Assembly (NCBI GenBank): GCA_016204695.1
Contig: JACQKD010000001.1
Span: forward strand, 4,976 to 68,975
Direction of reading: 5' to 3'
DNA length: 64,000 bases
Source of the DNA: Candidatus Kaiserbacteria bacterium
Lineage (GTDB): Bacteria; Patescibacteriota; Minisyncoccia; Phycocordibacterales; UBA918
The translations under genes and the position numbers were made by a program. Shown here one piece after another: positions 1 to 64,000 of this stretch. Within the stretch, counting starts at the first letter, position 1. The number at the start of each line of letters is the position of its first letter. Under the pieces are notes generated by a model. It was not told the DNA's origin. It searched no databases and saw nothing but the letters and a program-made list of their open reading frames with translations.

Positions 1-2889
1 ACAGTCAACTTCCAGGGTCTTCATGCCGCTTTCGCCAACAATACGGCCGCCAGTTACGGACCATATACGACATCCGCTCAGATTCTTGCGCTAGCGACCG
101 AAAACTTCAGCAGTACGGCGAAAGGATCGGCACTCACCTTCTCAACTACCGATAATACAACGACGACTCTCGACGAGCGGATGCGTATTGACCAAAACGG
201 CAACGTCGGCATCGGGACGACGGGACCGGGAGCAAACTTAGATATTGTTGGCGCTTCTGGTATGGGGAGCTTCAATCTCGGTTCCACTGCAAGTTCGGGA
301 TATCAAGCTCAGATCAGTTTCATGGACACGGATAATAGTGTCGCCGGGGACGGGGTTGGTGGAAGAAGAGTGGGAATTATAGAACTAGCGAAAGTAGCCG
401 GCTCCGCAGGTCAAGATGGCGCAAATATGCTTTTGTACACGCATCAAGCAAATGGGAGTTTGAAGAATCCTCTGACGTTAATGGGAACGGGGGATGTGAT
501 AATGAACGCTGGCAACATCGGCATCGGGACGACGGATACGACTACCGGCGGGTTTAGCAATAAGATGGTTGTTAAACAGTCGGCGAATGCCAACTGGAGA
601 GGGATCGCCGTAGAGGGAACTGACGACACCGTGCTCTCTATGGATTATCTCGGCTCAAATGTATTTGGTCTCTTCACCAGCTATCGAAGTGGTGGCGGAT
701 ACTCACATATATCCTTCGGACCCGGTGGTACTGAAAAAATGAGAATCACAACCGACGGCAACGTCGGCATCGGGGAAACGGTACCAGTCAATCGCTTGCA
801 TATCCAAGGTTCCGGAACGAGTGGTCAAGTTACAGCGGCTATGCTTCTGGAAAACTCATCTTCAGGAACACTTGGTTTCGACATTACTGGAGCAGCTGGT
901 TCAAGCTACGCTAGATTCCAGTATGGTGGCGGTCCTGGCACCGGTACAAACAGTATGACCGGCACGGCAATGATTATCGGCTTGGAAGGTTCGATAGCCG
1001 GCGACATCGGCATCGGGACGACGGGGCCGGGGGCTAGATTGGATGTTGATAGCACTGACAGTTCGCAGGTAATCGTACGGAGAACCTCAGGATCAGGTGT
1101 GAGTACGGATCATGCCATCGCCTTTATTAATGGTTCAGCTACGGATTACGTAGGCAAAATCGGTCATCTTGGTTCACTGACTGGGGGGTGGACTTTTGAT
1201 ATGTGGACTGATGAAAATTATCCTTTGACTTTTTGGAATAACAGTACTGAAAAAATGAGAATAGATCAAACTGGCCACGTCGGCATCGGAACGACGAGTC
1301 CGAGTTCAGTGTTACCGAACGGATTTACGGGAGCAAACGGAAAAATTCTCGCGCTTGAATCCGCAGGGAGTAACGGAAGCACGGGAATATTCTTGAGACG
1401 CGGCGCAAGCCCAACCGATGTGGGACTTGACATGTGGTCTGACAGTGCAAACGGGCCGGTGTATTTGGACAGCAGGTATGTCATCACCACCAGTAATGGA
1501 GGATTTAGATTTAGGACGCAAACAGCCGGTACGCCCGTAGAGGCTGTCGCCATCAACGGAGCCGGCAACGTCGGCATTGGCACCAACGCGCCGGCATATC
1601 CGCTTGATGTGAATGTAAACGGAAGTTATGCAAGATTTTATACGAGTTCAGGCGCAAGTACGGTTATGATTACTTCTTCCACCGGAAACGCGGCAACACT
1701 GGCATTCAATGTCAACAGTTCGGTCATTAATGTACAGAAACTGAGCACCGGCCCACTCATGATCAACGACTCGAGCTTCAATACGCTCATCAACCGAGAC
1801 GGCGGCAGTGTCGGGATGGGAGATCCAACTCCCGACTTCAAACTCGATGTCTGGGGCACTATCTGTCAGGACACGGACTCCAACGACACATGCGATGGCG
1901 CAGTAACCTCGGACGCACGGCTCAAGACGAACGTGGAGAATATTGACGACCCGCTCGCAAAGCTCGCCCTCCTGCGAGGCGTGTCATTCGACTGGGACGA
2001 GACCAATCCCGTCACTGAACACCTCGGCAGAGGTACTCGCCAGATCGGCGTCATCGCCCAGGAAGTCGAGGCGGTCTTCCCCTCTTTGGTCTATACCGAC
2101 ATGCAGGGATACAAGATGGTTGACTATCAGAAACTTGTCGGGCCGCTTATCGAGGGGGTGAATGTGCTCAATATGAAAATAGACGACATCGCGACGACGA
2201 CCGACATTGACACACTTCTTGCCGCATCCGGATATGAAGGATTTGCGGATTCGAGCAGTCTGGTGACCGATGCCATTACCGCCGTCTCCATTCTTATCGA
2301 CGGAAGCATCAAAAAGATACAAGGCGGCGTCTATGCGGCTGTGGGCATGTTCGACACGCTCATCAGCGATATGCTCATCGTGACGCAGGCCGATATTGAA
2401 CGGGCGCGCATCGAGCATCTGGAGACCGAGGAGCTGTGCGTCGGGGACGTGTGCGTCCTTGAGGACGATTTCCTGCGGGTGTTCGGCGATGGTACGGGAA
2501 CAAGCACGGCACAGACGGGTGCGGAAAGTTCCGACACTTCCTCACCAAGTGCTTCTACAGGAAGTACGGCAAGCAGTACACCGAGCGATGCAAATGATAC
2601 TGGGACAACTACGCCTGTGCCGGAAACGACTCCTTTGGACGCGGGAGACACCGCAAGCGATACCGGCGGCTCGGGGACGACCGAATCCGGAACGACGACT
2701 GCATCGGAAGCTACATCGGAGCCGGCATCTGACACAGCCGCGGATGCGGGGAGCGCCACGGCCGCAGAAGAATCGGCAGGTGCCGATTCTTCTGCGGCCG
2801 AGCCTTCTTCTGAACCTCCTTCGGAGTCTGCCGCATCTTCCGAGCCGTCCGGGGACGCGGGGACCGATTCTGCTCCGACAGGTGGGTAG
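1..2889 (+). CDS. Fibre/tail-spike-like surface protein, 5'-partial. It has periodic repeats and a C-terminal peptidase S74 intramolecular-chaperone domain followed by a low-complexity S/T/P/E/A tail.
   Basis: The frame is open from nt 1, so the gene enters the window from upstream. The motif (E/K)(R/K)MRIxxxGNVGIGTT.P recurs at about 85-90 aa (about 260 bp) periodicity, at nt ~196, 509, 754, 1003, 1274 and 1565. The C-terminal region TSDARLKTNVENI...LRGVSFDWDE...IGVIAQEVEAVFPSLV...GYKMVDYQKLVGPLIEGV matches the endosialidase chaperone / peptidase S74 autoprocessing consensus (Ser-x-x-Arg-x-Lys dyad, GFIAQEVE-like core). The last ~130 aa are acidic Ser/Thr/Pro-rich low complexity. Confidence 0.75.
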   Translation, partial: TVNFQGLHAAFANNTAASYGPYTTSAQILALATENFSSTAKGSALTFSTTDNTTTTLDERMRIDQNGNVGIGTTGPGANLDIVGASGMGSFNLGSTASSGYQAQISFMDTDNSVAGDGVGGRRVGIIELAKVAGSAGQDGANMLLYTHQANGSLKNPLTLMGTGDVIMNAGNIGIGTTDTTTGGFSNKMVVKQSANANWRGIAVEGTDDTVLSMDYLGSNVFGLFTSYRSGGGYSHISFGPGGTEKMRITTDGNVGIGETVPVNRLHIQGSGTSGQVTAAMLLENSSSGTLGFDITGAAGSSYARFQYGGGPGTGTNSMTGTAMIIGLEGSIAGDIGIGTTGPGARLDVDSTDSSQVIVRRTSGSGVSTDHAIAFINGSATDYVGKIGHLGSLTGGWTFDMWTDENYPLTFWNNSTEKMRIDQTGHVGIGTTSPSSVLPNGFTGANGKILALESAGSNGSTGIFLRRGASPTDVGLDMWSDSANGPVYLDSRYVITTSNGGFRFRTQTAGTPVEAVAINGAGNVGIGTNAPAYPLDVNVNGSYARFYTSSGASTVMITSSTGNAATLAFNVNSSVINVQKLSTGPLMINDSSFNTLINRDGGSVGMGDPTPDFKLDVWGTICQDTDSNDTCDGAVTSDARLKTNVENIDDPLAKLALLRGVSFDWDETNPVTEHLGRGTRQIGVIAQEVEAVFPSLVYTDMQGYKMVDYQKLVGPLIEGVNVLNMKIDDIATTTDIDTLLAASGYEGFADSSSLVTDAITAVSILIDGSIKKIQGGVYAAVGMFDTLISDMLIVTQADIERARIEHLETEELCVGDVCVLEDDFLRVFGDGTGTSTAQTGAESSDTSSPSASTGSTASSTPSDANDTGTTTPVPETTPLDAGDTASDTGGSGTTESGTTTASEATSEPASDTAADAGSATAAEESAGADSSAAEPSSEPPSESAASSEPSGDAGTDSAPTGG

Positions 2890-2906
2890 TATGATATACT
2901 TCAACT

Positions 2907-3128
2907 ATGACTACAAAACAGCTTGAAAAAGCCATTGAAAAGGTGCGGCTCCTCTCGCGAGAGCGGCAAGTAGCCGCGGCTTCGGCACTTGAGCTCATAG
3001 CTCATCCAGACGATGCCTTGACCTCCTCTGAAATCAAGGGAGTGAAGCAAGCGCGAGCCTCCGTTCACGCCGGAAGGTATGCCGACAATAGAGCAGTCAC
3101 TGCGTTTTTCCGTCGTTTTAGTGTATGA
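2907..3128 (+). CDS. Putative antitoxin partner of the downstream ParE/RelE-family toxin (small helical protein).
   Basis: 73-aa ORF immediately upstream of a ParE-like toxin gene. It is preceded by gATATACT (-10) with 6 nt to the ATG, which is leaderless-like. There is no strong family match by eye. Confidence 0.4.
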   Translation: MTTKQLEKAIEKVRLLSRERQVAAASALELIAHPDDALTSSEIKGVKQARASVHAGRYADNRAVTAFFRRFSV

Positions 3129-3135
3129 ACCGGAT

Positions 3136-3238
3136 GAGGTTCCGATGCGAAGACTTGGAGCATCGGAAGACCTTGCGCGCCTGTTTTGTGAACGAAGCGA
3201 GACAAAACAGGCGCAAGGTGTACTGAACCTGTAAGGTT
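3136..3238 (+). repeat. Structured ~100-nt repeat element, copy A (candidate ncRNA or MITE-like element). A second copy lies at 16008-16117.
   Basis: About 90 nt align with copy B (gcgaagacttggagcatcggaagaccttgcgcgcctgttttgt...acaaaacaggcgcaaggtgtactgaacctgtaagg). It contains a near-perfect 18-20 bp hairpin (accttgcgcgcctgttttgt / acaaaacaggcgcaaggt) and a second hairpin (ccgatgc...gcatcgg) whose stem differs between the copies while keeping pairing. Confidence 0.6.
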
Positions 3239-3251
3239 CTCTGAACTCGCC

Positions 3252-3509
3252 TTGCATGATCTGGACGAGATTGCGGCGTATCTTGCGAATGAGAGTGAAA
3301 CACTCGCAAAGAGGGTCATCAACAACCTTGAGGGGTTTTGTTTTGTACTGGGCATTATGCCGGAGTTGGGTCGTCCATCGGAAATAGTGGGAGTGCGCAA
3401 ACTGGTTACTACGCGCTACCGTTATAAAATAATCTATGAGATTCGTACTGCTAAAAAAGAAGTCGTGATTCTGCGAGTCTATCACAGCACTCGAAAGATG
3501 CAGTATTAG
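3252..3509 (+). CDS. ParE/RelE-family type II toxin. It is N-terminally truncated or uses a TTG start.
   Basis: LHDLDEIAAYLANESETLAKRVINNLEGFCFVLGIMPELGRPSEIVGVRKLVTTRYRYKIIYEIRTAKKEVVILRVYHSTR matches the ParE consensus (DLxxIxxYI...P..GR.....R.L.....Y.I.Y.I....V.ILRV.H..R). Only a TTG start is available. An in-frame TGA at 3189-3191 lies inside the upstream repeat element. Confidence 0.65.
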   Translation: MHDLDEIAAYLANESETLAKRVINNLEGFCFVLGIMPELGRPSEIVGVRKLVTTRYRYKIIYEIRTAKKEVVILRVYHSTRKMQY

Positions 3510-3584
3510 GCAGTATGCATTCGAAATCAAGCGCATGCACAGCGGACATGGCGACTGTCTGCATGCGTGGGATATACTGTATCT

Positions 3585-4619
3585 ATGAAAAAGGTACGCG
3601 TGGCGATAAACGGGTTTGGGAGGATAGGGCGGGCGTTTTTCCGCATGGCCGAAGGTCGGGATGACCTGGAGATTGTGGCAATAAACGACCTCGGTTCGCT
3701 TGAGAATCTTGCGTACTTATTAAAATATGACACTGCCTACGGGCGCAGTCCGTTTGGGGTCGAGGTGAAAGATGGCAACCTCGTTGCGGCGGGGAAGACG
3801 GTACGCTTCGTGAGCGAGCGGGAGCCGGCACAGCTTCCATGGAAAGAGCTTGATATTGATGTGGTGGTGGAGGCGACGGGCATTTTCACGACCTACGAAG
3901 CCGCGAAGGCGCATCGTGATGCGGGCGCAAAGCGCGTGGTGCTCACCGCTCCGGCGAAGGATGAGCCGGAGAAAGCGGGAGTGAAGGGCGCGACCGTGCT
4001 CATGGGCATCAACGACGAACACCTTGCGGACTATGAAATCACCTCGAATGCGTCATGTACGACCAATGCCGCAAGTCCCTTGGTCGCCATTCTCGACGAA
4101 GCGATTGGCATCGAGCGCGCGCTTCTGAATACGACGCATGCGTATACCGCGTCGCAGTCGCTCGTTGACGGTCCGAATAAAAAAGACCTCCGCGATGGCC
4201 GTGCCGCCGCACATAACATGATTCCGAGTACCACCGGCGCGGCCATCGCAGTGACCAAGGCGTATCCCAAGCTCGAAGGAAAATTCGACGGGCTGTCGGT
4301 GCGCGTGCCGGTCATCGTCGGGTCGCTCGTTGACGTGACATTTGTCGCGTCGCGGGCGACGACGGTGGAGGAGGTCAATAATGCACTCAAAGCCGCCGCG
4401 GCATCCGAGCGGTGGCGGGGGATTTTCGCAGTGACGGAAGAGCCGCTGGTATCAAGCGATATCATCGGCGCGACCTATGCCTCCATCGCCGACCTCGGCA
4501 ATACGCTCGTCGCAGATGGCACGCTCGTCAAGGTGCTCGCGTGGTACGACAACGAAACCAGTTACACCCACACGCTTGTCGAGCATGTCGTTGCGCTCGG
4601 CAAGACGGTTGGTGCATAG
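3585..4619 (+). CDS. gap: Glyceraldehyde-3-phosphate dehydrogenase (type I).
   Basis: VAINGFGRIGR NAD-binding motif, SNASCTTN active-site Cys motif and WYDNE C-terminal motif. TATACT -10 sits 6 nt before the ATG at 3585. Confidence 0.95.
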   Translation: MKKVRVAINGFGRIGRAFFRMAEGRDDLEIVAINDLGSLENLAYLLKYDTAYGRSPFGVEVKDGNLVAAGKTVRFVSEREPAQLPWKELDIDVVVEATGIFTTYEAAKAHRDAGAKRVVLTAPAKDEPEKAGVKGATVLMGINDEHLADYEITSNASCTTNAASPLVAILDEAIGIERALLNTTHAYTASQSLVDGPNKKDLRDGRAAAHNMIPSTTGAAIAVTKAYPKLEGKFDGLSVRVPVIVGSLVDVTFVASRATTVEEVNNALKAAAASERWRGIFAVTEEPLVSSDIIGATYASIADLGNTLVADGTLVKVLAWYDNETSYTHTLVEHVVALGKTVGA

Positions 4620-4659
4620 GTGTAGCGCCTCTACCAAGAATAGACTTTTTCAATTTCTC

Positions 4660-5115
4660 ATGAAAATACTCTTCGGGACGGATCATGCGGGGTTTGAAAT
4701 GAAAGAGGCGCTCGTTGCGTTTGTACGGAACGAGCTCGGGCATGAAGTCGAAGACATGGGCGCGTATGAGTATGACGAGGGTGATGACTATCCCGATTTC
4801 GTCTCGAAGGTAGCCGCTCGCGTCGCCGCAGGCGACGCGAGCGAAATCCGCGGTGTTATCCTCGGCGGCTCCGGCCAAGGGGAGGCCATGGTTGCCAACC
4901 GCAGGAAAGGCGTGCGCGCCGCAGTCTATTATGGCGGCAATCAAGGTATTCCGGCGCTTTCGCGCGAGCACAACGATGCGAACGTACTTTCGCTCGGCGC
5001 GCGCTTCCTGTCGCTCGAAGAGGCGAAAGAAGCGGTGACGACATGGCTCGACGCGCGATTCGGCGGCGAAGAACGTCATGTTCGCCGGATCAGAAAAATC
5101 GATACCTCGTTATGA
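4660..5115 (+). CDS. rpiB: Ribose-5-phosphate isomerase B (RpiB/LacAB family).
   Basis: MKILFGTDHAGFEMKE...GVILGGSGQGEAMVANR...ANVLSLGARF is the typical RpiB signature. Confidence 0.9.
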   Translation: MKILFGTDHAGFEMKEALVAFVRNELGHEVEDMGAYEYDEGDDYPDFVSKVAARVAAGDASEIRGVILGGSGQGEAMVANRRKGVRAAVYYGGNQGIPALSREHNDANVLSLGARFLSLEEAKEAVTTWLDARFGGEERHVRRIRKIDTSL

Positions 5116-5651
5116 GTCTTGTCATATATCGTACATCGCAGGGCAGGATCTTCGAATACTTTGTCATTTTTTCTCTTATCGCGCTCGCAAGCGCCGGCGC
5201 GGCTGTTTTTTTGGGAGGTCAATTTGCACAGGCGCGCGATGCCCAGCGCATCGGAGACATCGGGACCCTTCGCAATGCGCTTGAGCTCTATCGTGTGGAC
5301 CACGGAGCCTATCCGAGCGTACCATCGGCGACTAGTGTCGACGCTTCGTGGGGCGTTCTTGAAGAAACTCTGCGCCCATATATATCTCTGATACCCCAGG
5401 ATCCGATCAACAAGATGTCGGAGGAGGGCGCGGCGCCGTTTGTCTACGGATATTACAGCGCCAAGAAACGTGATACGGCAGATACCGTCGTGCGTGGTCC
5501 TGACAACTACGTGATCACTTTTCGGCTTGAAAAACCGGAGAAAGCCTTTCGCCACTCGGCGATCAACATTGGTGTGGTCACGACGCACGGATTCTCTTCG
5601 CCGCTTGAGCTCACCGACAGCGCCGGCGTATATCTTGTCCGGGCTCCATAA
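5112..5651 (+). CDS. Divergent pilin-like (pseudopilin-like) protein with a degenerate prepilin signal.
   Basis: N-terminal TM helix followed by AQARDAQRIGDIGTLRNALELYRVDHGAYP, which resembles the conserved pilin helix of the two bona fide pilins in this window (SARAKAR...L.QI..ALE.YY.DNG.YP). It lacks the canonical G|FTLIE cleavage motif (has QG|RIFEY). Overlaps the rpiB stop by 4 nt. Confidence 0.45.
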   Translation: MSLVIYRTSQGRIFEYFVIFSLIALASAGAAVFLGGQFAQARDAQRIGDIGTLRNALELYRVDHGAYPSVPSATSVDASWGVLEETLRPYISLIPQDPINKMSEEGAAPFVYGYYSAKKRDTADTVVRGPDNYVITFRLEKPEKAFRHSAINIGVVTTHGFSSPLELTDSAGVYLVRAP

Positions 5652-5659
5652 ACATCGAT

Positions 5660-6343
5660 ATGCTCACGCCTTCCGTCATACCCGCAATCATTCCGCAGTC
5701 ACTTGCGCATCTTCGAGCATGCATCGGCCGGCTTGCGGGGGCGGCGCGCGAGATACAGATAGACATTGTCGACGGGATATTCGTTCCGGAAAAAAGCTGG
5801 CCGTATCTCGACGGAGATCGAGATGCGAATATCGCAGAACTTGCCGCCGCCGTGCCGGAAGATCTTTCGTACGAACTTGACCTCATGGTCGCGGGTCAAT
5901 CGCTTGATCTCTCCTCCTGGCTTGCGCAAAACCCAGGACAGGTCGTATTGCATGTCGAGAGTTTTTCAGATGATGCCGGTCTTGCGCAGGCAATCACCGA
6001 GACGCACATGTACGGCCGGATGGTCGCGCTTGCGCTCAACAATGACACACCGCTTGAACGGCTCGCGCCTCACTTGCTCGACATTGACGGTGTGCAATGC
6101 ATGGGTATCGCCGAGATCGGCGCGCAGGGGCGGTCGTTTGACGAACGCGTGCTCAATCGCATTCGGGAAATACGCTCGAAGTATCCCGAGCTGTCTATCG
6201 GCGTGGACGGCAGTGTGAATGAAGAAACAATCATGCGGTTAAAGGAGGCCGGCGCAAATCGCTTTGTCGTCGGCTCCGCGGTCTTCGATACTCCCGATCC
6301 GGCCCAAGCGTACGACGCACTCTCCAAGCTTGTCGCTCTATGA
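5660..6343 (+). CDS. rpe: Ribulose-phosphate 3-epimerase.
   Basis: IDIVDGIFVP ... IGVDGSVNEETI...GANRFVVGSAVF matches the RPE (TIM barrel) family. Confidence 0.85.
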   Translation: MLTPSVIPAIIPQSLAHLRACIGRLAGAAREIQIDIVDGIFVPEKSWPYLDGDRDANIAELAAAVPEDLSYELDLMVAGQSLDLSSWLAQNPGQVVLHVESFSDDAGLAQAITETHMYGRMVALALNNDTPLERLAPHLLDIDGVQCMGIAEIGAQGRSFDERVLNRIREIRSKYPELSIGVDGSVNEETIMRLKEAGANRFVVGSAVFDTPDPAQAYDALSKLVAL

Positions 6344-7362
6344 AAAACTTCCGAACAGTACTCGCAGTGACAGCCGTACTGTGTATCTCTCTTGTGCTTG
6401 CGCGTACGTCCGAGACCGGCGCGCACATACTCGGCCAGCTTGCCGGTGTAATCGGGATAGATATGGAGAGCGTGTATCGATATCAGGAGATGCGCGGTAT
6501 CAATCGCGATCTGGGGGTCGGAGATTCCGGCGAGGATGTGCGGTTGGTGCAGGAGGCGCTTGTTGCCCTCACGGAAAATTTTCCCGAAGAGAACATAACC
6601 GGTTACTTCGGCGCCAAGACTTCGGCGGCGCTCGCGGAGTATCAGAAAGAAACGGATCTTCCCGTCACCGGCACGGTGGACACGGCGACCCAGACGCATT
6701 TCAATACTCTTTATTTTACAAAACTGTGTCCGCAGGCGAGGAAGAAGGGTCCCTTCAAGAACGAGATACTCGTCGAGGTCAACAAGGACACGGCGCTCCC
6801 GAAAAAGTACGTGCCGCACAATCTTATCGACGTCTCGAGTATCGTGAAGACGACGAGTGTCGCATGTCTCAAACGGGAAGTCGTATCGTCGCTGAAGAAA
6901 ATGATGCGCGATGCCTCACGCGACGGCGTGACGCTTGCGGTTACCTCCGGCTTCCGGCGGCCGGAGATCCAAGGCATACTGCAGGATATTTGGACCGCCG
7001 TTATCGGCGAGGAAGCGACGGAGAGGAGTGTGGCCGAACCGTCCCATTCGGAACACCAGCTTGGCACGACGATTGACCTCTCGGGAGCGTCAAACGGATT
7101 TCGCGGCGGCGACAGCGGTTTTGGCGGGACGCCGGAAAGCGAATGGCTCCAGACGCATGGACACGAATACGGATTTGTCATGAGCTACCCGGCGGGAAAG
7201 GAGAATGTTACCGGCTATATCTATGAGCCGTGGCATTATCGTTTCCTCGGCAAGGAAGCCGCCCGGGAGATTTTTAAAAAGAAGATAAGCGTTGAGGAGT
7301 ATTTCGGTTCTCACAGCGGACGTGCATCCGGGGACGACGACACGGGAGACGACGAGGGATGA
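6340..7362 (+). CDS. Secreted D-alanyl-D-alanine carboxypeptidase (VanY / peptidase M15B) with an N-terminal peptidoglycan-binding domain.
   Basis: Signal/TM N-terminus. PG_binding_1-like segment (GDSGEDVRLVQEALVAL...ITGYFGAKTSAALAEYQKETDLPVTGTVD). M15 motifs SGFRRPEIQ, SEHQLGTTIDL and EPWHYRF. Start overlaps the rpe stop. Confidence 0.8.
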   Translation: MKNFRTVLAVTAVLCISLVLARTSETGAHILGQLAGVIGIDMESVYRYQEMRGINRDLGVGDSGEDVRLVQEALVALTENFPEENITGYFGAKTSAALAEYQKETDLPVTGTVDTATQTHFNTLYFTKLCPQARKKGPFKNEILVEVNKDTALPKKYVPHNLIDVSSIVKTTSVACLKREVVSSLKKMMRDASRDGVTLAVTSGFRRPEIQGILQDIWTAVIGEEATERSVAEPSHSEHQLGTTIDLSGASNGFRGGDSGFGGTPESEWLQTHGHEYGFVMSYPAGKENVTGYIYEPWHYRFLGKEAAREIFKKKISVEEYFGSHSGRASGDDDTGDDEG

Positions 7363-7423
7363 TACGCGACATCTTCACATATCACTTCCTTACAGCTCTC
7401 GCTTTTTGCGGTACACTGTGACC

Positions 7424-8320
7424 ATGCAGTTTCTCTCCGATGAGGACGTATTCGGACTCGAAAAGAAGGCGAACGAGATTCGCCAGAGCGTGATTGAGAT
7501 GCTCGTTGCCGCCGGAAGCGGACATACCGCCGGGCCGCTTGATATGGCGGATGTGTTCACGCTCCTTTATTTTCATATCTTGCACCACCGGCCGAATGAG
7601 CCGCTTTGGTCCGAACGCGACCGGCTCATACTTTCAAACGGGCACATTTGTCCGGTACTCTACGCGACACTCGCGCACGCCGGCTATTTTCCAAAAGAAG
7701 AGCTGATGACTTTGCGCAAATTCGGTACGCGATTGCAGGGACATCCGCACCGTGAAGCGCTTCCGGGACTTGAGACGACATCCGGCCCGCTCGGCTCCGG
7801 ACTTTCCCAAGCGCTCGGCATGGCGCTCGCCGAGCGGATGGACAATCCGTATTCAAGCAAATACTTTTACTGTCTCACCGGCGACGGGGAGCTTGACGAG
7901 GGACAAATATGGGAGGCGTTCATGCATGCGGGCAAGGAACAGCTCCATAATCTCATCGTCATCATCGACCGCAATGGCATTCAGATTGACGGGTACACGA
8001 CCGACGTGATGCCGCTTGAGCCGCTCGCCGAAAAGCTCTCCGCGTTCAACTGGGACGTACAAGAAGTGGACGGACACAACATGCGGATGCTCAACGACGC
8101 CATCGGCAAGGCGCAGTCAGTGTACAGCCAGCCGTCGGTCATCATTGCGCACACCATCCCCTCGCGCGGCGTGGATGTGTTTGAGCGCGACTTCCGTTGG
8201 CACGGCAATCCTCCCGGTAAAGGCCCGGAAGACCGCGTCAAGCGCGGTGAACAAGCGGAGGTTGCGCTTCGGAGACTGCGGACTCTTGCCGGACATATTA
8301 CCGCTCCTGATCATTCGTAA
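7424..8320 (+). CDS. Transketolase, N-terminal (TPP-binding) subunit of a split transketolase.
   Basis: GSGHTAGPLDMADVF, SNGH, GDGELDEGQIWEA motifs. Followed directly by the C-terminal subunit gene. Confidence 0.9.
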   Translation: MQFLSDEDVFGLEKKANEIRQSVIEMLVAAGSGHTAGPLDMADVFTLLYFHILHHRPNEPLWSERDRLILSNGHICPVLYATLAHAGYFPKEELMTLRKFGTRLQGHPHREALPGLETTSGPLGSGLSQALGMALAERMDNPYSSKYFYCLTGDGELDEGQIWEAFMHAGKEQLHNLIVIIDRNGIQIDGYTTDVMPLEPLAEKLSAFNWDVQEVDGHNMRMLNDAIGKAQSVYSQPSVIIAHTIPSRGVDVFERDFRWHGNPPGKGPEDRVKRGEQAEVALRRLRTLAGHITAPDHS

Positions 8321-8329
8321 TTTTCAAGT

Positions 8330-9313
8330 ATGCCCGCGGAACACCTCAACAAAAAACTCTTTGACGAAGACATTGAGCGCGTACCCAATCGCGACGGTTT
8401 CGGCGAGGGCTTGCGCGAGGCGGGCGAGCGCGACAAACAAGTGGTCGCGCTCTGCGGCGACCTCACCGAGTCCACGCGGATGAGTATTTTTGCCGAGCAG
8501 TTTCCCGAGCGGTTCGTGCAGGTCGGCGTCGCCGAGCAATCGATGGCGTCGGTCGCTTCCGGCATGGCGGCGATGGGAAAGGTGCCGTTTATGGCTTCAT
8601 ACGCGATGTTTTCACCGGGACGCAATTGGGAGCAGATTCGCACGACGATTGCATACAACAACACGAACGTGAAAATAATCGGCTCGCATGCGGGTGTCTC
8701 CGTCGGTCCCGACGGCGCGACGCACCAGGCGATCGAAGACATCGCGCTTACGCGCGTCATGCCGAACATGACGGTGGTGGTGCCGTGCGACTCGATTGAG
8801 GCGAAGAAGGCGACGCTTGCGGCCGCAAGCCACATCGGTCCGCTCTACATCCGCCTCGCCCGCGAAAAGACCCCGGTCGTCACGACTGCCGACTCCCCTT
8901 TTGTTGTCGGGAAAGCGGAGGTGTATCTTTCTCCCGAAGGAAAAGAGAAAAAGATTGGAATCATCGCGTGCGGGACGATACTTCATAATGCGTTGCTCGC
9001 GGGCAAACGACTCAATGATGAAGGTATCGGCACGTCGGTGATGAACCTCGCGACCATCAAACCGCTCGATGAAGAAGCAGTACTTGCGTACGCGAAAGAA
9101 CACGAGGTTATTGTGACCGTCGAAGAACACCAAATCGCCGGAGGCATGGGTTCCGCCGTTGCCGAACTGCTCTCGGAAAAACATCCCCTGCGCGTCGTGC
9201 GTATCGGAGTCCGCGACCAATTCGGCCAGTCCGGCGAACCGGACGAACTGCTCAAACACTACGGCATCGATGTTGACAGCCTCTATGAGGCCGCAAAGAA
9301 TCGTGCAGTATAG
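8330..9313 (+). CDS. Transketolase, C-terminal (pyrimidine-binding/C-terminal) subunit.
   Basis: FPERFVQVGVAEQSMASVASGMA...IGSHAGVSVGPDGATHQAIEDIA is typical of the transketolase central/C-terminal domains. Confidence 0.9.
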   Translation: MPAEHLNKKLFDEDIERVPNRDGFGEGLREAGERDKQVVALCGDLTESTRMSIFAEQFPERFVQVGVAEQSMASVASGMAAMGKVPFMASYAMFSPGRNWEQIRTTIAYNNTNVKIIGSHAGVSVGPDGATHQAIEDIALTRVMPNMTVVVPCDSIEAKKATLAAASHIGPLYIRLAREKTPVVTTADSPFVVGKAEVYLSPEGKEKKIGIIACGTILHNALLAGKRLNDEGIGTSVMNLATIKPLDEEAVLAYAKEHEVIVTVEEHQIAGGMGSAVAELLSEKHPLRVVRIGVRDQFGQSGEPDELLKHYGIDVDSLYEAAKNRAV

Positions 9314-9323
9314 TTATAGAAAC

Positions 9324-9836
9324 ATGAACATGCAATCCGGAAATAGAGGACGCGGCTTCACCCTGATCGAACTCCTCGTCGTTATCGCCATCATCGGGCT
9401 CCTTGCGAGTGTCGTGATGGCGAATTTGAATAGTGCGCGGGCGAAAGCGAGAAATGTCCGGAGACAGGCCGACCTCAGTCAGATACAACGCGCACTTGAG
9501 TTTTATTACGATACGAATGGGCGATATCCTGCCTATGACGGAAGCCAGAGTGGCCTTCCGAATTGTGGCGGTTGGGCGCTAAACCATCCTTCGTACATGA
9601 CTTGCTGGAACGATTTGCAGGCGCGTCTTGCCCCGTATCTCTCCCAGTTGCCGGTCGATCCGACTCCAACCAACACACCGTATCACTATACTGCCAACTG
9701 GTGGTATAACGGCTCGGGATATGTTGCGTTCCAGGGCGGCGTCGGCCAAGGATTTGCATTACTCGCTTACCCTGAACCGGGTCTGGGATTCGGCATGGGA
9801 TGCTGGCCGGGATATTACACCGTATGTGTGAAGTAA
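9324..9836 (+). CDS. Type IV pilin (prepilin N-terminal cleavage/methylation domain).
   Basis: MNMQSGNRGRG|FTLIELLVVIAIIGLLASVVMANLNSARAKARNVRRQADLSQIQRALEFYYDTNGRYP shows the class III signal with Phe+1 and Glu+5. TATAGT -10 lies 9 nt before the ATG. Confidence 0.85.
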   Translation: MNMQSGNRGRGFTLIELLVVIAIIGLLASVVMANLNSARAKARNVRRQADLSQIQRALEFYYDTNGRYPAYDGSQSGLPNCGGWALNHPSYMTCWNDLQARLAPYLSQLPVDPTPTNTPYHYTANWWYNGSGYVAFQGGVGQGFALLAYPEPGLGFGMGCWPGYYTVCVK

Positions 9837-9854
9837 AAGACAACAATAGCTCGG

Positions 9855-10862
9855 CTACCGCAGGATTTTTATCGACTGATAAACATCGGGAGCTTCTTTG
9901 AGGTACTTTTCAATTTCTGCTCGCGAGAGCAATCCCTTCTGTGCGCCGATATACTGGACGACGGACATGGAGTTGATGGGACCCCATGTGAGTGCTTCCT
10001 GTACCGACTTTCCGAGCGCGAGCGCTGTCGTGAATGTGGAAGCGAAAGAGTCGCCCGCGCCGGTACGGTCGACGGGCGGCTGGGGGTCGGGGTACATCGG
10101 CATGAACCATACTTCATTTTCGGCAAGCGCGTATGAACCCTTCGGTCCGTCGGTGATGACCGGCAGGTTCGGGCCGAGAGCTTTCAGAGCTTTCAATAAA
10201 GTCGGTATGTCGTCTTCTTTTGAGTTGAGTATTTGTCGCGCCTCTTCCTTGTTGCAAAAAAATATCTCGGTGACTTCGTAGAGGTCTTTGAGCGCTTCGT
10301 AGCCGACGCGAATCTGGAATGTGCCGGGCTGGAAGACGAGTTTCGTCTCGGGATGTTCTTTTACATACGCGGCGATTTCATGATGGAACGGCATTGCGTC
10401 ATCGCCGACCGATGAAAAATAGATGTACCGCGGCGGCGCATCGAAATGCGGCAGACGGTACGGGTACGCTTCGTGCTTGATGAGGATGGTGCGTTCCGCG
10501 CCGTAACGAAGGACATAGTGGTAGTTGGTCTTTTTGCCTTCGTGCATTTGGACGTAGTCGGTCGAAACACCTTCGGCGCGGAGCGTGTCGAGGCAGTCCT
10601 TGCCATAGCGGTCGTGGCCGATGTTGGTGACGAGCGCGGACTTGAGGCCGAGGCGACGCGCGGCGACCGATGCGTTCGGTGCGTTACCGACGGCGTTGAC
10701 CACAGTTACGTCGGTATATGGCAACTTCTCGCCGAAGTTCATCATCAGCTGGCAGGGCTTGCCTTCTATGTCGCAGACGACTTGCGCGTCCTTTTGCGAA
10801 AGCTGGATGAACGCATCTACTGTGATGTCGCCGATTGCGACAAAATCGTATGACTGTGACAT
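9855..10862 (-). CDS. PfkB-family carbohydrate kinase (ribokinase-like).
   Basis: DFVAIGDITVD N-terminal motif and the TGAGDSF anion-hole motif near the C-terminus. Extended -10 TGCTATACT lies 9 nt upstream of the ATG on the minus strand. Confidence 0.8.
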   Translation of the reverse strand: MSQSYDFVAIGDITVDAFIQLSQKDAQVVCDIEGKPCQLMMNFGEKLPYTDVTVVNAVGNAPNASVAARRLGLKSALVTNIGHDRYGKDCLDTLRAEGVSTDYVQMHEGKKTNYHYVLRYGAERTILIKHEAYPYRLPHFDAPPRYIYFSSVGDDAMPFHHEIAAYVKEHPETKLVFQPGTFQIRVGYEALKDLYEVTEIFFCNKEEARQILNSKEDDIPTLLKALKALGPNLPVITDGPKGSYALAENEVWFMPMYPDPQPPVDRTGAGDSFASTFTTALALGKSVQEALTWGPINSMSVVQYIGAQKGLLSRAEIEKYLKEAPDVYQSIKILR

Positions 10863-10931
10863 GTTGTGTTGAGTATAGCATTGCGATGCGTGTGCTATCA
10901 TATTTTGTATACAACTAATCTTTGAAGCGGT

Positions 10932-11906
10932 ATGGGTTCAGTATTTGTGACGAGGAGGATTCCGGAGGAAGGCCCCGCCGCGCTTCGCGCGGCGGGACAC
11001 GAGGTGACTGTAAGCGAGAAAGACGGCGTACTTACCCGGGAAGAATTACTCACGGCGCTCAAAGAAAAACAGTATGCTGCGGTGCTCTGCAATCTCGACG
11101 ACAAGATTGATGCCGAGGTAATGGAAGCGGCGGGCGAGCAGTGCAAAATCTTCGCAAATTTTGCGGTAGGGTTCGATAACTTTGATACTGAAGCCGCCAA
11201 GAAGCGCGGAGTGGCGATGACCAATACCCCCGGCGTGCTTACCGACACGGTTGCGGAGCATGCTTTCGCGCTTTTGCTTGCGATTGCGCATCGGGTGGCG
11301 GAGGCGGACCGCTTCACCCGCGCCGGCAAGTACGAAGGATGGGGACCGATGTTGCTCCTGGGGACGGACGTGTCTCGCAAGACCATCGGTATTGTCGGCT
11401 TGGGGAGGATAGGGTCTCGCGTTGCTCACCATGCCGCTCTCGGGTTTGACATGCGGGTGCTCTATTACGACGTGAAGCGTAACGAAGAATTTGAGCGGGA
11501 GATACGTGCGGAGTTTCGAGAGAATCCCGACGATATTTTCAAAGAGGCGGACTTCATCTCCGTGCATGTGCCGCTTCTTGATTCCACGCGACATCTCGTC
11601 AATGCCGAACGGCTCGCCTTGATGAAGCCGACAAGCTACCTCGTCAATACGTCGCGCGGACCGGTTATCGATGAGGCGGCATTAGTGGAAGCGCTCAAAA
11701 AGGGAAGCATCGCCGGAGCGGCGCTTGATGTGTTTGAACACGAACCTGCGCTTGCTCCCGGTCTCGCCGATTTCGAAAATGTCATTCTGACTCCGCATAT
11801 TGCATCGGCTACGAGGGAGACACGTGCCGCGATGGCAAAAGTGGCTGCGGAAAATATCATCGCGGTGCTCTCCGGCGGGGCGCCCAAAAATCCTGTTATA
11901 CAATAG
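10932..11906 (+). CDS. D-isomer-specific 2-hydroxyacid dehydrogenase (glyoxylate/hydroxypyruvate reductase-like).
   Basis: GIVGLGRIGSRVA NAD-binding motif and the catalytic region ...NTSRGPVIDEAALVEALKKGSIAGAALDVFEHEP...LTPHIAS. Confidence 0.85.
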   Translation: MGSVFVTRRIPEEGPAALRAAGHEVTVSEKDGVLTREELLTALKEKQYAAVLCNLDDKIDAEVMEAAGEQCKIFANFAVGFDNFDTEAAKKRGVAMTNTPGVLTDTVAEHAFALLLAIAHRVAEADRFTRAGKYEGWGPMLLLGTDVSRKTIGIVGLGRIGSRVAHHAALGFDMRVLYYDVKRNEEFEREIRAEFRENPDDIFKEADFISVHVPLLDSTRHLVNAERLALMKPTSYLVNTSRGPVIDEAALVEALKKGSIAGAALDVFEHEPALAPGLADFENVILTPHIASATRETRAAMAKVAAENIIAVLSGGAPKNPVIQ

Positions 11907-11912
11907 AGGAAC

Positions 11913-12437
11913 ATGAAATATTTTTCCGGCAGAGGAATCAACGTGAAGCCGCACAGCGGCTTCACGTTGATTGAGCTCCTCGTCGTCATCGCCATCATCG
12001 GTCTTCTGGCGAGCGTAGTGATGGCGAATTTGAACAGTGCGCGGGCGAAGGCACGGGATGCGCGGCGGCGCGCGGACATGAAAGAGCTGTATAAAGCGCT
12101 TGAACTTTACTACGATACCAATGGCGCATACCCATCAACAGGGAACGCGTGGATAGGCAATTGTGCATCGTACGGAAGTTATGGCACGTCAGGAGCAAGC
12201 GGATATATCCCGAACTTGGCACCGACCTATATACCGACGCTTCCACTTGATCCAAAATACAACGGTTCCAGCGGTTGCTATCTCTACAACTCTAATGGCG
12301 TCGAGTATAAATTACTTGCCCATTATACTGTCGAAAGTATCTGTCCGGTGCCGTCATCTGATGCGTTCTGGGATCCGGTGCGAAATGGTCAGTGTACATT
12401 CCAAATCTCGACCTCAGGCGCGCGTTCAACGTACTGA
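11913..12437 (+). CDS. Type IV pilin (second paralog).
   Basis: G|FTLIELLVVIAIIGLLASVVMANLNSARAKARDARRRADMKELYKALELYYDTNGAYP. The N-terminal 33 aa are identical to the pilin at 9324, with about 100 bp of nucleotide similarity. Confidence 0.85.
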   Translation: MKYFSGRGINVKPHSGFTLIELLVVIAIIGLLASVVMANLNSARAKARDARRRADMKELYKALELYYDTNGAYPSTGNAWIGNCASYGSYGTSGASGYIPNLAPTYIPTLPLDPKYNGSSGCYLYNSNGVEYKLLAHYTVESICPVPSSDAFWDPVRNGQCTFQISTSGARSTY

Positions 12438-12483
12438 TCGCTCGTTTTGTGATTATATGTAATTGTGCTAGGATGCTCTGCGT

Positions 12484-13140
12484 ATGACTGCCACATTACA
12501 GGCGCAGGTGCGGACCGAGCGCGGGAAGCGCGCGCGCGCTTTGCGCGCGCGCGGCGTGCTTCCCGCCGTTCTCTACGGCCCGAAGGAAGATTCGGCTGCC
12601 CTTTCTCTGTCTCTGCGCGAGTTTGAAAAAGTCTTTAAAGAAGCGGGCGAGTCCACTGTGATTACTCTTACCGGTCTTGACGAAGACAAAGACGTGCTCG
12701 TGCAGGATATCGCCTACGATCCGGTCACCAGTGCGCCGCTCCATGTTGATTTGTATGCAATTGAAAAGGGCAAGAAAGTGACGGTCAATGTGCCGCTTGA
12801 ATTCGTCGGCGAGGCGCCGGTCGTAAAACTTGGCGGCCTCCTGACAAAAGTGCTCCATGAGCTTGAAATCGAGGCCATGCCGAAAGATTTGCCGCACCAG
12901 ATTGAAGTCGATGTTTCATCCATCAGTGATTTCGACAGTCAGATAACCGTCGCGGAGATTGTCGCGCCGGCGGGCGTCTCTATTCTCAATGATCCGGAAG
13001 AAGTCGTGGTGGTCGCGGAGGAGGCAAAAGAAGAGGCAGAAGCGCCGGTGGAGCAGGTGGATATGGACGCAATTGAGGTCGAAGAGAAGGGCAAGAAGGA
13101 GGGAGAGGAGGGTGAAAACGAGGCAAAATCTGAAGAATAA
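12484..13140 (+). CDS. rplY: 50S ribosomal protein L25 / general stress protein Ctc, with an acidic C-terminal tail.
   Basis: LQAQVRTERGKRARALRARGVLPAVLYG...DVLVQDIAYDPVTSAPLHVDL matches the L25/Ctc family. The Glu/Lys-rich tail is typical of Ctc forms. Confidence 0.85.
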   Translation: MTATLQAQVRTERGKRARALRARGVLPAVLYGPKEDSAALSLSLREFEKVFKEAGESTVITLTGLDEDKDVLVQDIAYDPVTSAPLHVDLYAIEKGKKVTVNVPLEFVGEAPVVKLGGLLTKVLHELEIEAMPKDLPHQIEVDVSSISDFDSQITVAEIVAPAGVSILNDPEEVVVVAEEAKEEAEAPVEQVDMDAIEVEEKGKKEGEEGENEAKSEE

Positions 13141-13148
13141 CACCGATC

Positions 13149-13207
13149 TGCGGTGCGGGGTTCTTGTGAAAATGTACAAGAATAGTGTACCCCCGCTTTT
13201 CTGAAAG
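13149..13207 (+). terminator. Intrinsic terminator after rplY (nested hairpin plus T-tract).
   Basis: gcggggttcttgt gaaaatgt acaagaa tagtgta cccccgc followed by ttttct. Confidence 0.6.
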
Positions 13208-13237
13208 CTTTGGTATACTGGAAGCGTCATAGCCTAT

Positions 13238-14584
13238 ATGCGACCTTTTTTGTCTGTGGTGGTGTGTGCGCTTGTTGCCGGGGCGCTTTTTGTGTATTTG
13301 CCCGCTGTTTATGCCCAAAATCCCGATCTGACTCCCGAACAGCGTGCGGCCCTTGAGAAACAATTGGCCGAACTTGAAGAAGAGATGAAGCGCACCGATG
13401 CGACGATTGCGGGTCTGCGCACCGAAGGGGAGTCTCTCAAACGCGACATCGGCATACTCGAAGGAGAGATCAAGAAAGCGAAACTGAAAGTCCGTACCAC
13501 CGAGATCAAGATCCAACAGCTCTCCAAGGGTATCAACATCCATGCCGCCACCATCGAAGAACTCTCGGAGAAAATAAAGAGCGAGCAAGAGTCGCTTGCC
13601 CAGATCCTGCGAAAGACGCGCGAAATCGACAACTACTCTCTCGTTGAAGCTGTGTTTTCATCGGAAGATATTTCCAAATTTTTCAGCGACCTTGATTCGT
13701 TTGTTTCCATCAAGGAGGCTCTGCAAGCCTCATTTGAAGAACTGCGTGCCGCGCGCGAAGAGACCTCCGGCGCGAAGGTTGCGCTTGAAGGCGAACGTAC
13801 CGAGGCCCAAATCTTGCGGTCTGAATTGGTGCTGGCCCAGAAAGAAGTAGAGCAGAAGGAGGCACAGAAGCGCACCCTGCTCAAGGAGACGCAGGGACAG
13901 GAAGGTATGTACAAGGGACTGAAGGCGACGCAGGAAAAGCTGGCGGCCGAGATCAGAGCACGTCTCTTTCCCTTGCGCGATGCGCAGGGAATCCCCTTCG
14001 GTACCGCAGTGCAGTACGCCAAGACCGCATCGGCGCAGACCGGCGTGCGCGCCGCGCTCATTCTTGCGATTCTGTCACAAGAATCCGACCTTGGGGCCAA
14101 TGTGGGCCAGTGCCTGATCACCGACCTCGCGACCGGTGACGGAAAGGGGAAAAATACCGGTACGCCGTTTGCAGGCGTGATGAAGGTTCCGAGAGACACC
14201 GTACCGTTTGAGCGGATCACCAAAGGAGTTGGCCGCGACTGGTCCAACACGCCCGTTTCCTGTCCACAACCGGGCGGCTACGGCGGGGCGATGGGTCCGA
14301 CACAGTTCATTCCTTCCACATGGGAGCTCTATGAAGGACGCCTTGCCTCGGTACTCGGCGTCGCAGCGACCGACCCATGGAATCCTTCGCATGCGATCAC
14401 GGCGACCGCTCTCTATCTCACGGATGTCGGCGCGGCCGGAGGCACCTACAGCGCGGAGCATACCGCCGCCGCCAAATACAACGCCGGGGGCAATTGGGCG
14501 ACCCTCGGTCAGGTCTACGCCAACTCTGTCATGGGGAAAGCCGCGCAATTCCAAAAAGACATCGATTTCCTTGAGGCGAATTAG
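13238..14584 (+). CDS. Secreted coiled-coil protein with a C-terminal lytic transglycosylase (MltB/lysozyme-like) domain.
   Basis: Signal peptide. About 270 aa of heptad-like coiled coil (EnvC-like). C-terminal ILSQESDLG ... [13 protein letters not shown] matches the MltB-type transglycosylase signature (E-S-x-x-G ... GPMQFMP.TW). Confidence 0.7.
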
Positions 14585-14652
14585 CAACTGCGAATGTTGA
14601 AACGGTCCCGTTGCCAAGAGCCGCTCTTTCTTGTATAGTGCTGCCACTAAAT

Positions 14653-14922
14653 ATGAAGACAGAAATTCATCCGGACAACTATCGGCTGGTCATTTTCCAC
14701 GACAATTCAAGCGGGGAGCGGTTTCTTATCGGCTCCACGATTGCTACGACTGAGACGGACAAGTGGGATGATGGTGTCGAGTATCCTCTGACGCATGTCG
14801 AGGTTTCGAGCGCGTCGCATCCTTTCTACACCGGAGCGGAGAAGATCATGGATACCGCCGGGCGCGTAGAGAAATTCAAGGCGCGCATGAAAGCGGCCGG
14901 AACGCGTACGAAGAAGGCGTAA
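14653..14922 (+). CDS. rpmE: 50S ribosomal protein L31, type B (no zinc ribbon).
   Basis: [15 protein letters not shown]...GSTIATTE...[13 protein letters not shown] matches L31. The Cys ligands are absent, as in type B paralogs. Confidence 0.8.
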
Positions 14923-15007
14923 CGGAGGACAGCAAAGGAACGATTCCGTTTTGCGGAATCGTTCCTTTGCTGTTTCTTTGGGCAGGGTATGGCATACTTT
15001 TGTAACC

Positions 15008-16000
15008 ATGAGCGAAGACATGCAAAAAACAGCATACGACGTCGACGCCTTCCGGACGGATCACCGGACGCAGTTTCTGGCCGATCAGTATGATGCGCTT
15101 GTGGCGCGACAGGCGGAGCTTGCCGACATGGTGGCGGAGGACGAGACCATGCGGGAACTCGCGGAAGAAGAAAGGAAAGACCTTACCGTGCAACAAAAGT
15201 CGCTTCTTGAAGAGATGGTTCGTATTCTTGTATCGGCTCGAGAAGACGAAGAAAAGCCGTATGGGGTGGTGCTTGAAGTGCGCGCAGGCGCAGGCGGTGA
15301 AGAGGCGGCGCTGTTTGCCGAGGAACTCGCGGAGATGTATACGAAATACTCCGCCCGCGAGGGGTGGAAGGTGGCGGTATTGGCGGAGTCGCGGGCATCA
15401 CAAGGAGGGTATAAGGAAGCCGCGTTTGAGATTGTGGGCAAGGAGGCGCACGAGGCGTTACGGTACGAAACCGGCGTTCATCGAGTCCAGCGGATTCCGG
15501 TGACGGAAAAAGCCGGCCGCATCCATACGTCGACCGCTTCGGTGGCCGTGCTTCCCTTGCGCAAAAAGCCCACGATCGAGATCTCTCCCTCGGATATCCA
15601 AATGGAGTTTTCTCGTTCCGGAGGAGCCGGCGGACAGAATGTGAACAAAGTGGAGACGGCCGTACGGCTCGTGCATGTGCCGACCGGCATCGAGGCTCGC
15701 TCGCAGTCGGAGCGCTCCCAGCAAAAGAATCGAGAAAAAGCGATGGCGGTGCTTGTCGCCAAGCTCGAATCACTCCACGAGGAAGAAGAAGTAAAAAAAC
15801 ACGCGGCGGTTCGGCGCAGTCAAATCGGCACCGGCGACCGCTCGGAGAAGATTCGCACGTACAACATGCCGCAGTCCCGTATCACCGACCACCGCATCAA
15901 GGAATCCTGGCACAATATCGAGGAAATCCTCGCGGGCGGACTTGACCCCGTCATTGCCGCCCTGCGGACGGCGGCATCCGATGGCGGGGTGGTTGCATGA
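15008..16000 (+). CDS. prfA: Peptide chain release factor 1.
   Basis: PVT tripeptide anticodon motif ([14 protein letters not shown]) and the GGQ motif ([25 protein letters not shown]). Confidence 0.9.
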
Positions 16001-16007
16001 GCAGGTT

Positions 16008-16117
16008 GGCTGTGATACGGTGAGAAGCGAAAGCTTGGAGCTTCGCAAGACCTTGCGTGCCTGTTTTGTAAGCGAAGCGAAACAAAAGAGCCGCAAGGTG
16101 TACAGCGCCTGTAAGGC
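16008..16117 (+). repeat. Structured ~100-nt repeat element, copy B. It lies between the prfA stop and the rpsB promoter.
   Basis: Aligns over about 90 nt with copy A at 3147-3236. Substitutions in the first hairpin are compensatory (A: ccgatgc/gcatcgg; B: gaagc/gcttc around the same gaaRRcttgga loop). Confidence 0.6.
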
Positions 16118-16170
16118 GGAGATAGGCTGACTCTTTTCAAGGAGCTCTGGTTTTTATACTTTAAATTTAC

Positions 16171-16923
16171 ATGGATTCACATACAACCGAGGAAACACAG
16201 GATAACTCGCTCGTCGAGCGTCTTTTTCGCGCCGGCGCTCACTACGGTTTTTCGAAATCCCGGCGCCATCCCACGGCCGCTCCCTACCTGTTTTCGACCA
16301 AGCAGGGCACGGATATTTTTGATCTTGAGAAGACCAGCCGCCTGCTCGCTGACGCAAAAGAATATCTTTCCGATATCGCGGCAAAGGGCGGCGTCGTTCT
16401 GTTGGTGGGCACCAAGGAGGAAGTCAAGGAGATCGTCAAGTCATGCGCGATAGAGCTCTCCATGCCGTCGGTCACCAATCGTTGGATCGGCGGTACGCTG
16501 ACCAACTTTTCCCAGATACAGAAGCGCATCAACTATCTTGCGAACCTGCGAGCGGAGCAAGCGTCGGGAGAACTTGATCGCAAATATACAAAAAAAGAGC
16601 GTTTGCTTTTAGGACGCGAAATGGAGAGACTGGTGCTCAATTTTGGCGGTATCACGGCAATGGAGCGTCCGCCGGCGGTACTGCTTGTCGTCGATCCGCG
16701 GCATGAAGCGCTTGCGGTCCGGGAAGCGCGGGATATGCACATCCCCGTCATTGCCATCATGAGTTCCGATTGTAATGCTGATCGTGTGGACTGGCCGGTG
16801 TATCTGAATGACGCGCACCGCTCGAGTGTGGCGCTTGCGCTTGATGAACTGGCGGCGGGATACAAGAACGGACTTACCCGTGCGCAAGCCGCTCCGGCCG
16901 CTCGCGAAGGACGCGCATCCTAG
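16171..16923 (+). CDS. rpsB: 30S ribosomal protein S2.
   Basis: LFRAGAHYGFSKSRRHP..., VLLVGTKEE..., NRWIGGTLTNF are S2 signatures. TATACT -10 lies 10 nt upstream. Confidence 0.95.
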   Translation: MDSHTTEETQDNSLVERLFRAGAHYGFSKSRRHPTAAPYLFSTKQGTDIFDLEKTSRLLADAKEYLSDIAAKGGVVLLVGTKEEVKEIVKSCAIELSMPSVTNRWIGGTLTNFSQIQKRINYLANLRAEQASGELDRKYTKKERLLLGREMERLVLNFGGITAMERPPAVLLVVDPRHEALAVREARDMHIPVIAIMSSDCNADRVDWPVYLNDAHRSSVALALDELAAGYKNGLTRAQAAPAAREGRAS

Positions 16924-16953
16924 TCGACTGTTTTAGAAGTTTAGTTTCGTATT

Positions 16954-17541
16954 GTGGCTGACATATCGGCAGAAGACATAAAAGCGTTGCGTGACGAGAC
17001 CGGGATCTCGGTCATGCAATGCAAGAAAGCCCTCGAAGAAGCGGGAGGCGATATGGAGAAGGCGCGCATTATTCTGCGGAAGTACGGGAACGAACAGGCG
17101 TCGAAGAAGTCCGATCGAACGCTCGGGGCCGGCGCCATTGCCGCCTATGTTCATACGACAGGCCAAGTGGCGGCGCTTGTCCGGCTTTCCTGCGAGACGG
17201 ATTTTGTCGCTAAAAACGAGGAATTTACGGCACTTGCCCGTGATATTGCCATGCATGTGACGGCGCTGTCACCACTCTATATTACCCGCGAGGAAATTCC
17301 CGAAGCCGCGTTTGAAAAAGCGAAGGAAGTGTTCAGAGACGAGATTGCGGACAAGCCTGCCGAATTGCAGGAGAAAATTTTGTCCGGGAAACTCGACGCG
17401 TACTTTAAAGAACAGATTTTACTTGAGCAATCGTTTGTGAAAGATCCGGATCGTACCGTAGGAGGGCTGGTGGAGTCGGCAATCCAGAAATTCGGCGAGC
17501 GTATCGTCGTCTCGGCCATGAGCCGCTTGTCGGTGCGCTAG
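16954..17541 (+). CDS. tsf: Elongation factor Ts (short form), GTG start.
   Basis: ISAEDIKALRDETGISVMQCKKALEEAGGDMEKA (UBA-like N-terminus) and ...VRLSCETDFVAKNEEF match the EF-Ts signature. Confidence 0.9.
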   Translation: MADISAEDIKALRDETGISVMQCKKALEEAGGDMEKARIILRKYGNEQASKKSDRTLGAGAIAAYVHTTGQVAALVRLSCETDFVAKNEEFTALARDIAMHVTALSPLYITREEIPEAAFEKAKEVFRDEIADKPAELQEKILSGKLDAYFKEQILLEQSFVKDPDRTVGGLVESAIQKFGERIVVSAMSRLSVR

Positions 17542-17547
17542 ACTGCT

Positions 17548-17967
17548 ATGACCGCGCCGCTTATCACCGTACTTATCAGTGGCGGCTGTACCCTGCTTCT
17601 TTTGACGCTTTTTCGCGCCGAGCGCAGACGAGGCATGCGGTACGCGAGTGGCGTACGAGTCCTTTTTGATCGATCGCTTGAAGACGCACAAATCCGGTGG
17701 AAAGACGCGTACCGACGCCTCATGGGCCACACTGTGCGACAGTCGGTGCGGTATTTGTTTCACCGGATTTTGACTTCCCTGCTCCGTCGTCTCGGGCGAC
17801 TTGAAGCGTTCTTGTGGTCCGCGGTGCATATCAACAGGCGTCGGGCGAATCGCGCTGAAGAATCTCCTTCCTCGCATTTCTCCGCGATTGCCGAGCACAA
17901 GCGCGAAACCGAACTTTCCGAGGAGGAACGACAGCAGAAGCGCGACGAAGCGCTCAATGGCAAATAG
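17548..17967 (+). CDS. Hypothetical small membrane protein (N-terminal TM, basic remainder).
   Basis: ORF abutting the tsf stop. One hydrophobic helix, then Arg-rich sequence. No recognisable family. Confidence 0.3.
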   Translation: MTAPLITVLISGGCTLLLLTLFRAERRRGMRYASGVRVLFDRSLEDAQIRWKDAYRRLMGHTVRQSVRYLFHRILTSLLRRLGRLEAFLWSAVHINRRRANRAEESPSSHFSAIAEHKRETELSEEERQQKRDEALNGK

Positions 17968-17997
17968 CTCTGGATTTTGTGATACATTAGGGCGAAC

Positions 17998-18074
17998 GCC
18001 GCCTTAGCTCAGTTGGTAGAGCAACGCACTTGTAATGCGTAGGTTTCCCCGGTTCGAGTCCGGGAGGCGGCTCC
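17998..18074 (+). tRNA. tRNA-Thr (anticodon TGT), CCA encoded.
   Basis: GCCGCCT acceptor pairs with AGGCGGC. D-arm GCTCAGTTGGTAGAGC. Anticodon stem ACGCA/TGCGT with loop CTTGTAA. T-arm CCCGGTTCGAGTCCGGG. Extended -10 TGTGATACAT lies about 8 nt upstream of the 5' end. Confidence 0.85.
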
Positions 18075-18134
18075 ATAGTATGGTATTGTACTCCACCAGA
18101 AGAGAGGGGTTGGTTATTCACTTGTAGAGGAGAA

Positions 18135-18878
18135 GTGTCTATGACAAGGCCTCGAGCAGTGGTGTTTGCATCTGGAAGGAAAAGGGGAGGTGGTAGCGGG
18201 TTTAAAAAACTCGTCGAAGCTTCCCGAGAGGATATCTTGGAAGCTGACATTGTCGCTGTGGTTTCCCAGCATCAAAATGGAGGTGTACACGAACGTGCTG
18301 TCCTTTTGAACATACCGTTTATATTATTCCCCCGAGGGAGTCATCAGCTACCAGATCCGTACAACCAGATCGCGCGAGCCTGCCATGCAGATTTCTGCTT
18401 TCTTTCGGGATGGACATTGTATGTGTACGGAATTGACCCACGCAAGTGGATCAATATTCATCCCGCTCGGCTTCCTATCCATGGTGGGCAGGGGTGGCAC
18501 GGTATCGCCGTCCACGAACGAGTGCTTGCCGCATTTCGAAGTGGGGATGTCAGGACGACTGCCGTGAGTATGCATTTCGTTACGCCGAAGTATGATGACG
18601 GCGAAGCAGTCTTTTTTGAACAGGAAGTCGAGATCAAAGAAGACGATGATCCACATACACTTGCCGCCCGGGTGAACGAGGTAGAGCATAGGTTTCAAGC
18701 GAGGGTGTCAGATCTTGTTGTCAGGGGCGAGGTCGGCTGGGATGGCGCGGATCCGCGTTCTATACGGACTCCCGCTGGATACATACGGAAGCGCCCCGTG
18801 ACGTTTGTCGACGACGAGCGGCTTGTCTTCCCTTCTGTCGTGCGAAAGGGAGTCCTGTTCTATGTGACGCATCGGTAA
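18135..18878 (+). CDS. Formyltransferase-fold protein (PurN / sugar N-formyltransferase-like).
   Basis: RAVVFASGRKRGGGSGFKKL... N-terminus and INIHPARLPIHGG (Asn-His) plus a downstream Asp-containing SMHFVTPKYDDGEAV, as in the PurN/Fmt N-terminal catalytic domain. Only 247 aa and adjacent to a GT2 gene. Confidence 0.55.
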   Translation: MSMTRPRAVVFASGRKRGGGSGFKKLVEASREDILEADIVAVVSQHQNGGVHERAVLLNIPFILFPRGSHQLPDPYNQIARACHADFCFLSGWTLYVYGIDPRKWINIHPARLPIHGGQGWHGIAVHERVLAAFRSGDVRTTAVSMHFVTPKYDDGEAVFFEQEVEIKEDDDPHTLAARVNEVEHRFQARVSDLVVRGEVGWDGADPRSIRTPAGYIRKRPVTFVDDERLVFPSVVRKGVLFYVTHR

Positions 18879-18934
18879 CTGTCCCGAGTCATCACGCGGT
18901 TTCATAGAACCGCGTGATGACAAATCTCCAGCTC

Positions 18935-18955
18935 TGGTAGCTGGATTTTTTGCGT
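18935..18955 (+). terminator. Terminator hairpin after the formyltransferase gene, preceded by a perfect 12-bp palindrome at 18889-18922.
   Basis: ccagct ctggt agctgg atttttt. Upstream palindrome gtcatcacgcgg-N10-ccgcgtgatgac. Confidence 0.5.
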
Positions 18956-20577
18956 TGTATGCAGTATTCTCCTTAGTACGACTCATGGAGGAAGGGAGAC
19001 AAACTATCGTGCGCCTGCCGTATTCTCTGCGGCCCGACTTCAAGGTCGGCAGGGCGGAAGAATTGAGCGGCAAAGACCGCGTGCTCTATCGATTTCTTGA
19101 AATTCTGCCGGGCGCCGTCTCGTGGCTGACCCTTATCGGCGTGGTGTTCGCCTCGATGTATGCGCCGGTCTTTGCGGCGTATTTCATCATCGCCTTCTCG
19201 CTCTATTGGCTTCTGAAGACTATTTTTCTCTCGGCGCATTTGCGGCATAACTGGCGGCACCTGCGGCACCACATGAAGCTTGATTGGAAGGCGATACTCG
19301 CGCCGCTTCCGCATGACCATATCTACCACCTCGTGCTGTTTCCGTTTTATAAAGAGCCGGAGGAGGTGCTCGAAGCGACGATCAACTCCCTCTATTGCTC
19401 GGACTATCGCAATGACCGGATGATCGTCATTCTGCCGGTCGAAGCGCGCGCGGGAGAGAGCGCCCTCGCAAACGCCCGCCGTCTCGAAGAGCGGTGGAAG
19501 GGGAAGTTCGCGCATTTCCTGGTCTCCGTGCATCCGGCGGATATCCCCGGAGAGATGGCCGGCAAAGGGTCGAATGTTGTCTGGGCGATCGAAAAAGCGC
19601 GCGTCGAAATATTGGATCGACACAACATCCCGTATGACGACGTGCTCGTCTCCAACCTCGACAGCGATACGGTCGTCTATCCGCAGTATTTCAACTGCTT
19701 GACCTGGCATTTCCTCACCGCGGAAAAGCCCCACAAGACTTCGTTCCAGCCGGTGCCCATTTTCAATAACAACGTCTGGGACGCGCCCGCAATCTCGCGC
19801 GTGACCGCGATGTCGAGCACCTTCTGGGAGATGATCCAGCAGGAACGGCCCGAACGCATGGCGACCTTCTCGTCGCATTCGGTGAGCTTCCGCGCGGTCT
19901 ATGAGATCGGCTACTGGCAGGTCAACATGGTGAATGAAGACTCGCGCATTTATTGGAATCTGCTTGTCGCCAACAATGGCGACTACAGCGTAACGCCGCT
20001 TTCCTATCCGCTCTCGATGGATGCGAACGTCGCGCCGACACTCCTGCGAACGATCAAAAATATCTATCTCCAGCATCGCCGGTGGACCTATGGCGTGGAA
20101 AATTTTGTCTATATCGCCTACCATTTCATCAAGAACAAACAGATTCCGCGCGGCAAGCGCTTGCGCATTCTTCTCACGCAGGCCGAAGGGTATTGGTCGC
20201 TCGTGACCAACCCCATCATGCTCTTTCTCCTCGGGTGGTTGCCGCTTTTTCTCGGCGGGAGGGCATTTCACGAGACGGTGCTTTCATACAATCTGCCGAT
20301 CGTCGTGCGCAACCTCCTGATCCTCGCGATGTTGGGACTCGTTGTCTCTTCGATGATCTCGCTGACTCTCTTGCCTCAGCGTCCGCATGACCGGAGCCGC
20401 TTCATCTATGTCGTGCTCGCGCTCCAATGGATCTTGGTGCCGATCACAATGATTTTCTTCAGTGCATTGCCCGGTCTTGATGCGCAGACGCGGCTTATGC
20501 TCGGCAAATATCTCGGCTTCTGGGTGACACCGAAGACGAGGCCGAATGTACAAGGAGCGCCGAGTCCCGTTCTCTGA
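18955..20577 (+). CDS. Integral-membrane family-2 glycosyltransferase (processive, cellulose/chitin-synthase-like).
   Basis: Multiple TM helices flank a cytoplasmic GT-A domain with NLDSDT (DxD) and QHRRWTYG (QxxRW) motifs. Confidence 0.75.
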   Translation: MYAVFSLVRLMEEGRQTIVRLPYSLRPDFKVGRAEELSGKDRVLYRFLEILPGAVSWLTLIGVVFASMYAPVFAAYFIIAFSLYWLLKTIFLSAHLRHNWRHLRHHMKLDWKAILAPLPHDHIYHLVLFPFYKEPEEVLEATINSLYCSDYRNDRMIVILPVEARAGESALANARRLEERWKGKFAHFLVSVHPADIPGEMAGKGSNVVWAIEKARVEILDRHNIPYDDVLVSNLDSDTVVYPQYFNCLTWHFLTAEKPHKTSFQPVPIFNNNVWDAPAISRVTAMSSTFWEMIQQERPERMATFSSHSVSFRAVYEIGYWQVNMVNEDSRIYWNLLVANNGDYSVTPLSYPLSMDANVAPTLLRTIKNIYLQHRRWTYGVENFVYIAYHFIKNKQIPRGKRLRILLTQAEGYWSLVTNPIMLFLLGWLPLFLGGRAFHETVLSYNLPIVVRNLLILAMLGLVVSSMISLTLLPQRPHDRSRFIYVVLALQWILVPITMIFFSALPGLDAQTRLMLGKYLGFWVTPKTRPNVQGAPSPVL

Positions 20578-20594
20578 TATTTGTTTGTTTTCCT

Positions 20595-21545
20595 ATGGCA
20601 CCCGCATCCATCATCCCTACACTTTCTCGGTCTCGCAGGCGTATCTATTTCCGCCTCGCGGTCTTGGTGTTCGTTTTCGCCATCCCGTTTCTCTTTTTGT
20701 ACGCCACGGGTTATCGGATTGACGGGTTTTCCAGTCTCACGAGTACCGGCGGCATCTATGTCGGCACGGGGCAGGCGGACGCGTCGATCTACATTGACGG
20801 TGAGTTGGTACACGAGACCGGGACATTCCGCCGCGCGTTTTATGTGCAGGACCTGATTCCCGGATCATATACGATACTCGTTTCAAAAGAAGGATATCAT
20901 CCGTGGAAGAAAGTGCTTCCTGTCGAAGCGTATCGGGTGACGGAAGCCCAGGCGTTCAATCTGCCCGAAGAGCCGCTGTTGGTGCTGATCCCTCCGACGT
21001 TTACGATCCAGACGCCGAACGCGACCACAACCGCGACATCCACCGTCTTCCTTTCGAACCCCGTGTATGAGGAAATAACGGCATCGTTTGCCACGACCAC
21101 GCAGGCGGGTCTTATCCAGCAGGCGCCGCGCGCGTCCGCTTCCGCCGAAGAGCGACTTATCTCTACGGTTGCCGTTTCCAAGACCGCGACGACGACCAAG
21201 GAGTTTCGCGGGATGCAACTCTATGATGCGGGCGAGCGGGTCGTCGCGCGATGGGTGCGCGAGAGGGACACCGCCCCATTCTACTTGTGTGCGGAGGAAG
21301 GTGTCTGCATGAGCGAAGTGTCGCTCACTACGGACGGAGAGAAGCCCTCGTACTTCGACTTTCTCCCGGGTACGAGCGATCTGGCGATTGTGACGTTGTC
21401 CTCCGGCGTATACGTGGTCGAGCTTGATAACCGGTCGGGGCAAAACATCCAGCCGCTGTTTCCGACTCCGGGTGCCGACTTTCGTATCGTCGGTGGCGGC
21501 ATCTATGTCAAGTCGGGCCAATCGATCTACAAGGTGGAGATATAG
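20595..21545 (+). CDS. Membrane-anchored PEGA-domain protein.
   Basis: N-terminal TM. The segment GIYVGTGQADASIYIDGELVHETGT...GSYTILVSKEGYHPWKKVL resembles the PEGA domain. A Thr-rich linker follows. Confidence 0.5.
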   Translation: MAPASIIPTLSRSRRRIYFRLAVLVFVFAIPFLFLYATGYRIDGFSSLTSTGGIYVGTGQADASIYIDGELVHETGTFRRAFYVQDLIPGSYTILVSKEGYHPWKKVLPVEAYRVTEAQAFNLPEEPLLVLIPPTFTIQTPNATTTATSTVFLSNPVYEEITASFATTTQAGLIQQAPRASASAEERLISTVAVSKTATTTKEFRGMQLYDAGERVVARWVRERDTAPFYLCAEEGVCMSEVSLTTDGEKPSYFDFLPGTSDLAIVTLSSGVYVVELDNRSGQNIQPLFPTPGADFRIVGGGIYVKSGQSIYKVEI

Positions 21546-21569
21546 GAAGTTTTCCGTATAATGGGAGCT

Positions 21570-22277
21570 ATGACAGAAGAAGGACACCTGCATCCGCTCT
21601 CGCATGTCGTACGAGATATTGAGATGATTTTCGCCGAGCTTGGATTTTCATATGTTGACGGCCCCGAGTTTGAGACGGAATATTATAATTTTGACGCGCT
21701 CAACATGCCGAGCGACCACTCTTCGCGCGACATGCAGGACACCTTCTGGGTGAAGCAGAGGAATGAAAAAAATGAGCGGCAATTACTCCGCACACAGACT
21801 TCGTCCGTGCAGATCCGCGCGATGGAAAAGCTCAAACCTCCCTTTCGGGTCGTGGTAACCGGCGGGCGCGTGTTTCGTAACGAAGCCACCGATGCCACGC
21901 ACGAAGCGCAGTTCTATCAGCAGGAGGCGCTCTACGTCGACAAGAATGTGAACCTTGCACAACTCAAAGGCACGCTCTCGTATTTTTGTAGGCGATTCTT
22001 CGGTGAGGAGTCGGCCGAGATACGATTTCGCCCGAGCTACTTCCCGTTTGTCGAGCCGGCGCTTGAAGTCGACATGCGGTACAAGGGCAAGTGGCTTGAG
22101 ATCGCCGGCTCCGGCCTCGTGCATCCGAATGTCCTGCGGAACGTCGGTATCGATCCGAGCGAGTGGCAAGGATTCGCCTTTTCGTTTGGCATCGACCGGC
22201 TTGCCATCTTGCGGCACGGCATCGATGATATTCGTCTGTTTTACAACGGCGACCTTCGTCTCGTTCAGCAATTTTAA
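21570..22277 (+). CDS. pheS: Phenylalanine--tRNA ligase alpha subunit (short form). An alternative start is at 21561.
   Basis: HPLSHVVRDIEMIF..GF..GPEFETEYYNFDALNMPSDHSSRDMQDTF ... FRPSYFPFVEPALEVD...GSGLVHPNVL are class II core motifs. TATAAT at 21557-21562 overlaps the first ATG and lies 7 nt before the second ATG (21570). Confidence 0.9.
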   Translation: MTEEGHLHPLSHVVRDIEMIFAELGFSYVDGPEFETEYYNFDALNMPSDHSSRDMQDTFWVKQRNEKNERQLLRTQTSSVQIRAMEKLKPPFRVVVTGGRVFRNEATDATHEAQFYQQEALYVDKNVNLAQLKGTLSYFCRRFFGEESAEIRFRPSYFPFVEPALEVDMRYKGKWLEIAGSGLVHPNVLRNVGIDPSEWQGFAFSFGIDRLAILRHGIDDIRLFYNGDLRLVQQF

Positions 22278-22282
22278 TTTTT

Positions 22283-24184
22283 ATGCTTGTCTCATACAAA
22301 TGGTTGCAAACGTATTTCGATACATCACTTCCCGAGCCGGAGAAACTCGGCGAGCTTTTGACGATGCGGGTGCTTGAACTCGACGGTCTTGAACAGAAGC
22401 AGAAAGATACCGTACTCGACATAAAGGTTCTCGCTGATCGCGCGCATTATTGCCTCTCGCATCGGGGTGTCGCCGGGGAAGCCGCCGCCATCACCGGATT
22501 GGTTCGGAACATTCCGGAAAAGCCGAATGTTGACGTACAAGAAAGTATAGACAAACCCCTCGTCAATGTCCTCGACGAAGAATGCGGACGATATGTTGCG
22601 CGGCGTATTGAAGGAGTCACAGTTGGCCGCTCTTCCGCACGGATAGTCGAATCTCTCGAGACGCTTGGTCAGCGGTCAATCAACAACATCGTCGACGCGA
22701 CCAACTTCGTGATGCTTGACATGGGCCAGCCGCTCCACGCATTCGATGCGGACAAACTTGTCGGCGGCATCACGGTGCGCAAAGCCCGCGACGGTGAACG
22801 GATGACGACGCTTGACGGGAAGGATGTCGTGCTCGATTCTTCGGTACTGCTCATTGCCGATGACGAAGGACCATTGGCGATTGCCGGAATAAAGGGAGGC
22901 ACGCGCGCGCAGGTTGACGAGAGTACAAAAAATATCATCCTTGAATCGGCCTACTTTAGGCCGGGCTCTACTCGGAAAACTTCCATGAAGCTCGGCATTC
23001 GCACCGATGCTTCGAAGCGCTTCGAGGTGGGGATTACGCCGGAATACGCGCCGGTTGCTCTCGCGGAGGTGACTGCGCTTATTCTTGCCGGCTCGCCCTC
23101 TGCGAAGGCCGGGCCGGTGCTTGATATCTACCCGCAACCGGCGCAGAAGACCGTCCTGTCAGTCGATCTCTCGGACATCAACAAGCGTCTCGGTATCGAG
23201 GTGCCTCGGGAAGAAGCGGTCGCTATTCTCAAACGACTCGGTATCGAAGTCGAGGAAAAAGGAAACGAGCTTGTGCTCACCATCCCGTACGAACGTCTCG
23301 ACCTTGCAATCCCCGAAGACATTGCCGAGGAAGTCGGACGGCTCTATGGGTACGAAAAGCTCGAAAATCAACTCCCTCCGTCGGGCGTAACCTCGACAAT
23401 CGACAAGCGCAATTATTATACGGAAAAAATCAAAGACATCCTTGCGGGACTCGGGTTTTATGAAGTGTATTTATATTCGCTTGTCGCCGAGGGAGATTTT
23501 GAAATCGAGCTTCCGCTTGCCGAGGACAAGAAGTTTCTCCGAACAAGTCTCGTGCCGGGTATTTCCCGCGCCCTCAAGTTTAATGCGAACAACGCGCCGC
23601 TTCTCGGACTCGACCAAATAAAGCTCTTTGAGTTTGGAAAAGTTTTTCCCAAAGATGGAGAAGTACTCATGCTCGGGCTCGGCGTCGAGAATGCCCCCGG
23701 ATACAAAGGAGGGAAGCCGCAGGAAGAGATACGGAAGGCGATGGAAAAGCTGGCGGAGGCGCTCGGTCTGCCGTCTTCCGCATTGTCGCAGGCGCAAACA
23801 GGAGAAGGCGGTATTGTCGAGTGGCCGCTCGACGCATTGCTCGAAAAACTTCCCGAACCGCCGCAAGCAACACCCCGCTACGAAATCAATCGCGCCGTCC
23901 GCTTTCAAAAATTTTCTCCGTACCCGTTCATTGCGCGGGACATCGCGATGTGGGTTGATGAGGGTGTAAGTGCTTCGGACATAGAAACGGTGCTGAAAGC
24001 AACCGCCGGAGACCTCCTCGTTCGTCTCTCGTTGTTTGACGAGTACAAAAAAGATGCTCGCATCTCCTACGCCTTCCGCCTCGTCTTCCAGTCCATGGAC
24101 CGCACTCTCACGAACGAAGAAATAAACGCCGTCATGACTCAAGTCACCCAAGCCGTCACCGCCAAAAACTGGGAAGTGCGATAA
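22283..24184 (+). CDS. pheT: Phenylalanine--tRNA ligase beta subunit (short form without the N-terminal tRNA-binding domain).
   Basis: MLVSYKWLQTYF... B3/B4 region. C-terminal FDEYKKDARISYAFRLVFQSMDRTLTNEEIN is the FDX-ACB anticodon-binding-like C-terminus. Confidence 0.9.
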   Translation: MLVSYKWLQTYFDTSLPEPEKLGELLTMRVLELDGLEQKQKDTVLDIKVLADRAHYCLSHRGVAGEAAAITGLVRNIPEKPNVDVQESIDKPLVNVLDEECGRYVARRIEGVTVGRSSARIVESLETLGQRSINNIVDATNFVMLDMGQPLHAFDADKLVGGITVRKARDGERMTTLDGKDVVLDSSVLLIADDEGPLAIAGIKGGTRAQVDESTKNIILESAYFRPGSTRKTSMKLGIRTDASKRFEVGITPEYAPVALAEVTALILAGSPSAKAGPVLDIYPQPAQKTVLSVDLSDINKRLGIEVPREEAVAILKRLGIEVEEKGNELVLTIPYERLDLAIPEDIAEEVGRLYGYEKLENQLPPSGVTSTIDKRNYYTEKIKDILAGLGFYEVYLYSLVAEGDFEIELPLAEDKKFLRTSLVPGISRALKFNANNAPLLGLDQIKLFEFGKVFPKDGEVLMLGLGVENAPGYKGGKPQEEIRKAMEKLAEALGLPSSALSQAQTGEGGIVEWPLDALLEKLPEPPQATPRYEINRAVRFQKFSPYPFIARDIAMWVDEGVSASDIETVLKATAGDLLVRLSLFDEYKKDARISYAFRLVFQSMDRTLTNEEINAVMTQVTQAVTAKNWEVR

Positions 24185-24238
24185 GTGTTAGAAAGTAGCG
24201 ACAAAGAGCGGTATTTTTGCTATACTACAGACAACAAA

Positions 24239-26359
24239 ATGGCTAAAAACACATCTCCCAAAACGCTAAAAGTAAAGGTTTCTGAAAAAGTGAAGGTTTA
24301 TGATGCCACGAGCATTACCGTGCTTGAAGGGCTTGACCCGGTGCGCAAGCGGCCGGGCATGTACATCGGTACGACCGGTACGGATGGTCTCCACCATCTT
24401 ATTTGGGAAGTTTTTGATAACTCCCGCGACGAGGCGATGGGCGGATTTGCCGACCGTGTCGAGGTCGTGCTTCTGCCGGACAATCGCATTCGTGTCGTCG
24501 ACAACGGCCGCGGCAATCCGGTGGATATGCACAAGCAGACGAATGTGTCCGCGCTTGAGACCATCATGACGACGCTTCACGCCGGAGGAAAATTTGGCGG
24601 CGAAGGGTACAAGGTTTCCGGCGGACTCCATGGTGTCGGCGTGTCGGTGGTCAACGCGCTCTCGACGTATGTCCGCGCCGACGTCTACCGCGACGGCGGT
24701 CACTTCGTGCAGGAATATGAAATCGGCAAGCCGAAGGCGAAGGTGAAAAAGGTCGGCGCGTCGGACCTCAACGGCACGATTATCACCTTCGAGCCGGATA
24801 TCTCCATCTTCAAAGAAATTTCATTCGAGTGGAATCGTATCGTCGCGCACTTGCGCCAGCAGGCGTATTTGGTCAAAGGGATGCACTTGCGGGTGATTGA
24901 CGCGCGAGAGACGAAAGTGCCGAATCTCGACAACACGTTTTGGTTTGCCGACCTCGGTGTTGAAGCGCCGTCGCAGACGTTCTACTTCGAAGGCGGTTTG
25001 CGCTCTCTCGTCGCATTCCACAATCAGTATCAGAAGCCCATTCACCGACACATTTTTTATGTCGAGAAAGAAAATGTTGACGCGGCGGTGCTTTCGGTCG
25101 AAGTCGCATTGCAGTATGTGGACGACATCTCCGCGCGCATCACCGCCTTTGCCAACAATATCCACAACGCCGAGCACGGCACGCACGTCACCGGCTTCAA
25201 GACCGCGCTCACCCGCACGCTGAATAATTACGCGCGCAAGAACAATTTTATAAAAGAAAAAGACGAGTCGTTCACCGGCGAAGATGTGCTCGAAGGCATC
25301 ACCGTCGTCATCTCGGTGAAGATGCCGGAAATACAATTTGAAGGACAGACCAAGAGCAAACTCGGTTCGGTGGAGGCGCGCAGTGCGGTCGAGACGGTCT
25401 TCGGCGACGCCTTTGCGACATTTCTTGAGGAGAACCCGGACGACGCCAAGGCGATCGCAAACAAAGTCATCATTGCGGTGAAGGCGCGCAAGGCCGCAAA
25501 GGCGGCGAAGGACTCCGTGCTCCGCAAGGGCGCGCTTGAGGGCATGACGCTTCCGGGCAAACTCGCCGATTGTCAGACCAAGAGCGCGGAAGAATCGGAG
25601 CTCTTCATCGTGGAGGGCGACAGCGCCGGAGGAAGTGCGAAAATGGGACGCGATCGAAGGACGCAGGCGATCTTGCCTCTGCGGGGGAAGATACTCAATG
25701 TCGAGAGAGCGCGCATCGACAAGATGCTCGATTCCGAGCAGATTAAAAATCTCGTGATTGCGCTCGGGACCGCCATCGGCGATGTCTTCGACCTTTCGAA
25801 ACTGCGCTATCACAAGATAATCATCGCGACTGATGCGGATGTCGACGGTGCGCACATCCGCACGCTTCTTCTCACTCTTTTCTATCGCTACTTCCGGCCG
25901 GTCATAGACGGCGGATATGTCTATATCGCCCAGCCGCCGCTCTACAAAATCCAAAAAGGGAAGGCGACCACGTATGCGTACACGGATGCCGAAAAATTTG
26001 AAATTCTCGGTGAGGAGGGCGAGTCGGCGCAGATCGAGGGAAGTGCTCCGGAGATGGAGGTCGAAGGAGGGAATGAGTCCGTTGAAGAGGAGGATGCCGA
26101 TTCGTCAGTCGACGAAGAAGGAGAAACGTCAAAGCGGAAAATAAAAACGCACATCCAGCGGTACAAAGGACTCGGAGAGATGAACGCCGAAGAATTGTGG
26201 GAGACGACCATGAATCCCGAGAACCGCATCTTGAAGCAGGTGCATGTCGAGGACGCCGCAGACGCCGACCGCGTGTTCGACATCCTCATGGGCACCGATG
26301 TCGGCAGTCGCAAGTCTTTCATCCAGTCGAACGCCCACATGGCGAATTTGGATATTTGA
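24239..26359 (+). CDS. gyrB: DNA gyrase subunit B.
   Basis: GLDPVRKRPGMYIGTTG, HHLIWEVFDNSRDEAMGG (GHKL ATPase), the Toprim EGDSAGGSAKMGRDR..QAILPLRGKILNVE, and C-terminal GLGEMN. It contains a ~45-aa acidic insertion before the C-terminal tail. Confidence 0.95.
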   Translation: MAKNTSPKTLKVKVSEKVKVYDATSITVLEGLDPVRKRPGMYIGTTGTDGLHHLIWEVFDNSRDEAMGGFADRVEVVLLPDNRIRVVDNGRGNPVDMHKQTNVSALETIMTTLHAGGKFGGEGYKVSGGLHGVGVSVVNALSTYVRADVYRDGGHFVQEYEIGKPKAKVKKVGASDLNGTIITFEPDISIFKEISFEWNRIVAHLRQQAYLVKGMHLRVIDARETKVPNLDNTFWFADLGVEAPSQTFYFEGGLRSLVAFHNQYQKPIHRHIFYVEKENVDAAVLSVEVALQYVDDISARITAFANNIHNAEHGTHVTGFKTALTRTLNNYARKNNFIKEKDESFTGEDVLEGITVVISVKMPEIQFEGQTKSKLGSVEARSAVETVFGDAFATFLEENPDDAKAIANKVIIAVKARKAAKAAKDSVLRKGALEGMTLPGKLADCQTKSAEESELFIVEGDSAGGSAKMGRDRRTQAILPLRGKILNVERARIDKMLDSEQIKNLVIALGTAIGDVFDLSKLRYHKIIIATDADVDGAHIRTLLLTLFYRYFRPVIDGGYVYIAQPPLYKIQKGKATTYAYTDAEKFEILGEEGESAQIEGSAPEMEVEGGNESVEEEDADSSVDEEGETSKRKIKTHIQRYKGLGEMNAEELWETTMNPENRILKQVHVEDAADADRVFDILMGTDVGSRKSFIQSNAHMANLDI

Positions 26360-26371
26360 GCGTTGTTGCAA

Positions 26372-26413
26372 GCAGACCGAAAAATCCGCCTAAGGCGGAT
26401 TTTTCGGTCTGCT
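26372..26413. terminator. Perfect inverted-repeat hairpin between convergent gyrB and the surface-protein gene. Likely a bidirectional terminator.
   Basis: gcagaccgaaaaatccgcc taa ggcggatttttcggtctgc. The T-tract is on the plus side and the A-tract on the other. Confidence 0.7.
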
Positions 26414-26433
26414 TTCCGTCTCGATCCATTCTC

Positions 26434-27510
26434 TTAATCCTCGATATCGACTGTCTTTGAGAAAGAATTGTTGGCCGCGTTGATGTCGCCGCCTCCTGTT
26501 ACGGTCGCCGAGATGCGCTCGCTACCGTCTTTGCTGACGTCGTCAAATTGCAGGGTGATGATCTGGCGTTCGTTCGGTTTCAGAGGAGCGTTCGCACTTG
26601 ATTTGTATGTAAAGTCGGCATCGGTCGGAAGTGTTGCGGAGAAATACCAAACATCCGATGTTTTGGTGCCGATATTTTTCACTTCAAAGCGCAGTGCGCC
26701 GCGTTCGTCTTCTTCAAGCGAAGAATGAGGGGTAAAGATTTTTGTGCTCGTGTCGTATGTGCCGACGCCGATGAAGGTGGCCGCGAGATCGGTGAACCCG
26801 CTCGGATCGGACTCCGGCATCTTCGTAACGACCACCGGCACGGTCCGGTATTGTACGGGAGGTATGTCCGCCGATGGCGGCTCCGGATCAGATGTTTCTT
26901 CCGGTTCCGGTGTTGGTTCGGGCCGGGGCTCCGGCGGCGCGGAGTCGTTGTTGTCCTCTTCGGCGACGGTACCGTTGTCTGTCGTGGCAAGACCGTCCTC
27001 GCTGACTGCCGGATTGACGACGGTCACTTTGGCGGTCTGTGCTTGCGGCTCTTCGCCGTCGGGAGTGAATTCGATCGTGTAGGGTACGTCCGCGTAGCGA
27101 CTGCGTTCGGAGGAAAAGACGACCGCGGCCGATTCCGTATTTTTTCCAAGCGGCACGTTTGTGTCGCATTCGACTTTCGAAAGATTCCCCGACTCGTCTC
27201 GTATTTCGGCAACTACGCCGTCGGTGCATTGGTACGAAAATGCGTACGTTCCATCCGCGCCGGCTCGTGTCCAGGAAACGGTCAAAATCTCTCCCGTATT
27301 GAGAAGGGTCGTATCAGTGGAAAGGGTGAATTGTGTCTGCTCGTTGCGGAAACTCGCGGCGATCGAGCCGAGCGTGTCAAACGCCGCGGGAGCGAGCCGC
27401 ACCGCCTGCACGGCGAGCCATGCCACAAAGACAAGAGCAACGATGAAGCCGATAATGGCGAGGGTTTTGATAATAGTGGTCTTTTGCCGTTCGTTTTCCG
27501 TGCCGTTCAT
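26434..27510 (-). CDS. Membrane-anchored surface/secreted protein (N-terminal TM, Pro/Glu-rich linker). Hypothetical.
   Basis: N-terminal hydrophobic anchor IIKTLAIIGFIVALVFVAWLAV. PEPRPEPTPEPEETSDPEPP linker. No C-terminal sorting signal. Confidence 0.5.
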   Translation of the reverse strand: MNGTENERQKTTIIKTLAIIGFIVALVFVAWLAVQAVRLAPAAFDTLGSIAASFRNEQTQFTLSTDTTLLNTGEILTVSWTRAGADGTYAFSYQCTDGVVAEIRDESGNLSKVECDTNVPLGKNTESAAVVFSSERSRYADVPYTIEFTPDGEEPQAQTAKVTVVNPAVSEDGLATTDNGTVAEEDNNDSAPPEPRPEPTPEPEETSDPEPPSADIPPVQYRTVPVVVTKMPESDPSGFTDLAATFIGVGTYDTSTKIFTPHSSLEEDERGALRFEVKNIGTKTSDVWYFSATLPTDADFTYKSSANAPLKPNERQIITLQFDDVSKDGSERISATVTGGGDINAANNSFSKTVDIED

Positions 27511-27604
27511 AGTGCGGAGAACCTACCATGGTATGCAGTAGGTGTCAAGCTGGTGTAGGTTGACAAGTATTCAATATTGATGCATTGTTTCCCGACTACG
27601 GCCT

Positions 27605-28264
27605 ATGCCTCCCCCGGACAACAACGGACTCTTCGAACGCATTCTTGCTCACAAACTTTCTTTTTTTGTTGTGTTTTTCATCGTGTTTCTGGTGAGTTAC
27701 GGCGTCCTCTATGCCGTCGACTTCATTCCCGAAGCGCCGGAGGAGAAAGAAGAGCCCGTGCCAGCAGTCACGACAGATCCCGAGCCGGCGCCGCTTGTCG
27801 TCACCGACCCGTATCCTAAGCGGATGATCATCGAGGCGCTTGAGAAAGACATCGTGATCCAAAATCCCGAGAGCCGCACCGTGGCGGATCTCGACAAGGC
27901 ACTGCTCACCGGCGCGGTGCGGCATCCCGATTCGGCCACCTTTGCCGAGGATGGGACGATGTTTCTCTTCGGCCATTCAAGCTATCTGCCGCATGTGTTC
28001 AATAAAAACTTTCAGGCATTCAATGATGTCCAGAAACTCGTGTGGGGCGACATCATCAAAGTGCAGTCGTCCAACGTCGAGTACCGCTATCGCGTCAACA
28101 AAGTGTATAAGACTAAGGCCGAAGATGCTTCGGTGACCCTCGGCGGCACGAAGAAGAAGCTTACGCTCGTTACCTGCAATTCCTTCGGCTCAAAGGACGA
28201 GCGGTTTGTCGTCGAGGCGGATCTTGTCGAGACGGTGGCGCTTGCAGAAAACGGCTCTCCATAA
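27605..28264 (+). CDS. Sortase-family transpeptidase.
   Basis: N-terminal TM. Conserved His (MFLFGHSSY), catalytic TLxTC box (KKLTLVTCNSFG) and downstream Arg (ERFVVEADL). Confidence 0.75.
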   Translation: MPPPDNNGLFERILAHKLSFFVVFFIVFLVSYGVLYAVDFIPEAPEEKEEPVPAVTTDPEPAPLVVTDPYPKRMIIEALEKDIVIQNPESRTVADLDKALLTGAVRHPDSATFAEDGTMFLFGHSSYLPHVFNKNFQAFNDVQKLVWGDIIKVQSSNVEYRYRVNKVYKTKAEDASVTLGGTKKKLTLVTCNSFGSKDERFVVEADLVETVALAENGSP

Positions 28265-28437
28265 ACCTGAAATGGGGTGGTTGACTGTTTTCCGAAGAGA
28301 CATCGAACATTGACAAAGAGCAAAATGAGGTATAGCGTTCGGCGCAAAGTTCCTCTCTGTCCGGTGGGGGCAGAGCTTGTTGTTTGATTTGTCATGAATT
28401 GGCCGCGTAAAGGCGTGGCCGTGGAAAGAGGAAAGCC

Positions 28438-29349
28438 ATGAAAAAAGTTGACTCACGGTCTTTTTTTGCCGGTTCTATTTTTTGTTTGTTACTGTGGTGG
28501 CTGATTAGGGTGGCCGTTGGGGCGGACCAGGGATGGAGGCCTTGGTTCGTCAAAAAAGTTCCGCAGTCGCGCGAGGCCTTTGCCCGCGCGATTGAGACGG
28601 ATGACCGCACGATGCTCCGTGTCCCGGCCGGACTGTTTGCCGCGACATGGGGCGGTCGCGGCATGGACCTACCGGTCGGGCCTGACCCGGCAAGTTGGGG
28701 AAGTTTTTTGAGGAGCTCCGAGGTAACCGAGGTGGCATGCACCCCGGAGCTCCTCCGGACTCTCTTTCTTGCCCGGGTTCGTCCTGACATAGGTGAGGTG
28801 GATTTCGCCCTTGAGAGGGAGGCGTGTCTCCCTGGTGAGATGTTCCTCGCGTGGCGGGGGACACCGTTTGTCTCACTGGGTTGCGGGAATCCGGTGAGGC
28901 TGCGAGTGCCTCGCCCGCCTGCCTCGCCTGCTGTTCCGCCCACGACGACGGTTGTTGTGCCGCCCCATCCGCCACCACCGCCGGTTGCGGAGTGCGTTGA
29001 GCTTCACTCTTTCTATCGCGGGAAAGTCGTTTTTCCGACGATAGAAGACCGACCCGCGTGGTTCCACTGCAATCCGTGGTCGGATTGTGTCGTGGACTGT
29101 CTGGACTGGGTGAGCGGCCGGAACGCTCGCCCGTTCCCACGGCTGGGGAGCGACGCGGCCCGGAGCCAGCAGGAAGCGGCTCGGGTTCGCGAGCTCACCG
29201 GCCAAGGGAGCCGTGGCGGGCACGCGGCACTTGAGGGCGCGACCATGATGCCCGTGAGCCGGCACGGACCGACGGTGTTTTGCAAAAAGGGGACCCATGA
29301 GTATTGGGTCCTTTGGCCGGACGGCCGAGTCACGAAAGGACTCGACTGA
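28438..29349 (+). CDS. Secreted hypothetical protein with a compositional-outlier gene (about 68% GC). Trp/Arg/Pro/Cys-rich.
   Basis: Signal peptide plus a Shine-Dalgarno (agaggaaag 7 nt before the ATG). A TTGACA-N15-TATAGC promoter lies about 120 nt upstream. A Pro-rich stretch PPTTTVVVPPHPPPPP occurs. No family recognised. Confidence 0.4.
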   Translation: MKKVDSRSFFAGSIFCLLLWWLIRVAVGADQGWRPWFVKKVPQSREAFARAIETDDRTMLRVPAGLFAATWGGRGMDLPVGPDPASWGSFLRSSEVTEVACTPELLRTLFLARVRPDIGEVDFALEREACLPGEMFLAWRGTPFVSLGCGNPVRLRVPRPPASPAVPPTTTVVVPPHPPPPPVAECVELHSFYRGKVVFPTIEDRPAWFHCNPWSDCVVDCLDWVSGRNARPFPRLGSDAARSQQEAARVRELTGQGSRGGHAALEGATMMPVSRHGPTVFCKKGTHEYWVLWPDGRVTKGLD

Positions 29350-29497
29350 TCCGGTGGTTAGTTGGTGGCGGGGGCTTCACATGCCTTGCCTTACGCCACC
29401 AACTAACCTTCTTTACTATTCTCGCGTGCCCCCTATTACATAAGAGGCAGGTGGGAGTACAGAGGAGAAAGAAATAGTACTTACTAGCGTTTATACA

Positions 29498-32400
29498 TTG
29501 TCTGCCGCTGTTATGGAAAAAATTTTCAGTACGAAAGGTCTTGTTACGGTAGGATTTTCAGTATTCATTGCCGCTCTGGTTGTCTTTACCGTACTGCCGC
29601 GCTTACCCGATATCCAAGCGGCAACGGGTGTTGACTTCAGTCTCGGAGCACTTGCTGTTGATGCATGTTGCGATGACGGAGGTGACGACGGTGGCGGCGA
29701 CACTGGTGATGGTGACGACGGAAGCGGTGGCGGTGGGGACAACGGAGGTGGAGGTGGTGGCGGAGGTGATTGTTGCGGCGGCGGTGAGACACCTCCTCCT
29801 CCAACTCTTTCTGTTTCTTGTACTCCAAGTGATTCTTCAATTCAGACCGGCGGCACGGTGACCTGGCGCGCGACAGTGAGCGGCGTCGACGGCGCGGCGA
29901 CTTTCTCGTGGGCTGATACGGCGGGCGGCACGGCCGCAACAGGCTCGACGCACTCTTGGTCGCGCACCTATAATTCCGCCGGCGCAGTGGGAGCTTCGGT
30001 GATTGCGGTGACGACCACCGGCCAGCGTGCCGAGGCATCCTGCGGGAGCGTTGTGGTGCGACCGATTCCTCAAACCCTCTCTGTTTCCTGCACCCCAAGC
30101 GCGTCCTCAATCCGCACCGGTGAGACGGTGACCTGGCGTGCGACAGTGAGCGGCGTCGACGGCGCGGCCACTTTTTCATGGGCTGACACGGCGGGCGGCA
30201 CGGCCGCAACCGGCTCAACACATTCATGGTCGCGCACCTATAATTCCGCCGGCGCAGTGGGAGCTTCGGTGATTGCGGTGACGACCACCGGCCAGCGTGC
30301 CGAGGCATCCTGCGGGAGCGTCACAGTGACGACGACTCCGCCTCCATCTGTTCCGCTTACCGTCACCTGCCAGGCATCCGTCTCCTCGATTCAAAGCGGC
30401 GGCTCCGTCACATGGACGGCATCTCCGTCGGGCGGCAGTGGCGCCTATCAGTTCAGCTGGTCTGACACCGACGGCGCGCAATTTTCAAGTGGTACGGCGC
30501 ACTCGTGGACTCGGACATATACGACGGCTGGCACCAAGGGTGCTTCTGTCGCTGTCGCCGATACGTTGGGGAACACAAAGACCGCATCCTGCGGGAGCGT
30601 TGTGGTGCGACCGATTCCTCAAAATCTCTCCGTCTCTTGTACCCCGAGCGCATCCTCGATCCAAACCGGCGGTACGGTTACATGGAGAGCGACAGTCAGC
30701 GGCGTTGACGGCGCGGCTTCTTTCTCGTGGGCTGACACGGCGGGCGGCACCGCATCCACGGGCGCAACAAACTCATGGTCGCGCACATACAATACTGCGG
30801 GAACCATCGGCGCATCGGTGATCGCGGTCACAACGACCGGCCAGCGCGCGGAAGCATCCTGCGGGAGTGTTGTGGTGCGAACAACGCCTCCTCCGCCTTC
30901 CGAAACTCCCACCGGCACCATTTCCGCAAACCCCAACCCGTGCCGCATCGCACAGGGAGGGACGCAGTGTGCTTCCAACATCACTTGGTCTACACAGCAC
31001 ACGACGAATGCCACCGTGTGTGTGGATGGTTCACTCTTTGCGAATGCGACATTCGGCAGTCAAAATGCTCCGTGGATTCAGGCAAATCATAACTACGTCT
31101 TTACCCTTTTCAACGGCGGCAGTTGCGGTGGCACAGTACTTGACCGCGTGACGGTGACGGCGATTCCGCCGGCGGCCCAGGGCGCTCCGACCTGTACGCT
31201 TACCGCAAATCCTTCCTCGATCAATTCCGGAAACACGGCGATGCTCTCGTGGACGACGACGGGCGCGACAAGCGGTTCCATTAATAATGGCGTTGGGGCG
31301 ATGATTCCGATCGCAAACGGCTCAAAGAGTGTCTCTCCGACGAATAATACGACATATACCGCGACGGTAACGGGTCCCGGAGGCAGTGCGGATTGTTCAA
31401 CATCTGTGACCGTACTGCCGGTGGTGGGAGACCCTGTGGCTCGGTGCGACTTTTTCAGCGCAAGTCCGAGCGTGGTTGACCGCGGCGGCATCACGACGCT
31501 CCGATGGGAAACGACGAATGCTTCGCGAGTGTCTATCAACGGCGCGGGCGCAAGCGCGGTAGACGGCAGTATGGATGTGCAAGTGCAGAACGACACGACC
31601 TACACGCTCACCGCTCATGGATTTACCAATGATACCTGTTCAACGACGGTGACGGTGCGGCCGACGGTCATGCGCACGCTCGTCGTGCAAAAGCTCGGCA
31701 ACGGCACCGGGTCGGTGACGACGACCGGCTTGGATTGTCCGGCAGGGAACACTATTTGCAGTAATCAGTACAGTCAGGGAACCAATCTCGTGCTGAACGC
31801 GGCGGCATCCGCCGGTTCCACATTTGCGGGCTGGGGCGGCGACTGTTCGGCGAATGGCGCAGTAACGATGGACACCAACAAGACCTGTACGGCGACATTC
31901 GTACTTGCGCCTGTCGGTGCGCCGACTTGCAGTATTTCAGCGGCTCCCGCTTCCATCGCGTCCGGTTCTTCGACGACGCTCTCATGGACGACGGCCAATG
32001 CAACGAGCGGCTCTATCGACAACGGCGTCGGCGCGATGATTCCGATCGCGGGCGGCTCACGGAGTGTCACTCCATCAGGCACCACCACATACACCGCGAC
32101 GGTGAGCGGCTCCGGAGGAACGGCGAATTGCGCCGTCACGGTAGTGGTGTCTCCGCAATCCGAATCGCTTCGCTGTGATTCCTTCAGCGCAAGCCCAAGC
32201 TCCATTGATGAAGGGGATACGACGACGCTTCGTTGGGAGACCACCGGCGCGACGAGTGTGGAAATCTCGGATGGCATCGGTTCGGTCGGCTCCGACGGAA
32301 GCAGGACGGTGAGCCCGGATAATGACACGACCTATACGCTTGTTGCTCGACGCGGAAGCGACACCGCTACCTGCTCGACGAGCGTGAATGTGGACGAGAA

Positions 32401-33655
32401 CAATGGCGGAGGAGGAGGTTCGTCAAGCTCCTCACCACGCTGTGAGCTCTTCCGCGCATCGGACGATGACATCACCGCCGGCGAGCGAGTGACGCTCCGC
32501 TGGAGGACGGAGGACGGCAGTGAGTTGCGTATCGAAGATGACCGCGACAACGAGATATTCGAGACCAATGACGATGACGATGTCGACGACGGCGAAGTAA
32601 CCGTGCGTCCGACGCGCGACACTCGCTACACGCTCACCGTCGAGCGCGGAAGCCGCGATGATGAATGTACGACGCGCATCGACGTTGAAGACCGGGAAGT
32701 CTCACTCATTCTTGACCGCGATCAACAGCCGCTGACCTCCATCTCCCTCTCACAGGTGCCGTATACCGGCTTTGACGCAGGACCGTTTCTGACGACTGTC
32801 TTCTACGTCCTCCTTGCGCTCTGGGCCGCATCGGTGACCTATGTGCTCGTTATCAAAAAGGGTTCCGTATTCGGTGTCGCTCTGCGTCGGCAGGCGCCCT
32901 ACCGGCCCGCACATGCGGTGGCGATTCCCCATGGCGAGTACCGATCAAACGTCCGGTACCCGCGGATGTACGCGGAAGCCACCGCCACTGCTGTGAATTC
33001 CTCCCCGTTTGCCGCTCCGGTGCGCGGATATGGCGCGGTGGCGATGACCGACGATGAAGTCGAGCCGGAGACCGAAGATGCCGATACCTACCTCAAGGAA
33101 CGTGCGCACGAGCTCAATCTCATTCTTTCCAATGATGCGGTGCGCTTCATTTTGGAACGCGCGAATTCAAGGGAAGATCGCATGACGTTTCTTGATGAGG
33201 TGAGCGCTCGCGCGAAGGCGATCTATCCTCGCGAAGACGGCTGGGTCGTCGTCAATCGCGAGCGTATTGAAATGCTCGCCGCGAGCCAGCCCGTGTCTGC
33301 GGCGTCACCGGTTTCTGTTGAAGAAGAGCCGAAGGATATCGCAAAGTTGATGCGGGTGCCCACGCTTGCCGAGGCGATTGTAACGGGCAATGTCACTGCG
33401 GCATATACCGCCCTTGGCGATCTGCCGCTTGTCGCGCTCGCCGACGCAGTGGGCGATCTCGATGCGCTCTTTCGAGTACGGCATGACGAAGAGATTGATG
33501 TCCCCGGGACCCTTGTGGAAGCGGCGGCTCGTCTCTCGGACGACCAACTTGAAGAAGTGATCCAATCGCTTGCAAGCGCCATTGATGGCGTATATCGCGA
33601 CGAGGCGGCGGCCGTGAAGCTTGCCATCATAAAGGCGATCAAGGCGGTCGCGTAA
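29498..33655 (+). CDS. Giant repeat-containing cell-surface protein (putative adhesin). It has an N-terminal signal anchor, a Gly/Asp/Cys low-complexity segment, 4 PKD/Ig-like repeats, about 5 Cys-bounded beta-domain repeats, a Listeria/Bacteroides-repeat-like module, an acidic Asp-rich region, a TM segment and a 270-aa cytoplasmic tail.
   Basis: 1385 aa. Repeats SVSCTPS..S.IQTGGTVTWRATVSGVDGAATFSWADTAGGTA.TG..HSWSRTYN.AG..GASVIAVTTTGQRAEASCGSV occur four times. A second repeat family C..SA.P.SI..G.TT.L.W.TT.A.S..I.NG.G.... is present. The segment ..SQVPYTGFDAGPFLTTVFYVLLALWAASVTYVLVIKKG (pentapeptide-TM-KK) is followed by a long tail. Confidence 0.7.
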   Translation: MSAAVMEKIFSTKGLVTVGFSVFIAALVVFTVLPRLPDIQAATGVDFSLGALAVDACCDDGGDDGGGDTGDGDDGSGGGGDNGGGGGGGGDCCGGGETPPPPTLSVSCTPSDSSIQTGGTVTWRATVSGVDGAATFSWADTAGGTAATGSTHSWSRTYNSAGAVGASVIAVTTTGQRAEASCGSVVVRPIPQTLSVSCTPSASSIRTGETVTWRATVSGVDGAATFSWADTAGGTAATGSTHSWSRTYNSAGAVGASVIAVTTTGQRAEASCGSVTVTTTPPPSVPLTVTCQASVSSIQSGGSVTWTASPSGGSGAYQFSWSDTDGAQFSSGTAHSWTRTYTTAGTKGASVAVADTLGNTKTASCGSVVVRPIPQNLSVSCTPSASSIQTGGTVTWRATVSGVDGAASFSWADTAGGTASTGATNSWSRTYNTAGTIGASVIAVTTTGQRAEASCGSVVVRTTPPPPSETPTGTISANPNPCRIAQGGTQCASNITWSTQHTTNATVCVDGSLFANATFGSQNAPWIQANHNYVFTLFNGGSCGGTVLDRVTVTAIPPAAQGAPTCTLTANPSSINSGNTAMLSWTTTGATSGSINNGVGAMIPIANGSKSVSPTNNTTYTATVTGPGGSADCSTSVTVLPVVGDPVARCDFFSASPSVVDRGGITTLRWETTNASRVSINGAGASAVDGSMDVQVQNDTTYTLTAHGFTNDTCSTTVTVRPTVMRTLVVQKLGNGTGSVTTTGLDCPAGNTICSNQYSQGTNLVLNAAASAGSTFAGWGGDCSANGAVTMDTNKTCTATFVLAPVGAPTCSISAAPASIASGSSTTLSWTTANATSGSIDNGVGAMIPIAGGSRSVTPSGTTTYTATVSGSGGTANCAVTVVVSPQSESLRCDSFSASPSSIDEGDTTTLRWETTGATSVEISDGIGSVGSDGSRTVSPDNDTTYTLVARRGSDTATCSTSVNVDENNGGGGGSSSSSPRCELFRASDDDITAGERVTLRWRTEDGSELRIEDDRDNEIFETNDDDDVDDGEVTVRPTRDTRYTLTVERGSRDDECTTRIDVEDREVSLILDRDQQPLTSISLSQVPYTGFDAGPFLTTVFYVLLALWAASVTYVLVIKKGSVFGVALRRQAPYRPAHAVAIPHGEYRSNVRYPRMYAEATATAVNSSPFAAPVRGYGAVAMTDDEVEPETEDADTYLKERAHELNLILSNDAVRFILERANSREDRMTFLDEVSARAKAIYPREDGWVVVNRERIEMLAASQPVSAASPVSVEEEPKDIAKLMRVPTLAEAIVTGNVTAAYTALGDLPLVALADAVGDLDALFRVRHDEEIDVPGTLVEAAARLSDDQLEEVIQSLASAIDGVYRDEAAAVKLAIIKAIKAVA
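29807..30895 (+). repeat. Tandem array of four ~270-276-bp coding repeats inside the giant surface-protein gene.
   Basis: Units start at about 29807, 30077, 30353 and 30625. Units 1 and 2 are about 95% identical at nucleotide level. Unit 3 has diverged. Unit 4 is close to unit 1. Confidence 0.85.
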
Positions 33656-33671
33656 GAAGATTTAAAATTTT

Positions 33672-33716
33672 AAGGGCACCAAAAAATCCGCCTCCGGCGG
33701 ATTTTTTGGTGCCCTT
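33672..33716. terminator. Inverted-repeat hairpin after the giant surface-protein gene. Its sequence is related to the hairpin at 26372-26413.
   Basis: aagggcaccaaaaaatccgcc tcc ggcggattttttggtgccctt. Shares the core AAAAATCCGCC-N3-GGCGGATTTTT with the hairpin at 26372. Confidence 0.7.
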
Positions 33717-33803
33717 TACCAGTGATCACTTCTACTATAATGTAGCGGCGGCGAGGTAGTGGTTGTCTGGGCCAAATGTATATAACCCGAAGGAGGGAAG
33801 GGT

Positions 33804-33995
33804 ATGAGGAAGAAAATCAGGCCTATCTTGTTGGCATGGTGGTTTCTTCTGCAATGGGATCGGAGCGCAGGGTTCCAGGGTCCGTTTGACTCGGAACAAG
33901 CCTGTGCGAAGATACGGCAGGTAATCATCGTCGATCGAGACAGAAGGACGTTTCAGCACTTTTTGGTCGGAGAATGTATTTCCGATCAGGGTTAA
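33804..33995 (+). CDS. Small hypothetical protein (63 aa, hydrophobic N-terminus) with a strong Shine-Dalgarno.
   Basis: gaaggagggaagggt ATG. TATAAT sits about 65 nt upstream. No homology recognised. Confidence 0.25.
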   Translation: MRKKIRPILLAWWFLLQWDRSAGFQGPFDSEQACAKIRQVIIVDRDRRTFQHFLVGECISDQG

Positions 33996-34031
33996 CCTAC
34001 ACTCGTCAAACAGTACTACCTCCGCTTCCAT

Positions 34032-34069
34032 AACAGCCGAGGGGATCGCTTGCGATCCCCTCGGCTGTT
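34032..34069. terminator. Hairpin downstream of thrS (minus strand).
   Basis: aacagccgaggggatcgc ttgc gatcccctcggctgtt immediately 3' of the thrS stop. Confidence 0.6.
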
Positions 34070-34071
34070 CC

Positions 34072-35826
34072 TCATTTCTTCTCCGTAATTTCTTTCTTGA
34101 GCCGCTCGATGAGGGCGTCGACGCTACTCTCGCCGAGCTTGCCGTTGTCGCGGCTTTCGATGGTGACCTGCTTGCCCTCCACTTCCTTGTCACCAATGAC
34201 AAGCGCGTACGGCGACTTCGAGAGTTTCCAGTCGCGTATCTTTTTGCCGAGTGTTTCGTTTCGTTCGTCGAGCTCCGCGCGGATGCCCGCGGCTTTGAGC
34301 GATTCCGACACCTCCTGCGCGAACGCCATGTGGTGCTCGCCAATCGGCAGAACCGCCGCCTGCACCGGCGAGAGCCAGAGCGGGAAGTTGCCCGCGGTGT
34401 GCTCAATATAGACGCTCAAGAATCGTTCCAAGGAACCCGCGATAGCCAAGTGAATCATGACAGGCATCTTGTCCTTCCCGTCGGTGTCGGTATAGACGAG
34501 TCCGAAACGCGCCGGCTGGACGAAGTCGAGCTGTCCGGTCGCAAGCTGGTGCTCGCGGCCGATGGCGTCCATTGCCATGAAGTCGATTTTCGGCCCGTAG
34601 AAAGCGGCTTCGCCCGGAGCGATGAAGTACTCAAAATTGCTCGACTTGGCGATGTTCTCAAGCTGTGACTGCGCGCGCTCCCAGAGCGCCTCGTCGCCGA
34701 GGTATTTTTCCGGCTCTGCCGGGTCGCGGAAAGAAAGTCGTGCGCGGAACTGCATGCCCATGACGCGATAGAATTCCACAACCATTTCCATGATTGACTG
34801 GTATTCGCTTTCAATCTGGTCGACGGTGCAGAAGATGTGGCTATCGTCTTGAGTGATCGCACGCACCCGTGAGAGGCCGCCAAGCTCGCCGGTTTTCTCG
34901 TCACGGTAGACTTCCGTCGTACTCATGTAGCGGATGGGGAGGTCGCGATAACTTCTCGGCCGCGAGACGTAGATCTGTTGATGGTGCGGACAGTTCATGG
35001 GCTTCAGCACAAACTGGTCTTTCGTTTCCTGGCTCTTCACGAGGAAGAGTTCGTGGCCGAATTTGTCCCAGTGGCCGGAGACTTTGTACAGGTCGTTTTT
35101 GGTGATGTGGGGAATCCAGACCTTCTGGAATCCTCGCGCGAGCCGGAGACCTTGCGAGAACGCGTTTATTTCTTCTCGCAATATCGTGCCTTTGGGCGTG
35201 AACAGCGGCAGACCGCTACCGACGAGGTCGGAAGTGGCGAAGAGGTCAAGCTCTCGGCCGAGCTTGCGATGGTCGCGTTTTTTGGCTTCCTCCTGCATGC
35301 GGAGGTATGCATCGAGGGCTTCTTTCGTTTCAAAGGCGAGGCCGTAGATGCGAGTGAGCATGGGCTTCGTCTCGTCGCCTCGCCAGTACGCGCCCGCGAC
35401 GCGGTCGAGCTTGAAGGAGTCCGGGGCTATATCTTGCGCGGGATGCTCCGCGTGTCCTCCTTTGCAGAGGTCGATAAATCCGTCAATCGTATAGAACGTG
35501 AGCGTTTTGCCTTCACCGGCAAATTCGTCTATGAGCTCACACTTGTATTCGTTCCATGAGAATTCTTTTTTCGCTTCTTCAGCGGATACCTCTCTACGCT
35601 CGAATGCCGTCCAGCTTTTCAGTTTCTCTCGCATTTTTTCCTCAATCTTCGGAAGGTCGCTTTCCGAGATCGGGGAGGGAAGCTCGAAGTCCTGATAGAA
35701 CCCGTCTTCGACGGCCGGTCCTATGGCATTCTTCGCGCCCGGGTACAGCTCACGGACGGATGCGGCCAAAAGGTGCGCGAGTGTGTGGCGGATATGATCA
35801 AGCGATTCCTTCGGTTTGTCGTTCAT
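34072..35826 (-). CDS. thrS: Threonine--tRNA ligase (short form lacking the TGS and N-terminal editing-associated domains).
   Basis: HTLAHLLAASV..., class II motifs (FRDE-like ...RYMSTTEVYRDEKTGELGGLSRVRAITQDDSHIF), HLAIAGSLERF, and the anticodon-binding C-terminal domain. Confidence 0.95.
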   Translation of the reverse strand: MNDKPKESLDHIRHTLAHLLAASVRELYPGAKNAIGPAVEDGFYQDFELPSPISESDLPKIEEKMREKLKSWTAFERREVSAEEAKKEFSWNEYKCELIDEFAGEGKTLTFYTIDGFIDLCKGGHAEHPAQDIAPDSFKLDRVAGAYWRGDETKPMLTRIYGLAFETKEALDAYLRMQEEAKKRDHRKLGRELDLFATSDLVGSGLPLFTPKGTILREEINAFSQGLRLARGFQKVWIPHITKNDLYKVSGHWDKFGHELFLVKSQETKDQFVLKPMNCPHHQQIYVSRPRSYRDLPIRYMSTTEVYRDEKTGELGGLSRVRAITQDDSHIFCTVDQIESEYQSIMEMVVEFYRVMGMQFRARLSFRDPAEPEKYLGDEALWERAQSQLENIAKSSNFEYFIAPGEAAFYGPKIDFMAMDAIGREHQLATGQLDFVQPARFGLVYTDTDGKDKMPVMIHLAIAGSLERFLSVYIEHTAGNFPLWLSPVQAAVLPIGEHHMAFAQEVSESLKAAGIRAELDERNETLGKKIRDWKLSKSPYALVIGDKEVEGKQVTIESRDNGKLGESSVDALIERLKKEITEKK

Positions 35827-36082
35827 ATAACGTTGATTACTGTGTTGGGATAAAAGTACCACGAAGACCGGCCAAACGAAAACGCCTCCCAAGGGGAGGC
35901 GTTTTCGTTTTGTTTTTGGTACAAAAACAACCTCCCCGCTATATAGCGGTCGTGGCGGTTGTAGTCGTGCCAGTAATGTGCATCCGATACATTTTACAAC
36001 CTCTGCATTTTTGAAGCAACAAAAAGGTGTTGACGACGAAGCTTTTCGAGATTATTTTGTGGCCAGGAAGGAGGTGATCTGG

Positions 36083-36268
36083 ATGGCACAATGGAGAAGG
36101 AACGATGGTACTTCCCGTATTGAGCGAGTGGTGGGGTCTCCCGCATCTTCGGCTAGGAAGCGGAGAGTATGGCCATGGGTACTGCTTGCAGCCGCATTAG
36201 CGACTAGCCCATGGTGGTTCCGCCTTCTCAAGTTGTTTGAGTGGGGGATGAGCTTTCCCAAAGGCTAA
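36083..36268 (+). CDS. Small Trp-rich hypothetical protein (61 aa) with a strong Shine-Dalgarno and its own terminator.
   Basis: aggaaggaggtgatctgg ATG. 7 Trp in 61 aa (MAQWRR...VWPWVLLAAALATSPWWFRLLKLFEWGMSFPKG). Hairpin ggggcgccgat cccaa gtcggcgcccc plus a T-tract at 36276-36306. Confidence 0.3.
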   Translation: MAQWRRNDGTSRIERVVGSPASSARKRRVWPWVLLAAALATSPWWFRLLKLFEWGMSFPKG

Positions 36269-36309
36269 TATGTTCGGGGCGCCGATCCCAAGTCGGCGCC
36301 CCAGAGTTT

Positions 36310-39300
36310 TTATACCAAACTTTTTACCATCTCGGCGACGATGGAGGGCTGGCCGTTGCGGTAGGAGAGGCGGCCTTTCACGGCAATGCAGTTTTGCGCC
36401 TGCAACACCTCCTGCTTGTCTTTCAGGAGGGAGGGGAAGACGACCATCTCGATCGAGTGCTCCCAGTCGGCGAGGCGAATGAATGCCATATGGTCGCCTT
36501 TCTTGGTCATGATTTCCTTCATGTCTTCGATGAGGCCGGAGGTGGTCACGGGGATGCCTTCGCGTTCATCAGTCACGACAGCGTAAATACTCTGATATTT
36601 TTTCATCGCGTCTTTGCAAGAATCCAAAGGATGGCCGGAGACGAAGACTCCGAGGAGTTCCTTCTCCCACAGTAGTTTTTGGCTTGCGGGCGCAGTCGGC
36701 ATGGGCGCAAGCGTTAGGCCGGCATCGGCAGTGGTTGCGAGCGTGGCAAAAAGAGAATCGTGTGCGGATGCAAGTTGTGCGGCCTGCTCGTGGTTGAAGT
36801 CGAGCAGTCGGTCGAGGTTGCCCATCAGCGCACCACGCTCGGCGAAGCGGTCGAGTGTTCCCGCCATGATGAGCGCCTCCAGGGATTTCTTGTTGAGATT
36901 TTTGTCCTGTACTCGGGTGAGGAAGTCGGCAAGCGAGATATACGGGCCGTTCGCTTTGCGTTCCCTGATGATGGACTCCGCGATGCCTTCACCGAAGTTT
37001 TTGATGGTGGTCAGCCCGAAACGAATGATCTTTTTGTCCTCATTATTTGGCACGACCGAAAAGCCCGCGAAGCTTTCATTTATGTCCGGCGGCAGTATCT
37101 CGATGCCCATGCGCTCGCACTCGTGGATGATTTCGGAGATTTTCTCGATATTGCCGGAGTCGGCGGTGAGCACTGCCGACATGTATTCGACGGGGAAATT
37201 CGCCTTCATGTATGCGGTCTGGTAGGCGACGCGGCCATAGCTTGCGGCATGCGCTTTTCCGAAGCCATACGCGGCGAATGGCTCGATAAATTTCCAAAGT
37301 ATTTGAGCCTTTGTCTCGGTCATTCCATTTTTTATGAGGCTCACGATAAGTTTTTCTTTTTCGGCGGCCATTACTTTTGGAATCTTTTTCCCCATCGCCT
37401 TGCGCAACATATCTGCTTCAAGCCATGAGTAGCTAGCGAGTTTGATAGCAGTGAGGAGTACATCGTCCTGATAGACGAGGAGCCCGTAGGAAAATTCGAG
37501 GTACTCTTTCATTCGCGGGTCAAGATAATTGATCAAATGTGGATTATGCTTGCGCTCGATGTATTGCGGGATGGATTCCATCGGACCGGGACGGTAGAGG
37601 GCGACCATGGCGTTGATATCGTGGATAGATGACGGACGCAGGTCTTTGAGGAAGTGCGTCATTCCGGAGCCGTTGAGCTGGAAGAGCCCCATGGTTTCGC
37701 CGCGCGCGAGCATCTCGAACGTCTTTTTGTCATCAAGCGGAATGTTTTCAATGTCGATTTCAATGCCGCGTATCGCGCGCACGCGGTCGACGGCGTCGGC
37801 GAGTATGGAAAGATTTTTGATGCCGAGAAAGTCGAATTTCAAAAGGCCGACGCCGTCTTCGCCGACCGTGTGCATGTCGTACTGGGTGATGAGGTTGCCG
37901 CCGGCGTCTTTGTCTGATTTTGGTTCATACTGGAGCGGGACGAAGTCGGTGAGCGGCGCGGGCGCGATGACGACGCCGGCGGCATGCACGCCGACGTGCC
38001 GCACGCGCCCCTCTATCTTTTTTGCAAGGTCAATCACCTCGCGCGTTTCCGCGTCTTTTTCGTACAGTTCCTTGAGGTCGGGCTCAAGCGCAAGCGCGCG
38101 CTCAATTGTCATGGGAAATCCTTGCGACCCGAAGGGAATGAGCTTGGCGATGCGGTCGCCGGTCGCGTACGGGTGATTGAGCGCGCGCGCCACATCCCGC
38201 ACGACCGCGCGCGCGAGCATTTTTCCGAAGGTGCCGATCTGGGCGACTTTGTCCGCGCCGTATTTTTCTTTCGCGTACGCGATGATTTCGTCGCGGCGGT
38301 TGTCGGCGTAGTCCATGTCGATATCGGGTGCCGATGGCCGTTCCGGATTGAGAAATCGCTCAAACGGAAGCTTGTATTCAATCGGATTGACGTTCGTAAT
38401 GCCGAGCACATACGTCGTGAGCGAGCCTGCGACCGAGCCGCGGATGGTGGTCAAAATCTTCCGTTTGCGCGCCTCGCGAAGCAGGTCGCCGACGACGAGA
38501 AAGTACTTCGCATACCCCTTCATCTTGATGATGTCGAGTTCGTAGGCGATGCGTTCGCGGATGACCGGGTCCTCCGGGTCGAGCCCGCGCCATACGATGC
38601 CTTTGTATGCGAGTTCGGACAGCTCCTCGTCCGGAGACTTGCCGCTTTCGATGATGTAGTCGGGGAAGTACCATGTGCCGATTTCTATCTCGACATTGCA
38701 TTGCTCGGCGATTTTCACGCTGTTTTCAAGCGCAGAGGGAATGTCTTTGAAATATTCTTGCGCTTTTTTCTGGGAAATAAATGAAAAATCTTCCTCGTAT
38801 TCGTCAAAACCGTCGGTCGTTTCGACGGTGCCGCCGGTCTGGATTTTCACCATCGTCTCGCGCGCGAGCCGGTCTTCCGGGTTGATGTAGTAGACGTCGT
38901 GGGTGGCGACAAGCGGCGTATTCGTATGTTCCGCGAGCGTGCGGATGTTTTCCTGCAATTCTTCGTGGCCGGGTATTTCCGGATGATGGGTAATTTCAAG
39001 ATAGCAGTCATCGCCGAATTGCGACTTGTACCACGAGATGAGCGCGTGCGCTTTCTCCGTATCTTGGGCTTTGAGCGAGTGCGATGTCTCTCCGGCAAAC
39101 GAGGGAATGATGCAGACGAGGCCGTCTCTGTATTTTTCGATAAGTTCGCGGTCGAGGCGCGGGCGATAATAGAAGCCGTCAATGTACGACTCGGTGACGA
39201 GCTTGATGAGATTTTTGTATCCCGCCGTAGTCTTGGCGAGAAGCACGATACGCGCACGCGGCTTGTCTATCTGCGCCTCGCGGTCATGCCGCGTGCGCGG

Positions 39301-39513
39301 CGCCAGATACGCGTCAATGCCGATGATGGGCTTGATGCCTTCCTTCTTGCATTGCTGATAAAACTCCACCGCGCCGTACAGATTGCCGTTGTCCGTGAGC
39401 GCAAGCGCATCCATTCCATCGGCCTTGGCCGCCTCCACCAGCTCCCGCACCGTCGGCAGGGCATTCAGAAGCGAGTAATGGCTATGTGTGTGGAGATGGA
39501 CGAAAGAGGACAT
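36310..39513 (-). CDS. dnaE: DNA polymerase III alpha subunit.
   Basis: N-terminal PHP domain (FVHLHTHSHYSLLNALP). Polymerase core motifs (..GLLKFDFLGIKNLSIL.., ..YQDDVLL..). OB-fold C-terminus. TATAAT lies 9 nt upstream of the ATG on the minus strand. Confidence 0.95.
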   Translation of the reverse strand: MSSFVHLHTHSHYSLLNALPTVRELVEAAKADGMDALALTDNGNLYGAVEFYQQCKKEGIKPIIGIDAYLAPRTRHDREAQIDKPRARIVLLAKTTAGYKNLIKLVTESYIDGFYYRPRLDRELIEKYRDGLVCIIPSFAGETSHSLKAQDTEKAHALISWYKSQFGDDCYLEITHHPEIPGHEELQENIRTLAEHTNTPLVATHDVYYINPEDRLARETMVKIQTGGTVETTDGFDEYEEDFSFISQKKAQEYFKDIPSALENSVKIAEQCNVEIEIGTWYFPDYIIESGKSPDEELSELAYKGIVWRGLDPEDPVIRERIAYELDIIKMKGYAKYFLVVGDLLREARKRKILTTIRGSVAGSLTTYVLGITNVNPIEYKLPFERFLNPERPSAPDIDMDYADNRRDEIIAYAKEKYGADKVAQIGTFGKMLARAVVRDVARALNHPYATGDRIAKLIPFGSQGFPMTIERALALEPDLKELYEKDAETREVIDLAKKIEGRVRHVGVHAAGVVIAPAPLTDFVPLQYEPKSDKDAGGNLITQYDMHTVGEDGVGLLKFDFLGIKNLSILADAVDRVRAIRGIEIDIENIPLDDKKTFEMLARGETMGLFQLNGSGMTHFLKDLRPSSIHDINAMVALYRPGPMESIPQYIERKHNPHLINYLDPRMKEYLEFSYGLLVYQDDVLLTAIKLASYSWLEADMLRKAMGKKIPKVMAAEKEKLIVSLIKNGMTETKAQILWKFIEPFAAYGFGKAHAASYGRVAYQTAYMKANFPVEYMSAVLTADSGNIEKISEIIHECERMGIEILPPDINESFAGFSVVPNNEDKKIIRFGLTTIKNFGEGIAESIIRERKANGPYISLADFLTRVQDKNLNKKSLEALIMAGTLDRFAERGALMGNLDRLLDFNHEQAAQLASAHDSLFATLATTADAGLTLAPMPTAPASQKLLWEKELLGVFVSGHPLDSCKDAMKKYQSIYAVVTDEREGIPVTTSGLIEDMKEIMTKKGDHMAFIRLADWEHSIEMVVFPSLLKDKQEVLQAQNCIAVKGRLSYRNGQPSIVAEMVKSLV

Positions 39514-39680
39514 GGTGGGGACATTATAAGTCCTTTAAAGTAAAACGAGAATTGCTTTATACGCCGCTCTTGTTTTTGGTATAGAAACGTGTTTTAGTGT
39601 GCCTGGATTTAGATGGGCACCCACACCCCCCAAAAGCGAAGTAGAGAGTATGCAACTTGTGTGCTGGGAGGAGAGAGACC

Positions 39681-40262
39681 ATGACAGATGAGGAATATGA
39701 TCTAGGCTATGCCATGTTAGAGGGACATTGGCGGGTGCGGTTGATCTGTGGCAGTATGCCGCAGATTCACGTTGCGCTTCAAAGTATAGTCGTTCCGATG
39801 CTCACAGAACACTGTATTGCTTTCCTCCCGCGGCTGGTAGAGGGGGAAAGTGAAGATCCGCTTGGCGACTTGGCACGACAGATGTACGAGTACTTGCGTG
39901 CCGGGCGGACGATTCATTTGCCGAACAGAGATCAGATCGTTGATTTCTCTCCCGCTTTTTGCGGAGCTGTGGAGCGTGAAGCATTTATCGAGAATGCCTG
40001 CCAAGACGGGAAGTTTCTCAGCAGGGCGTTTGGGGAGCTGGCCCGCTGTATTCCAGAAACCTACACCATGATTCTTGCGCTTCGTGCGGGCTTCATGTGG
40101 AGAAACTACACGCCTATGTGGATGTATTTTCTTCATGATTTCTTGAAAACCGAGATCGATGCGCGATTAATTATTGGATTGGAGTACAGAGAGGCACTCG
40201 AGATGATGTTTTATTTTTCGGACTTTGATGTAGTCAAGCGAATAGGGGGGTACATACTGTAA
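39681..40262 (+). CDS. Hypothetical protein (about 194 aa) with lower GC (about 52%). Shine-Dalgarno-led.
   Basis: gggaggagagagacc ATG. Codon usage is richer in A/T third positions than neighbouring genes. No family recognised. Confidence 0.4.
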   Translation: MTDEEYDLGYAMLEGHWRVRLICGSMPQIHVALQSIVVPMLTEHCIAFLPRLVEGESEDPLGDLARQMYEYLRAGRTIHLPNRDQIVDFSPAFCGAVEREAFIENACQDGKFLSRAFGELARCIPETYTMILALRAGFMWRNYTPMWMYFLHDFLKTEIDARLIIGLEYREALEMMFYFSDFDVVKRIGGYIL

Positions 40263-40371
40263 TTTATCCACTGCTATTTCCCAATGGCCCCACCTCTTTG
40301 TACGAGATACAGGGAGGGTGGGGTCATTATGTTTCTGATAACCGGTCAGTCATTTCTGATATTCTAGGAGG

Positions 40372-40977
40372 ATGCAATTTCTTGTGGGTGTTGACGAAGC
40401 GGGGCGCGGGGCGCTTGCGGGGCCGGTGGCGGTGGGGGTGGCGATGGTTCCTCGCGATTTTGATTTTGCGCTCGTGCCGGGAGTGAAAGATTCGAAACAG
40501 TTGTCGCCAAAAGAGCGCGAGCGCATTTATGCGCTCGCGCGAGGTTTGCAAAAAGAAGGATTGCTCGATTTCAAAGTGGCGATGGTGGGAGCGGAGATGA
40601 TTGACCGGGTCGGGATTACCCGCGCAGTCGCCTTGGCGACTGCGCGGGCGTTGTATCGACTTTCATGCAACCCTGCTTTCACCGATGTTCGTCTTGACGG
40701 GCTTCTTCATGCCCCGCCCGTTTTCATCCGCCAGCAGACCATCATCCGAGGCGACCAAACCGAGCCGGTCATTTCACTCGCGTCCATCATGGCCAAAGTC
40801 ACCCGCGACCACCACATGGTGCGTCTCGCGTGCCGCTATCCGCTCTACGACCTCGCCCGCCACAAAGGATATGGTACCCTCCTTCATCGCGACCGTCTCG
40901 CCGCCCACGGCCTCTCCGACCTCCACCGCAGATATTTTTGTAAGGGATTTTGTCAAGGAACGCAGGTTGCGGAGTAG
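40372..40977 (+). CDS. rnhB: Ribonuclease HII.
   Basis: VGVDEAGRGALAGPVAVG..., DSKQLSPKERE, ASIMAKVTRDHHM, GYG are RNase HII motifs. SD aggagg lies upstream. Confidence 0.9.
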   Translation: MQFLVGVDEAGRGALAGPVAVGVAMVPRDFDFALVPGVKDSKQLSPKERERIYALARGLQKEGLLDFKVAMVGAEMIDRVGITRAVALATARALYRLSCNPAFTDVRLDGLLHAPPVFIRQQTIIRGDQTEPVISLASIMAKVTRDHHMVRLACRYPLYDLARHKGYGTLLHRDRLAAHGLSDLHRRYFCKGFCQGTQVAE

Positions 40978-41006
40978 CCCCTCTTTTGCTATAGTCCTCT
41001 CACTAT

Positions 41007-41387
41007 ATGGTCGTCCGAATGAGACATAACCGCTCGCAGGTCCGTCAGGACCGGAGCCATCAAGCGCTCAAAGAGCGGACGCTTTCGGTGTGTTCGCATT
41101 GCAAGGCGCTTCATCTGCCGCACCACATGTGCTTGTCGTGCGGGTGGTACAACGGCCGCCAAGTGATGGACCTCGAAGCCGAGAAGGCAAAGCGTGACCG
41201 GCGGCTCAAAGAGAAGCGCGAGCGTATCGGCGTAGAGACGGGAGCAGAGCATCAGCCCGCTCCCGTGCCGGCTGTCGAAACCAAAGACGAAAAGCAACCG
41301 AAAGAAAAAGCTCGGAAGGCGCGCGGAGCGGCCGCCAAGCGCCTCAAGGACGAGTCGCTTTCGCAATCCGAAATTGGCTCAAACTGA
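41007..41387 (+). CDS. rpmF: 50S ribosomal protein L32 with a long Lys/Glu-rich C-terminal extension.
   Basis: VRMRHNRSQVRQDRSHQAL...CSHCKALHLPHHMCLSCGWYNGRQV (L32 zinc-ribbon core), then a ~65-aa charged tail. Confidence 0.8.
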   Translation: MVVRMRHNRSQVRQDRSHQALKERTLSVCSHCKALHLPHHMCLSCGWYNGRQVMDLEAEKAKRDRRLKEKRERIGVETGAEHQPAPVPAVETKDEKQPKEKARKARGAAAKRLKDESLSQSEIGSN

Positions 41388-41471
41388 CCCATCGACTTTC
41401 CACACTTCGCTCCGCATCCGGCGGAGCGTTTTTCCGTCCTCTGTGTTAGGATAGACGCAGGAATCACGAGT

Positions 41472-42380
41472 ATGGCAAATCGGCACCTTTCGAGAAGCAT
41501 TGTTCTGCAGTCGCTTTTCGAGTGGGATTTAAATAATATAGAAAAAAGCGATATCAAAAGCGTGCTCGAACGCAATATTGAAGAGTTCGCACCGAACAAG
41601 TCCGACCTACCGTTCATGGAGCGCCTTATCGACGGCGTGCTCGGCAAACAGAAAGAATTAAATCTTATCATTGAAAAGGCAGCGCCCGAGTGGCCGATCG
41701 ACCGCATCTCGCCGGTCGATCGCAACATTTTGCGTCTCGGTCTTTATGAGCTGTTGTTTGCCGACCGGAGCGAGGTCCCGGCCAAGGTCGCAATCAACGA
41801 AGCGATCGAGCTTGCCAAACAATTCGGCGGAGACAACTCCGGCAGATTCGTCAACGGCGTGCTCGGCGCAGTGTATAAAGAGATAGGCGAGCCCGGCAAG
41901 GATGAAAGCAGTAAGCGAAAGCGCAAGGATGTGCCGTATGAAGAGATGCCGGTCGAGCATCTTGCGGGTGCCGTGGTTTATGCATACGACGAGCAGGGCG
42001 AAATGTATTTGGCGCTCGTCCATGATATCTTCGGGCACTGGACACTCTCGAAAGGTAAAATTGAAGATGGCGAATCGATCGAGGATGGGGCGAAGCGCGA
42101 AATAAAAGAAGAGATAGGGCTCGATATGGAGATTGAGGCGAAGCTCGGCGAGAACGAGTATATTGCGTCCGATCCGGAAGTCGGAAAGAAACGCAAGCAT
42201 GTCACGTACTTTCTAGCGGAGTCGCCCTTTAAGGACGTGACGCTTGAAAAAAAAGGCGGACTCGACGACGCGAAGTGGTTCAGGGCTGCGGAAATTCTCG
42301 ATCTCAACTTCTACGAAGACATTCTGCCGATCGTGACCAAGGCCGTGACAATGCTTGTCGGCAAGAAACGTTCGAGTTAG
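41472..42380 (+). CDS. nusB: Fusion protein with an N-terminal transcription antitermination factor NusB domain and a C-terminal NUDIX hydrolase domain.
   Basis: NusB region [52 protein letters not shown] matches E. coli NusB ([30 protein letters not shown]). After a KRKRK linker comes the Nudix box [30 protein letters not shown] (GX5EX7REUXEEXGU). It is a single uninterrupted ORF. Confidence 0.8.
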   Translation: [302 protein letters not shown]

Positions 42381-42390
42381 ACTCCGTGCC

Positions 42391-43098
42391 ATGTCCGCAA
42401 ACGACAGAGATAAGCTTGATACATTGCAACAGGTGCTCGGCGTCACATTTGCCGACGTTACCTATTTGCTTTCTGCGGTTACGCATCGCTCGTTTCTGAA
42501 TGAAAACCGCGAGGCGACTCAGTCGCATAACGAGCGGCTTGAGTTTTTGGGAGACGCGGTACTTGAACTTATCGTCACCGATTTTCTTTTTGCGAAATAT
42601 CCGGACAAGCAGGAGGGCGAGCTCACTGCGATCCGAGCCGCACTTGTCAATACCAACACGCTTTCGTCACTTTCAACATCGCTCGGCGTTAATGAGTATT
42701 TGCTTCTCTCGAAAGGGGAAGCGAAGGATGTTGGCCGCGCGCGGCAATATATACTTGCCAATACCTTCGAAGCTATCGTCGGCGCGATGTATCTCGACCA
42801 AGGATACGAGCTCGCGCGCGACTTCGTCGCGCGCGAGCTCTTCCCGCGAACCGACGAGATTGTCGAAAAGCGTCTTTGGCAAGACCCGAAGAGCCGCTTT
42901 CAGGAGCGCGCGCAGGAAGTCACCGGCATCACGCCGTCGTATCAGACGCTCAAAGAGCAGGGTCCCGACCACGACCGCACATTTACCGTCGGCGTATTTC
43001 TCGGCAAGGATTGCATCGCGCAGGGCGAAGGTCGCGCCAAACAGGAAGCAGAACAAAAAGCTGCGGAAAATGGGTTGATAGAAAAAGGATGGACGTAG
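42391..43098 (+). CDS. rnc: Ribonuclease III.
   Basis: HRSF..NERLEFLGDAVLEL (RNase III signature ERLEFLGDA), a second catalytic region NTFEAIVGAMYLD, and a C-terminal dsRBD. Overlaps the end of the upstream ORF by about 10 nt. Confidence 0.9.
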   Translation: MSANDRDKLDTLQQVLGVTFADVTYLLSAVTHRSFLNENREATQSHNERLEFLGDAVLELIVTDFLFAKYPDKQEGELTAIRAALVNTNTLSSLSTSLGVNEYLLLSKGEAKDVGRARQYILANTFEAIVGAMYLDQGYELARDFVARELFPRTDEIVEKRLWQDPKSRFQERAQEVTGITPSYQTLKEQGPDHDRTFTVGVFLGKDCIAQGEGRAKQEAEQKAAENGLIEKGWT

Positions 43099-43191
43099 AG
43101 GGGGGCGTATGGAAACGGCCGCAAAAGTCCGAAGGACTTTTGCGGCCGTTTCCATTACGAAATTTATTACGAGGGATGATACAATCTCTGC

Positions 43192-45504
43192 ATGTATTTG
43201 CAGTCGCTTGAGGTAAGCGGGTTTAAGTCTTTTGCAAAAAAAGCGGAGCTTGAGTTTTCGACGCCAATTACGGGGATCGTGGGGCCCAACGGCTCCGGCA
43301 AGTCGAACGTCGTCGAGGCGTTTCGTTTCGTGCTCGGCGAACAGTCCATTAAGTCCATGCGCGGCAAGAAGGGAGAAGACCTCATTTGGGGCGGCGGAAC
43401 GAGCCTGGCGCGGGCAAACCGCGCGTCGGTGAAAATCGTGCTCAACAATGAAAGCCGCCTCTTCCCGATTGATTTCGACACTGTGACCGTCGAGCGCGTG
43501 GTCAACCGCGACGGCGAAAACGAATACTCCATCAATGGCTCGCGCACGCGCTTGCGTGACGTGCAGGAATTGCTTTCCGCCGCCAATATCGGCTCGACCG
43601 GCCACCACATCATTTCGCAAGGTGAAGCAGACCGCATCCTCTCGGCAAATCCGAAAGAACGCCGCGAGATGATCGAGGACGCGTTAGGTCTGAAGCTCTA
43701 TCAATACAAAAAAGCCGAGAGCGAGAAGAAACTCGAAAAGACGAAAGAAAATATCGCGCAGGTCACTTCGCTCCGCAAGGAGATCCAGCCGCATCTCCAC
43801 TTCCTTGAGCGGCAGGTGAAAAAGCTCGAAAAGTCTACGGAGCTTCGCGACCGGCTCACGGCGTTTTATAAAGCATACCTCCTGCGCGAGGAGCTCTATC
43901 TTGAACATCACACAAAGCGTTTGCGGGAAGAGGAGCGGGCGCCCGAGGCGGAGCTCGCGGTGCTGAAACACGAGCTCGCAAAAGCGAAACAGACGCTCGC
44001 CGAGGCCGAAAAGGATGAGAAGCGCGACGCGCTCGTGCGGCTTGAAGCACAGCTTTCGGTGCTTCGCCATAAACGGCAGGAGGTACTGCGTGAGAGCGGC
44101 CGCGTCGAGGGACAGCTTGGGTATCTTGAGCGGCAGGCGGCCGACCACGCGCGCAAAAAAGAACGCGAAACGCATCCGCCCGTGCCGTTTGCCGAGGTGA
44201 CGCGGGTGGTGGACCAGGTCGAGCAAGTCGCACAGAGCGCGCACGGGGAGGAAGACACGGCGGGATTGCGGCGCGTGATTGAGAGCATGGTGCGCACATT
44301 GCGGTCATTTCTCAATGAGACCGCGCGCATACACACGGACACTCCGGAGGAGACGCGCCTTGAGCGGGAGCTCGGCAAGCTCCGCGAAGAGAAGGAGCAC
44401 AATGAACGTACGCTTGCGGCGATTGACGGAGAAGAGCAGTCGCTTTCCCGTGAGTACGAGACGCTGAAACGGTCTATTGAAGCCGAGGCGAGCGAGAGCC
44501 GTGCCGCCGAGCGGGAAGTCTTTCGCATCATGGGGCGCGAGCGCGAGCTGATTGAGATAAAGAACCGCGTTACCCGCGAGACGCAGATGCTCGAACGCGA
44601 TCGGGAAGAATTCACCCGCGAGCTCAAAGAAGGCGCGATACTCGTCGGGTTTGAGATTACCCGCTACCGCGAGCACACCGTCGACCCGGACGGCATGTCG
44701 CTTACCGCGGTTGTTGTTGTCGATGAAGATCGTTCCGTACAGCTCGGCCGCCGCCGCGAGCTTGAGAAAATGAAGATTCGTCTCGAAGAGCTCGGCGCGA
44801 GCGGCGGCGGTGAAGTGATGAAAGAGTATGAGGAGGTCAAAGGCCGCGAAGCATTTCTTTCTCGCGAGATTGCCGACCTTGAACAATCAATCGAGAAGCT
44901 CGCGGAGCTGATTGTTGACTTGACCGAAAAATTAAACGAAGAATTTGTCGGCGGCATCGAGAAAATCAATACCGAGTTCAACCGCTTTTTCATGCTGATG
45001 TTCGGCGGCGGCTCGGCAAATCTTTTGCGCATCAAGCCAAAGGTGCGCAGGAAGAAGAGCGACCTTGAAGGACTACTTGCCGGCGATGGCGAGGGGGGCG
45101 ACCTGCCGGACGACGGAGGCGAAGATGAGGATTCGTCGGTTGACGGAGAAGAAGGTGTCGACATAGATGTGAAGCTCCCGAACAAGCGCGTGCGGGGCTT
45201 GGAAATGCTCTCCGGCGGCGAGCGGGCGCTGACCTCTATCGCGCTCATTTTTGCGATGAGTCAGGTCAATCCGCCGCTCTTTGTCATTCTTGACGAGACC
45301 GACGCCGCGCTCGACGAAGCCAACAGCCGGCGCTACGGCGACATGATCGAGTCGCTTGCGAAGAAGTCCCAGCTCATTTTGATAACTCACAATCGCGAAA
45401 CCATGTCCCGCGCCGGCGTCCTCTACGGCGTCACCATGGGCGGCGACGGCATTTCCAAACTCCTCTCCGTCAAACTCGAAGAAGCCGTCGCCGTGGCGAA
45501 GTGA
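43192..45504 (+). CDS. smc: SMC-family chromosome segregation ATPase (short, 770 aa).
   Basis: Walker A GPNGSGKSN. C-terminal signature LSGGERALTSIALIFAM and Walker B/D-loop ILDETDAALD. Long coiled-coil middle. The position after rnc is canonical. Extended -10 TGATACAAT lies 6 nt before the ATG. Confidence 0.85.
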   Translation: MYLQSLEVSGFKSFAKKAELEFSTPITGIVGPNGSGKSNVVEAFRFVLGEQSIKSMRGKKGEDLIWGGGTSLARANRASVKIVLNNESRLFPIDFDTVTVERVVNRDGENEYSINGSRTRLRDVQELLSAANIGSTGHHIISQGEADRILSANPKERREMIEDALGLKLYQYKKAESEKKLEKTKENIAQVTSLRKEIQPHLHFLERQVKKLEKSTELRDRLTAFYKAYLLREELYLEHHTKRLREEERAPEAELAVLKHELAKAKQTLAEAEKDEKRDALVRLEAQLSVLRHKRQEVLRESGRVEGQLGYLERQAADHARKKERETHPPVPFAEVTRVVDQVEQVAQSAHGEEDTAGLRRVIESMVRTLRSFLNETARIHTDTPEETRLERELGKLREEKEHNERTLAAIDGEEQSLSREYETLKRSIEAEASESRAAEREVFRIMGRERELIEIKNRVTRETQMLERDREEFTRELKEGAILVGFEITRYREHTVDPDGMSLTAVVVVDEDRSVQLGRRRELEKMKIRLEELGASGGGEVMKEYEEVKGREAFLSREIADLEQSIEKLAELIVDLTEKLNEEFVGGIEKINTEFNRFFMLMFGGGSANLLRIKPKVRRKKSDLEGLLAGDGEGGDLPDDGGEDEDSSVDGEEGVDIDVKLPNKRVRGLEMLSGGERALTSIALIFAMSQVNPPLFVILDETDAALDEANSRRYGDMIESLAKKSQLILITHNRETMSRAGVLYGVTMGGDGISKLLSVKLEEAVAVAK

Positions 45505-45567
45505 AATGGTATTGACCGGTGGTGTATACTGGAACGTACGGGGGATTACGAAGATAACATAAACCAC

Positions 45568-45744
45568 CATGACAAACTGCAAAAAATGCGGCAAGGAAAC
45601 CAAGGGATTCAAGTGCGATGTCGATACGTGCGGCATGGAAGCGGAACAGCATGATGCTAATCATGCATGCGGAGGCGAGCACTGCGTGCCGAAGTGTTCT
45701 GCGTGCAATGAAGCGGAAACAAAGTGCACCTGCTCCGCAGAATA
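45568..45744 (+). CDS. Candidate Cys-rich micro-protein (58 aa, 10 Cys, zinc-ribbon/metal-binding-like). Not in the supplied ORF track because it is shorter than 60 aa.
   Basis: MTNCKKCGKETKGFKCDVDTCGMEAEQHDANHACGGEHCVPKCSACNEAETKCTCSAE, with spacing CxxC...CxxxxC...CxxxHC...CxxC...CxC. Lies between the two copies of the smc 3' end. Confidence 0.3.
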
Positions 45745-45795
45745 GGTCGCGGCATCTCATCGCCGTGTCAATGTATCTGAAATACGACCGCGGGA

Positions 45796-45852
45796 GCGGT
45801 CGCATTTCTTTGTCCCTCTCCGTCAAACTCGAAGAAGTTGTTGCGGTGGCGA
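45796..45852 (+). repeat. Direct duplicate of the smc 3' end, located about 300 bp downstream of the real smc stop.
   Basis: 45447-45504 (ggcatttccaaactcctctccgtcaaactcgaagaagccgtcgccgtggcgaag tga) versus 45796-45852 (cgcatttctttgtccctctccgtcaaactcgaagaagttgttgcggtggcgaaa cag). The second copy lacks the stop codon. Confidence 0.8.
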
Positions 45853-45866
45853 AACAGGGCTCAAGT

Positions 45867-46424
45867 TCAATTGGTGGCACTCCGTTCTCCAGCTATCTCA
45901 ACAATCTTCTTGATATCCTGAATAAGTTTCATTTGTTCCGCAGTAATACCTTCAATGATGGAATTAAATTCGCTACCAGCAAGATAAACTGTTACCTCAG
46001 CTTCAAAGACTTTTAATTCTTTTGTTCCGTCAAACATGTGGTGTACGGCCTCTCTCCTGATGCCGTTGAATTTGTTAATATTCTTTATTAAGATTCGGTC
46101 GCATCTCAATCGAGCAAATATACCAACAAGTTGCCCCAATGTTTCTTCATCTTTCAAGATCAGTTTTTCATCTTCAAAAATATCTTCAACTCTAAGAAGC
46201 TTCAAGATCCTTCGTCGAGCAACATATCCATCAATCACAAATTTCATCAAATGCTCGATGAGTTGCGCATATACAAAGATAGTCTCTATCATAAAACCTG
46301 CTTGTATCAGGTTGTCCAATCTTTCGCGTGCCATGCTAGAACCCTTAACCAAAAGGGTTTGATGGGCAGCAATGCCAGAGATTTCATTATCAATCTGGAG
46401 ACCGATATGCTTTGATGTAGACAT
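45867..46424 (-). CDS. Hypothetical protein in an AT-rich islet (about 35-40% GC). Possible HEPN-like domain (R-x4-H motif).
   Basis: Strong compositional contrast with the flanks. IRREAVHHMFDG near the C-terminus fits the HEPN Rx4-6H signature. No other family recognised. Confidence 0.35.
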   Translation of the reverse strand: MSTSKHIGLQIDNEISGIAAHQTLLVKGSSMARERLDNLIQAGFMIETIFVYAQLIEHLMKFVIDGYVARRRILKLLRVEDIFEDEKLILKDEETLGQLVGIFARLRCDRILIKNINKFNGIRREAVHHMFDGTKELKVFEAEVTVYLAGSEFNSIIEGITAEQMKLIQDIKKIVEIAGERSATN

Positions 46425-46482
46425 GGCAAAAGGGTAACTATGTACAAAGATTAGCCTTATGTAACTCAGTACATAGTTCCCC

Positions 46483-48441
46483 TTACACCAACACAAAATC
46501 GAGTTGGCGGTCGTGGAGGTTGGCGGAGGCGAGACGGATGCGGATGGGGTCGCCGAGCTGGTATTTTTTGCCGCTTCGGTCGCCTTTGACCTGATAGTTT
46601 TTCGGGTCGTGCGTGAACGTGTCGCCTTTTATACTGATGAGCTTGACCATGCCTTCGGCCTTACTTTCTTTTTCTTCCACATACATGCCGTACTCGGAAA
46701 CGCCGGTGATGACGCCGTCGAATTCTCGGCCGACTTTGTCAGCCATGTACTCGACTTGTTTGAACTTGATGGATTCGCGCTCGGCGCTCACGGCCTTCAT
46801 CTCTTGTTCGGAAGACTGGATTGCGAGATGCTCGTAATGCGCCCGCTCGTCGCTTGCGATCGGCTGGCCGTCGAGATGCATGCGCAGGAGGCGATGTACC
46901 ATGAGGTCGGGATAGCGGCGGATGGGCGAAGTGAAGTGCGTATAAAACTTGAATGCGAGGCCGAAGTGCCCGATGTTTTTGGTCGTATAGACGGCCTTTG
47001 CCATCGAGCGGATGGTCGCGGTCTTGATGAGATTTTCCTCGGGCTTACCCTCGACTTCTTTGAGCAACTTGTTGATGTCGGTCGCTTCAACGATGCCGCC
47101 CTCCGAACGGAACTCATAGCCGAGCGCATGAAGGAAGATGGCGAGGTCCTCGATTTTCTCCGGTTTCGGCGCGTCGTGGACGCGGTAGACGAAGGCCGCG
47201 TCGCGGTTGCCGTTTTTGCGGAGATTGTAGATATGCTCGGCGACCTTCCTGTTCGCAAGCAACATGAAGTCTTCAATCATGAGCATGGTCTCGATGCGCT
47301 CTTTGACATATACGGCAATCGGCTTTTTGTTCTCGTCGAGCTCGAATTTGACTTCGGGCTGTTCGAAGGCGATGGCGCCGTCGATGTATCGGATTTTTCG
47401 CAGGATGCGTGAGACTTCCATGAGCGTCTTGAGCTCTGCGGCGAGCGGCCCGTTTCCGGTCTCGAATACTTCTTGTGCTTCCTGATAGGTGAAGCGCTTG
47501 TCGGAGTGGATGACGGTCTGTCCGTACCATTCGCTCACGACTGCACCTTGCGGGGTCATTTCAAACACGGCGGAGAAGGCGAGTCGGTCTTCATCGGGAC
47601 GAAGGGAGCAGAGGTCGTTTGAGAGCACTTCGGGAAGCATGGGAATGACGCGGTCGACGAGGTAAATGGATGTGCCGCGCTCCTGCGCCTGTGCGTCGAT
47701 GGGGTCGCCCTCGCGGACATAGTAGGAGACGTCGGCGATATGAATGCCGATTTCGTAGTTGCCGTTCGGCAATGCGCGAAACGAGAGTGCGTCGTCAAAG
47801 TCTTTGGCATCGGCGGGGTCGATGGTGCAGGTCGGCACACCGCGGAAGTCTTTTCGCTTGGGGTCGGCGAGCGCCTCGGCAAAAATCTTCGCCTGATTCT
47901 CGTGAAGCGCTTTCGCCGCTTGGTCGACTTCGGGAGGAAAGCCGGTCGCGAATCCGCCACTGCGGATGATGGCGCGCATTTCGGTCTCGTGCTCGCCCGC
48001 CTTGCCGAGCACTTCGATGATGTCGGCGGCGGGAGAGGCGGCGGGGTCGGTCCATCCTGCGTCGTCGAGTGCGGCCGCGACTTTCATTCCGAGATGTTCC
48101 GGTCCGGCGTTTGTGAGCAGGAACTGCCAGTGGAGGTGGCGGTTGTCCGGGCGGAGGCGATAGGTGACGCCCCGCATCTCAACTTCGCCGATGTATTCGC
48201 TCCGCGCCCGCTCGACGACGCGCACGACGCGGCCCGTTTGCCTTTCGCCCTTGTCTGTCTTCGTGAGACCCGGATCAAGCGTGATCTCGACTACGTCGCC
48301 GTCGAGCGCAAGCCCCACCGCTTCGGGAGGAATCATGACGTCCTCTTCGCGGTCGGGGATCTTCACAAAACCCGTGCCTTTGCTTCCGCGTATCGCGATC
48401 ACCCCTCTGTGCGCGTCCGGCGCGCCGATATTTTCATCCAT
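46483..48441 (-). CDS. rnr: Ribonuclease R (RNB-family 3'-5' exoribonuclease). The start may be 48489.
   Basis: N-terminal cold-shock-like OB folds. RNB motifs (CTIDPADAKDFDDALS, ...IGIHIADVSYYV..., TSIYLVDRVIPMLPE). C-terminal S1 domain. Confidence 0.9.
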   Translation of the reverse strand: MDENIGAPDAHRGVIAIRGSKGTGFVKIPDREEDVMIPPEAVGLALDGDVVEITLDPGLTKTDKGERQTGRVVRVVERARSEYIGEVEMRGVTYRLRPDNRHLHWQFLLTNAGPEHLGMKVAAALDDAGWTDPAASPAADIIEVLGKAGEHETEMRAIIRSGGFATGFPPEVDQAAKALHENQAKIFAEALADPKRKDFRGVPTCTIDPADAKDFDDALSFRALPNGNYEIGIHIADVSYYVREGDPIDAQAQERGTSIYLVDRVIPMLPEVLSNDLCSLRPDEDRLAFSAVFEMTPQGAVVSEWYGQTVIHSDKRFTYQEAQEVFETGNGPLAAELKTLMEVSRILRKIRYIDGAIAFEQPEVKFELDENKKPIAVYVKERIETMLMIEDFMLLANRKVAEHIYNLRKNGNRDAAFVYRVHDAPKPEKIEDLAIFLHALGYEFRSEGGIVEATDINKLLKEVEGKPEENLIKTATIRSMAKAVYTTKNIGHFGLAFKFYTHFTSPIRRYPDLMVHRLLRMHLDGQPIASDERAHYEHLAIQSSEQEMKAVSAERESIKFKQVEYMADKVGREFDGVITGVSEYGMYVEEKESKAEGMVKLISIKGDTFTHDPKNYQVKGDRSGKKYQLGDPIRIRLASANLHDRQLDFVLV

Positions 48442-48520
48442 AGCGTTAAATATGCTCCGAGTATAAATGAAAACGGGATTATTGACCATGGCGTTATTTT
48501 CTGGTACTGTCGAAGCCATT

Positions 48521-48982
48521 ATGTTGAAGATGCGATTACAGCGAGTCGGCCGCAAGCATAGCCCCGCCTACCGGGTGCTTATCGTCGATTCCCGTCAGGG
48601 CCCGAAGAGCGGCAAGTATATTGACCAAGTCGGCTCGTATGAACCGAAAGAGGGTCGGATCACGATCGACGGTGAGAAGGCGAAGGAGTGGATTGCCAAG
48701 GGTGTGCAGGTTTCCGGCACCGTCCATAACATGCTCATAGACCGGAAGATTATCGAAGGAAAGAAGATCAACGTACTTCCGAGAAAGTCGCCGATCAAGA
48801 AAGAGGATGGGGGTGCGCCGGTAGCGGAAGCTCCCGCCGTGCAAGCGCCGGACGCAACGTCCGCCGAAGCGCCTGAAACTTCTCCCGGAGAAGTTTCCGT
48901 TGAAGAAACTCCATCCGAATCCGCCAGCCGGCGGACTGCCGAAGAAACACCCGTAGAGCCGGTTGGTTCCGAGCCGTCATAA
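48521..48982 (+). CDS. rpsP: 30S ribosomal protein S16 with a C-terminal Pro/Ala/Glu-rich extension.
   Basis: MLKMRLQRVGRKHSPAYRVLIVDSRQGPKSGKYIDQVGSYEP is the S16 signature. Confidence 0.9.
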   Translation: MLKMRLQRVGRKHSPAYRVLIVDSRQGPKSGKYIDQVGSYEPKEGRITIDGEKAKEWIAKGVQVSGTVHNMLIDRKIIEGKKINVLPRKSPIKKEDGGAPVAEAPAVQAPDATSAEAPETSPGEVSVEETPSESASRRTAEETPVEPVGSEPS

Positions 48983-49108
48983 CGGCAATGTTCGCGCGTT
49001 TGTATTTGTGCGCTTTGGCATGTTGACGCACATGTCACCCTTTCGTATCATTAGTCTCGAACGAACGTTGCAATGTGCCGCTTAACAGAGTAGCTAGCAT
49101 AGAGATGT

Positions 49109-49453
49109 ATGGAACTTGATCGTCAATTTCTGGAATATGTGGTAAAGGCGCTTGTGGATCATCCCGATGACGTGAGGATTAACCGGACCGTAGATGAGAT
49201 GGGAGTACTGCTCACCATGGACGTGCATCCCGAAGATATGGGGAAGATTATCGGACGCTCGGGCAACACCGCAAAGGCGATCCGCACCCTCCTGCGCGTA
49301 GTCGGCATGAAGAACGATGCGCGGGTCAACCTCAAAATCAACGAGCCGGAAGGCGGCATGGGGGGCGGCCGCAACGGTGGCATGGGGAACGGAAACGGCT
49401 CCTCTTCCGCTCCGAAAACTCTCGACGAAGCCATCGACGATTTGAAGATGTAA
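49109..49453 (+). CDS. khpA: KH-domain RNA-binding protein (YlqC/KhpA, UPF0109 family).
   Basis: LVDHPDDVRINRTVDEMGVLLTMDVHPEDMGKIIGRSGNTAKAIRTLLRVVG is the KH GxxG core (GRSG). Its position after rpsP is canonical. Confidence 0.75.
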   Translation: MELDRQFLEYVVKALVDHPDDVRINRTVDEMGVLLTMDVHPEDMGKIIGRSGNTAKAIRTLLRVVGMKNDARVNLKINEPEGGMGGGRNGGMGNGNGSSSAPKTLDEAIDDLKM

Positions 49454-49454
49454 T

Positions 49455-49493
49455 TTTTTAAAAAACAAAAACCGCCGAGCCGCAAAGCGGCTT
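49455..49493 (+). terminator. Intrinsic terminator after the KH-protein gene.
   Basis: aaaaaccgccgagccgc aaa gcggcttggtggttttt tgtttg. Confidence 0.65.
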
Positions 49494-49540
49494 GGTGGTT
49501 TTTGTTTGACTTTGTCACGTTCCTCTCCAATAATTCCACT

Positions 49541-49969
49541 ATGACAAAAGGAATCGACTATACGGGGATTGCCGTCGTGTACATCTGTCACGACGGGAAG
49601 GGAAACATCCTCATGCACAAGCGGACGGAACGGTGCCGCGACGAGCATGGGTGTTGGGATTGCGGCGGAGGCGGTGTAAAGCTCGGCGAAAAAATCGAAG
49701 ACGCGTTGGTGCGGGAAGTGAAAGAAGAATATTTGGTGGAACCGCTTGAGTATGCATTGCTCGGGCATCGGGAGCTGTTTCGTGAACATGCGGGCCAGCC
49801 CACGCACTGGATCGCATTTGACTTCAAGGTACTCGTCGATCCGGAACGTGTGGGTATCGGCGAGCCGGACAAGGCGAGCGATATCGGCTGGTTTCCCTTC
49901 CGCAATTTACCCGATCCCTTGCACTCGGCCATACCGGATACGTTTGCCGATTATGATCATCATTTCTGA
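49541..49969 (+). CDS. NUDIX hydrolase (paralog 1).
   Basis: Nudix box GGGGVKLGEKIEDALVREVKEEYLVE. AATAAT -10 lies 6 nt before the ATG. Confidence 0.8.
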   Translation: MTKGIDYTGIAVVYICHDGKGNILMHKRTERCRDEHGCWDCGGGGVKLGEKIEDALVREVKEEYLVEPLEYALLGHRELFREHAGQPTHWIAFDFKVLVDPERVGIGEPDKASDIGWFPFRNLPDPLHSAIPDTFADYDHHF

Positions 49970-49985
49970 CAGCGTTTCATCTTGT

Positions 49986-50420
49986 ATGAATCATCTTGAG
50001 AAAGTGAAAGAGCTCGAATTGCCGTACGACCAGTTTGTGCTCGTCGGCGGCTCCATTCTCGACATTCACGGCATTCGAAAGAGTGATGATATGGACGTTG
50101 TGGTCAGCTCACAAGCATTTCAGACACTGAAAGGTCGGGGTTGGCCAGTTGACCCAGTTTTTAAAGAGAAATGGGGGCGGGAGCGGCTCGTGCAGGATGT
50201 GTTCGAAATATACACTGATCTCTATTTTCAAAAAATAGACTACTACCTTCCGTTTGAGGTCTTAAAGGAAATGTCCAAGCAGATGAAGGGCGTATACATT
50301 CAGTCACTCGGTGCGTTACTCTTAATAAAGTTCGATATTGGGCGCGAAAAGGATATGATAGATATCAAATTGATCGAGGAGTATCTGTTGGGGCAACGAA
50401 GGGCGGGTATGCAGAATTGA
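49986..50420 (+). CDS. Nucleotidyltransferase-fold protein (minimal NTase, Lnu/ANT-like GS...DxD motif).
   Basis: FVLVGGSILDIHGIRKSDDMDVVV has G-S followed by D-x-D at the typical pol-beta-superfamily spacing. 144 aa. Confidence 0.45.
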   Translation: MNHLEKVKELELPYDQFVLVGGSILDIHGIRKSDDMDVVVSSQAFQTLKGRGWPVDPVFKEKWGRERLVQDVFEIYTDLYFQKIDYYLPFEVLKEMSKQMKGVYIQSLGALLLIKFDIGREKDMIDIKLIEEYLLGQRRAGMQN

Positions 50421-50440
50421 GAATCCATGGTCGCATCGCT

Positions 50441-50866
50441 ATGAAAACAGGCATTGATTGTATCGGAGTGGTCGTCATCCACTACTGTAATGACGGGCGG
50501 GGGAATTTTGCTATGCTGAAACGCTCGTCAAAAAGCCGCGACGCCCACGGGTATTGGGATTTCGGAGGAGGTACTGTCGAGTTTGGCGAGCGGTTGGAGG
50601 ATGCGTTGGTGCGCGAAATGAAAGAAGAACTCGGAACGGAGCCCATTTCTTACGAGCAGATCGGCACCAAAGACATTATTGACGTCGATAACAAAAAGCA
50701 TTGGATAGGGGTATTTTATACGGCTCGCGTCAACAGGGAAAAAGTGTTCAATGCCGAGCCGGATTCTCACGATGAGTTGGGGTGGTTCACGCTTGATAAT
50801 CTGCCGAGTCCGACACGTCCCATTATGGCCGAACAACTGAAGGATTTTAGGAAATATTTAACATAA
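50441..50866 (+). CDS. NUDIX hydrolase (paralog 2).
   Basis: Nudix box GGGTVEFGERLEDALVREMKEELGTE. About 45% identical to paralog 1 (MTKGIDYTGIAVVYICHDGKGN versus MKTGIDCIGVVVIHYCNDGRGN). Confidence 0.8.
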   Translation: MKTGIDCIGVVVIHYCNDGRGNFAMLKRSSKSRDAHGYWDFGGGTVEFGERLEDALVREMKEELGTEPISYEQIGTKDIIDVDNKKHWIGVFYTARVNREKVFNAEPDSHDELGWFTLDNLPSPTRPIMAEQLKDFRKYLT

Positions 50867-50868
50867 TC

Positions 50869-51546
50869 ATGCATTTTCATGTGGTGACATTGTTTCCGGA
50901 GGTGTGCAAAGCGTATACGGACGCGTCTATTTTGGGCCGCGCGCAGAAGGGCAAGGGCAAAGCAAAAAAGATAACCGTCTCGTATTACAACCCCCGCGAC
51001 TATACGAAAGATAAACATCGCAAAGTGGACGACCGGCCGTACGGCGGAGGTCCGGGCATGGTGATGTATGCCGAGCCGATTTTGAAAGCGGTGGAAAAAG
51101 CTGTCGGCAAAAATAAGAGCACAAGGAAACCGAAGGTTCTCATCATGTCCCCGCGAGGAACATTGTTTGACCAACATTACGCGAAGAAACTTGCAAAATC
51201 ATACAAAGACGTCGTGCTCATCGCCGGGCATTACGAAGGTATCGACGCACGGGTGAAAAAGATACTGAAAGCGGAGGAGGTCTCGGTCGGTCCATATGTG
51301 CTCACCGGCGGCGAGCTTCCGGCGCTCTCAATCATTGACGCGGTCGCGCGCAATATTGCCGGCGTACTCGGCAAGGGTGAATCTCTCGAAGACACCCGAG
51401 CCGCAAGTGGCGAGATGTACACCCGCCCGGAAATGCTCACCTACAAAGGCAAAAAATACCGTATCCCAAAAATCCTCCTTACCGGCCACCACAAAAACAT
51501 CGAGCAATGGCGGCAAAAACGGTCGTTGTCCCAGGACGGCGGTTGA
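50869..51546 (+). CDS. trmD: tRNA (guanine37-N1)-methyltransferase.
   Basis: MHFHVVTLFPE, DDRPYGGGPGMVM, LIAGHYEGIDAR, VLTGGELPA are TrmD SPOUT motifs. Confidence 0.9.
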   Translation: MHFHVVTLFPEVCKAYTDASILGRAQKGKGKAKKITVSYYNPRDYTKDKHRKVDDRPYGGGPGMVMYAEPILKAVEKAVGKNKSTRKPKVLIMSPRGTLFDQHYAKKLAKSYKDVVLIAGHYEGIDARVKKILKAEEVSVGPYVLTGGELPALSIIDAVARNIAGVLGKGESLEDTRAASGEMYTRPEMLTYKGKKYRIPKILLTGHHKNIEQWRQKRSLSQDGG

Positions 51547-51786
51547 CGAGGTTTGGATGGTCTGGTACACTCTGGGTATTGATTGAGTTTCGGCTGGGAG
51601 GGGTCCGGGGCGGCGAATGGGTGTTTTTATACGGGGTAAGACAATTTGAGGTGCTGTCACTAAACACTCGGTAAGGAGAGGTCCGGGTCAACGCATATTT
51701 GTGCGGCTTTTTTCGTGTATCGCAAATGTTGATAAGTTTTGTTGCATTTATCAGTTGGGGTGATCTAGCTCACAGAGCTCAAAACT

Positions 51787-54700
51787 ATGGCTGTAAAAAC
51801 TTCGCATATCGTCAAGCAAGCGGCTCTGCCGAAAAAATATTTCAAACGGTATCGCGCTCCGCGGGTTGCGCTTCCCGACCTCATCGAGCCGCAGAGGGAA
51901 TCTTTCAAGTGGCTCGCTGAAGTGGGACTCAAAGAAGTCTTCAAAGAATTCTCTCCGATCAGCGACTACTCCGGCAAGAAATTCGAGCTCCATTTCAAGA
52001 AATACACAATCGGCACGCCGAAGTGCACGCCCGAATATGCGAAAGAAAATAAGCTTACTTACGATGCGCCCCTGCGCGCCACGGTGACGCTCACGAACAA
52101 GACGTTCGGCGGCGAGAAAGAGCAGGAGATCTTTCTTGCGGACATTCCGCTGATGACCGAGCATGGCACGTTCATCATCAACGGCGTCGAGCGCGTCATC
52201 GTGCCGCAACTCGCGCGCTCCTACGGCATCTTTTTTACCGCCGCGGAAACGAAAGGCAAGACCTACTTCGGCGCGAAGGTCATCCCTCTGCGCGGCGCGT
52301 GGATTGAGATTGAATCGGAGGCCGATGATGTGATCTATGTGAAAATCGATCGCAAGCGGAAGTTTCCGGTCACGTCGCTCTTGCGGGTGCTCGGTGCCGA
52401 AACCGACGCACAGATACTCGCCCTGTTTAAGGACGTCCCGCACGGGAAGGAATATCTGACCGAAACGCTTAAGAAAGATCCCGCGAAAACGACCGACGAC
52501 GCCTATGTCGAGATATACAAGCGCCTGCGTGACGGGGATCTTGCGACGGTGGAGAATGCGCGCGAGTTTGTGAAATCTATTTTCAGTGAGGAACGGTACG
52601 ATCTCTCCGAAATCGGCCGATACCATTTTAATCACCGTTTCGGTCTGCCGATCACGCCGAAGGATGCGTCGCATCGAGGCGTGTATCTCGATGACTTTGT
52701 CGTGATTCTCAAGCACGTCATCGAGCAGAATCAGGTGCCGGAAGCGCAGCCGGACGACATCGACCATCTCGGTTTTCGTCGCGTGCGGTACTTCGGCGAG
52801 ATGATCGTTCAGCGCGTGCGAGTCGGCATGACGCGCATGAAGCGCAACATCCAGGACCGCATGTCGACGATCGAGTCGGAGACATCTCTGCCGATTCAGC
52901 TTATCAACCCGCGACCGTTGCAGGCCGCGATCAAAGAGTTTTATACGACAAACCAGCTCGCGCAGTTTATGCAACAACAGAACGTGCTTGCGGAGCTTGA
53001 GGGACTGCGCACGCTCTCGGCGCTCGGTCCCGGAGGTCTCACGCGCGAGCGTGCGGGCTTCGACGTGCGCGATGTGCATCCGAGCCATTACGGCCGCCTC
53101 TGTCCGATCCATACGCCGGAAGGTCCGAATATCGGCCTTATTGTACGCCTCTCGATGTACGCGCGCGTCAACCGCTTCGGCATCATCGAGACGCCGTACG
53201 CAAAGGTGGGGAAGGGAGTGGTGACCGACGAGATTGTCTTTCTCAATGCGCATGAAGAAGAACAGCACACGATCGCACATGCGGCTACCGAGCTTGACGA
53301 GAACAGCAAGATTATTGCGAGCGTCGTAGAAGTTCGCCGCAACGGCGAGCCCTATGTCGCGCCGCGCGACGAAGTGGACTTCATGGATATCGCGACCAAT
53401 CAGGCGTTCTCGGTCGCGACCTCGATGATTCCGTTTCTCAACCATGACGACGCCAATCGCGCGCTCATGGGCTCGAACATGCAGAAGCAGGCGGTACCCT
53501 GCCTCGTGCAGGAGGTGCCGATCGTCGCAACCGGCATCGAGGAACTTGCGGCGCGCGATACCGGACGCATCATCGCCGCGCACGAGGCGGGGGAGGTCAC
53601 CGCAGTCGACGCCAAGCATATCGTGGTGAAAAACAAAGCGGGCAAAAGCGAGACCTACCCGCTCACCGTTTTCCAACGCACCAACGACTTTTCCGCTTTC
53701 TACCATCGCCCGACGGTGTCTCTCGGACAGACTGTAAAGCGGGGTGATATTCTCGCAGACACCTCTTCGACCGAGCATGGCCAAATCGCGCTCGGCCAGA
53801 ACGCGCTGGTCGCCTTCATGAGCTGGAGCGGCGCCAACTACGAGGACGCGATCATCATTTCCGAACGGCTCGTCAAAGACAGCAAATTCTCTTCCATTCA
53901 TATGGACGAGCTTGAAGTGTCGGTTCGCGATACCAAGCTCGGACCCGAAGTGACGACCTCCGACATTCCCAATGTCAGCGACCAAAAACTGCGCAATCTC
54001 GACGAAAACGGCATCATCCGCGTCGGCGCGGAGGTGCGTCCGGGTGACATTCTTGTCGGCAAAGTGACACCGAAAGGCGAGACTCAACTCACTCCCGAAG
54101 AGCGTCTCTTGCGCTCGATCTTCGGCGAGAAAGCGAAGGACGTAAAGGACACTTCCTTGCGGCTTGAAGCGGGCAAGCGCGGGCGTATCGTGGGCGTAAA
54201 GGTATTCAGCCGCGAGCAGGGCGATCAGCTTGAGAGCGGTGTCATCAAACGCATTCACATCACGATCGCACAGGTGCGCAATGTCTCCGTCGGCGACAAG
54301 CTTGCCGGCCGTCACGGCAACAAAGGCGTGATTTCGCGCATTCTTCCGGAGGAAGACATGCCGTATACGGAAGACGGCCGTCCGATTGATGTTATTCTCA
54401 CGCCGCTCGGCGTGCCGAGCCGTATGAACCTCGGACAAATTCTCGAGTTACATCTCGGTATGGCCGCGCATACACTCGGCTATCAGGCGATCGTGCCGCC
54501 GTTTGCGGGCGCAACCGAAGAAGAGATCAAGGAAGAACTCGTCAAGGCCGGCTTGCCGGAAGACGGCAAGCTCTGGCTTCGCGACGGTCGCACGGGCGAG
54601 ACATTTGCGCAGAAGATTGCCGTGGGCTACATGTATATTCTGAAACTCCACCACATGGTCGAAGACAAGATCCACATGCGTTCGATCGGTCCGTACTCGC

Positions 54701-55011
54701 TCATCACCCAACAGCCGCTCGGCGGCAAGGCGCAGATCGGCGGCCAGCGCTTCGGTGAAATGGAGGTGTGGGCTCTGCTCGGCTACGGCGCGGCCTACAC
54801 GCTTCGGGAGATGCTCACGATCAAATCCGACGATATCGTCGGCCGCTCGGCGGCGTTTGACGCCATCGTGCGCGGCGAACGCATCAGTCATCCGCATACC
54901 CCGGCGTCGTTTAACGTCATGATCAACCAGCTTCGCGGTCTTTCGCTTGATGTCGAACTTGCGCGGGATGACGACCGACAACGTGTCGAACCGAGTGATC
55001 GGGACAAGTAA
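51787..55011 (+). CDS. rpoB: DNA-directed RNA polymerase subunit beta.
   Basis: Full-length rpoB signatures, including the GDKLAGRHGNKGVISRI and ...NLGQILELHLG... motifs. 1074 aa. Confidence 0.97.
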   Translation: MAVKTSHIVKQAALPKKYFKRYRAPRVALPDLIEPQRESFKWLAEVGLKEVFKEFSPISDYSGKKFELHFKKYTIGTPKCTPEYAKENKLTYDAPLRATVTLTNKTFGGEKEQEIFLADIPLMTEHGTFIINGVERVIVPQLARSYGIFFTAAETKGKTYFGAKVIPLRGAWIEIESEADDVIYVKIDRKRKFPVTSLLRVLGAETDAQILALFKDVPHGKEYLTETLKKDPAKTTDDAYVEIYKRLRDGDLATVENAREFVKSIFSEERYDLSEIGRYHFNHRFGLPITPKDASHRGVYLDDFVVILKHVIEQNQVPEAQPDDIDHLGFRRVRYFGEMIVQRVRVGMTRMKRNIQDRMSTIESETSLPIQLINPRPLQAAIKEFYTTNQLAQFMQQQNVLAELEGLRTLSALGPGGLTRERAGFDVRDVHPSHYGRLCPIHTPEGPNIGLIVRLSMYARVNRFGIIETPYAKVGKGVVTDEIVFLNAHEEEQHTIAHAATELDENSKIIASVVEVRRNGEPYVAPRDEVDFMDIATNQAFSVATSMIPFLNHDDANRALMGSNMQKQAVPCLVQEVPIVATGIEELAARDTGRIIAAHEAGEVTAVDAKHIVVKNKAGKSETYPLTVFQRTNDFSAFYHRPTVSLGQTVKRGDILADTSSTEHGQIALGQNALVAFMSWSGANYEDAIIISERLVKDSKFSSIHMDELEVSVRDTKLGPEVTTSDIPNVSDQKLRNLDENGIIRVGAEVRPGDILVGKVTPKGETQLTPEERLLRSIFGEKAKDVKDTSLRLEAGKRGRIVGVKVFSREQGDQLESGVIKRIHITIAQVRNVSVGDKLAGRHGNKGVISRILPEEDMPYTEDGRPIDVILTPLGVPSRMNLGQILELHLGMAAHTLGYQAIVPPFAGATEEEIKEELVKAGLPEDGKLWLRDGRTGETFAQKIAVGYMYILKLHHMVEDKIHMRSIGPYSLITQQPLGGKAQIGGQRFGEMEVWALLGYGAAYTLREMLTIKSDDIVGRSAAFDAIVRGERISHPHTPASFNVMINQLRGLSLDVELARDDDRQRVEPSDRDK

Positions 55012-55034
55012 TTACTCATTTTTTGATATAGCTT

Positions 55035-58000
55035 ATGGCATTCAAAGCGCACATTCCGACACAGTTCGACTACGTTTCGCTCAAGCTTGCGTCTCCCGAC
55101 CGTATTCTCGAATGGTCGCACGGCGAAGTCACGAAGCCCGAGACGATCAACTACCGCACCCAGCGTCCGGAGCGACACGGGCTTTTCGACGAGCGGATCT
55201 TCGGCCCGGTTGAGGACTATGAGTGCTCCTGCAAAAAGTATCGCGGCATCCGCTACAAGGGCATCGTCTGCGAGAAGTGCGGCGTCGAAATCACGCGCGC
55301 TATCGTGCGCCGCGAGCGCATGGGTCATATCGATCTGTGCGTACCGGTCTCGCACATCTGGTTTTTGCGGGGCGTACCGTCGCGCATTGCGCTCATACTC
55401 GGCATTCCCGCCGCCGACGTGGAGAAGGTCATCTATTTTGCGGGTTACATCATCAAGTCGGTCAATGCCGATGAACGGGTGCGGCTTCTCAAAGAACTCG
55501 ACACCGAATACAAAACAAAGCTCAAAGAGCTTACATCCGACACGGCGCGCGACGATCTCAAATCACGACTCGACGAGATCAAGCAGGAGATCGAAGGTAT
55601 GCGTGTCGGCATGGTACTCGACGAAGCGCGATACCATAAATATTCCGTCAGATACAGCACCCTGTTTGAGGCGCGCATCGGCGCGGAAGCGATCTATGAT
55701 CTTTTTCGCAGTCTGGACTTGCCTGCACTGCGCAACCGGCTTGAGGAAGAGCGTACGAAGGCAGGGGCGGCGGAGCGCGCCAAACTCGACAAGCGCCTCT
55801 CTCTCTTACGCGGCATGATCACTGCCGGCGTACATGCGGATTGGATGTTCCTGACGCGAATCCCCGTCATTCCGCCGGCGCTTCGCCCGATGGTGGCGCT
55901 TGAAGGCGGCCGCCATGCATCATCGGACCTCAACGATCTCTATCGCCGCGTCATCAACCGCAACAATCGCCTTAAGAAACTGCTTGATATTCATGCGCCG
56001 GACGTCATTCTCCGAAACGAAAAGCGCATTCTGCAGGAAGCGGTCGACGCGCTCGTCGACAATTCGATCCGTCACGGCAACACCGCGTACTCCGCGATGA
56101 GCCAGGCCCAGCGGCGTCCGCTGAAGTCGCTCTCCGATTATCTCAAAGGCAAACAGGGGTATTTCCGCCAGAATTTGCTCGGCAAGCGCGTCGATTATTC
56201 CGGCCGCTCGGTGATCGTCATCGGGCCGGATCTCGCGCTCGACCAATGCGGACTTCCGAAGCATATGGCGCTTGAGCTTTTCCGTCCGTTCGTGATTTCC
56301 CAGCTCCTGAAACAAGAGCTCGCATATAACATCCGCGGCGCCGGCAGGCTCATCGAGGACTCGGTGCCGGAAGTGTGGGCGATACTCGAAGATGTGATCA
56401 AGGACAAGCATGTGCTCTTAAACCGCGCACCGACTCTGCACCGTCAGGGCATCCAGGCGTTCCGTCCGGTGCTGATCGAAGGCAATGCGATCCAGGTGCA
56501 CCCCTTGGTCTGTCGTGCATTCAACGCGGACTTCGACGGCGACCAGATGGCCGTGCATGTGCCGCTCTCGCCCGAAGCGCAGATGGAAGCGCGCGAGATT
56601 ATGTCCGCCAATAAAAATATTCTGAAGCCTGGGTCAGCGGAACCCGTCGTATCGGAGAAGCTTCTCGATATGGCGCTCGGTTGCTACTGGATGACGAAGA
56701 TCATTCCCGGCGCCAAGGGCGAAGGGAAGGCCTTCGAGTCGCCGAACGCCGCCATCACCGCGCATGATTTCGGGATTGTGGATTTCCGCGCAAAGATCAA
56801 AGTGCTCGGCACCGACAATCGCAAGTATTCGCGGTTTGCGGGACAGCTCTTTGAGACGTCCGTCGGACGACTTCTGTTCAACAGCGTCCTGCCGGCGCAT
56901 CACGCATACATCAACGATGTCATTTCGCAAAAATCACTCTTTGGCATTGTTGTCGACGTCATCGACGCCGAAGGCGTCGATGCGGTTCCGAAAATTATCG
57001 ACAAGATCAAGCATATCGGCTTCACTTACGCGACGCGCTCCGGTGTGACGTGGGGCATCGATGATGTCGTGGTGCCGAAGGAGAAAAAGGAGATTCTCGA
57101 TCACGCTCGAGAAGAGGAGCGGCACGTTATGGAGCAGTTTCTCGACGGTCTGCTCTCGCGCGACGAGCGCCGCCGCTTCGTCGTTGAAATATGGCACCGC
57201 ACGAAGACCGAACTCGAAAAGGTGATCCCCGGTACGCTTGATCCGCAAGGGTCGGTGCACGATATGTGGCAGTCGGGTGCTCGAGGTTCACTCGGGCAGA
57301 TCGCGCAGATGGCGGGCATGAAGGGTCTCATCGTTAATACGCGGGGCGAAACATTGGAGTTTCCGGTTACCTCGTCCATGAAAGAAGGCATGAGTCCGAT
57401 CGAGTACTTCATCACCACGCACGGCTCGCGCAAGGGTCTTGCGGACACCGCGCTCCAGACGGCCAAGGCCGGCTACCTCACGCGCCGCCTCTTCGATGTT
57501 GCGCAGGATGCAGTTATCACCGAGGCGGACTGCAAGACCAAACAGGGCATCACCGTCAGCCGTACGAGCGCTTCGGGCATTCAAGTTGCGTTCTCCAAAG
57601 CTATCCGCGGTCGCGTGGTCGCCGCCGACATTGTCGACGCGGGCGGTACGCCGCTCTTTGGTAAAGGACACATGCTCTCCCGATCGGATGCAATCGCGGT
57701 CGAGCAGGCCGATGTTGCCGAGGTATCGGTGCGCTCGCCGATGGCCTGCAAGACGCTTCGCGGCGTCTGTCAGCAGTGCTACGGCGTCGATCTGACGACC
57801 AATAAGCTTGTCGATATCGGCGAGGCGGTCGGCACGGTCGCGGCGCAAGCAATCGGCGAGCCGGGGACCCAGCTCACCATGAACACCAAGCACGCCGGAG
57901 GTACCGCCTCTGTCGGCGGCGACGTGACGCAGGGTCTTCCTCGCGTTGAGGAAGTCTTTGAGAAACGTGCGCCGAAGATCCCGGCGGTCGTCTCAAAGAC

Positions 58001-58676
58001 CGACGGCATAGTGATCGAGGTCCGTACTGAAGGCCGCGATAAAACGGTTGTCGTTACGCCGGAAGTCGGCTCGAACGCGGCCTCGAAGAAACGCGATAAC
58101 ATCGAATATCCGATCCACTATCGCCGCACGTTGCTTGTGCGCGAAGGTGAGAGCGTGCGGCAGGGACAGCTCCTGACCGACGGCTCGGCGATACTTTCGG
58201 AAATTTTCAAATACGGCGGCGAGCATGCACTGCAGGAGTACATCATCGCCGAGACATCGAAGCTCTACGAGCTTCAGGGCGTGACCATCGCGCGCAAGCA
58301 CATCGAGCTCATCGTCAAGCAAATGCTCTCGCGATACAAAGTGACCGATCCGGGAGACAGCCAGTACACGGTCGGCGATATCGTCGAAGAATGGCATCTT
58401 GAAAAGACGAACCGGGAGCTGAAAGCGGACGGCAAAGAGCAGGCAAAGGCGGACAAGCTTGTGCTCGGGATCACCGAAGTGTCGCTTACCCGCAGAAGTT
58501 TTCTCTCGGCCGCATCGTTCCAAAACACGACTCGCATTCTCATCAATGCGGCGGTGCGCGGAAGCGAAGACCGGCTCGTCGGCCTCAAAGAGAATGTCAT
58601 CATCGGTCGGCTTATTCCGGCGGGAACCGGTTTTCCGGGAAGTACGAAGCAGAAGATGATTGAAACACTCGGATAA
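55035..58676 (+). CDS. rpoC: DNA-directed RNA polymerase subunit beta'.
   Basis: Zn-binding CSCKKYRGIRYKGIVCEKCGVE, NADFDGDQMAVHVPLS catalytic motif, and trigger-loop/bridge regions. 1213 aa. Confidence 0.97.
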   Translation: MAFKAHIPTQFDYVSLKLASPDRILEWSHGEVTKPETINYRTQRPERHGLFDERIFGPVEDYECSCKKYRGIRYKGIVCEKCGVEITRAIVRRERMGHIDLCVPVSHIWFLRGVPSRIALILGIPAADVEKVIYFAGYIIKSVNADERVRLLKELDTEYKTKLKELTSDTARDDLKSRLDEIKQEIEGMRVGMVLDEARYHKYSVRYSTLFEARIGAEAIYDLFRSLDLPALRNRLEEERTKAGAAERAKLDKRLSLLRGMITAGVHADWMFLTRIPVIPPALRPMVALEGGRHASSDLNDLYRRVINRNNRLKKLLDIHAPDVILRNEKRILQEAVDALVDNSIRHGNTAYSAMSQAQRRPLKSLSDYLKGKQGYFRQNLLGKRVDYSGRSVIVIGPDLALDQCGLPKHMALELFRPFVISQLLKQELAYNIRGAGRLIEDSVPEVWAILEDVIKDKHVLLNRAPTLHRQGIQAFRPVLIEGNAIQVHPLVCRAFNADFDGDQMAVHVPLSPEAQMEAREIMSANKNILKPGSAEPVVSEKLLDMALGCYWMTKIIPGAKGEGKAFESPNAAITAHDFGIVDFRAKIKVLGTDNRKYSRFAGQLFETSVGRLLFNSVLPAHHAYINDVISQKSLFGIVVDVIDAEGVDAVPKIIDKIKHIGFTYATRSGVTWGIDDVVVPKEKKEILDHAREEERHVMEQFLDGLLSRDERRRFVVEIWHRTKTELEKVIPGTLDPQGSVHDMWQSGARGSLGQIAQMAGMKGLIVNTRGETLEFPVTSSMKEGMSPIEYFITTHGSRKGLADTALQTAKAGYLTRRLFDVAQDAVITEADCKTKQGITVSRTSASGIQVAFSKAIRGRVVAADIVDAGGTPLFGKGHMLSRSDAIAVEQADVAEVSVRSPMACKTLRGVCQQCYGVDLTTNKLVDIGEAVGTVAAQAIGEPGTQLTMNTKHAGGTASVGGDVTQGLPRVEEVFEKRAPKIPAVVSKTDGIVIEVRTEGRDKTVVVTPEVGSNAASKKRDNIEYPIHYRRTLLVREGESVRQGQLLTDGSAILSEIFKYGGEHALQEYIIAETSKLYELQGVTIARKHIELIVKQMLSRYKVTDPGDSQYTVGDIVEEWHLEKTNRELKADGKEQAKADKLVLGITEVSLTRRSFLSAASFQNTTRILINAAVRGSEDRLVGLKENVIIGRLIPAGTGFPGSTKQKMIETLG

Positions 58677-58892
58677 TGCGGTGGCAATCAGGAGCCGATC
58701 AGTTGCCTTGTCCGAGACAAGAGTGCTACGACGTCAAGAAAACAATGTCGGCTCCGCGACGAAAAACTCAAAACTCGCTTTGCTCAAACAGTTGAGTTTT
58801 TCTGCTCCGCCTTGTTGTTTTCTAGTCGTCTTCGCAATTGTCTCTTCAAGGCAACTGATCGGCTCTTCTGCCCGCGGGATTATAATTACCTC

Positions 58893-60647
58893 ATGAGCAC
58901 TCCCGTCGAACAAATCAAAGAACGGCTCGACATCGTGGAGGTGATCGGCGGATATGTGCAGTTGCAGAAAGCCGGTCGTCATTTCAAGGGCAAGTCGCCC
59001 TTCACGAACGAGAAAACGCCTTCCTTTTTCGTCTCGCAGGAGCGCGGCATGTATTACTGTTTTTCTTCCGGCAAAGGGGGGGACATGTTCACGTTTATTC
59101 AGGAAATGGAAGGGGTGGACTTCCGGGGCGCGCTCAAGATCCTCGCCGAGCGGGCGCATGTTGATCTTGTTCCGCAGGATCCGAAAAAACGCAACGAAGA
59201 AGAGACGCTCTATGCTTTGCTTGACGCCGCCACGTCGTACTTTGAAACGTCTCTCAAAGAACACGAAAAGATCCGCGCGTATCTACGCAAGCGCGGGGTG
59301 AGCGATGCGTCCATCGCGAAATGGCGGATCGGATACGCGCCGGACGGGTGGCGCAATCTCAAGGATCATCTGTCCGGGCGGGGTTTCACCGACGCCATGA
59401 TGCTTCGATCGGGTCTCACCAAGCGGCAGGCCGAAGGAGGCAACTCGCTCTACGACGTATTCCGCGACCGCGTGATGTTTCCCATTGCCGATCCGGCAGG
59501 ACGCATCGTCGCGTTTTCCGGCCGCGCGATGTCCGCCGATCCTGCGCTTCCGAAGTATGTCAACTCCCCGGAGACGGAATTGTATGAAAAGTCTCGCATT
59601 CTCTTCGGCTACCATATCGCCAAGCGCAGTATCCGCCAGAGCAATTTCTCGCTCATCGTCGAAGGGCAGTTTGATCTCGTCCTTTCGCATCAAGCGGGAT
59701 TCAGTAACACGGTTGCGCTCTCCGGCACGGCGCTCTCACTGCATCACACCGCGCTCTTGGAGCGGCTGTCGTCTCGCGTCGTACTCGCGCTCGACGCCGA
59801 CCGGGCGGGGATCAATTCCGTTCGCCGCTCGGCGGAGATCATGCTTGCTCGCGGCATGGACGTGAAAGTGGCCGTACTGCCGATGGGTAAGGATCCCGCC
59901 GACATGGTTGCCGAGGATCCGGCTCTTCTCAAGGCCGCCATACGCGGCGCGGTCACCGTCGTTGAGTTTCTCATACGGATTTTGAAAGACAATACTCGAG
60001 ACGAACGCGCCTTTCGCCTGCGGGTGCGAGACGAAGTTCTGCCTCTTGTCGTGCGCATTCCGAGCAGTATCGATCGTGAACACTTCGAGCAAATAATCAG
60101 TGAAGCGCTATCGGTGACGCCTGATTCCGTACATGCGGAGGTGGAGCGGATCGCACAGATCGATCGGAATGCGCCGGCAAGCCGCACGAGATCGGAGGTC
60201 GGCACTCCGCCGTTACCGGCGGTCGTACGATCTAAAGAGCCGGAGGAATATCGAACGGACGAATTGATCCGGTTTCTCTACGGCATCATTATATGGCAGG
60301 AGACCGGCGACAAGACCGGTTTCGATGCCGCTGTGATATCTGCGGCATTGGAACAAGCGGTCGGGGAAACGATATGGAACCAACTGGTCGCTCTTGAGGA
60401 AAAAGATAAAAACAAACTTATCTTTGAGGCGGAAGTGTACGGAGCGGAACTTTCCCTGTCGGAGCTCCTTGAGCGGTCTCACGAATATCTCAAGGAGATA
60501 GAAGTCAGGATACTCAAGCACAGATTGACGGATGCCCGGGAAAAGCTCCGGCAGGCCGAATCAACGCGGGATGACGTACAGATGGCGGCGGCGCTTGAAG
60601 AATGCGCCTCGCTACAGAGGCGTTTGAGCGCGCTGGGAGACGCATAG
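58893..60647 (+). CDS. dnaG: DNA primase, with a degenerate zinc-binding domain.
   Basis: Primase N-terminus where the CHCC Zn ligands are mostly replaced ([16 protein letters not shown]...[12 protein letters not shown]). TOPRIM core ([25 protein letters not shown]...LALDADRAG). TATAAT lies 6 nt before the ATG. Confidence 0.9.
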
Positions 60648-60691
60648 AACAATTGGATTATCCGTTATTCTTCTGTATAGTGAACGGCAAT

Positions 60692-62062
60692 ATGGCAAAA
60701 ATTTCTAAAACAAAGTCGGTCAAAAAACGGGCGCCTGCCAAAAAGACGGCCAAGGCGAGGGGTGCCGGGGCGTCGAAAAAGCTCCGAAAGAAGTCGGGGC
60801 GGACTCCCAAGGTTGCCGGTAAGCGCACAGTATCGCTTCGGAAGAAGCCGTCGGCAAGAACGGCCAAAAGAGTCCGTGCCGGCAAAAAAGTCGTCCGGAA
60901 ATCGTCTCCCGTCAAAGGACGTGCTTCAAAAGGGACGAGTCAACAAAAACGTCCGGCAAAGCTCCGCCAGCTGGCGGATCGCAAGCGCGTATCGCCTGCG
61001 GATGAAGCGAAGGCGTTCGAACTGATCGAGAAGGGCCGCACTCGCGGATATGTCACCTACGATGAGATATTGAGGTCTTTCCCGACCATCGAAAATAATG
61101 TCGTTTTTCTCGAAGAACTCTATGAGCGGCTCGCAACCGCCAGTATCGACGTGCTTGAAAGCGGCGGCATGCTCGGCGAGGATATGGGGGAAGAATTGCT
61201 TGATCGCCGCAATATCTACCGCCGCAGTGACAGCGGGTATGATTCGATCCAGATGTATCTGCGCGAGATCGGACAGTACCCGCTCCTGAATGCCGCACAA
61301 GAGCGCGACTTCGCCAAGCGCATCGTCGACGGCGACACCGAGGCGCGCAATCTGCTCGCTCGCGCCAATCTCCGCCTTGTGGTGTCTATTGCGAAAAAAT
61401 ATGCCGGACGAAGTCCCGACTTGACCCTGCTCGATCTCATTCAAGAGGGCAATCTTGGGCTTTTTAAAGCAGTCGACAAGTTCGACTATACGAAGGGATA
61501 CAAGTTTTCAACATACGCGACATGGTGGATCCGTCAGGCGATCACGCGCGCGCTCGCCGACCAGTCGCGCACCATCCGCATTCCCGTGCACATGGTCGAG
61601 ACGATGGCTAAATACAAGCAAGTTTCACGCCGTCTCGCACAGGACCTCGGCCGTGACCCGATGCCGGAGGAGATCGCCACCGAAATGGGTATCGAAGTCG
61701 AAAAGGTCTACCAGATCGAAAAAATCAGCCAGGACACCATCTCGCTCGAACTTCCGATCGGAGATGACGACGACCGCTCCCGCCTCTCGGACTTTATCGC
61801 CGACGACAAGATTCTCGCGCCCGATCAAGAAGTCGCCCATCGCATCCTTGCCGACCAGGTGCAGGAGATTCTCGACACGCTCTCGGACAAAGAGCGCAAG
61901 ATTCTCGAAATGCGCCACGGACTCACCGACGGCATGTACCACACACTCGAAGAAGTGGGACAAGAGTTCGGCGTTACTCGCGAGCGCATCCGCCAGATCG
62001 AAGCCAAAGCTCTCGAAAAAATCCGCCTCCACGACAAAGCCCGCCGCCTGAAGTCGTATTAA
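60692..62062 (+). CDS. rpoD: RNA polymerase sigma-70 factor RpoD with a ~100-aa Lys/Arg-rich N-terminal region.
   Basis: Regions 1.2 to 4.2 are intact ([47 protein letters not shown], ...[21 protein letters not shown]). The N-terminus [24 protein letters not shown]... is strongly basic. Confidence 0.95.
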
Positions 62063-62135
62063 TTTCAATAAATTGCTCTAATCCCCACAGCGCCGTTGCT
62101 ACACCCGGCGTATGTTGTATGATATGTAATAGGTA

Positions 62136-62164
62136 TTGACAGCATCGTGATAGAATGCTACAAT
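62136..62164 (+). promoter_or_regulatory. Consensus sigma70-type promoter (TTGACA-N17-TACAAT) with no plus-strand gene downstream. It points antisense to tRNA-Ser.
   Basis: ttgaca gcatcgtgatagaatgc tacaat. The spacer is itself an imperfect palindrome. Confidence 0.4.
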
Positions 62165-62190
62165 ACATAAAGTTTAGAGGGTCAAGTCTG

Positions 62191-62278
62191 TGCGGGGAAC
62201 GGGATTCGAACCCGTAAATAATCCGCCAGGATTTGTAGTTTTCAAGACTACTGCGTATTCCAGTTCCGCCATCCCCGC
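62191..62278 (-). tRNA. tRNA-Ser (anticodon TGA), type II with a long variable arm. CCA not encoded.
   Basis: Minus-strand GCGGGGA...TCCCCGC acceptor. Anticodon stem GTAGT/ACTAC with loop CTTGAAA. Variable arm AATCCTGGCGGATT. T-arm ACGGGTTCGAATCCCGT. 88 nt. Confidence 0.8.
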
Positions 62279-62311
62279 ATGGATCTGACTCCCTAAAGTT
62301 AAAAAAGAACA

Positions 62312-62671
62312 CTAAGAACCCCCTGCGTCGCTTGATGTGGGGGGTTCTGTTTGCGAAGCAGCACGGTATGCACCGCGTCCAATATTTACGACTTGATGGT
62401 TTGACCTAAGGTAAGAGAGAATGCCGCCAACTTTCTTCCGAGAAATCTCGGGTTGTATACGCCGCATGTGGTTAAGTACATCTTCCGCGGTTATACCCGT
62501 GGGCCCTGCATTTAGAATTACCTTTAAGACCTCTGAAGGATACGAAAAGCCCGGCGGTAATTTGATCTCTGCCTCTGGCGAGACAATTTCACGCAGACGA
62601 GCTTCAATTCGCTTCTTTTCTTCAAGAAGAGTTTCTATCTCCTTAAGCTTTTCGTCAGGTGACTTTGCCAT
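62312..62671 (-). CDS. Hypothetical protein with an N-terminal coiled coil and a C-terminal winged-helix-like region.
   Basis: TTGACA-N17-TAGCAT promoter, then 8 nt to the ATG on the minus strand. No family assignment. Confidence 0.45.
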   Translation of the reverse strand: MAKSPDEKLKEIETLLEEKKRIEARLREIVSPEAEIKLPPGFSYPSEVLKVILNAGPTGITAEDVLNHMRRIQPEISRKKVGGILSYLRSNHQVVNIGRGAYRAASQTEPPTSSDAGGS

Positions 62672-62807
62672 TACGACACATGCTAGCGTAGTTGGCCTAG
62701 TATGTCAAGTAAGTTTCCAAGAAAACCAATTTTGCCGACATCAAGGGGTTGTACTTTTATGATTCTTATGGTGCTTCTGTCGTTACTAATTTTGCTATAC
62801 TCCTGTG

Positions 62808-62954
62808 ATGGCCGAAAAGGAATCCCATAAAGAAGTACAAAAGGCCTTTGACGAGGCGTATGGGCGGCTGAATGAGGCGCAGAGGAAGGCGGTGGATATC
62901 ATCGAGGGGTGTAAGTCACGCCTCCTCTGGACATTTCATACAAAAAACGTATAA
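62808..62954 (+). pseudogene. Truncated duplicate of the 5' end of the uvrD/pcrA-like helicase gene (48 codons, then a stop). It carries a copy of the helicase promoter.
   Basis: 62786-62925 matches 63645-63780 (tgctatactc..gatggc.gaaaagg.....gaggcgtat...ctgaatgaggcgcagaggaaggcggtggata). The translation MAEKESHKEVQKAFDEAYGRLNEAQRKAVDIIEG parallels MAEKGIKQGSAGAFEEAYKHLNEAQRKAVDTVEG. Confidence 0.7.
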
Positions 62955-62963
62955 TATGAATAT

Positions 62964-63269
62964 ATGAAAACACAACTTACACGAGATAGGAAAGAGCCGA
63001 CACCTGTCGTCAAGCTCGGTGCGAGCGGGCAGATGGTGATTCCAAAGAAGCTCTCAACGGCGCTTGGCTTGAGAGGGGGGGATTACCTCAATGTTGAATT
63101 GTACCGAGGCAATCGTTTGTTGGTGACCCCAAAAGTACTCGTCGATCGGCATCCCGAAATTGACCGGCGTCTTGCCGAGGCGGAGGAGGATGTGCGCGCC
63201 GGACGCATGAGCGGGCCATTTGATACTATTGACGAACTCAAGCGACATCTCGACTCCGTGAAGCTATGA
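62964..63269 (+). CDS. AbrB/MazE/SpoVT-family antitoxin.
   Basis: VVKLGASGQMVIPKKLSTALGLRGGDYLNVELYRGNRLLVTP is a swapped-hairpin AbrB-type DNA-binding domain. TATAAT lies 8 nt before the ATG. Confidence 0.7.
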   Translation: MKTQLTRDRKEPTPVVKLGASGQMVIPKKLSTALGLRGGDYLNVELYRGNRLLVTPKVLVDRHPEIDRRLAEAEEDVRAGRMSGPFDTIDELKRHLDSVKL

Positions 63270-63508
63270 TGCGGACGCACGCGACCAGCCGCTTTGACCA
63301 CTCGTACGCCAAAGCACCGCGTGCCATCAAACAGGCATTCCTTAAGCAGGCGGCGTTTCTTGTCCGAGACATCCGTCACCCGTCGTTGCGGGCAAAAAGA
63401 TATGACAATATTCGCTGGCAAGCCCGCGTGACAAGAGATTGGCGTTTTTACTTTAGGATTGAGAAAGACATATATATTTTGCTCGATATCATCCGCCATC
63501 CGAAATAA
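63266..63508 (+). CDS. RelE/ParE-superfamily toxin, the partner of the AbrB-type antitoxin.
   Basis: Overlaps the antitoxin stop by 4 nt. ...KQAAFLVRDIRHPSLRAKRYDNIRWQARVTRDWRFYFRIEKDIYILLDIIRHPK fits the RelE fold consensus (..L......K.L.G....R.R.GDYR..Y.I......I..I.HR). Confidence 0.6.
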   Translation: MMRTHATSRFDHSYAKAPRAIKQAFLKQAAFLVRDIRHPSLRAKRYDNIRWQARVTRDWRFYFRIEKDIYILLDIIRHPK

Positions 63509-63660
63509 TCAATTATGAGAAAACGTCTGAAGGCAAAACATCATTCGTGTTCGCTTTGCAAGCCGCGTAAAACAGGCCGTTCCTGTCGTTGGTCCAATCG
63601 ACAATTGGAATATTTGCGTAATTGGGAGACAGAGAGGCGTACTCTGCTATACTCTGCTGA

Positions 63661-64000
63661 TGGCGGAAAAAGGAATCAAACAGGGGTCGGCGGGCGCATT
63701 CGAGGAGGCGTATAAACATCTTAACGAGGCGCAGAGGAAAGCCGTGGATACTGTGGAGGGACCGGTGATGGTGATTGCGGGGCCGGGGACGGGGAAGACG
63801 CAGATATTGGCGCTTCGGATCGCGAACATTTTGAAACGGACGGACGCCTCGCCTACCTCCATACTCGCGCTGACCTTCACCGAGTCCGGTGTCGCATCCA
63901 TGACTGCAAGGCTCGTATCGCTTATCGGCGAGGCGGGGTATCGCGTGCGCGTGCATACGTTCCATGGATTTTGCAATGAGATCATTCGGCTGTATCCGGA
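63661..64000 (+). CDS. UvrD/PcrA/Rep-family DNA helicase, 5' part. It continues beyond the window and is not in the supplied ORF track.
   Basis: LNEAQRKAVDTVEGPVMVIAGPGTGKTQILALRIANIL (Walker A, motif I) ... ILALTFTESGVASMTARL (motif Ia) ... TFHGFCNEIIR (motif II region). Extended -10 TGCTATACT lies 5 nt before the ATG. Confidence 0.8.

Follow-up and report, generated by a model that had tools for sequence, protein, structure and literature searches.

A displaced relic of the smc 3′ end marks an insertion of accessory DNA between smc and rnr in a Candidatus Kaiserbacteria bacterium

The spacer between the convergent genes smc and rnr harbors two small accessory genes, a Cys-rich micro-ORF for a zinc-finger-like mini-protein and an AT-rich gene for a newly recognized putative RNase of HEPN type, together with a second copy of the smc 3′ end. 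This copy is a genuine duplicate that has decayed into a relic and marks an insertion. The explanation that we favor, and which we consider reasonably probable, is a homology-anchored duplicative insertion of the micro-ORF, with a solo HEPN gene acquired recently in a separate event. The scar is an ordinary recombination scar and belongs to known biology, yet it recurs in relatives.

The smc 3′ end is duplicated within the smc-rnr spacer

The following features were located in the window, i.e. the whole stretch of 64,000 nucleotides that was analyzed.

43192-45504, plus strand: smc, a functional gene of 770 aa (Pfam SMC_N, E=2e-64)
45449-45500, plus strand: repeat copy 1, the 17 codons at the functional end of smc
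45501-45530, plus strand: promoter-like match GTGAAA-18-TATACT upstream of the micro-ORF (9/12 positions), a weak candidate
45569-45745, plus strand: micro-ORF HY416_00205 (NCBI), 58 codons, product with 10 Cys and 3 His
45785-45812, plus strand: terminator-like hairpin with a 7-bp stem (6 GC pairs), a GGGA loop and the tail CATTTCTTTG
45802-45853, plus strand: repeat copy 2, the displaced and decayed relic of the smc 3′ end
45867-46424, minus strand: AT-rich gene HY416_00210 (NCBI), 185 codons, directly downstream of rnr on the same strand
46430-46484, minus strand: hairpin with a 16-bp stem in the AT-rich tract, between the rnr stop and the start of the HEPN-like gene
46483-48441, minus strand: rnr (RNase R), convergent with smc (Pfam RNB, E=1e-110); start taken from a 652-aa gene call (L084), ORF open to 48555

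The smc product is a short SMC, the usual type for these bacteria, and its C-terminus, ISKLLSVKLEEAVAVAK followed by the stop, fits the motif SKLLSVK[LF][ED][ED]AxAVAK-stop of 80 relatives. Both smc and rnr have a GC content of 0.58 and a GC3 of 0.71-0.73, and the genes of the neighborhood (rnc, smc, rnr, rpsP, a KH-domain gene, NUDIX genes and trmD) are all housekeeping genes.

A previous reading made from the sequence only had proposed that the smc end reappears downstream, and this was borne out by Smith-Waterman alignment of the smc end with the spacer (score 58, z=17). The two copies comprise 52 nt each, are 81% identical and lie in direct orientation with an offset of 353 nt. They share an exact 23-nt core, CCTCTCCGTCAAACTCGAAGAAG, which occurs twice in the 64 kb, both times in the repeat copies, and in 0/100 shuffles. 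The homology reaches exactly to where the smc stop codon lies and has no clear upstream extension. Read in frame, copy 2 gives ISLSLSVKLEEVVAVAKQ; the relic, ISLSLSVKLEEVVAVAK, is followed by CAG at the position of the TGA stop of copy 1, and the copy indeed has no stop codon. The differences had been described as synonymous-type, which holds for four of the seven changed codons but not for the other three (K->L, L->S, A->V), which alter residues that are invariant in 80 relatives. Due to these substitutions and the lost stop, copy 2 is identified as decayed. Compared with the smc end of the closest relative, locus L096, copy 1 showed 94.6% identity over 56 nt and copy 2 showed 85% identity over 40 nt, a difference that is expected of the constrained copy under any model. 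A third partial copy at 45760-45793 was considered as well and was not significant (p=0.17).

The repeats bracket a segment of 301 bp with the 58-codon micro-ORF as its single credible gene, while the AT-rich gene lies outside. A 132-codon ORF (45618-46016) includes copy 2 in its reading frame and is probably spurious. It shares sequence with the micro-ORF in a different frame and covers the 3′ end of the HEPN-like gene in antisense; because both of these genes belong to conserved families, the longer ORF loses out.

As the sequence derives from a MAG, a metagenome assembly artefact was considered, in which two strains or species would have been joined chimerically via shared smc-end sequence. 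The junction of copy 1 and the micro-ORF indeed lies outside the contigs of two independent Logan assemblies, one of which ends in a Nextera adapter at 45526. However, these two assemblies, from two runs, reproduce the micro-ORF, copy 2, the AT-rich gene and rnr with 99.9-100% identity, the longest exact match between the copies (23 nt) is too short for usual final assembler k-mers, comparable relics are found in four unrelated assemblies, and smc keeps an intact reading frame through copy 1. An artefact is therefore hardly credible.

The spacer is variable in relatives and similar relics recur

The gene order rnc-smc-(gap)-rnr was kept in 64 of 80 genome loci and 59 of 80 metagenome loci, with gaps between -8 and 5282 bp (medians: 867 bp in genome loci, 531 bp in metagenome loci). 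Thus, smc and rnr form a conserved convergent pair in Paceibacteria with a very variable spacer. L096, whose flanking genes share 79% and 76.5% nucleotide identity with the window, has a stretch of 43 nt where the window has 988 nt. This is an essentially empty site, which indicates that the micro-ORF and the HEPN-like gene are both insertions.

Displaced relics similar to copy 2 were detected in four other genomes, two derived from the smc end and two from the rnr end, and all have the geometry seen in the window, with the old gene end in direct orientation downstream of the insert. At L101, a Glyoxalase_3 gene lies between the copies, and the smc-end relic comprises 39 nt (92% identical, z=19.6). 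The DNA between the copies has a GC content of 0.43 compared to 0.52 for the flanking DNA, and a perfect hairpin resembling the native terminator comes after copy 2. At L146, the smc-end relic comprises 27 nt (z=8.3). The rnr-end relics comprise 88 nt at L043 (z=29) and 45 nt at L145 (z=10). Together with the window, the five relics range from 27 to 88 nt and differ in their boundaries. Within the window itself, a duplication of the rnr end was not found (alignment z=2).

A local event could also account for a repeated gene end. In this case the smc end and the DNA downstream would have been duplicated in tandem by replication slippage, template switching or unequal crossing-over, the second copy would have mostly decayed or been deleted, and the micro-ORF would have been resident already or a later insert. 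An event of this type is suggested by L146, where the smc-end duplicate is near-tandem, with a short AT-rich filler and no cargo gene between the copies, and the excess of third-position differences between the copies in the window fits one constrained and one free copy. Nevertheless, the site is empty in the closest relative, the DNA between the copies of L101 is compositionally foreign, and the micro-ORF family usually occurs in other gene neighborhoods, so that import of the micro-ORF is needed in any case. We therefore regard a local event as unlikely, though it keeps a real if small share of our belief.

The sequence-only reading had offered two origins for the scar, namely an integrative element that rebuilds the end of its target gene, or illegitimate recombination importing foreign DNA. 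For the former, the smc 3′ end would serve as attachment site of a site-specific element or cassette system, with the copies as attL and attR. Direct repeats of a gene end flank an inserted gene both here and in L101, with an exact or near-exact core common to both copies, and the smc end is affected in three independent genomes. This resembles genomic islands that duplicate their att site at the 3′ end of tRNA, tmRNA and some protein-coding genes and leave the target gene intact. In contrast to such islands, the insert bracketed here is 301 bp long and has no integrase or transposase in or near it; none was found within several kb of the repeats in the gene list, by Pfam or among the neighbor genes. 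There is no tRNA or tmRNA near the insertion site, an Rfam scan of 44.5-47.5 kb gave nothing relevant (a single chance match to a snoRNA, E=0.48), and neither the DNA nor the proteins matched phage or plasmid collections. Moreover, the repeats are only 81% identical and the AT-rich gene is outside of them. The smc-end lengths (52, 39 and about 27-40 nt) have differing left boundaries and thus no common crossover site, and comparable relics in L043 and L145 stem from the opposite gene end, that of rnr. In the five examples, a recombinase gene accompanying the cassettes and a crossover point common to the junctions both appear to be lacking. The varied lengths and boundaries together with the rnr-end cases argue against one site-specific att site, and we consider an integrative element improbable. 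Illegitimate recombination, the second of the two suggestions, comes close to the explanation we favor.

Proposed history of the spacer

The short smc-rnr spacer of Paceibacteria is, in the reading that we favor, an insertion hotspot. We infer two separate insertions and their order, by which an ancestral spacer of probably a few tens of nt would have grown to 978 nt. That the two accessory genes look like separate events follows from the repeats, which bracket the micro-ORF segment only and leave the HEPN-like gene outside.

The first insertion would be a homology-facilitated illegitimate recombination (HFIR). The incoming segment would have brought along a functional smc 3′ end together with the micro-ORF and the terminator hairpin of the latter. 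Homology inside smc would have anchored one side of the segment, and the illegitimate joint on the other side would lie about 55 nt ahead of the resident smc stop. The resident smc end would thereby have been displaced downstream, would have lost its stop codon and the selective constraint on it, and would have decayed into copy 2. The mutated 5′ part of copy 2 forms the U-rich tail of the terminator-like hairpin downstream of the micro-ORF and may now act as the U-tract of its terminator. HFIR and 3′-end displacement are documented (PMC3240628, PMC5361080), as is natural competence in Patescibacteria (PMC10633639), and the type of relic left by these processes, in direct orientation downstream and with homology ending at the gene end, is what was found here. 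A micro-ORF homologue was located within about 5-6 kb of smc in 0 of 160 related loci, and no relative examined carried a Cys-rich micro-ORF in the smc-rnr gap. As the family occurs in other contexts elsewhere, the micro-ORF appears to be a newcomer at this site. The donor arrangement, with the micro-ORF next to smc, was likewise absent from the 160 loci, so that HFIR presupposes an unsampled donor. Integration of a circular fragment by a single crossover and local duplication followed by insertion are alternatives to HFIR that are not separable from it on present data.

The second insertion would be a recent one, of a low-GC cassette of about 620 bp from a donor of lower GC content, spanning from the end of the relic to the rnr stop and comprising the solo HEPN-fold gene and its 5′ hairpin. 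No repeats flank this cassette.

The displacement of C-termini by HFIR at rhs, CDI and T6SS effector loci and in natural transformation (PMC5361080, PMC3240628) is the closest parallel to the first insertion. There, too, a conserved gene body serves as anchor, new DNA follows the new gene end, the old 3′ end remains as a direct-repeat relic downstream, and the process recurs at one locus in different lineages. In contrast to these loci, the displaced gene is a housekeeping gene (smc here, smc or rnr in relatives) that received an equivalent end where those loci gain a new toxin tip, a small unrelated gene forms the cargo, the relics are very short (27-88 nt), and the donor was not found in the loci searched.

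Since the spacer is tiny and the flanking genes are probably needed intact, insertions would persist only if both gene ends are preserved, which would explain the recurrence of the scar. The scar is a small, clean trace of the uptake of a single accessory gene between packed essential genes, neither of which was damaged, in the streamlined genomes of CPR/Patescibacteria. Five independent gene-end relics at one locus suggest that these bacteria, which are naturally competent, regularly gain genes by one-sided homology-anchored recombination. A bolder proposal, to which we give little credence, is that the smc-rnr junction is a dedicated and recurrent capture site of Paceibacteria for cassettes with single accessory genes, operating by an undescribed, homology- or site-guided mechanism with a systematic duplication of 27-88 nt from the end of the flanking gene. 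If true, the site would be functionally analogous to an integron platform, but with no known integrase, and its mobile cargo would include the families of the solo HEPN protein and of the Cys-rich mini-protein.

The micro-ORF belongs to a family of Cys-rich mini-proteins

The two accessory genes define two uncharacterized protein families that are both missed by current domain databases; both are tractable for biochemistry, and neither overturns current understanding. The ORF of 58 codons and 10 cysteines between the copies had been described as unannotated. It is present and real, carries an NCBI entry (HY416_00205) and is a member of a conserved family of mini-proteins of about 55 aa with at least 79 homologues of 45-102 aa, all from Patescibacteria. 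In this family 9-10 Cys and 3 His, about 12 ligands, are conserved: K15, C16, C21, H32, C39, C43, C53 and C55 are invariant, and C4, C7, H28, C34, H38 and C46 are nearly so. Elsewhere the family is found in varied contexts, notably in thiol-redox clusters with DUF3179, redoxin, Pyr_redox_2 and DsbD.

The AF2 model of the product (pLDDT 91.8) has short beta-hairpins, and Foldseek returned weak matches to zinc-ribbon-type modules, every one with E>=1.5. The product had no match at E<=1 in Pfam, NCBIfam, PADLOC or PHROGs, and no profile match placed it in a metallothionein or zinc-ribbon family. In size, Cys and His content and CxxC-like pairs it resembles small multi-zinc proteins, zinc ribbons and bacterial metallothioneins, from which it differs in its distinctive ligand spacing, the lacking Pfam family and its apparent restriction to Patescibacteria. 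The conserved Cys/His pairs suggest metal binding without placing the micro-ORF in a named family. The product probably binds several zinc or other metal ions, most likely about three, and is most likely tied to thiol-redox functions.

The -10 element TATACT, with which the micro-ORF had been credited, is present as part of the promoter-like match GTGAAA-18-TATACT, but such matches were not enriched (2 found, 2.0 expected from shuffles).

The AT-rich gene encodes a putative HEPN-like protein

With a GC content of 0.385 and a GC3 of 0.371, the convergent gene behind copy 2 is as sharply AT-rich as had been claimed. No 558-nt windows in the 64 kb are lower in GC than those of its region (minimum 0.378; mean 0.555, sd 0.038), and the gene is compositionally foreign. 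A word-indexed homology search had recovered the gene itself alone, suggesting an ORFan; this was overturned by a full HMMER search, which found 55 relatives. Homologues were lower in GC than their flanks in four of four contexts and had no conserved neighbor.

By definition, HEPN domains have a four-helix core with an insert separating helices 2 and 3. [quoted passage not shown] The R-x4-H motif (IRREAVHH) that had been pointed out before is R123-x4-H128, and it is invariant in 33 aligned relatives, as are Q54, E57 and G97; N120 and F131 are nearly so, and the residue following the motif R is mostly K, R or N. E57 is followed by K61 in the consensus QxxEHxxK, an E-x3-K. The predicted AF2 structure is all-helical (pLDDT 94.1), with helices at 5-41, 45-76, 110-132 and 137-184 and a loop and short helix inserted at 77-109. 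It places E57 and K61 inside helix 45-76 and the R-x4-H at the end of helix 110-132, just ahead of the loop at 133-136. The best natural-protein matches in Foldseek were HEPN proteins, namely 2hsb, HepT (7bxo_F, 6m6u_G) and Csm6 (6tug), with E-values >=0.07, and two family members matched the C-terminal (HEPN) part of three CARF-HEPN profiles with residues 37-144. Single family members reached E-values of about 1e-3 in PADLOC, and all HEPN database matches were below significance. The profile search that had been suggested thus yielded relatives and partial CARF-HEPN matches, but no Pfam family: none of 33 members had a Pfam match, and scans of the protein itself against PADLOC, NCBIfam and PHROGs gave no match.

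Motif conservation and the predicted fold thus support the earlier suggestion that the product bears the hallmarks of a HEPN domain and fits the HEPN layout. It appears to be a solo member of an unnamed family of about 180 aa with 55 representatives, and most likely a putative metal-independent RNase of toxin or defense type that acts as a dimer. It shares the helical core, the helix 2/3 insert and both conserved motifs with known HEPN RNases (HepT of HEPN/MNT, AF_0298 = 2hsb, Csm6/Csx1 domains; PMC3710099), and the gene is likewise mobile, compositionally foreign and sporadically distributed. It differs from them in its long N- and C-terminal helices, in the lack of significant HEPN matches in Pfam, NCBIfam and PADLOC, and in having no adjacent MNT, CARF or other partner. 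A HEPN/MNT (HepT-MntA) toxin-antitoxin module was rejected, as the adjacent minimal nucleotidyltransferase antitoxin gene is missing: such a gene was found neither beside the AT-rich gene, whose neighbors are rnr and the convergent micro-ORF, nor beside homologues in L086-L089. No other antitoxin or regulator partner of the supposed toxin was visible.

The hairpin with the 16-bp stem upstream of the HEPN-like gene has an RNA fold of -30.1 kcal/mol (z=-4.0). It is absent from L096 and is not common to the upstream regions of four HEPN-like homologues. It may terminate rnr transcripts or, as a leader structure, hold down expression of the HEPN-like gene.

Organization of the smc-rnr spacer

In the source Candidatus Kaiserbacteria MAG (locus tags HY416_), the convergent genes smc and rnr are separated by a spacer of 978 bp, in which the end of smc occurs a second time. 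The window harbors the following features in this region:

43192-45504, + strand: smc, 770 aa, Pfam SMC_N E=2e-64
45569-45745, + strand: micro-ORF, 58 codons
45785-45812: GC-rich hairpin with U-rich tail, 3' of the micro-ORF
45802-45853: second copy of the smc end (last 52 nt), 3' of the 45785-45812 hairpin
45867-46424, - strand: AT-rich gene, 185 codons, its stop codon 13 nt past the second copy
46430-46484, - strand: hairpin with a 16-bp stem, abutting the rnr stop codon
46483-48441, - strand: rnr, RNB E=1e-110

The direct repeat of the smc end comprises 52 nt with 81% identity at a spacing of 353 nt. Its exact core of 23 nt does not occur elsewhere in the window and was obtained in 0 of 100 shuffles. 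Local alignment of the smc end with the spacer gave a score of 58 (z=17); the repeat is real, as are the micro-ORF with its 10 cysteines and the AT-rich gene, which had all been reported by a reading of the sequence alone. Homology ends at the smc stop codon, and nothing convincing extended it upstream. A suspected third partial copy of the smc end was not significant (p=0.17).

In 80 of 80 relatives (species-representative genomes) the SMC C-terminus is SKLLSVK[LF][ED][ED]AxAVAK followed by the stop codon, a pattern to which the first copy (45449-45500) conforms. The second copy, translated as SLSLSVKLEEVVAVAKQ, carries substitutions at invariant positions (K to L, L to S and A to V) as well as CAG where the stop codon is expected, and is therefore a decaying fragment, referred to as relic below. 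The sequence-only reading had described its changes as synonymous-type, which applies to four codons and not to the substitutions listed. At the 5' end of the relic, a clustered change from CCAAAC to CTTTGT has given the hairpin behind the micro-ORF its U-rich tail; part of the relic may thus serve as a co-opted terminator tail.

The C-terminal 17 residues of SMC are near-invariant over 160 loci. Canonical bacterial SMC proteins comprise about 1,150-1,200 aa; the length here is just 750-770 aa (window 43192-45504 (+); L101:3411-5672, a contig of a relative), which would imply a strongly reduced coiled coil and hinge.

Positions 45526-47636 of the window were matched at 100% identity by one Logan assembly and positions 45716-51425 at 99.9% by a second assembly from a different run. 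Together they span the micro-ORF, the relic, the AT-rich gene and rnr, while the junction between the first copy and the micro-ORF lies outside both. On the Logan contig L085, a 19 nt Nextera adapter (CTGTCTCTTATACACATCT, L085:2112-2130) starts exactly where the match to the window ends; this contig end is therefore technical and no genomic breakpoint. A 132-codon ORF (window 45618-46016 (+)), called as a gene on Logan contigs (L085; truncated to 99 aa on L084), runs through the relic, overlaps the micro-ORF in a different frame and lies opposite the 3' end of the AT-rich gene in antisense direction; it is probably spurious.

Gene-end relics recur at the smc-rnr junction

Among the loci of relatives, 64 of 80 from genomes and 59 of 80 from metagenomes keep the order rnc-smc-(gap)-rnr with a convergent rnr; in the remainder, many contigs stop short of rnr. 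The gap between smc and rnr measures anything between -8 and 5282 bp (median 867 bp in genomes, 531 bp in metagenomes) and is a variable hotspot between conserved genes. In the window, a 302-aa ORF upstream of rnc (41472-42380 (+)) resembles by eye a fusion of a NusB-like N-terminal half with a NUDIX hydrolase half; it contains GHWTLSKGKIEDGESIEDGAKREIKEEIGL, which is similar to a Nudix box.

The closest relative found, L096, shows protein identities of 81% for SMC-C and 80% for RNase R (nucleotide identities of 79% for smc and 76.5% for rnr), and has 43 nt opposite 988 nt of the window (45501-46488). Against this compact arrangement, the micro-ORF segment and the AT-rich gene both count as insertions, in agreement with the import of DNA that the sequence-only reading had suspected. 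No homologue of either was detected within ~5-6 kb of smc at any of the 160 loci.

When every locus was scored alike for displaced gene ends, four more were found. On L101 (5635-6583), the final 39 nt of smc, stop codon included, are found again 910 nt downstream (92% identity, z=19.6). Between the two copies lies a 294-aa Glyoxalase_3 gene (GC 0.43 versus 0.52 in smc), and a perfect hairpin behind the second copy looks like the native terminator. On L146 (5636-5740), the smc end is duplicated near-tandem over 27 nt (z=8.3). Two further relics derive from the rnr end: 88 nt on L043 (6889-7482), which still encode KKYALGDTARVKLTATDLAARTADFELVD and the stop ~500 nt off the real end (z=29), and 45 nt including the stop codon on L145 (5945-6798; z=10). 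Without exception, the relic is in direct orientation and the insert separates it from the gene body; its length and boundaries vary. This suggests that duplicative insertion is recurrent at this convergent junction, the additional cases being four other Paceibacteria contigs.

The general class of event proposed from the sequence was right, but a site-specific integrative element, one of the two models offered, does not fit. Neither the 301 bp between the repeats nor the housekeeping neighbours encode a recombinase, the repeats are just 81% identical, and the boundaries vary, with the smc end or the rnr end being hit depending on the genome. The geometry of the relics is what homology-facilitated illegitimate recombination (HFIR) produces. 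A conserved gene would anchor one side of the incoming DNA and the opposite end would be joined illegitimately; if this joint comes to lie within the end of the resident gene, that end would stay behind as a relic, as described for HFIR (PMC3240628). Displaced 3' ends, the same outcome as the smc scar, are known from T6SS and rhs loci (PMC5361080), and members of the Patescibacteria have been shown to be naturally competent (PMC10633639). An identical scar would be left by a single crossover with a circular fragment or by local duplication followed by insertion, the latter being hinted at by L146. A donor in which the micro-ORF adjoins smc was not found among the 160 loci.

The ancestral spacer was probably tiny, since many relatives have between 0 and some tens of nt there, and the flanking genes are highly conserved, so that the survivors would be insertions sparing both gene ends; short relics should also withstand recombinational deletion better than long ones. 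Both effects together would explain the bias towards 27-88 nt.

The repeats go with the micro-ORF insertion and not with the AT-rich gene, which lies outside them and has no repeats of its own. The AT-rich gene is best regarded as a second acquisition and, from its GC3, a more recent one. The locus combines known kinds of biology, namely a core-gene hotspot with a 3'-end displacement scar and two new protein families, one of small Cys-rich proteins and the other probably of HEPN type. What is worth keeping are the recurrent gene-end relics at the smc-rnr junction and the two uncatalogued families.

The micro-ORF belongs to a family of small Cys-rich proteins

The micro-ORF had been considered unannotated and is listed by NCBI as HY416_00205. 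A profile search retrieved 79 proteins of 45-102 aa, with Patescibacteria, Parcubacteria, Paceibacterota or Giovannonibacteria as named sources. In a 44-member alignment, K15, C16, C21, H32, C39, C43, C53 and C55 are invariant and C4, C7, H28, C34, H38 and C46 near-invariant, which gives ~12 potential ligands, as many as three tetrahedral metal sites would require. A confident AF2 model (pLDDT 91.8) consists of short beta-hairpins, and Foldseek returned zinc-ribbon-type modules alone (TFIIE, MetRS, MCM, Pol alpha, rubrerythrin, thioredoxin-2), none of them significant.

On several contigs (L081, L092/L093, L094) homologues lie beside DUF3179, AhpC/redoxin, Pyr_redox_2, FMN reductase, DoxX and DsbD_TM genes. 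Clusters of the mini-protein with redox neighbour genes, all from Patescibacteria, are:

L081:2881-5911
L092:1-6734
L094:2271-7993

A further homologue (L083) adjoins a cupredoxin-like protein, recognized by eye, and an NAD_binding_1 reductase, and one (L090) is found in an unrelated setting. The DUF3179/redoxin/DsbD_TM cluster with the mini-protein could represent an uncharacterised module for thiol-redox functions or metal handling, and the micro-ORF product is most likely a small metal-binding protein tied to thiol-redox functions.

The AT-rich gene encodes a HEPN-like protein

The AT-rich tract noticed from the sequence was confirmed, with a GC content of 0.385 and a GC3 of 0.371 for the gene versus 0.58 and 0.71-0.73 for smc/rnr. 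Of all 558-nt stretches in the window it has the lowest GC (minimum 0.378, mean 0.555, sd 0.038). A word-indexed homology search returned the self-match alone; by exhaustive HMMER search 55 relatives of ~180 aa were obtained, 28 of them at E<=1e-10. Q54, E57, G97, R123 and H128 are invariant in a 33-sequence alignment, and the motif consensus is FNxxRxExxHHxFDG. The AF2 model (pLDDT 94.1) is all-helical (5-41, 45-76, 96-105, 110-132, 137-149, 151-184).

Compared with the published HEPN definition (PMC3710099), the family shares R-x4-H where helix 3 ends, directly ahead of the loop leading into helix 4, a mostly polar residue following the R, E-x3-K in helix 2 and the characteristic helix 2/3 insert. 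The proposed HEPN likeness is supported by the invariant R-x4-H and the layout. Pfam HEPN families matched none of the 33 members, and a PDB profile search with the family gave no HEPN match. The best natural-protein matches in Foldseek were HEPN proteins, AF_0298 (2hsb, prob 0.97, TMt 0.57), HepT and Csm6, with non-significant E-values. In three CARF-HEPN profiles, the HEPN portion at the C-terminus was matched by two members over residues 37-144 (E=0.001-0.008), and NCBIfam cas_csm6 matched one family member (E=0.018). Database support for the assignment is consistent, though weak, and it is quite probable that the family is a new HEPN family, absent so far from domain libraries.

The homologues stand alone among unrelated housekeeping genes, with no conserved partner or MNT neighbour in the contexts examined and with a GC content below that of their flanks in 4 of 4 cases. 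One of them, P0009 (region L087:6001-8640), is located between housekeeping operons and has an IS1595-family transposase gene ~1.2 kb away, which fits a family residing in variable, mobile regions. The solo, low-GC occurrence of the homologues is consistent with a mobile gene of the toxin or defence type, and the product is a putative RNase.

The gene is located 3' of rnr on the same strand, and a strong hairpin (46430-46484 (-)) ends 6 nt before its ATG. This hairpin is AT-rich (-30 kcal/mol, z=-4), missing in the closest relative and not common to the HEPN-like homologues. Speculatively, it may terminate rnr transcription and hold expression of the HEPN-like gene low.

Follow-up and report, generated by a model that had tools for sequence, protein, structure and literature searches.

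The window analyzed here is a 64,000-nt stretch of DNA from a Candidatus Kaiserbacteria bacterium, and the locus of interest is the interval between rpoD and a gene encoding a UvrD/PcrA-like helicase with a C-terminal PD-(D/E)XK nuclease domain. The conserved left flank, rpoD (60602..62062, + strand), is a 486-aa ORF with 75-96% amino acid identity to its counterparts in the related lineages L004-L006, L023, L027, and L029. On the right, the helicase gene (63660..64000, + strand) runs past the end of the window, its full 1057 aa being encoded on contig L001 (1682-4855). The order dnaG-rpoD-interval-helicase-DsbA-like-BacA, with an interval of 1.5-3.2 kb and differing content, was observed in L023, L027, and L029, and the order dnaG-rpoD-interval-helicase also in L004-L006. 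The rpoD-helicase interval is a hypervariable islet, the content of which differs in each sampled lineage of the Ca. Kaiserbacteria clade, and in the window no integrase or transposase ORF was found within it.

In the window, the islet holds two stacked fillings: a block of low G+C content, here called block Y, and a three-gene cassette. Block Y (45% GC vs 55.5% for the window) is composed of a tRNA-Ser(UGA) (62190..62278, - strand; ARAGORN, with an Rfam tRNA score of 57 bits) and a co-oriented orphan gene, ORF119 (62312..62671, - strand), with a GC3 of 42% compared to 63-66% in the core genes; a promoter-like TTGACA-17-TAGCAT is present at 62708-62680. An Rfam scan of 61.9-64 kb returned the tRNA only, the corresponding intervals of six relatives had no tRNA, and no second, partial copy of the tRNA (an att-like piece) was detected within the window. 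ORF119 had no Pfam or NCBIfam match, and a search of 5.8 billion proteins for a donor-type arrangement of ORF119 with the helicase returned only the self-match.

The toxin-antitoxin cassette and its promoter

The first gene of the cassette (62964..63269, + strand) encodes an antitoxin of the AbrB/SpoVT/MazE type, as recognized by both PF04014 (E = 2.5e-8; 34.2 bits against a cut-off of 24.7) and TIGR01439 (E = 9.7e-10; 38 bits against a cut-off of 28.3). The second (63266..63508, + strand), which shares a 4-nt overlap with the end of the antitoxin gene, encodes a toxin assigned to the RelE/ParE superfamily through its relatives and its predicted fold. The toxin itself matched no Pfam or NCBIfam model; 358 homologues were found, and of 25 relatives 13 matched ParE_like (PF24732; best E = 2.5e-6) and four ParE_toxin. 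Its AF2 model (pLDDT 92.5) returned YoeB, RelE, YafQ, and ParE as the top PDB entries with Foldseek (TM 0.76-0.83, E down to 6e-5), and in nearly all of 80 metagenome loci a homologue of the antitoxin lay directly 5' of the toxin gene. The pair is thereby predicted to be a genuine type II toxin-antitoxin (TA) module with an AbrB/MazE-type antitoxin and a toxin of RelE/ParE fold, in agreement with the AbrB/RelE pair named in the first-pass annotation, and its toxicity and neutralization are likewise predicted. Like other type II modules, it consists of two small overlapping genes, the antitoxin first and bearing an AbrB-type DNA-binding domain, with a toxin of the RelE/YoeB/ParE fold and a promoter that overlaps an AT-rich symmetric sequence. 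It differs from them in that its toxin is missed by the Pfam and NCBIfam models, being recognized only via relatives and predicted fold, and in that a third conserved small gene is attached to it in the window and in L023.

This third gene (63515..63715, + strand) encodes a small, Lys/Arg-rich CxxC protein of which approximately 45 codons are conserved, while its tail traverses the promoter and start codon of the helicase gene. It belongs to a family of proteins of about 45-60 aa (MRKRxKxKxHSCALCKPHK...; 45 cluster representatives) that is linked to this TA pair in the window and in L023 only. The three-gene cassette is common to these two lineages with amino acid identities of 64, 70, and 69%, respectively, the last over 52 aa. 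The loci with close homologues of the toxin, L110 and L111, have neither the small protein gene nor rpoD or the helicase gene as neighbors. That the TA pair might stabilize the adjacent accessory region at 62.1-62.7 kb, as was proposed from the first reading of the sequence, is speculation.

Upstream of the antitoxin gene, the segment 62909..62963 (+ strand) comprises the junction and the left arm of the cassette, and within it a TA promoter, TGGACA-16-TATAAT (62928-62955), lies 8 nt before the ATG and scored 11/12 in a promoter scan. The last 25 nt or so of this arm are conserved with L023 and resemble L110; the first 30 nt or so could not be aligned to L023. The GTATAATATGAAnATATG start region is kept in L023, which has the rpoD stop codon as its upstream neighbor, L110 has a similar ATATATGAATATA ahead of its antitoxin gene, and the TATAAT falls outside of the duplicated segment described below; because of this, the TA promoter appears to travel with the cassette. 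The earlier proposal that the truncated helicase copy supplies the antitoxin promoter finds no support in these observations. Judged from the sequence, the cassette has its own promoter, of the leaderless type, and the dead-end ORF that precedes it would merely run into that promoter. The intact promoter of the truncated copy probably adds read-through into the TA operon. When 62909-62950 was tested as a vestige of an rpoD stop region, such as a compact rpoD-cassette ancestor might have left, its similarity did not exceed that of shuffles.

Two copies of the helicase gene start

The promoter and 5' end of the helicase gene are present twice with the TA pair between them, as first noticed. Copy A (62793..62908, + strand) is a stranded promoter with codons 1-34, consisting of TGCTATACT, 6 nt, and an ATG at 62808. 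Copy B (63645..63760, + strand) holds the working promoter (GAGACA-16-TATACT with TG) and likewise codons 1-34, and is contiguous with the intact 1057-aa gene. The duplication had been described as about 140 bp at 62786-62925 and 63645-63780; the repeat itself holds, and its extent was revised to 116 ungapped bp at a constant offset of 852 bp, running from TGCTATACT to GAGGG in a unit of 852 bp, with copies much more diverged than that description implied. They are identical at 77 of 116 positions (66%), the two best blocks being one of 26 nt (85%) and one of 65 nt (75%), and differ at 8, 9, and 20 sites in the three codon positions. The match greatly exceeds chance: the local alignment score of 67 compares to a shuffle maximum of 24, and tblastn of the 48-aa ORF of copy A against the helicase start gave 21/34 aa (E = 8e-9).

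The extended -10 element TGCTATACT, which had been pointed out earlier, lies 6 nt upstream of the ATG in both copies. It is a recurrent -10 motif in this genome (four copies vs 0.1 expected), and hence the promoter part of the repeat, taken alone, constitutes weak evidence. All of the helicase orthologues have the arrangement A/T-TTTGCTATACT-N6-ATG and homology among them begins at the -10 box, so that on its left side the repeat simply begins where the conserved gene does. On the right, the similarity of copy A to the helicase gene stops at gene nt 102. The reading frame continues as a 48-codon dead-end ORF (62808..62954, + strand), composed of 34 helicase codons and 14 unrelated ones, that ends as previously described in a TAA lying within the TATAAT (62950-62955), from which the antitoxin ATG (62964) is 8 nt away; the ORF is annotated as a 48-aa gene on L001. 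The frame of copy A is still open and no decay was seen.

The end of copy A at nt 102 coincides with the start of the longest run of identity between lineages, the Walker A-coding stretch (63762..63820, + strand). Exact runs shared with the window helicase gene measured 44 nt in L023, 47 nt in L029, and 30 nt in L027, beginning at gene nt 103-118, and these (nt 103-161) are the longest in the 3.2-kb gene. This stretch is the proposed homologous anchor for the recombination considered below.

With the source being a metagenome-assembled genome and a region that varies between strains, a chimera of two co-occurring strains, mis-assembled at their common helicase 5' region, was considered. This is highly improbable. 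Logan assemblies of three other sequencing runs were compared with the window, and their contigs, independently assembled, were 100% identical to it; two of these cross the junction between copy A and the cassette, L003 among them, and one, L001, spans copies A and B. Moreover, the two sides of the 62908/62909 junction have no sequence in common on which an assembler could have mis-joined them. The concern that the repeat is an assembly artefact is thereby answered. An exact-sequence look-up of the helicase gene yielded only a 5.2-kb Logan contig, with no strain variants and no further downstream genes.

Gene-end alleles and fossils across lineages

The promoter of copy A through ATGGC is identical to that of the L023 helicase gene. 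Over codons 14-34 (63 nt), copy A matched L023 at 56 positions, L027 at 57, and copy B at only 47, while copy B matched L023 and L027 alike at 46; for these 63-nt blocks, the 89-90% identity of copy A to the two lineages and the 73% of copy B each lie within about 2 sd of the approximately 82% roughly expected for a native copy. It had been suggested that the substitutions between the two copies be counted to date the event. Such a count does not provide a date, since the copies are 66% identical and copy A in its best block resembles helicase genes from other species (89-90%) more than it does copy B (75%).

Stranded ends of core genes were found in the islet of three of seven lineages, viz. 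a helicase 5' end (window, L029) or an rpoD 3' end (L023), and in the comparisons made each resembles the allele of another lineage more than its own functional partner. In L023, the cassette directly follows rpoD, and after it the rpoD 3' end occurs a second time over 48 nt; this copy is identical to the window rpoD end at 44/48 positions and to that of L023 itself at 84%. No comparably long identical run adjoins the edge of this duplicate, and informative sites in the rpoD 3' end of L023 form an L027-like run and then a window-like one, being too few to place a crossover; GC3 fails to separate the cassette of L023 from ORF181. In L029, a decayed fossil of the helicase promoter and about 25 codons, with indels, was located 1.8 kb 5' of the functional start codon, and its nearest allele is that of L023 (score 53 vs a null of 31; 30 for its own allele). 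No fossils were found in L004-L006 and L027, where the loci lack stacking. L027 and L004-L006 have a single helicase 5' end and no cassette, these being different species (58-66% amino acid identity), and L023 has the cassette without a helicase repeat.

Direct repeats flanking members of this TA family were found in three independent cases among 61 loci, compared to one in 693 positions of a positional control (Fisher p = 0.002). A control position near 49.9 kb scored high; the repeat search did not reproduce it. Elsewhere in the window, the 52 nt that end smc (45449-45500) have a second copy with 81% identity at 45802-45853, beyond a 58-aa Cys-rich ORF, and thus the likeness to smc drawn in the first-pass annotation was confirmed. 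Its further suggestion that the pattern may recur found support at smc, at the rpoD 3' end of L023, at the helicase 5' end of L029, and around other members of the TA family. Two other repeats in the window were rejected as gene-end duplications: that of 178 nt at 9352/11956 represents two paralogous pilin genes, and that at 54861/55298 lies inside rpoB/rpoC.

Origin of the stranded gene start

Copies A and B are probably two diverged alleles of one gene end, juxtaposed by recombination with a related Ca. Kaiserbacteria lineage in a one-sided event resembling homology-facilitated illegitimate recombination (HFIR). Incoming DNA would have paired via the highly conserved stretch of its flank, and the remainder, unable to pair, would have been joined illegitimately at the edge of the pairing. 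With the joint at that edge, the promoter and 34 codons of one lineage would be left stranded as copy A, and the copy of the other lineage, copy B, would drive the intact gene. Such a mechanism is supported indirectly by the end of copy A, which abuts the longest run of identity. As the donor and empty-site genomes available for comparison are no closer than about 65% amino acid identity, we infer the crossover and the illegitimate joint from this position and from the relatedness of the alleles. The direction of the event may be read in two ways. The location of the junction at the Walker A block favors the cassette and copy B as the incoming DNA with copy A as the resident remnant; base composition and the co-divergence of the cassette, which is as diverged between the window and L023 as are the flanking genes, favor the arrival of block Y and copy A beside an old cassette. 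A Campbell-type single crossover of a circularized fragment was rejected: it predicts that copy A would reach the Walker A block, and copy A stops short of it.

HFIR has been described by de Vries and Wackernagel (2002), Prudhomme et al. (2002), and Meier and Wackernagel (2003), as cited in Kirchberger et al. (2017; PMC5361080), and for T6SS and Rhs loci a displacement similar to HFIR has been put forward that leaves gene ends as orphans, with orphan 3'-end/immunity arrays in Rhs, CDI, and T6SS loci (Kirchberger et al., 2017). As in those systems, a conserved stretch would serve as the anchor and the non-homologous remainder would be joined illegitimately, a displaced older gene end would persist as an orphan beside a new module, and the alleles in one genome would come from different strains and not from duplication. 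In contrast to them, the displaced piece in the window is the 5' end of a housekeeping helicase gene with its promoter, and 3' ends are involved in L023 and at smc; none of these pieces corresponds to the variable toxic tip of polymorphic toxins, and the proposed event is read here from sequence comparison between species. On this reading, the stranded start would be a scar of an already known type, and not the product of a new mechanism.

A long target duplication, as reported for RM gene complexes (Nobusato et al., 2000, as presented in Furuta et al., 2010; PMC2853133), would have inserted the cassette after codon 34, leaving 116 bp that were identical at birth and have since diverged, with copy A drifting as a pseudogene. 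The topology fits: Furuta et al. (2010) required an insert of less than 20 kb, direct repeats of more than 30 bp, and no mobility genes, and the window has a 116-bp repeat and an 852-bp unit with no integrase or transposase ORF. Further likenesses are a small "addictive" module lacking transposase and integrase, direct repeats far longer than the target duplications of transposons, and a target gene that stays intact, with repeats that often span a translation start or stop, as is known from RM insertions (PMC2853133). In RM insertions, related genomes have a single copy of the repeat. The spectrum of 8/9/20 differences would also be expected of one selected and one neutral branch. Nevertheless, this origin is unlikely. 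The published repeats are near-identical (93-100% in the published tables), whereas copies A and B reach 66% overall and 75% in their best block, and the cargo in the window is a TA cassette. Copy A is undecayed with an open frame, its stretch from the -10 to the ATG is identical to that of L023, and it is nearer to L023 and L027 (89-90%) than is copy B (73%), which points to a heterologous pair and not a duplication in situ. A neutral copy old enough for 34% divergence should also be more aberrant, with indels like those of the L029 fossil.

Site-specific insertion had been offered as one mechanism. An integrative element that targets gene ends, or its remnant, would carry a replacement gene end and promoter, with its recombinase lost or acting in trans; SXT/R391, which inserts at the 5' end of prfC, carries a replacement gene end and promoter of this kind. 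The functional gene end is indeed contiguous with the cassette in both the window and L023, and flanking repeats are enriched around this TA family. We nonetheless consider it improbable, as neither the 852-bp unit nor its immediate surroundings contain a recombinase gene, the junctions share no common core sequence, and L029 has a like fossil with a different insert; the same three-gene cassette also borders two different gene ends, that of the helicase (5') in the window and that of rpoD (3') in L023. An integron gene cassette was also dismissed, with no significant inverted repeats flanking the unit, no integrase, and repeats that are the ends of protein-coding genes.

If recombination between lineages is the correct reading, the stranded end records an exchange of DNA between CPR lineages, which would have been anchored in a conserved gene by a few dozen bases of identity; among the sampled members of these lineages, protein identity is only about 65%. 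Gene-end fossils, of which three were found in one islet across seven lineages and one at smc, could then be counted as markers of gene flow by recombination, which would be useful for bacteria that are uncultivated and episymbiotic and for which both mobile elements and experiments are scarce. For annotation, the 48-codon ORF would be treated as a remnant and not a gene, the TA promoter as belonging to the cassette itself, and the cassette as having a third gene, so far unannotated, that encodes a small protein and overlaps the promoter of the helicase gene. It is conceivable, if doubtful, that small selfish or accessory cassettes of CPR bacteria (TA pairs, tiny Cys-rich genes, and sigma-like genes) regularly spread free of recombinases, being taken up together with a piece of a conserved neighboring gene, stacking at gene boundaries, and leaving heterologous fossils with active promoters that are co-opted for the newcomer; were this route to hold, such fossils would provide a general trace by which gene flow driven by transformation could be scored among diverged CPR lineages.

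The rpoD-to-helicase interval and its repeated gene end

At the right end of the window, dnaG (58812-60647) and rpoD (60602-62062) are followed by block Y, which comprises a tRNA-Ser(UGA) gene (62190-62278) and an ORF of 119 aa (ORF119; 62312-62671), both on the minus strand, then by a short dead-end ORF (62808-62954), an antitoxin gene (62964-63269) overlapping a toxin gene (63266-63508), a small-protein ORF of 66 codons (63515-63715), and a UvrD/PcrA-like helicase gene that starts with the ATG at 63660 and continues beyond the window end. The order (rpoC-)dnaG-rpoD-[interval]-helicase-DsbA-like-BacA is kept, within contig reach, at the metagenome loci L023, L027, L028, and L029, and its dnaG-rpoD-interval-helicase core is present in L004, L005, and L006; the interval (the islet) measures 1.5-3.2 kb and differs in gene content from locus to locus. 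Block Y has a GC content of 45% compared to 55.5% window-wide, the GC3 of ORF119 is 42% compared to 63-66% for neighboring genes, and ORF119 had no homolog among the 5.8 billion proteins searched. ORF119 appears to be co-transcribed with the tRNA-Ser gene, and a strong plus-strand promoter-like site just past rpoD (62136-62164; TTGACA-17-TACAAT with an upstream TG, 11/12) faces the 3' end of that tRNA gene.

The helicase promoter and first 34 codons occur twice, as a stranded copy A (62793-62908) and its working counterpart, copy B (63645-63760). Repeat search and pairwise alignment revealed an ungapped repeat, offset by a constant 852 bp and spanning TGCTATACT through GAGGG, with 77/116 identical positions (66%), rising to 85% in a block of 26 nt and to 75% in one of 65 nt. 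The local alignment score of 67 (shuffle maximum, 24) is far above chance, and hence the repeat is real; at the protein level, 21/34 residues match (E = 8e-9). The repeat recognized in the first-pass annotation thus exists, but it is 116 bp and strongly diverged, not the approximately 140 bp claimed. That it arose as an assembly artifact, a possibility raised at the same time, is very unlikely because Logan assemblies from three further sequencing runs match the window at 100% identity, one covering both copies and another passing through the junction after copy A. All helicase orthologs have A/T-TTTGCTATACT-N6-ATG and their mutual similarity begins just upstream of the -10 box, so the left edge of the repeat is the edge of a conserved gene and no breakpoint. 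TGCTATACT was found four times in the window (10872, 24218, 62793, and 63645; also 2892) against 0.1 expected, and TGnTATAMT-N6-ATG three times against 0.01, an excess suggesting that this genome prefers extended -10 and leaderless starts.

The toxin-antitoxin cassette and its promoter

The first gene between the two copies encodes an AbrB/SpoVT/MazE-type antitoxin (PF04014, E = 2.5e-8; TIGR01439, E = 9.7e-10). The toxin gave no direct match to family models; of 25 sampled among its 358 homologs (79-81 aa), 13 match ParE_like and 4 match ParE_toxin. Its AlphaFold model (pLDDT 92.5) matches the structures of YoeB, RelE, YafQ, and ParE with a TM of about 0.8, and an antitoxin homolog lies directly upstream of the toxin homolog at nearly all of 80 metagenome loci. 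Together, homologs, predicted fold, and antitoxin neighbor assign the toxin to the RelE/ParE superfamily, in keeping with the AbrB/RelE pair initially proposed. Over its first ~45 codons, the third ORF represents a genuine gene, and its family (43-66 aa, 45 cluster representatives, no Pfam model) has the pattern MRKRxKxKxHSCALCKPHKxG..RW..E..L..FERE; the tail of the ORF continues across the helicase promoter in a different reading frame. This gene (63515-63676), which overlaps the helicase promoter and start, is apparently unannotated and was uncalled in Logan contigs.

The truncated helicase copy had been credited with supplying the antitoxin promoter. This assignment was not borne out: the TGGACA-16-TATAAT site (62928-62955), 8 nt upstream of the antitoxin ATG, lies outside the duplicated segment, and in L023, where the sequence before the cassette contains no helicase fragment, the cassette comes after the stop codon of rpoD. 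The cassette start region reads GTATAATATGAAAATATG in L023 and GTATAATATGAATATATG in the window, and ATATATGAATATA precedes the antitoxin in L110. Given this likeness where the helicase fragment is missing, the promoter is part of the cassette, the dead-end ORF merely terminating inside it. Read-through from the copy A promoter into the operon is plausible but inferred, since that promoter is intact and co-oriented, and no terminator-like site was found between the two.

Two helicase alleles and fossils in related islets

The full-length helicase is 1057 aa, as encoded in L001 (1682-4855), a Logan contig identical to the window, and the protein carries the annotation Ca. Kaiserbacteria; even the nearest relatives of the helicase share no more than 57-64% identity with it. 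The protein is ~40-50 aa longer than its orthologs owing to an acidic insertion (…RMRQKISHMRGAEEREHEAYTTYDEGSSDEGNKADEDFRMHSAEDDE…) at residues ~650-700, ahead of the conserved RRLLYVAMTRARK motif.

Over codons 14-34 (63 nt), copy A is identical to L023, L027, and L029 at 56, 57, and 50 positions, respectively, compared to 46, 46, and 38 for copy B, each comparison differing from expectation by no more than about 2 sd; between A and B, 47/63 positions agree. The -10-to-ATGGC stretch of copy A is also identical to that of L023. A recent duplication of the helicase 5' end is ruled out by the 34% divergence of the copies. Had copy A been drifting as a pseudogene since an in situ duplication of long standing, it should be the more aberrant copy, and it is the more typical of the two. 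This, together with the extent of divergence, indicates that A and B are alleles from different lineages.

Stranded partial copies of a flanking gene end (fossils) were also detected in relatives, though not in L004-6 or L027. L023 (rpoD C-terminus 96% and helicase 62-65% aa identity to the window) also carries the three-gene cassette (64%, 70%, and 69% aa identity), sited directly after rpoD and diverged to the same degree as the L023 helicase and DsbA-like genes. Of 111 loci, the window and L023 alone have the small-protein gene linked to this toxin-antitoxin pair; the two cassettes therefore have a specific origin in common. After the L023 cassette lies a second, 48-nt copy of the rpoD 3' end (1256-1304), identical at 44/48 positions to the window's rpoD end and only 84% to L023's own; a hairpin is directly 3' of it. 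In L029, the fossil (6158-6244) consists of the helicase promoter and ~25 codons, is decayed, with three small indels, lies 1826 nt ahead of the functional helicase start, and is nearest to an L023-type allele (score 53; null, 31; own allele, 30). Between them is a 578-aa sigma70_r2-like ORF, of which the fossil is now the apparent start.

A proposed recombination scar, and repeats beyond the islet

The similarity of copy A stops at helicase nt 102, and nt 103-161, the Walker A coding stretch, hold the longest exact runs shared with relatives in the 3.2-kb gene (L023, 44 nt; L029, 47 nt; L027, 30 nt), making this a natural place for strand exchange between such diverged lineages. A one-sided homologous event would leave its joint at the edge of this stretch; the edge of the L023 duplicate does not adjoin any long identical run. 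The best-supported reading is a scar of the homology-facilitated illegitimate recombination type, an event in which two islet fillings would have become stacked and the helicase gene end of one lineage stranded. As to direction, the junction position favors the cassette and copy B as incomer, while the odd composition of block Y, the orphan status of ORF119, and the co-divergence of the cassette with its flanks favor block Y and copy A.

Gene ends are repeated elsewhere. The parallel previously drawn with smc holds: its last 52 nt (45449-45500) recur 353 bp downstream at 81% identity (45802-45853), with the stop codon lost, and the intervening DNA holds a promoter-like TTGACC-17-TATACT and a Cys-rich ORF of 58 aa (45569-45745). 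L066, L069, and L070 each carry, just 3' of the toxin, a second copy of a 51-55-nt stretch from the upstream gene, that in L070 (3395-3445 and 4258-4308) being internal to a 167-aa gene, and a 46-nt promoter-like TTGACA...TACACT segment lies on both sides of the pair in L083 (332-376 and 1867-1912). Counting scores of 50 or more, flanking repeats of this toxin-antitoxin family, L023 included, amount to three independent cases in 61 loci against 1/693 control positions (Fisher p = 0.002). Two type IV pilin-like genes in the window (9159-9836 and 11913-12437) have a common 178-nt N-terminal region at 75% (GFTLIELLVVIAIIGLLASVVMANLNSARAKAR), as paralogs and not as a repeated gene end.

A displacement topology stranding gene ends has been put forward to explain the orphan arrays of T6SS, Rhs, and CDI loci (PMC5361080), and resembles the stranded gene end and stacked fillings of the window. 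In the "insertion with long target duplication" described for RM systems, the repeats frequently extend over a start or stop codon and are 93-100% identical (PMC2853133); the window repeat also spans a start codon, but at 66% identity it lacks the defining feature of such insertions. Of the earlier interpretation, then, a helicase 5' end repeated around a toxin-antitoxin pair is retained and the origin of the antitoxin promoter is not. The feature is most probably a known kind of recombination scar; this instance, from a CPR genome, involves a toxin-antitoxin cassette and shows unusually clear heterology and recurrence.
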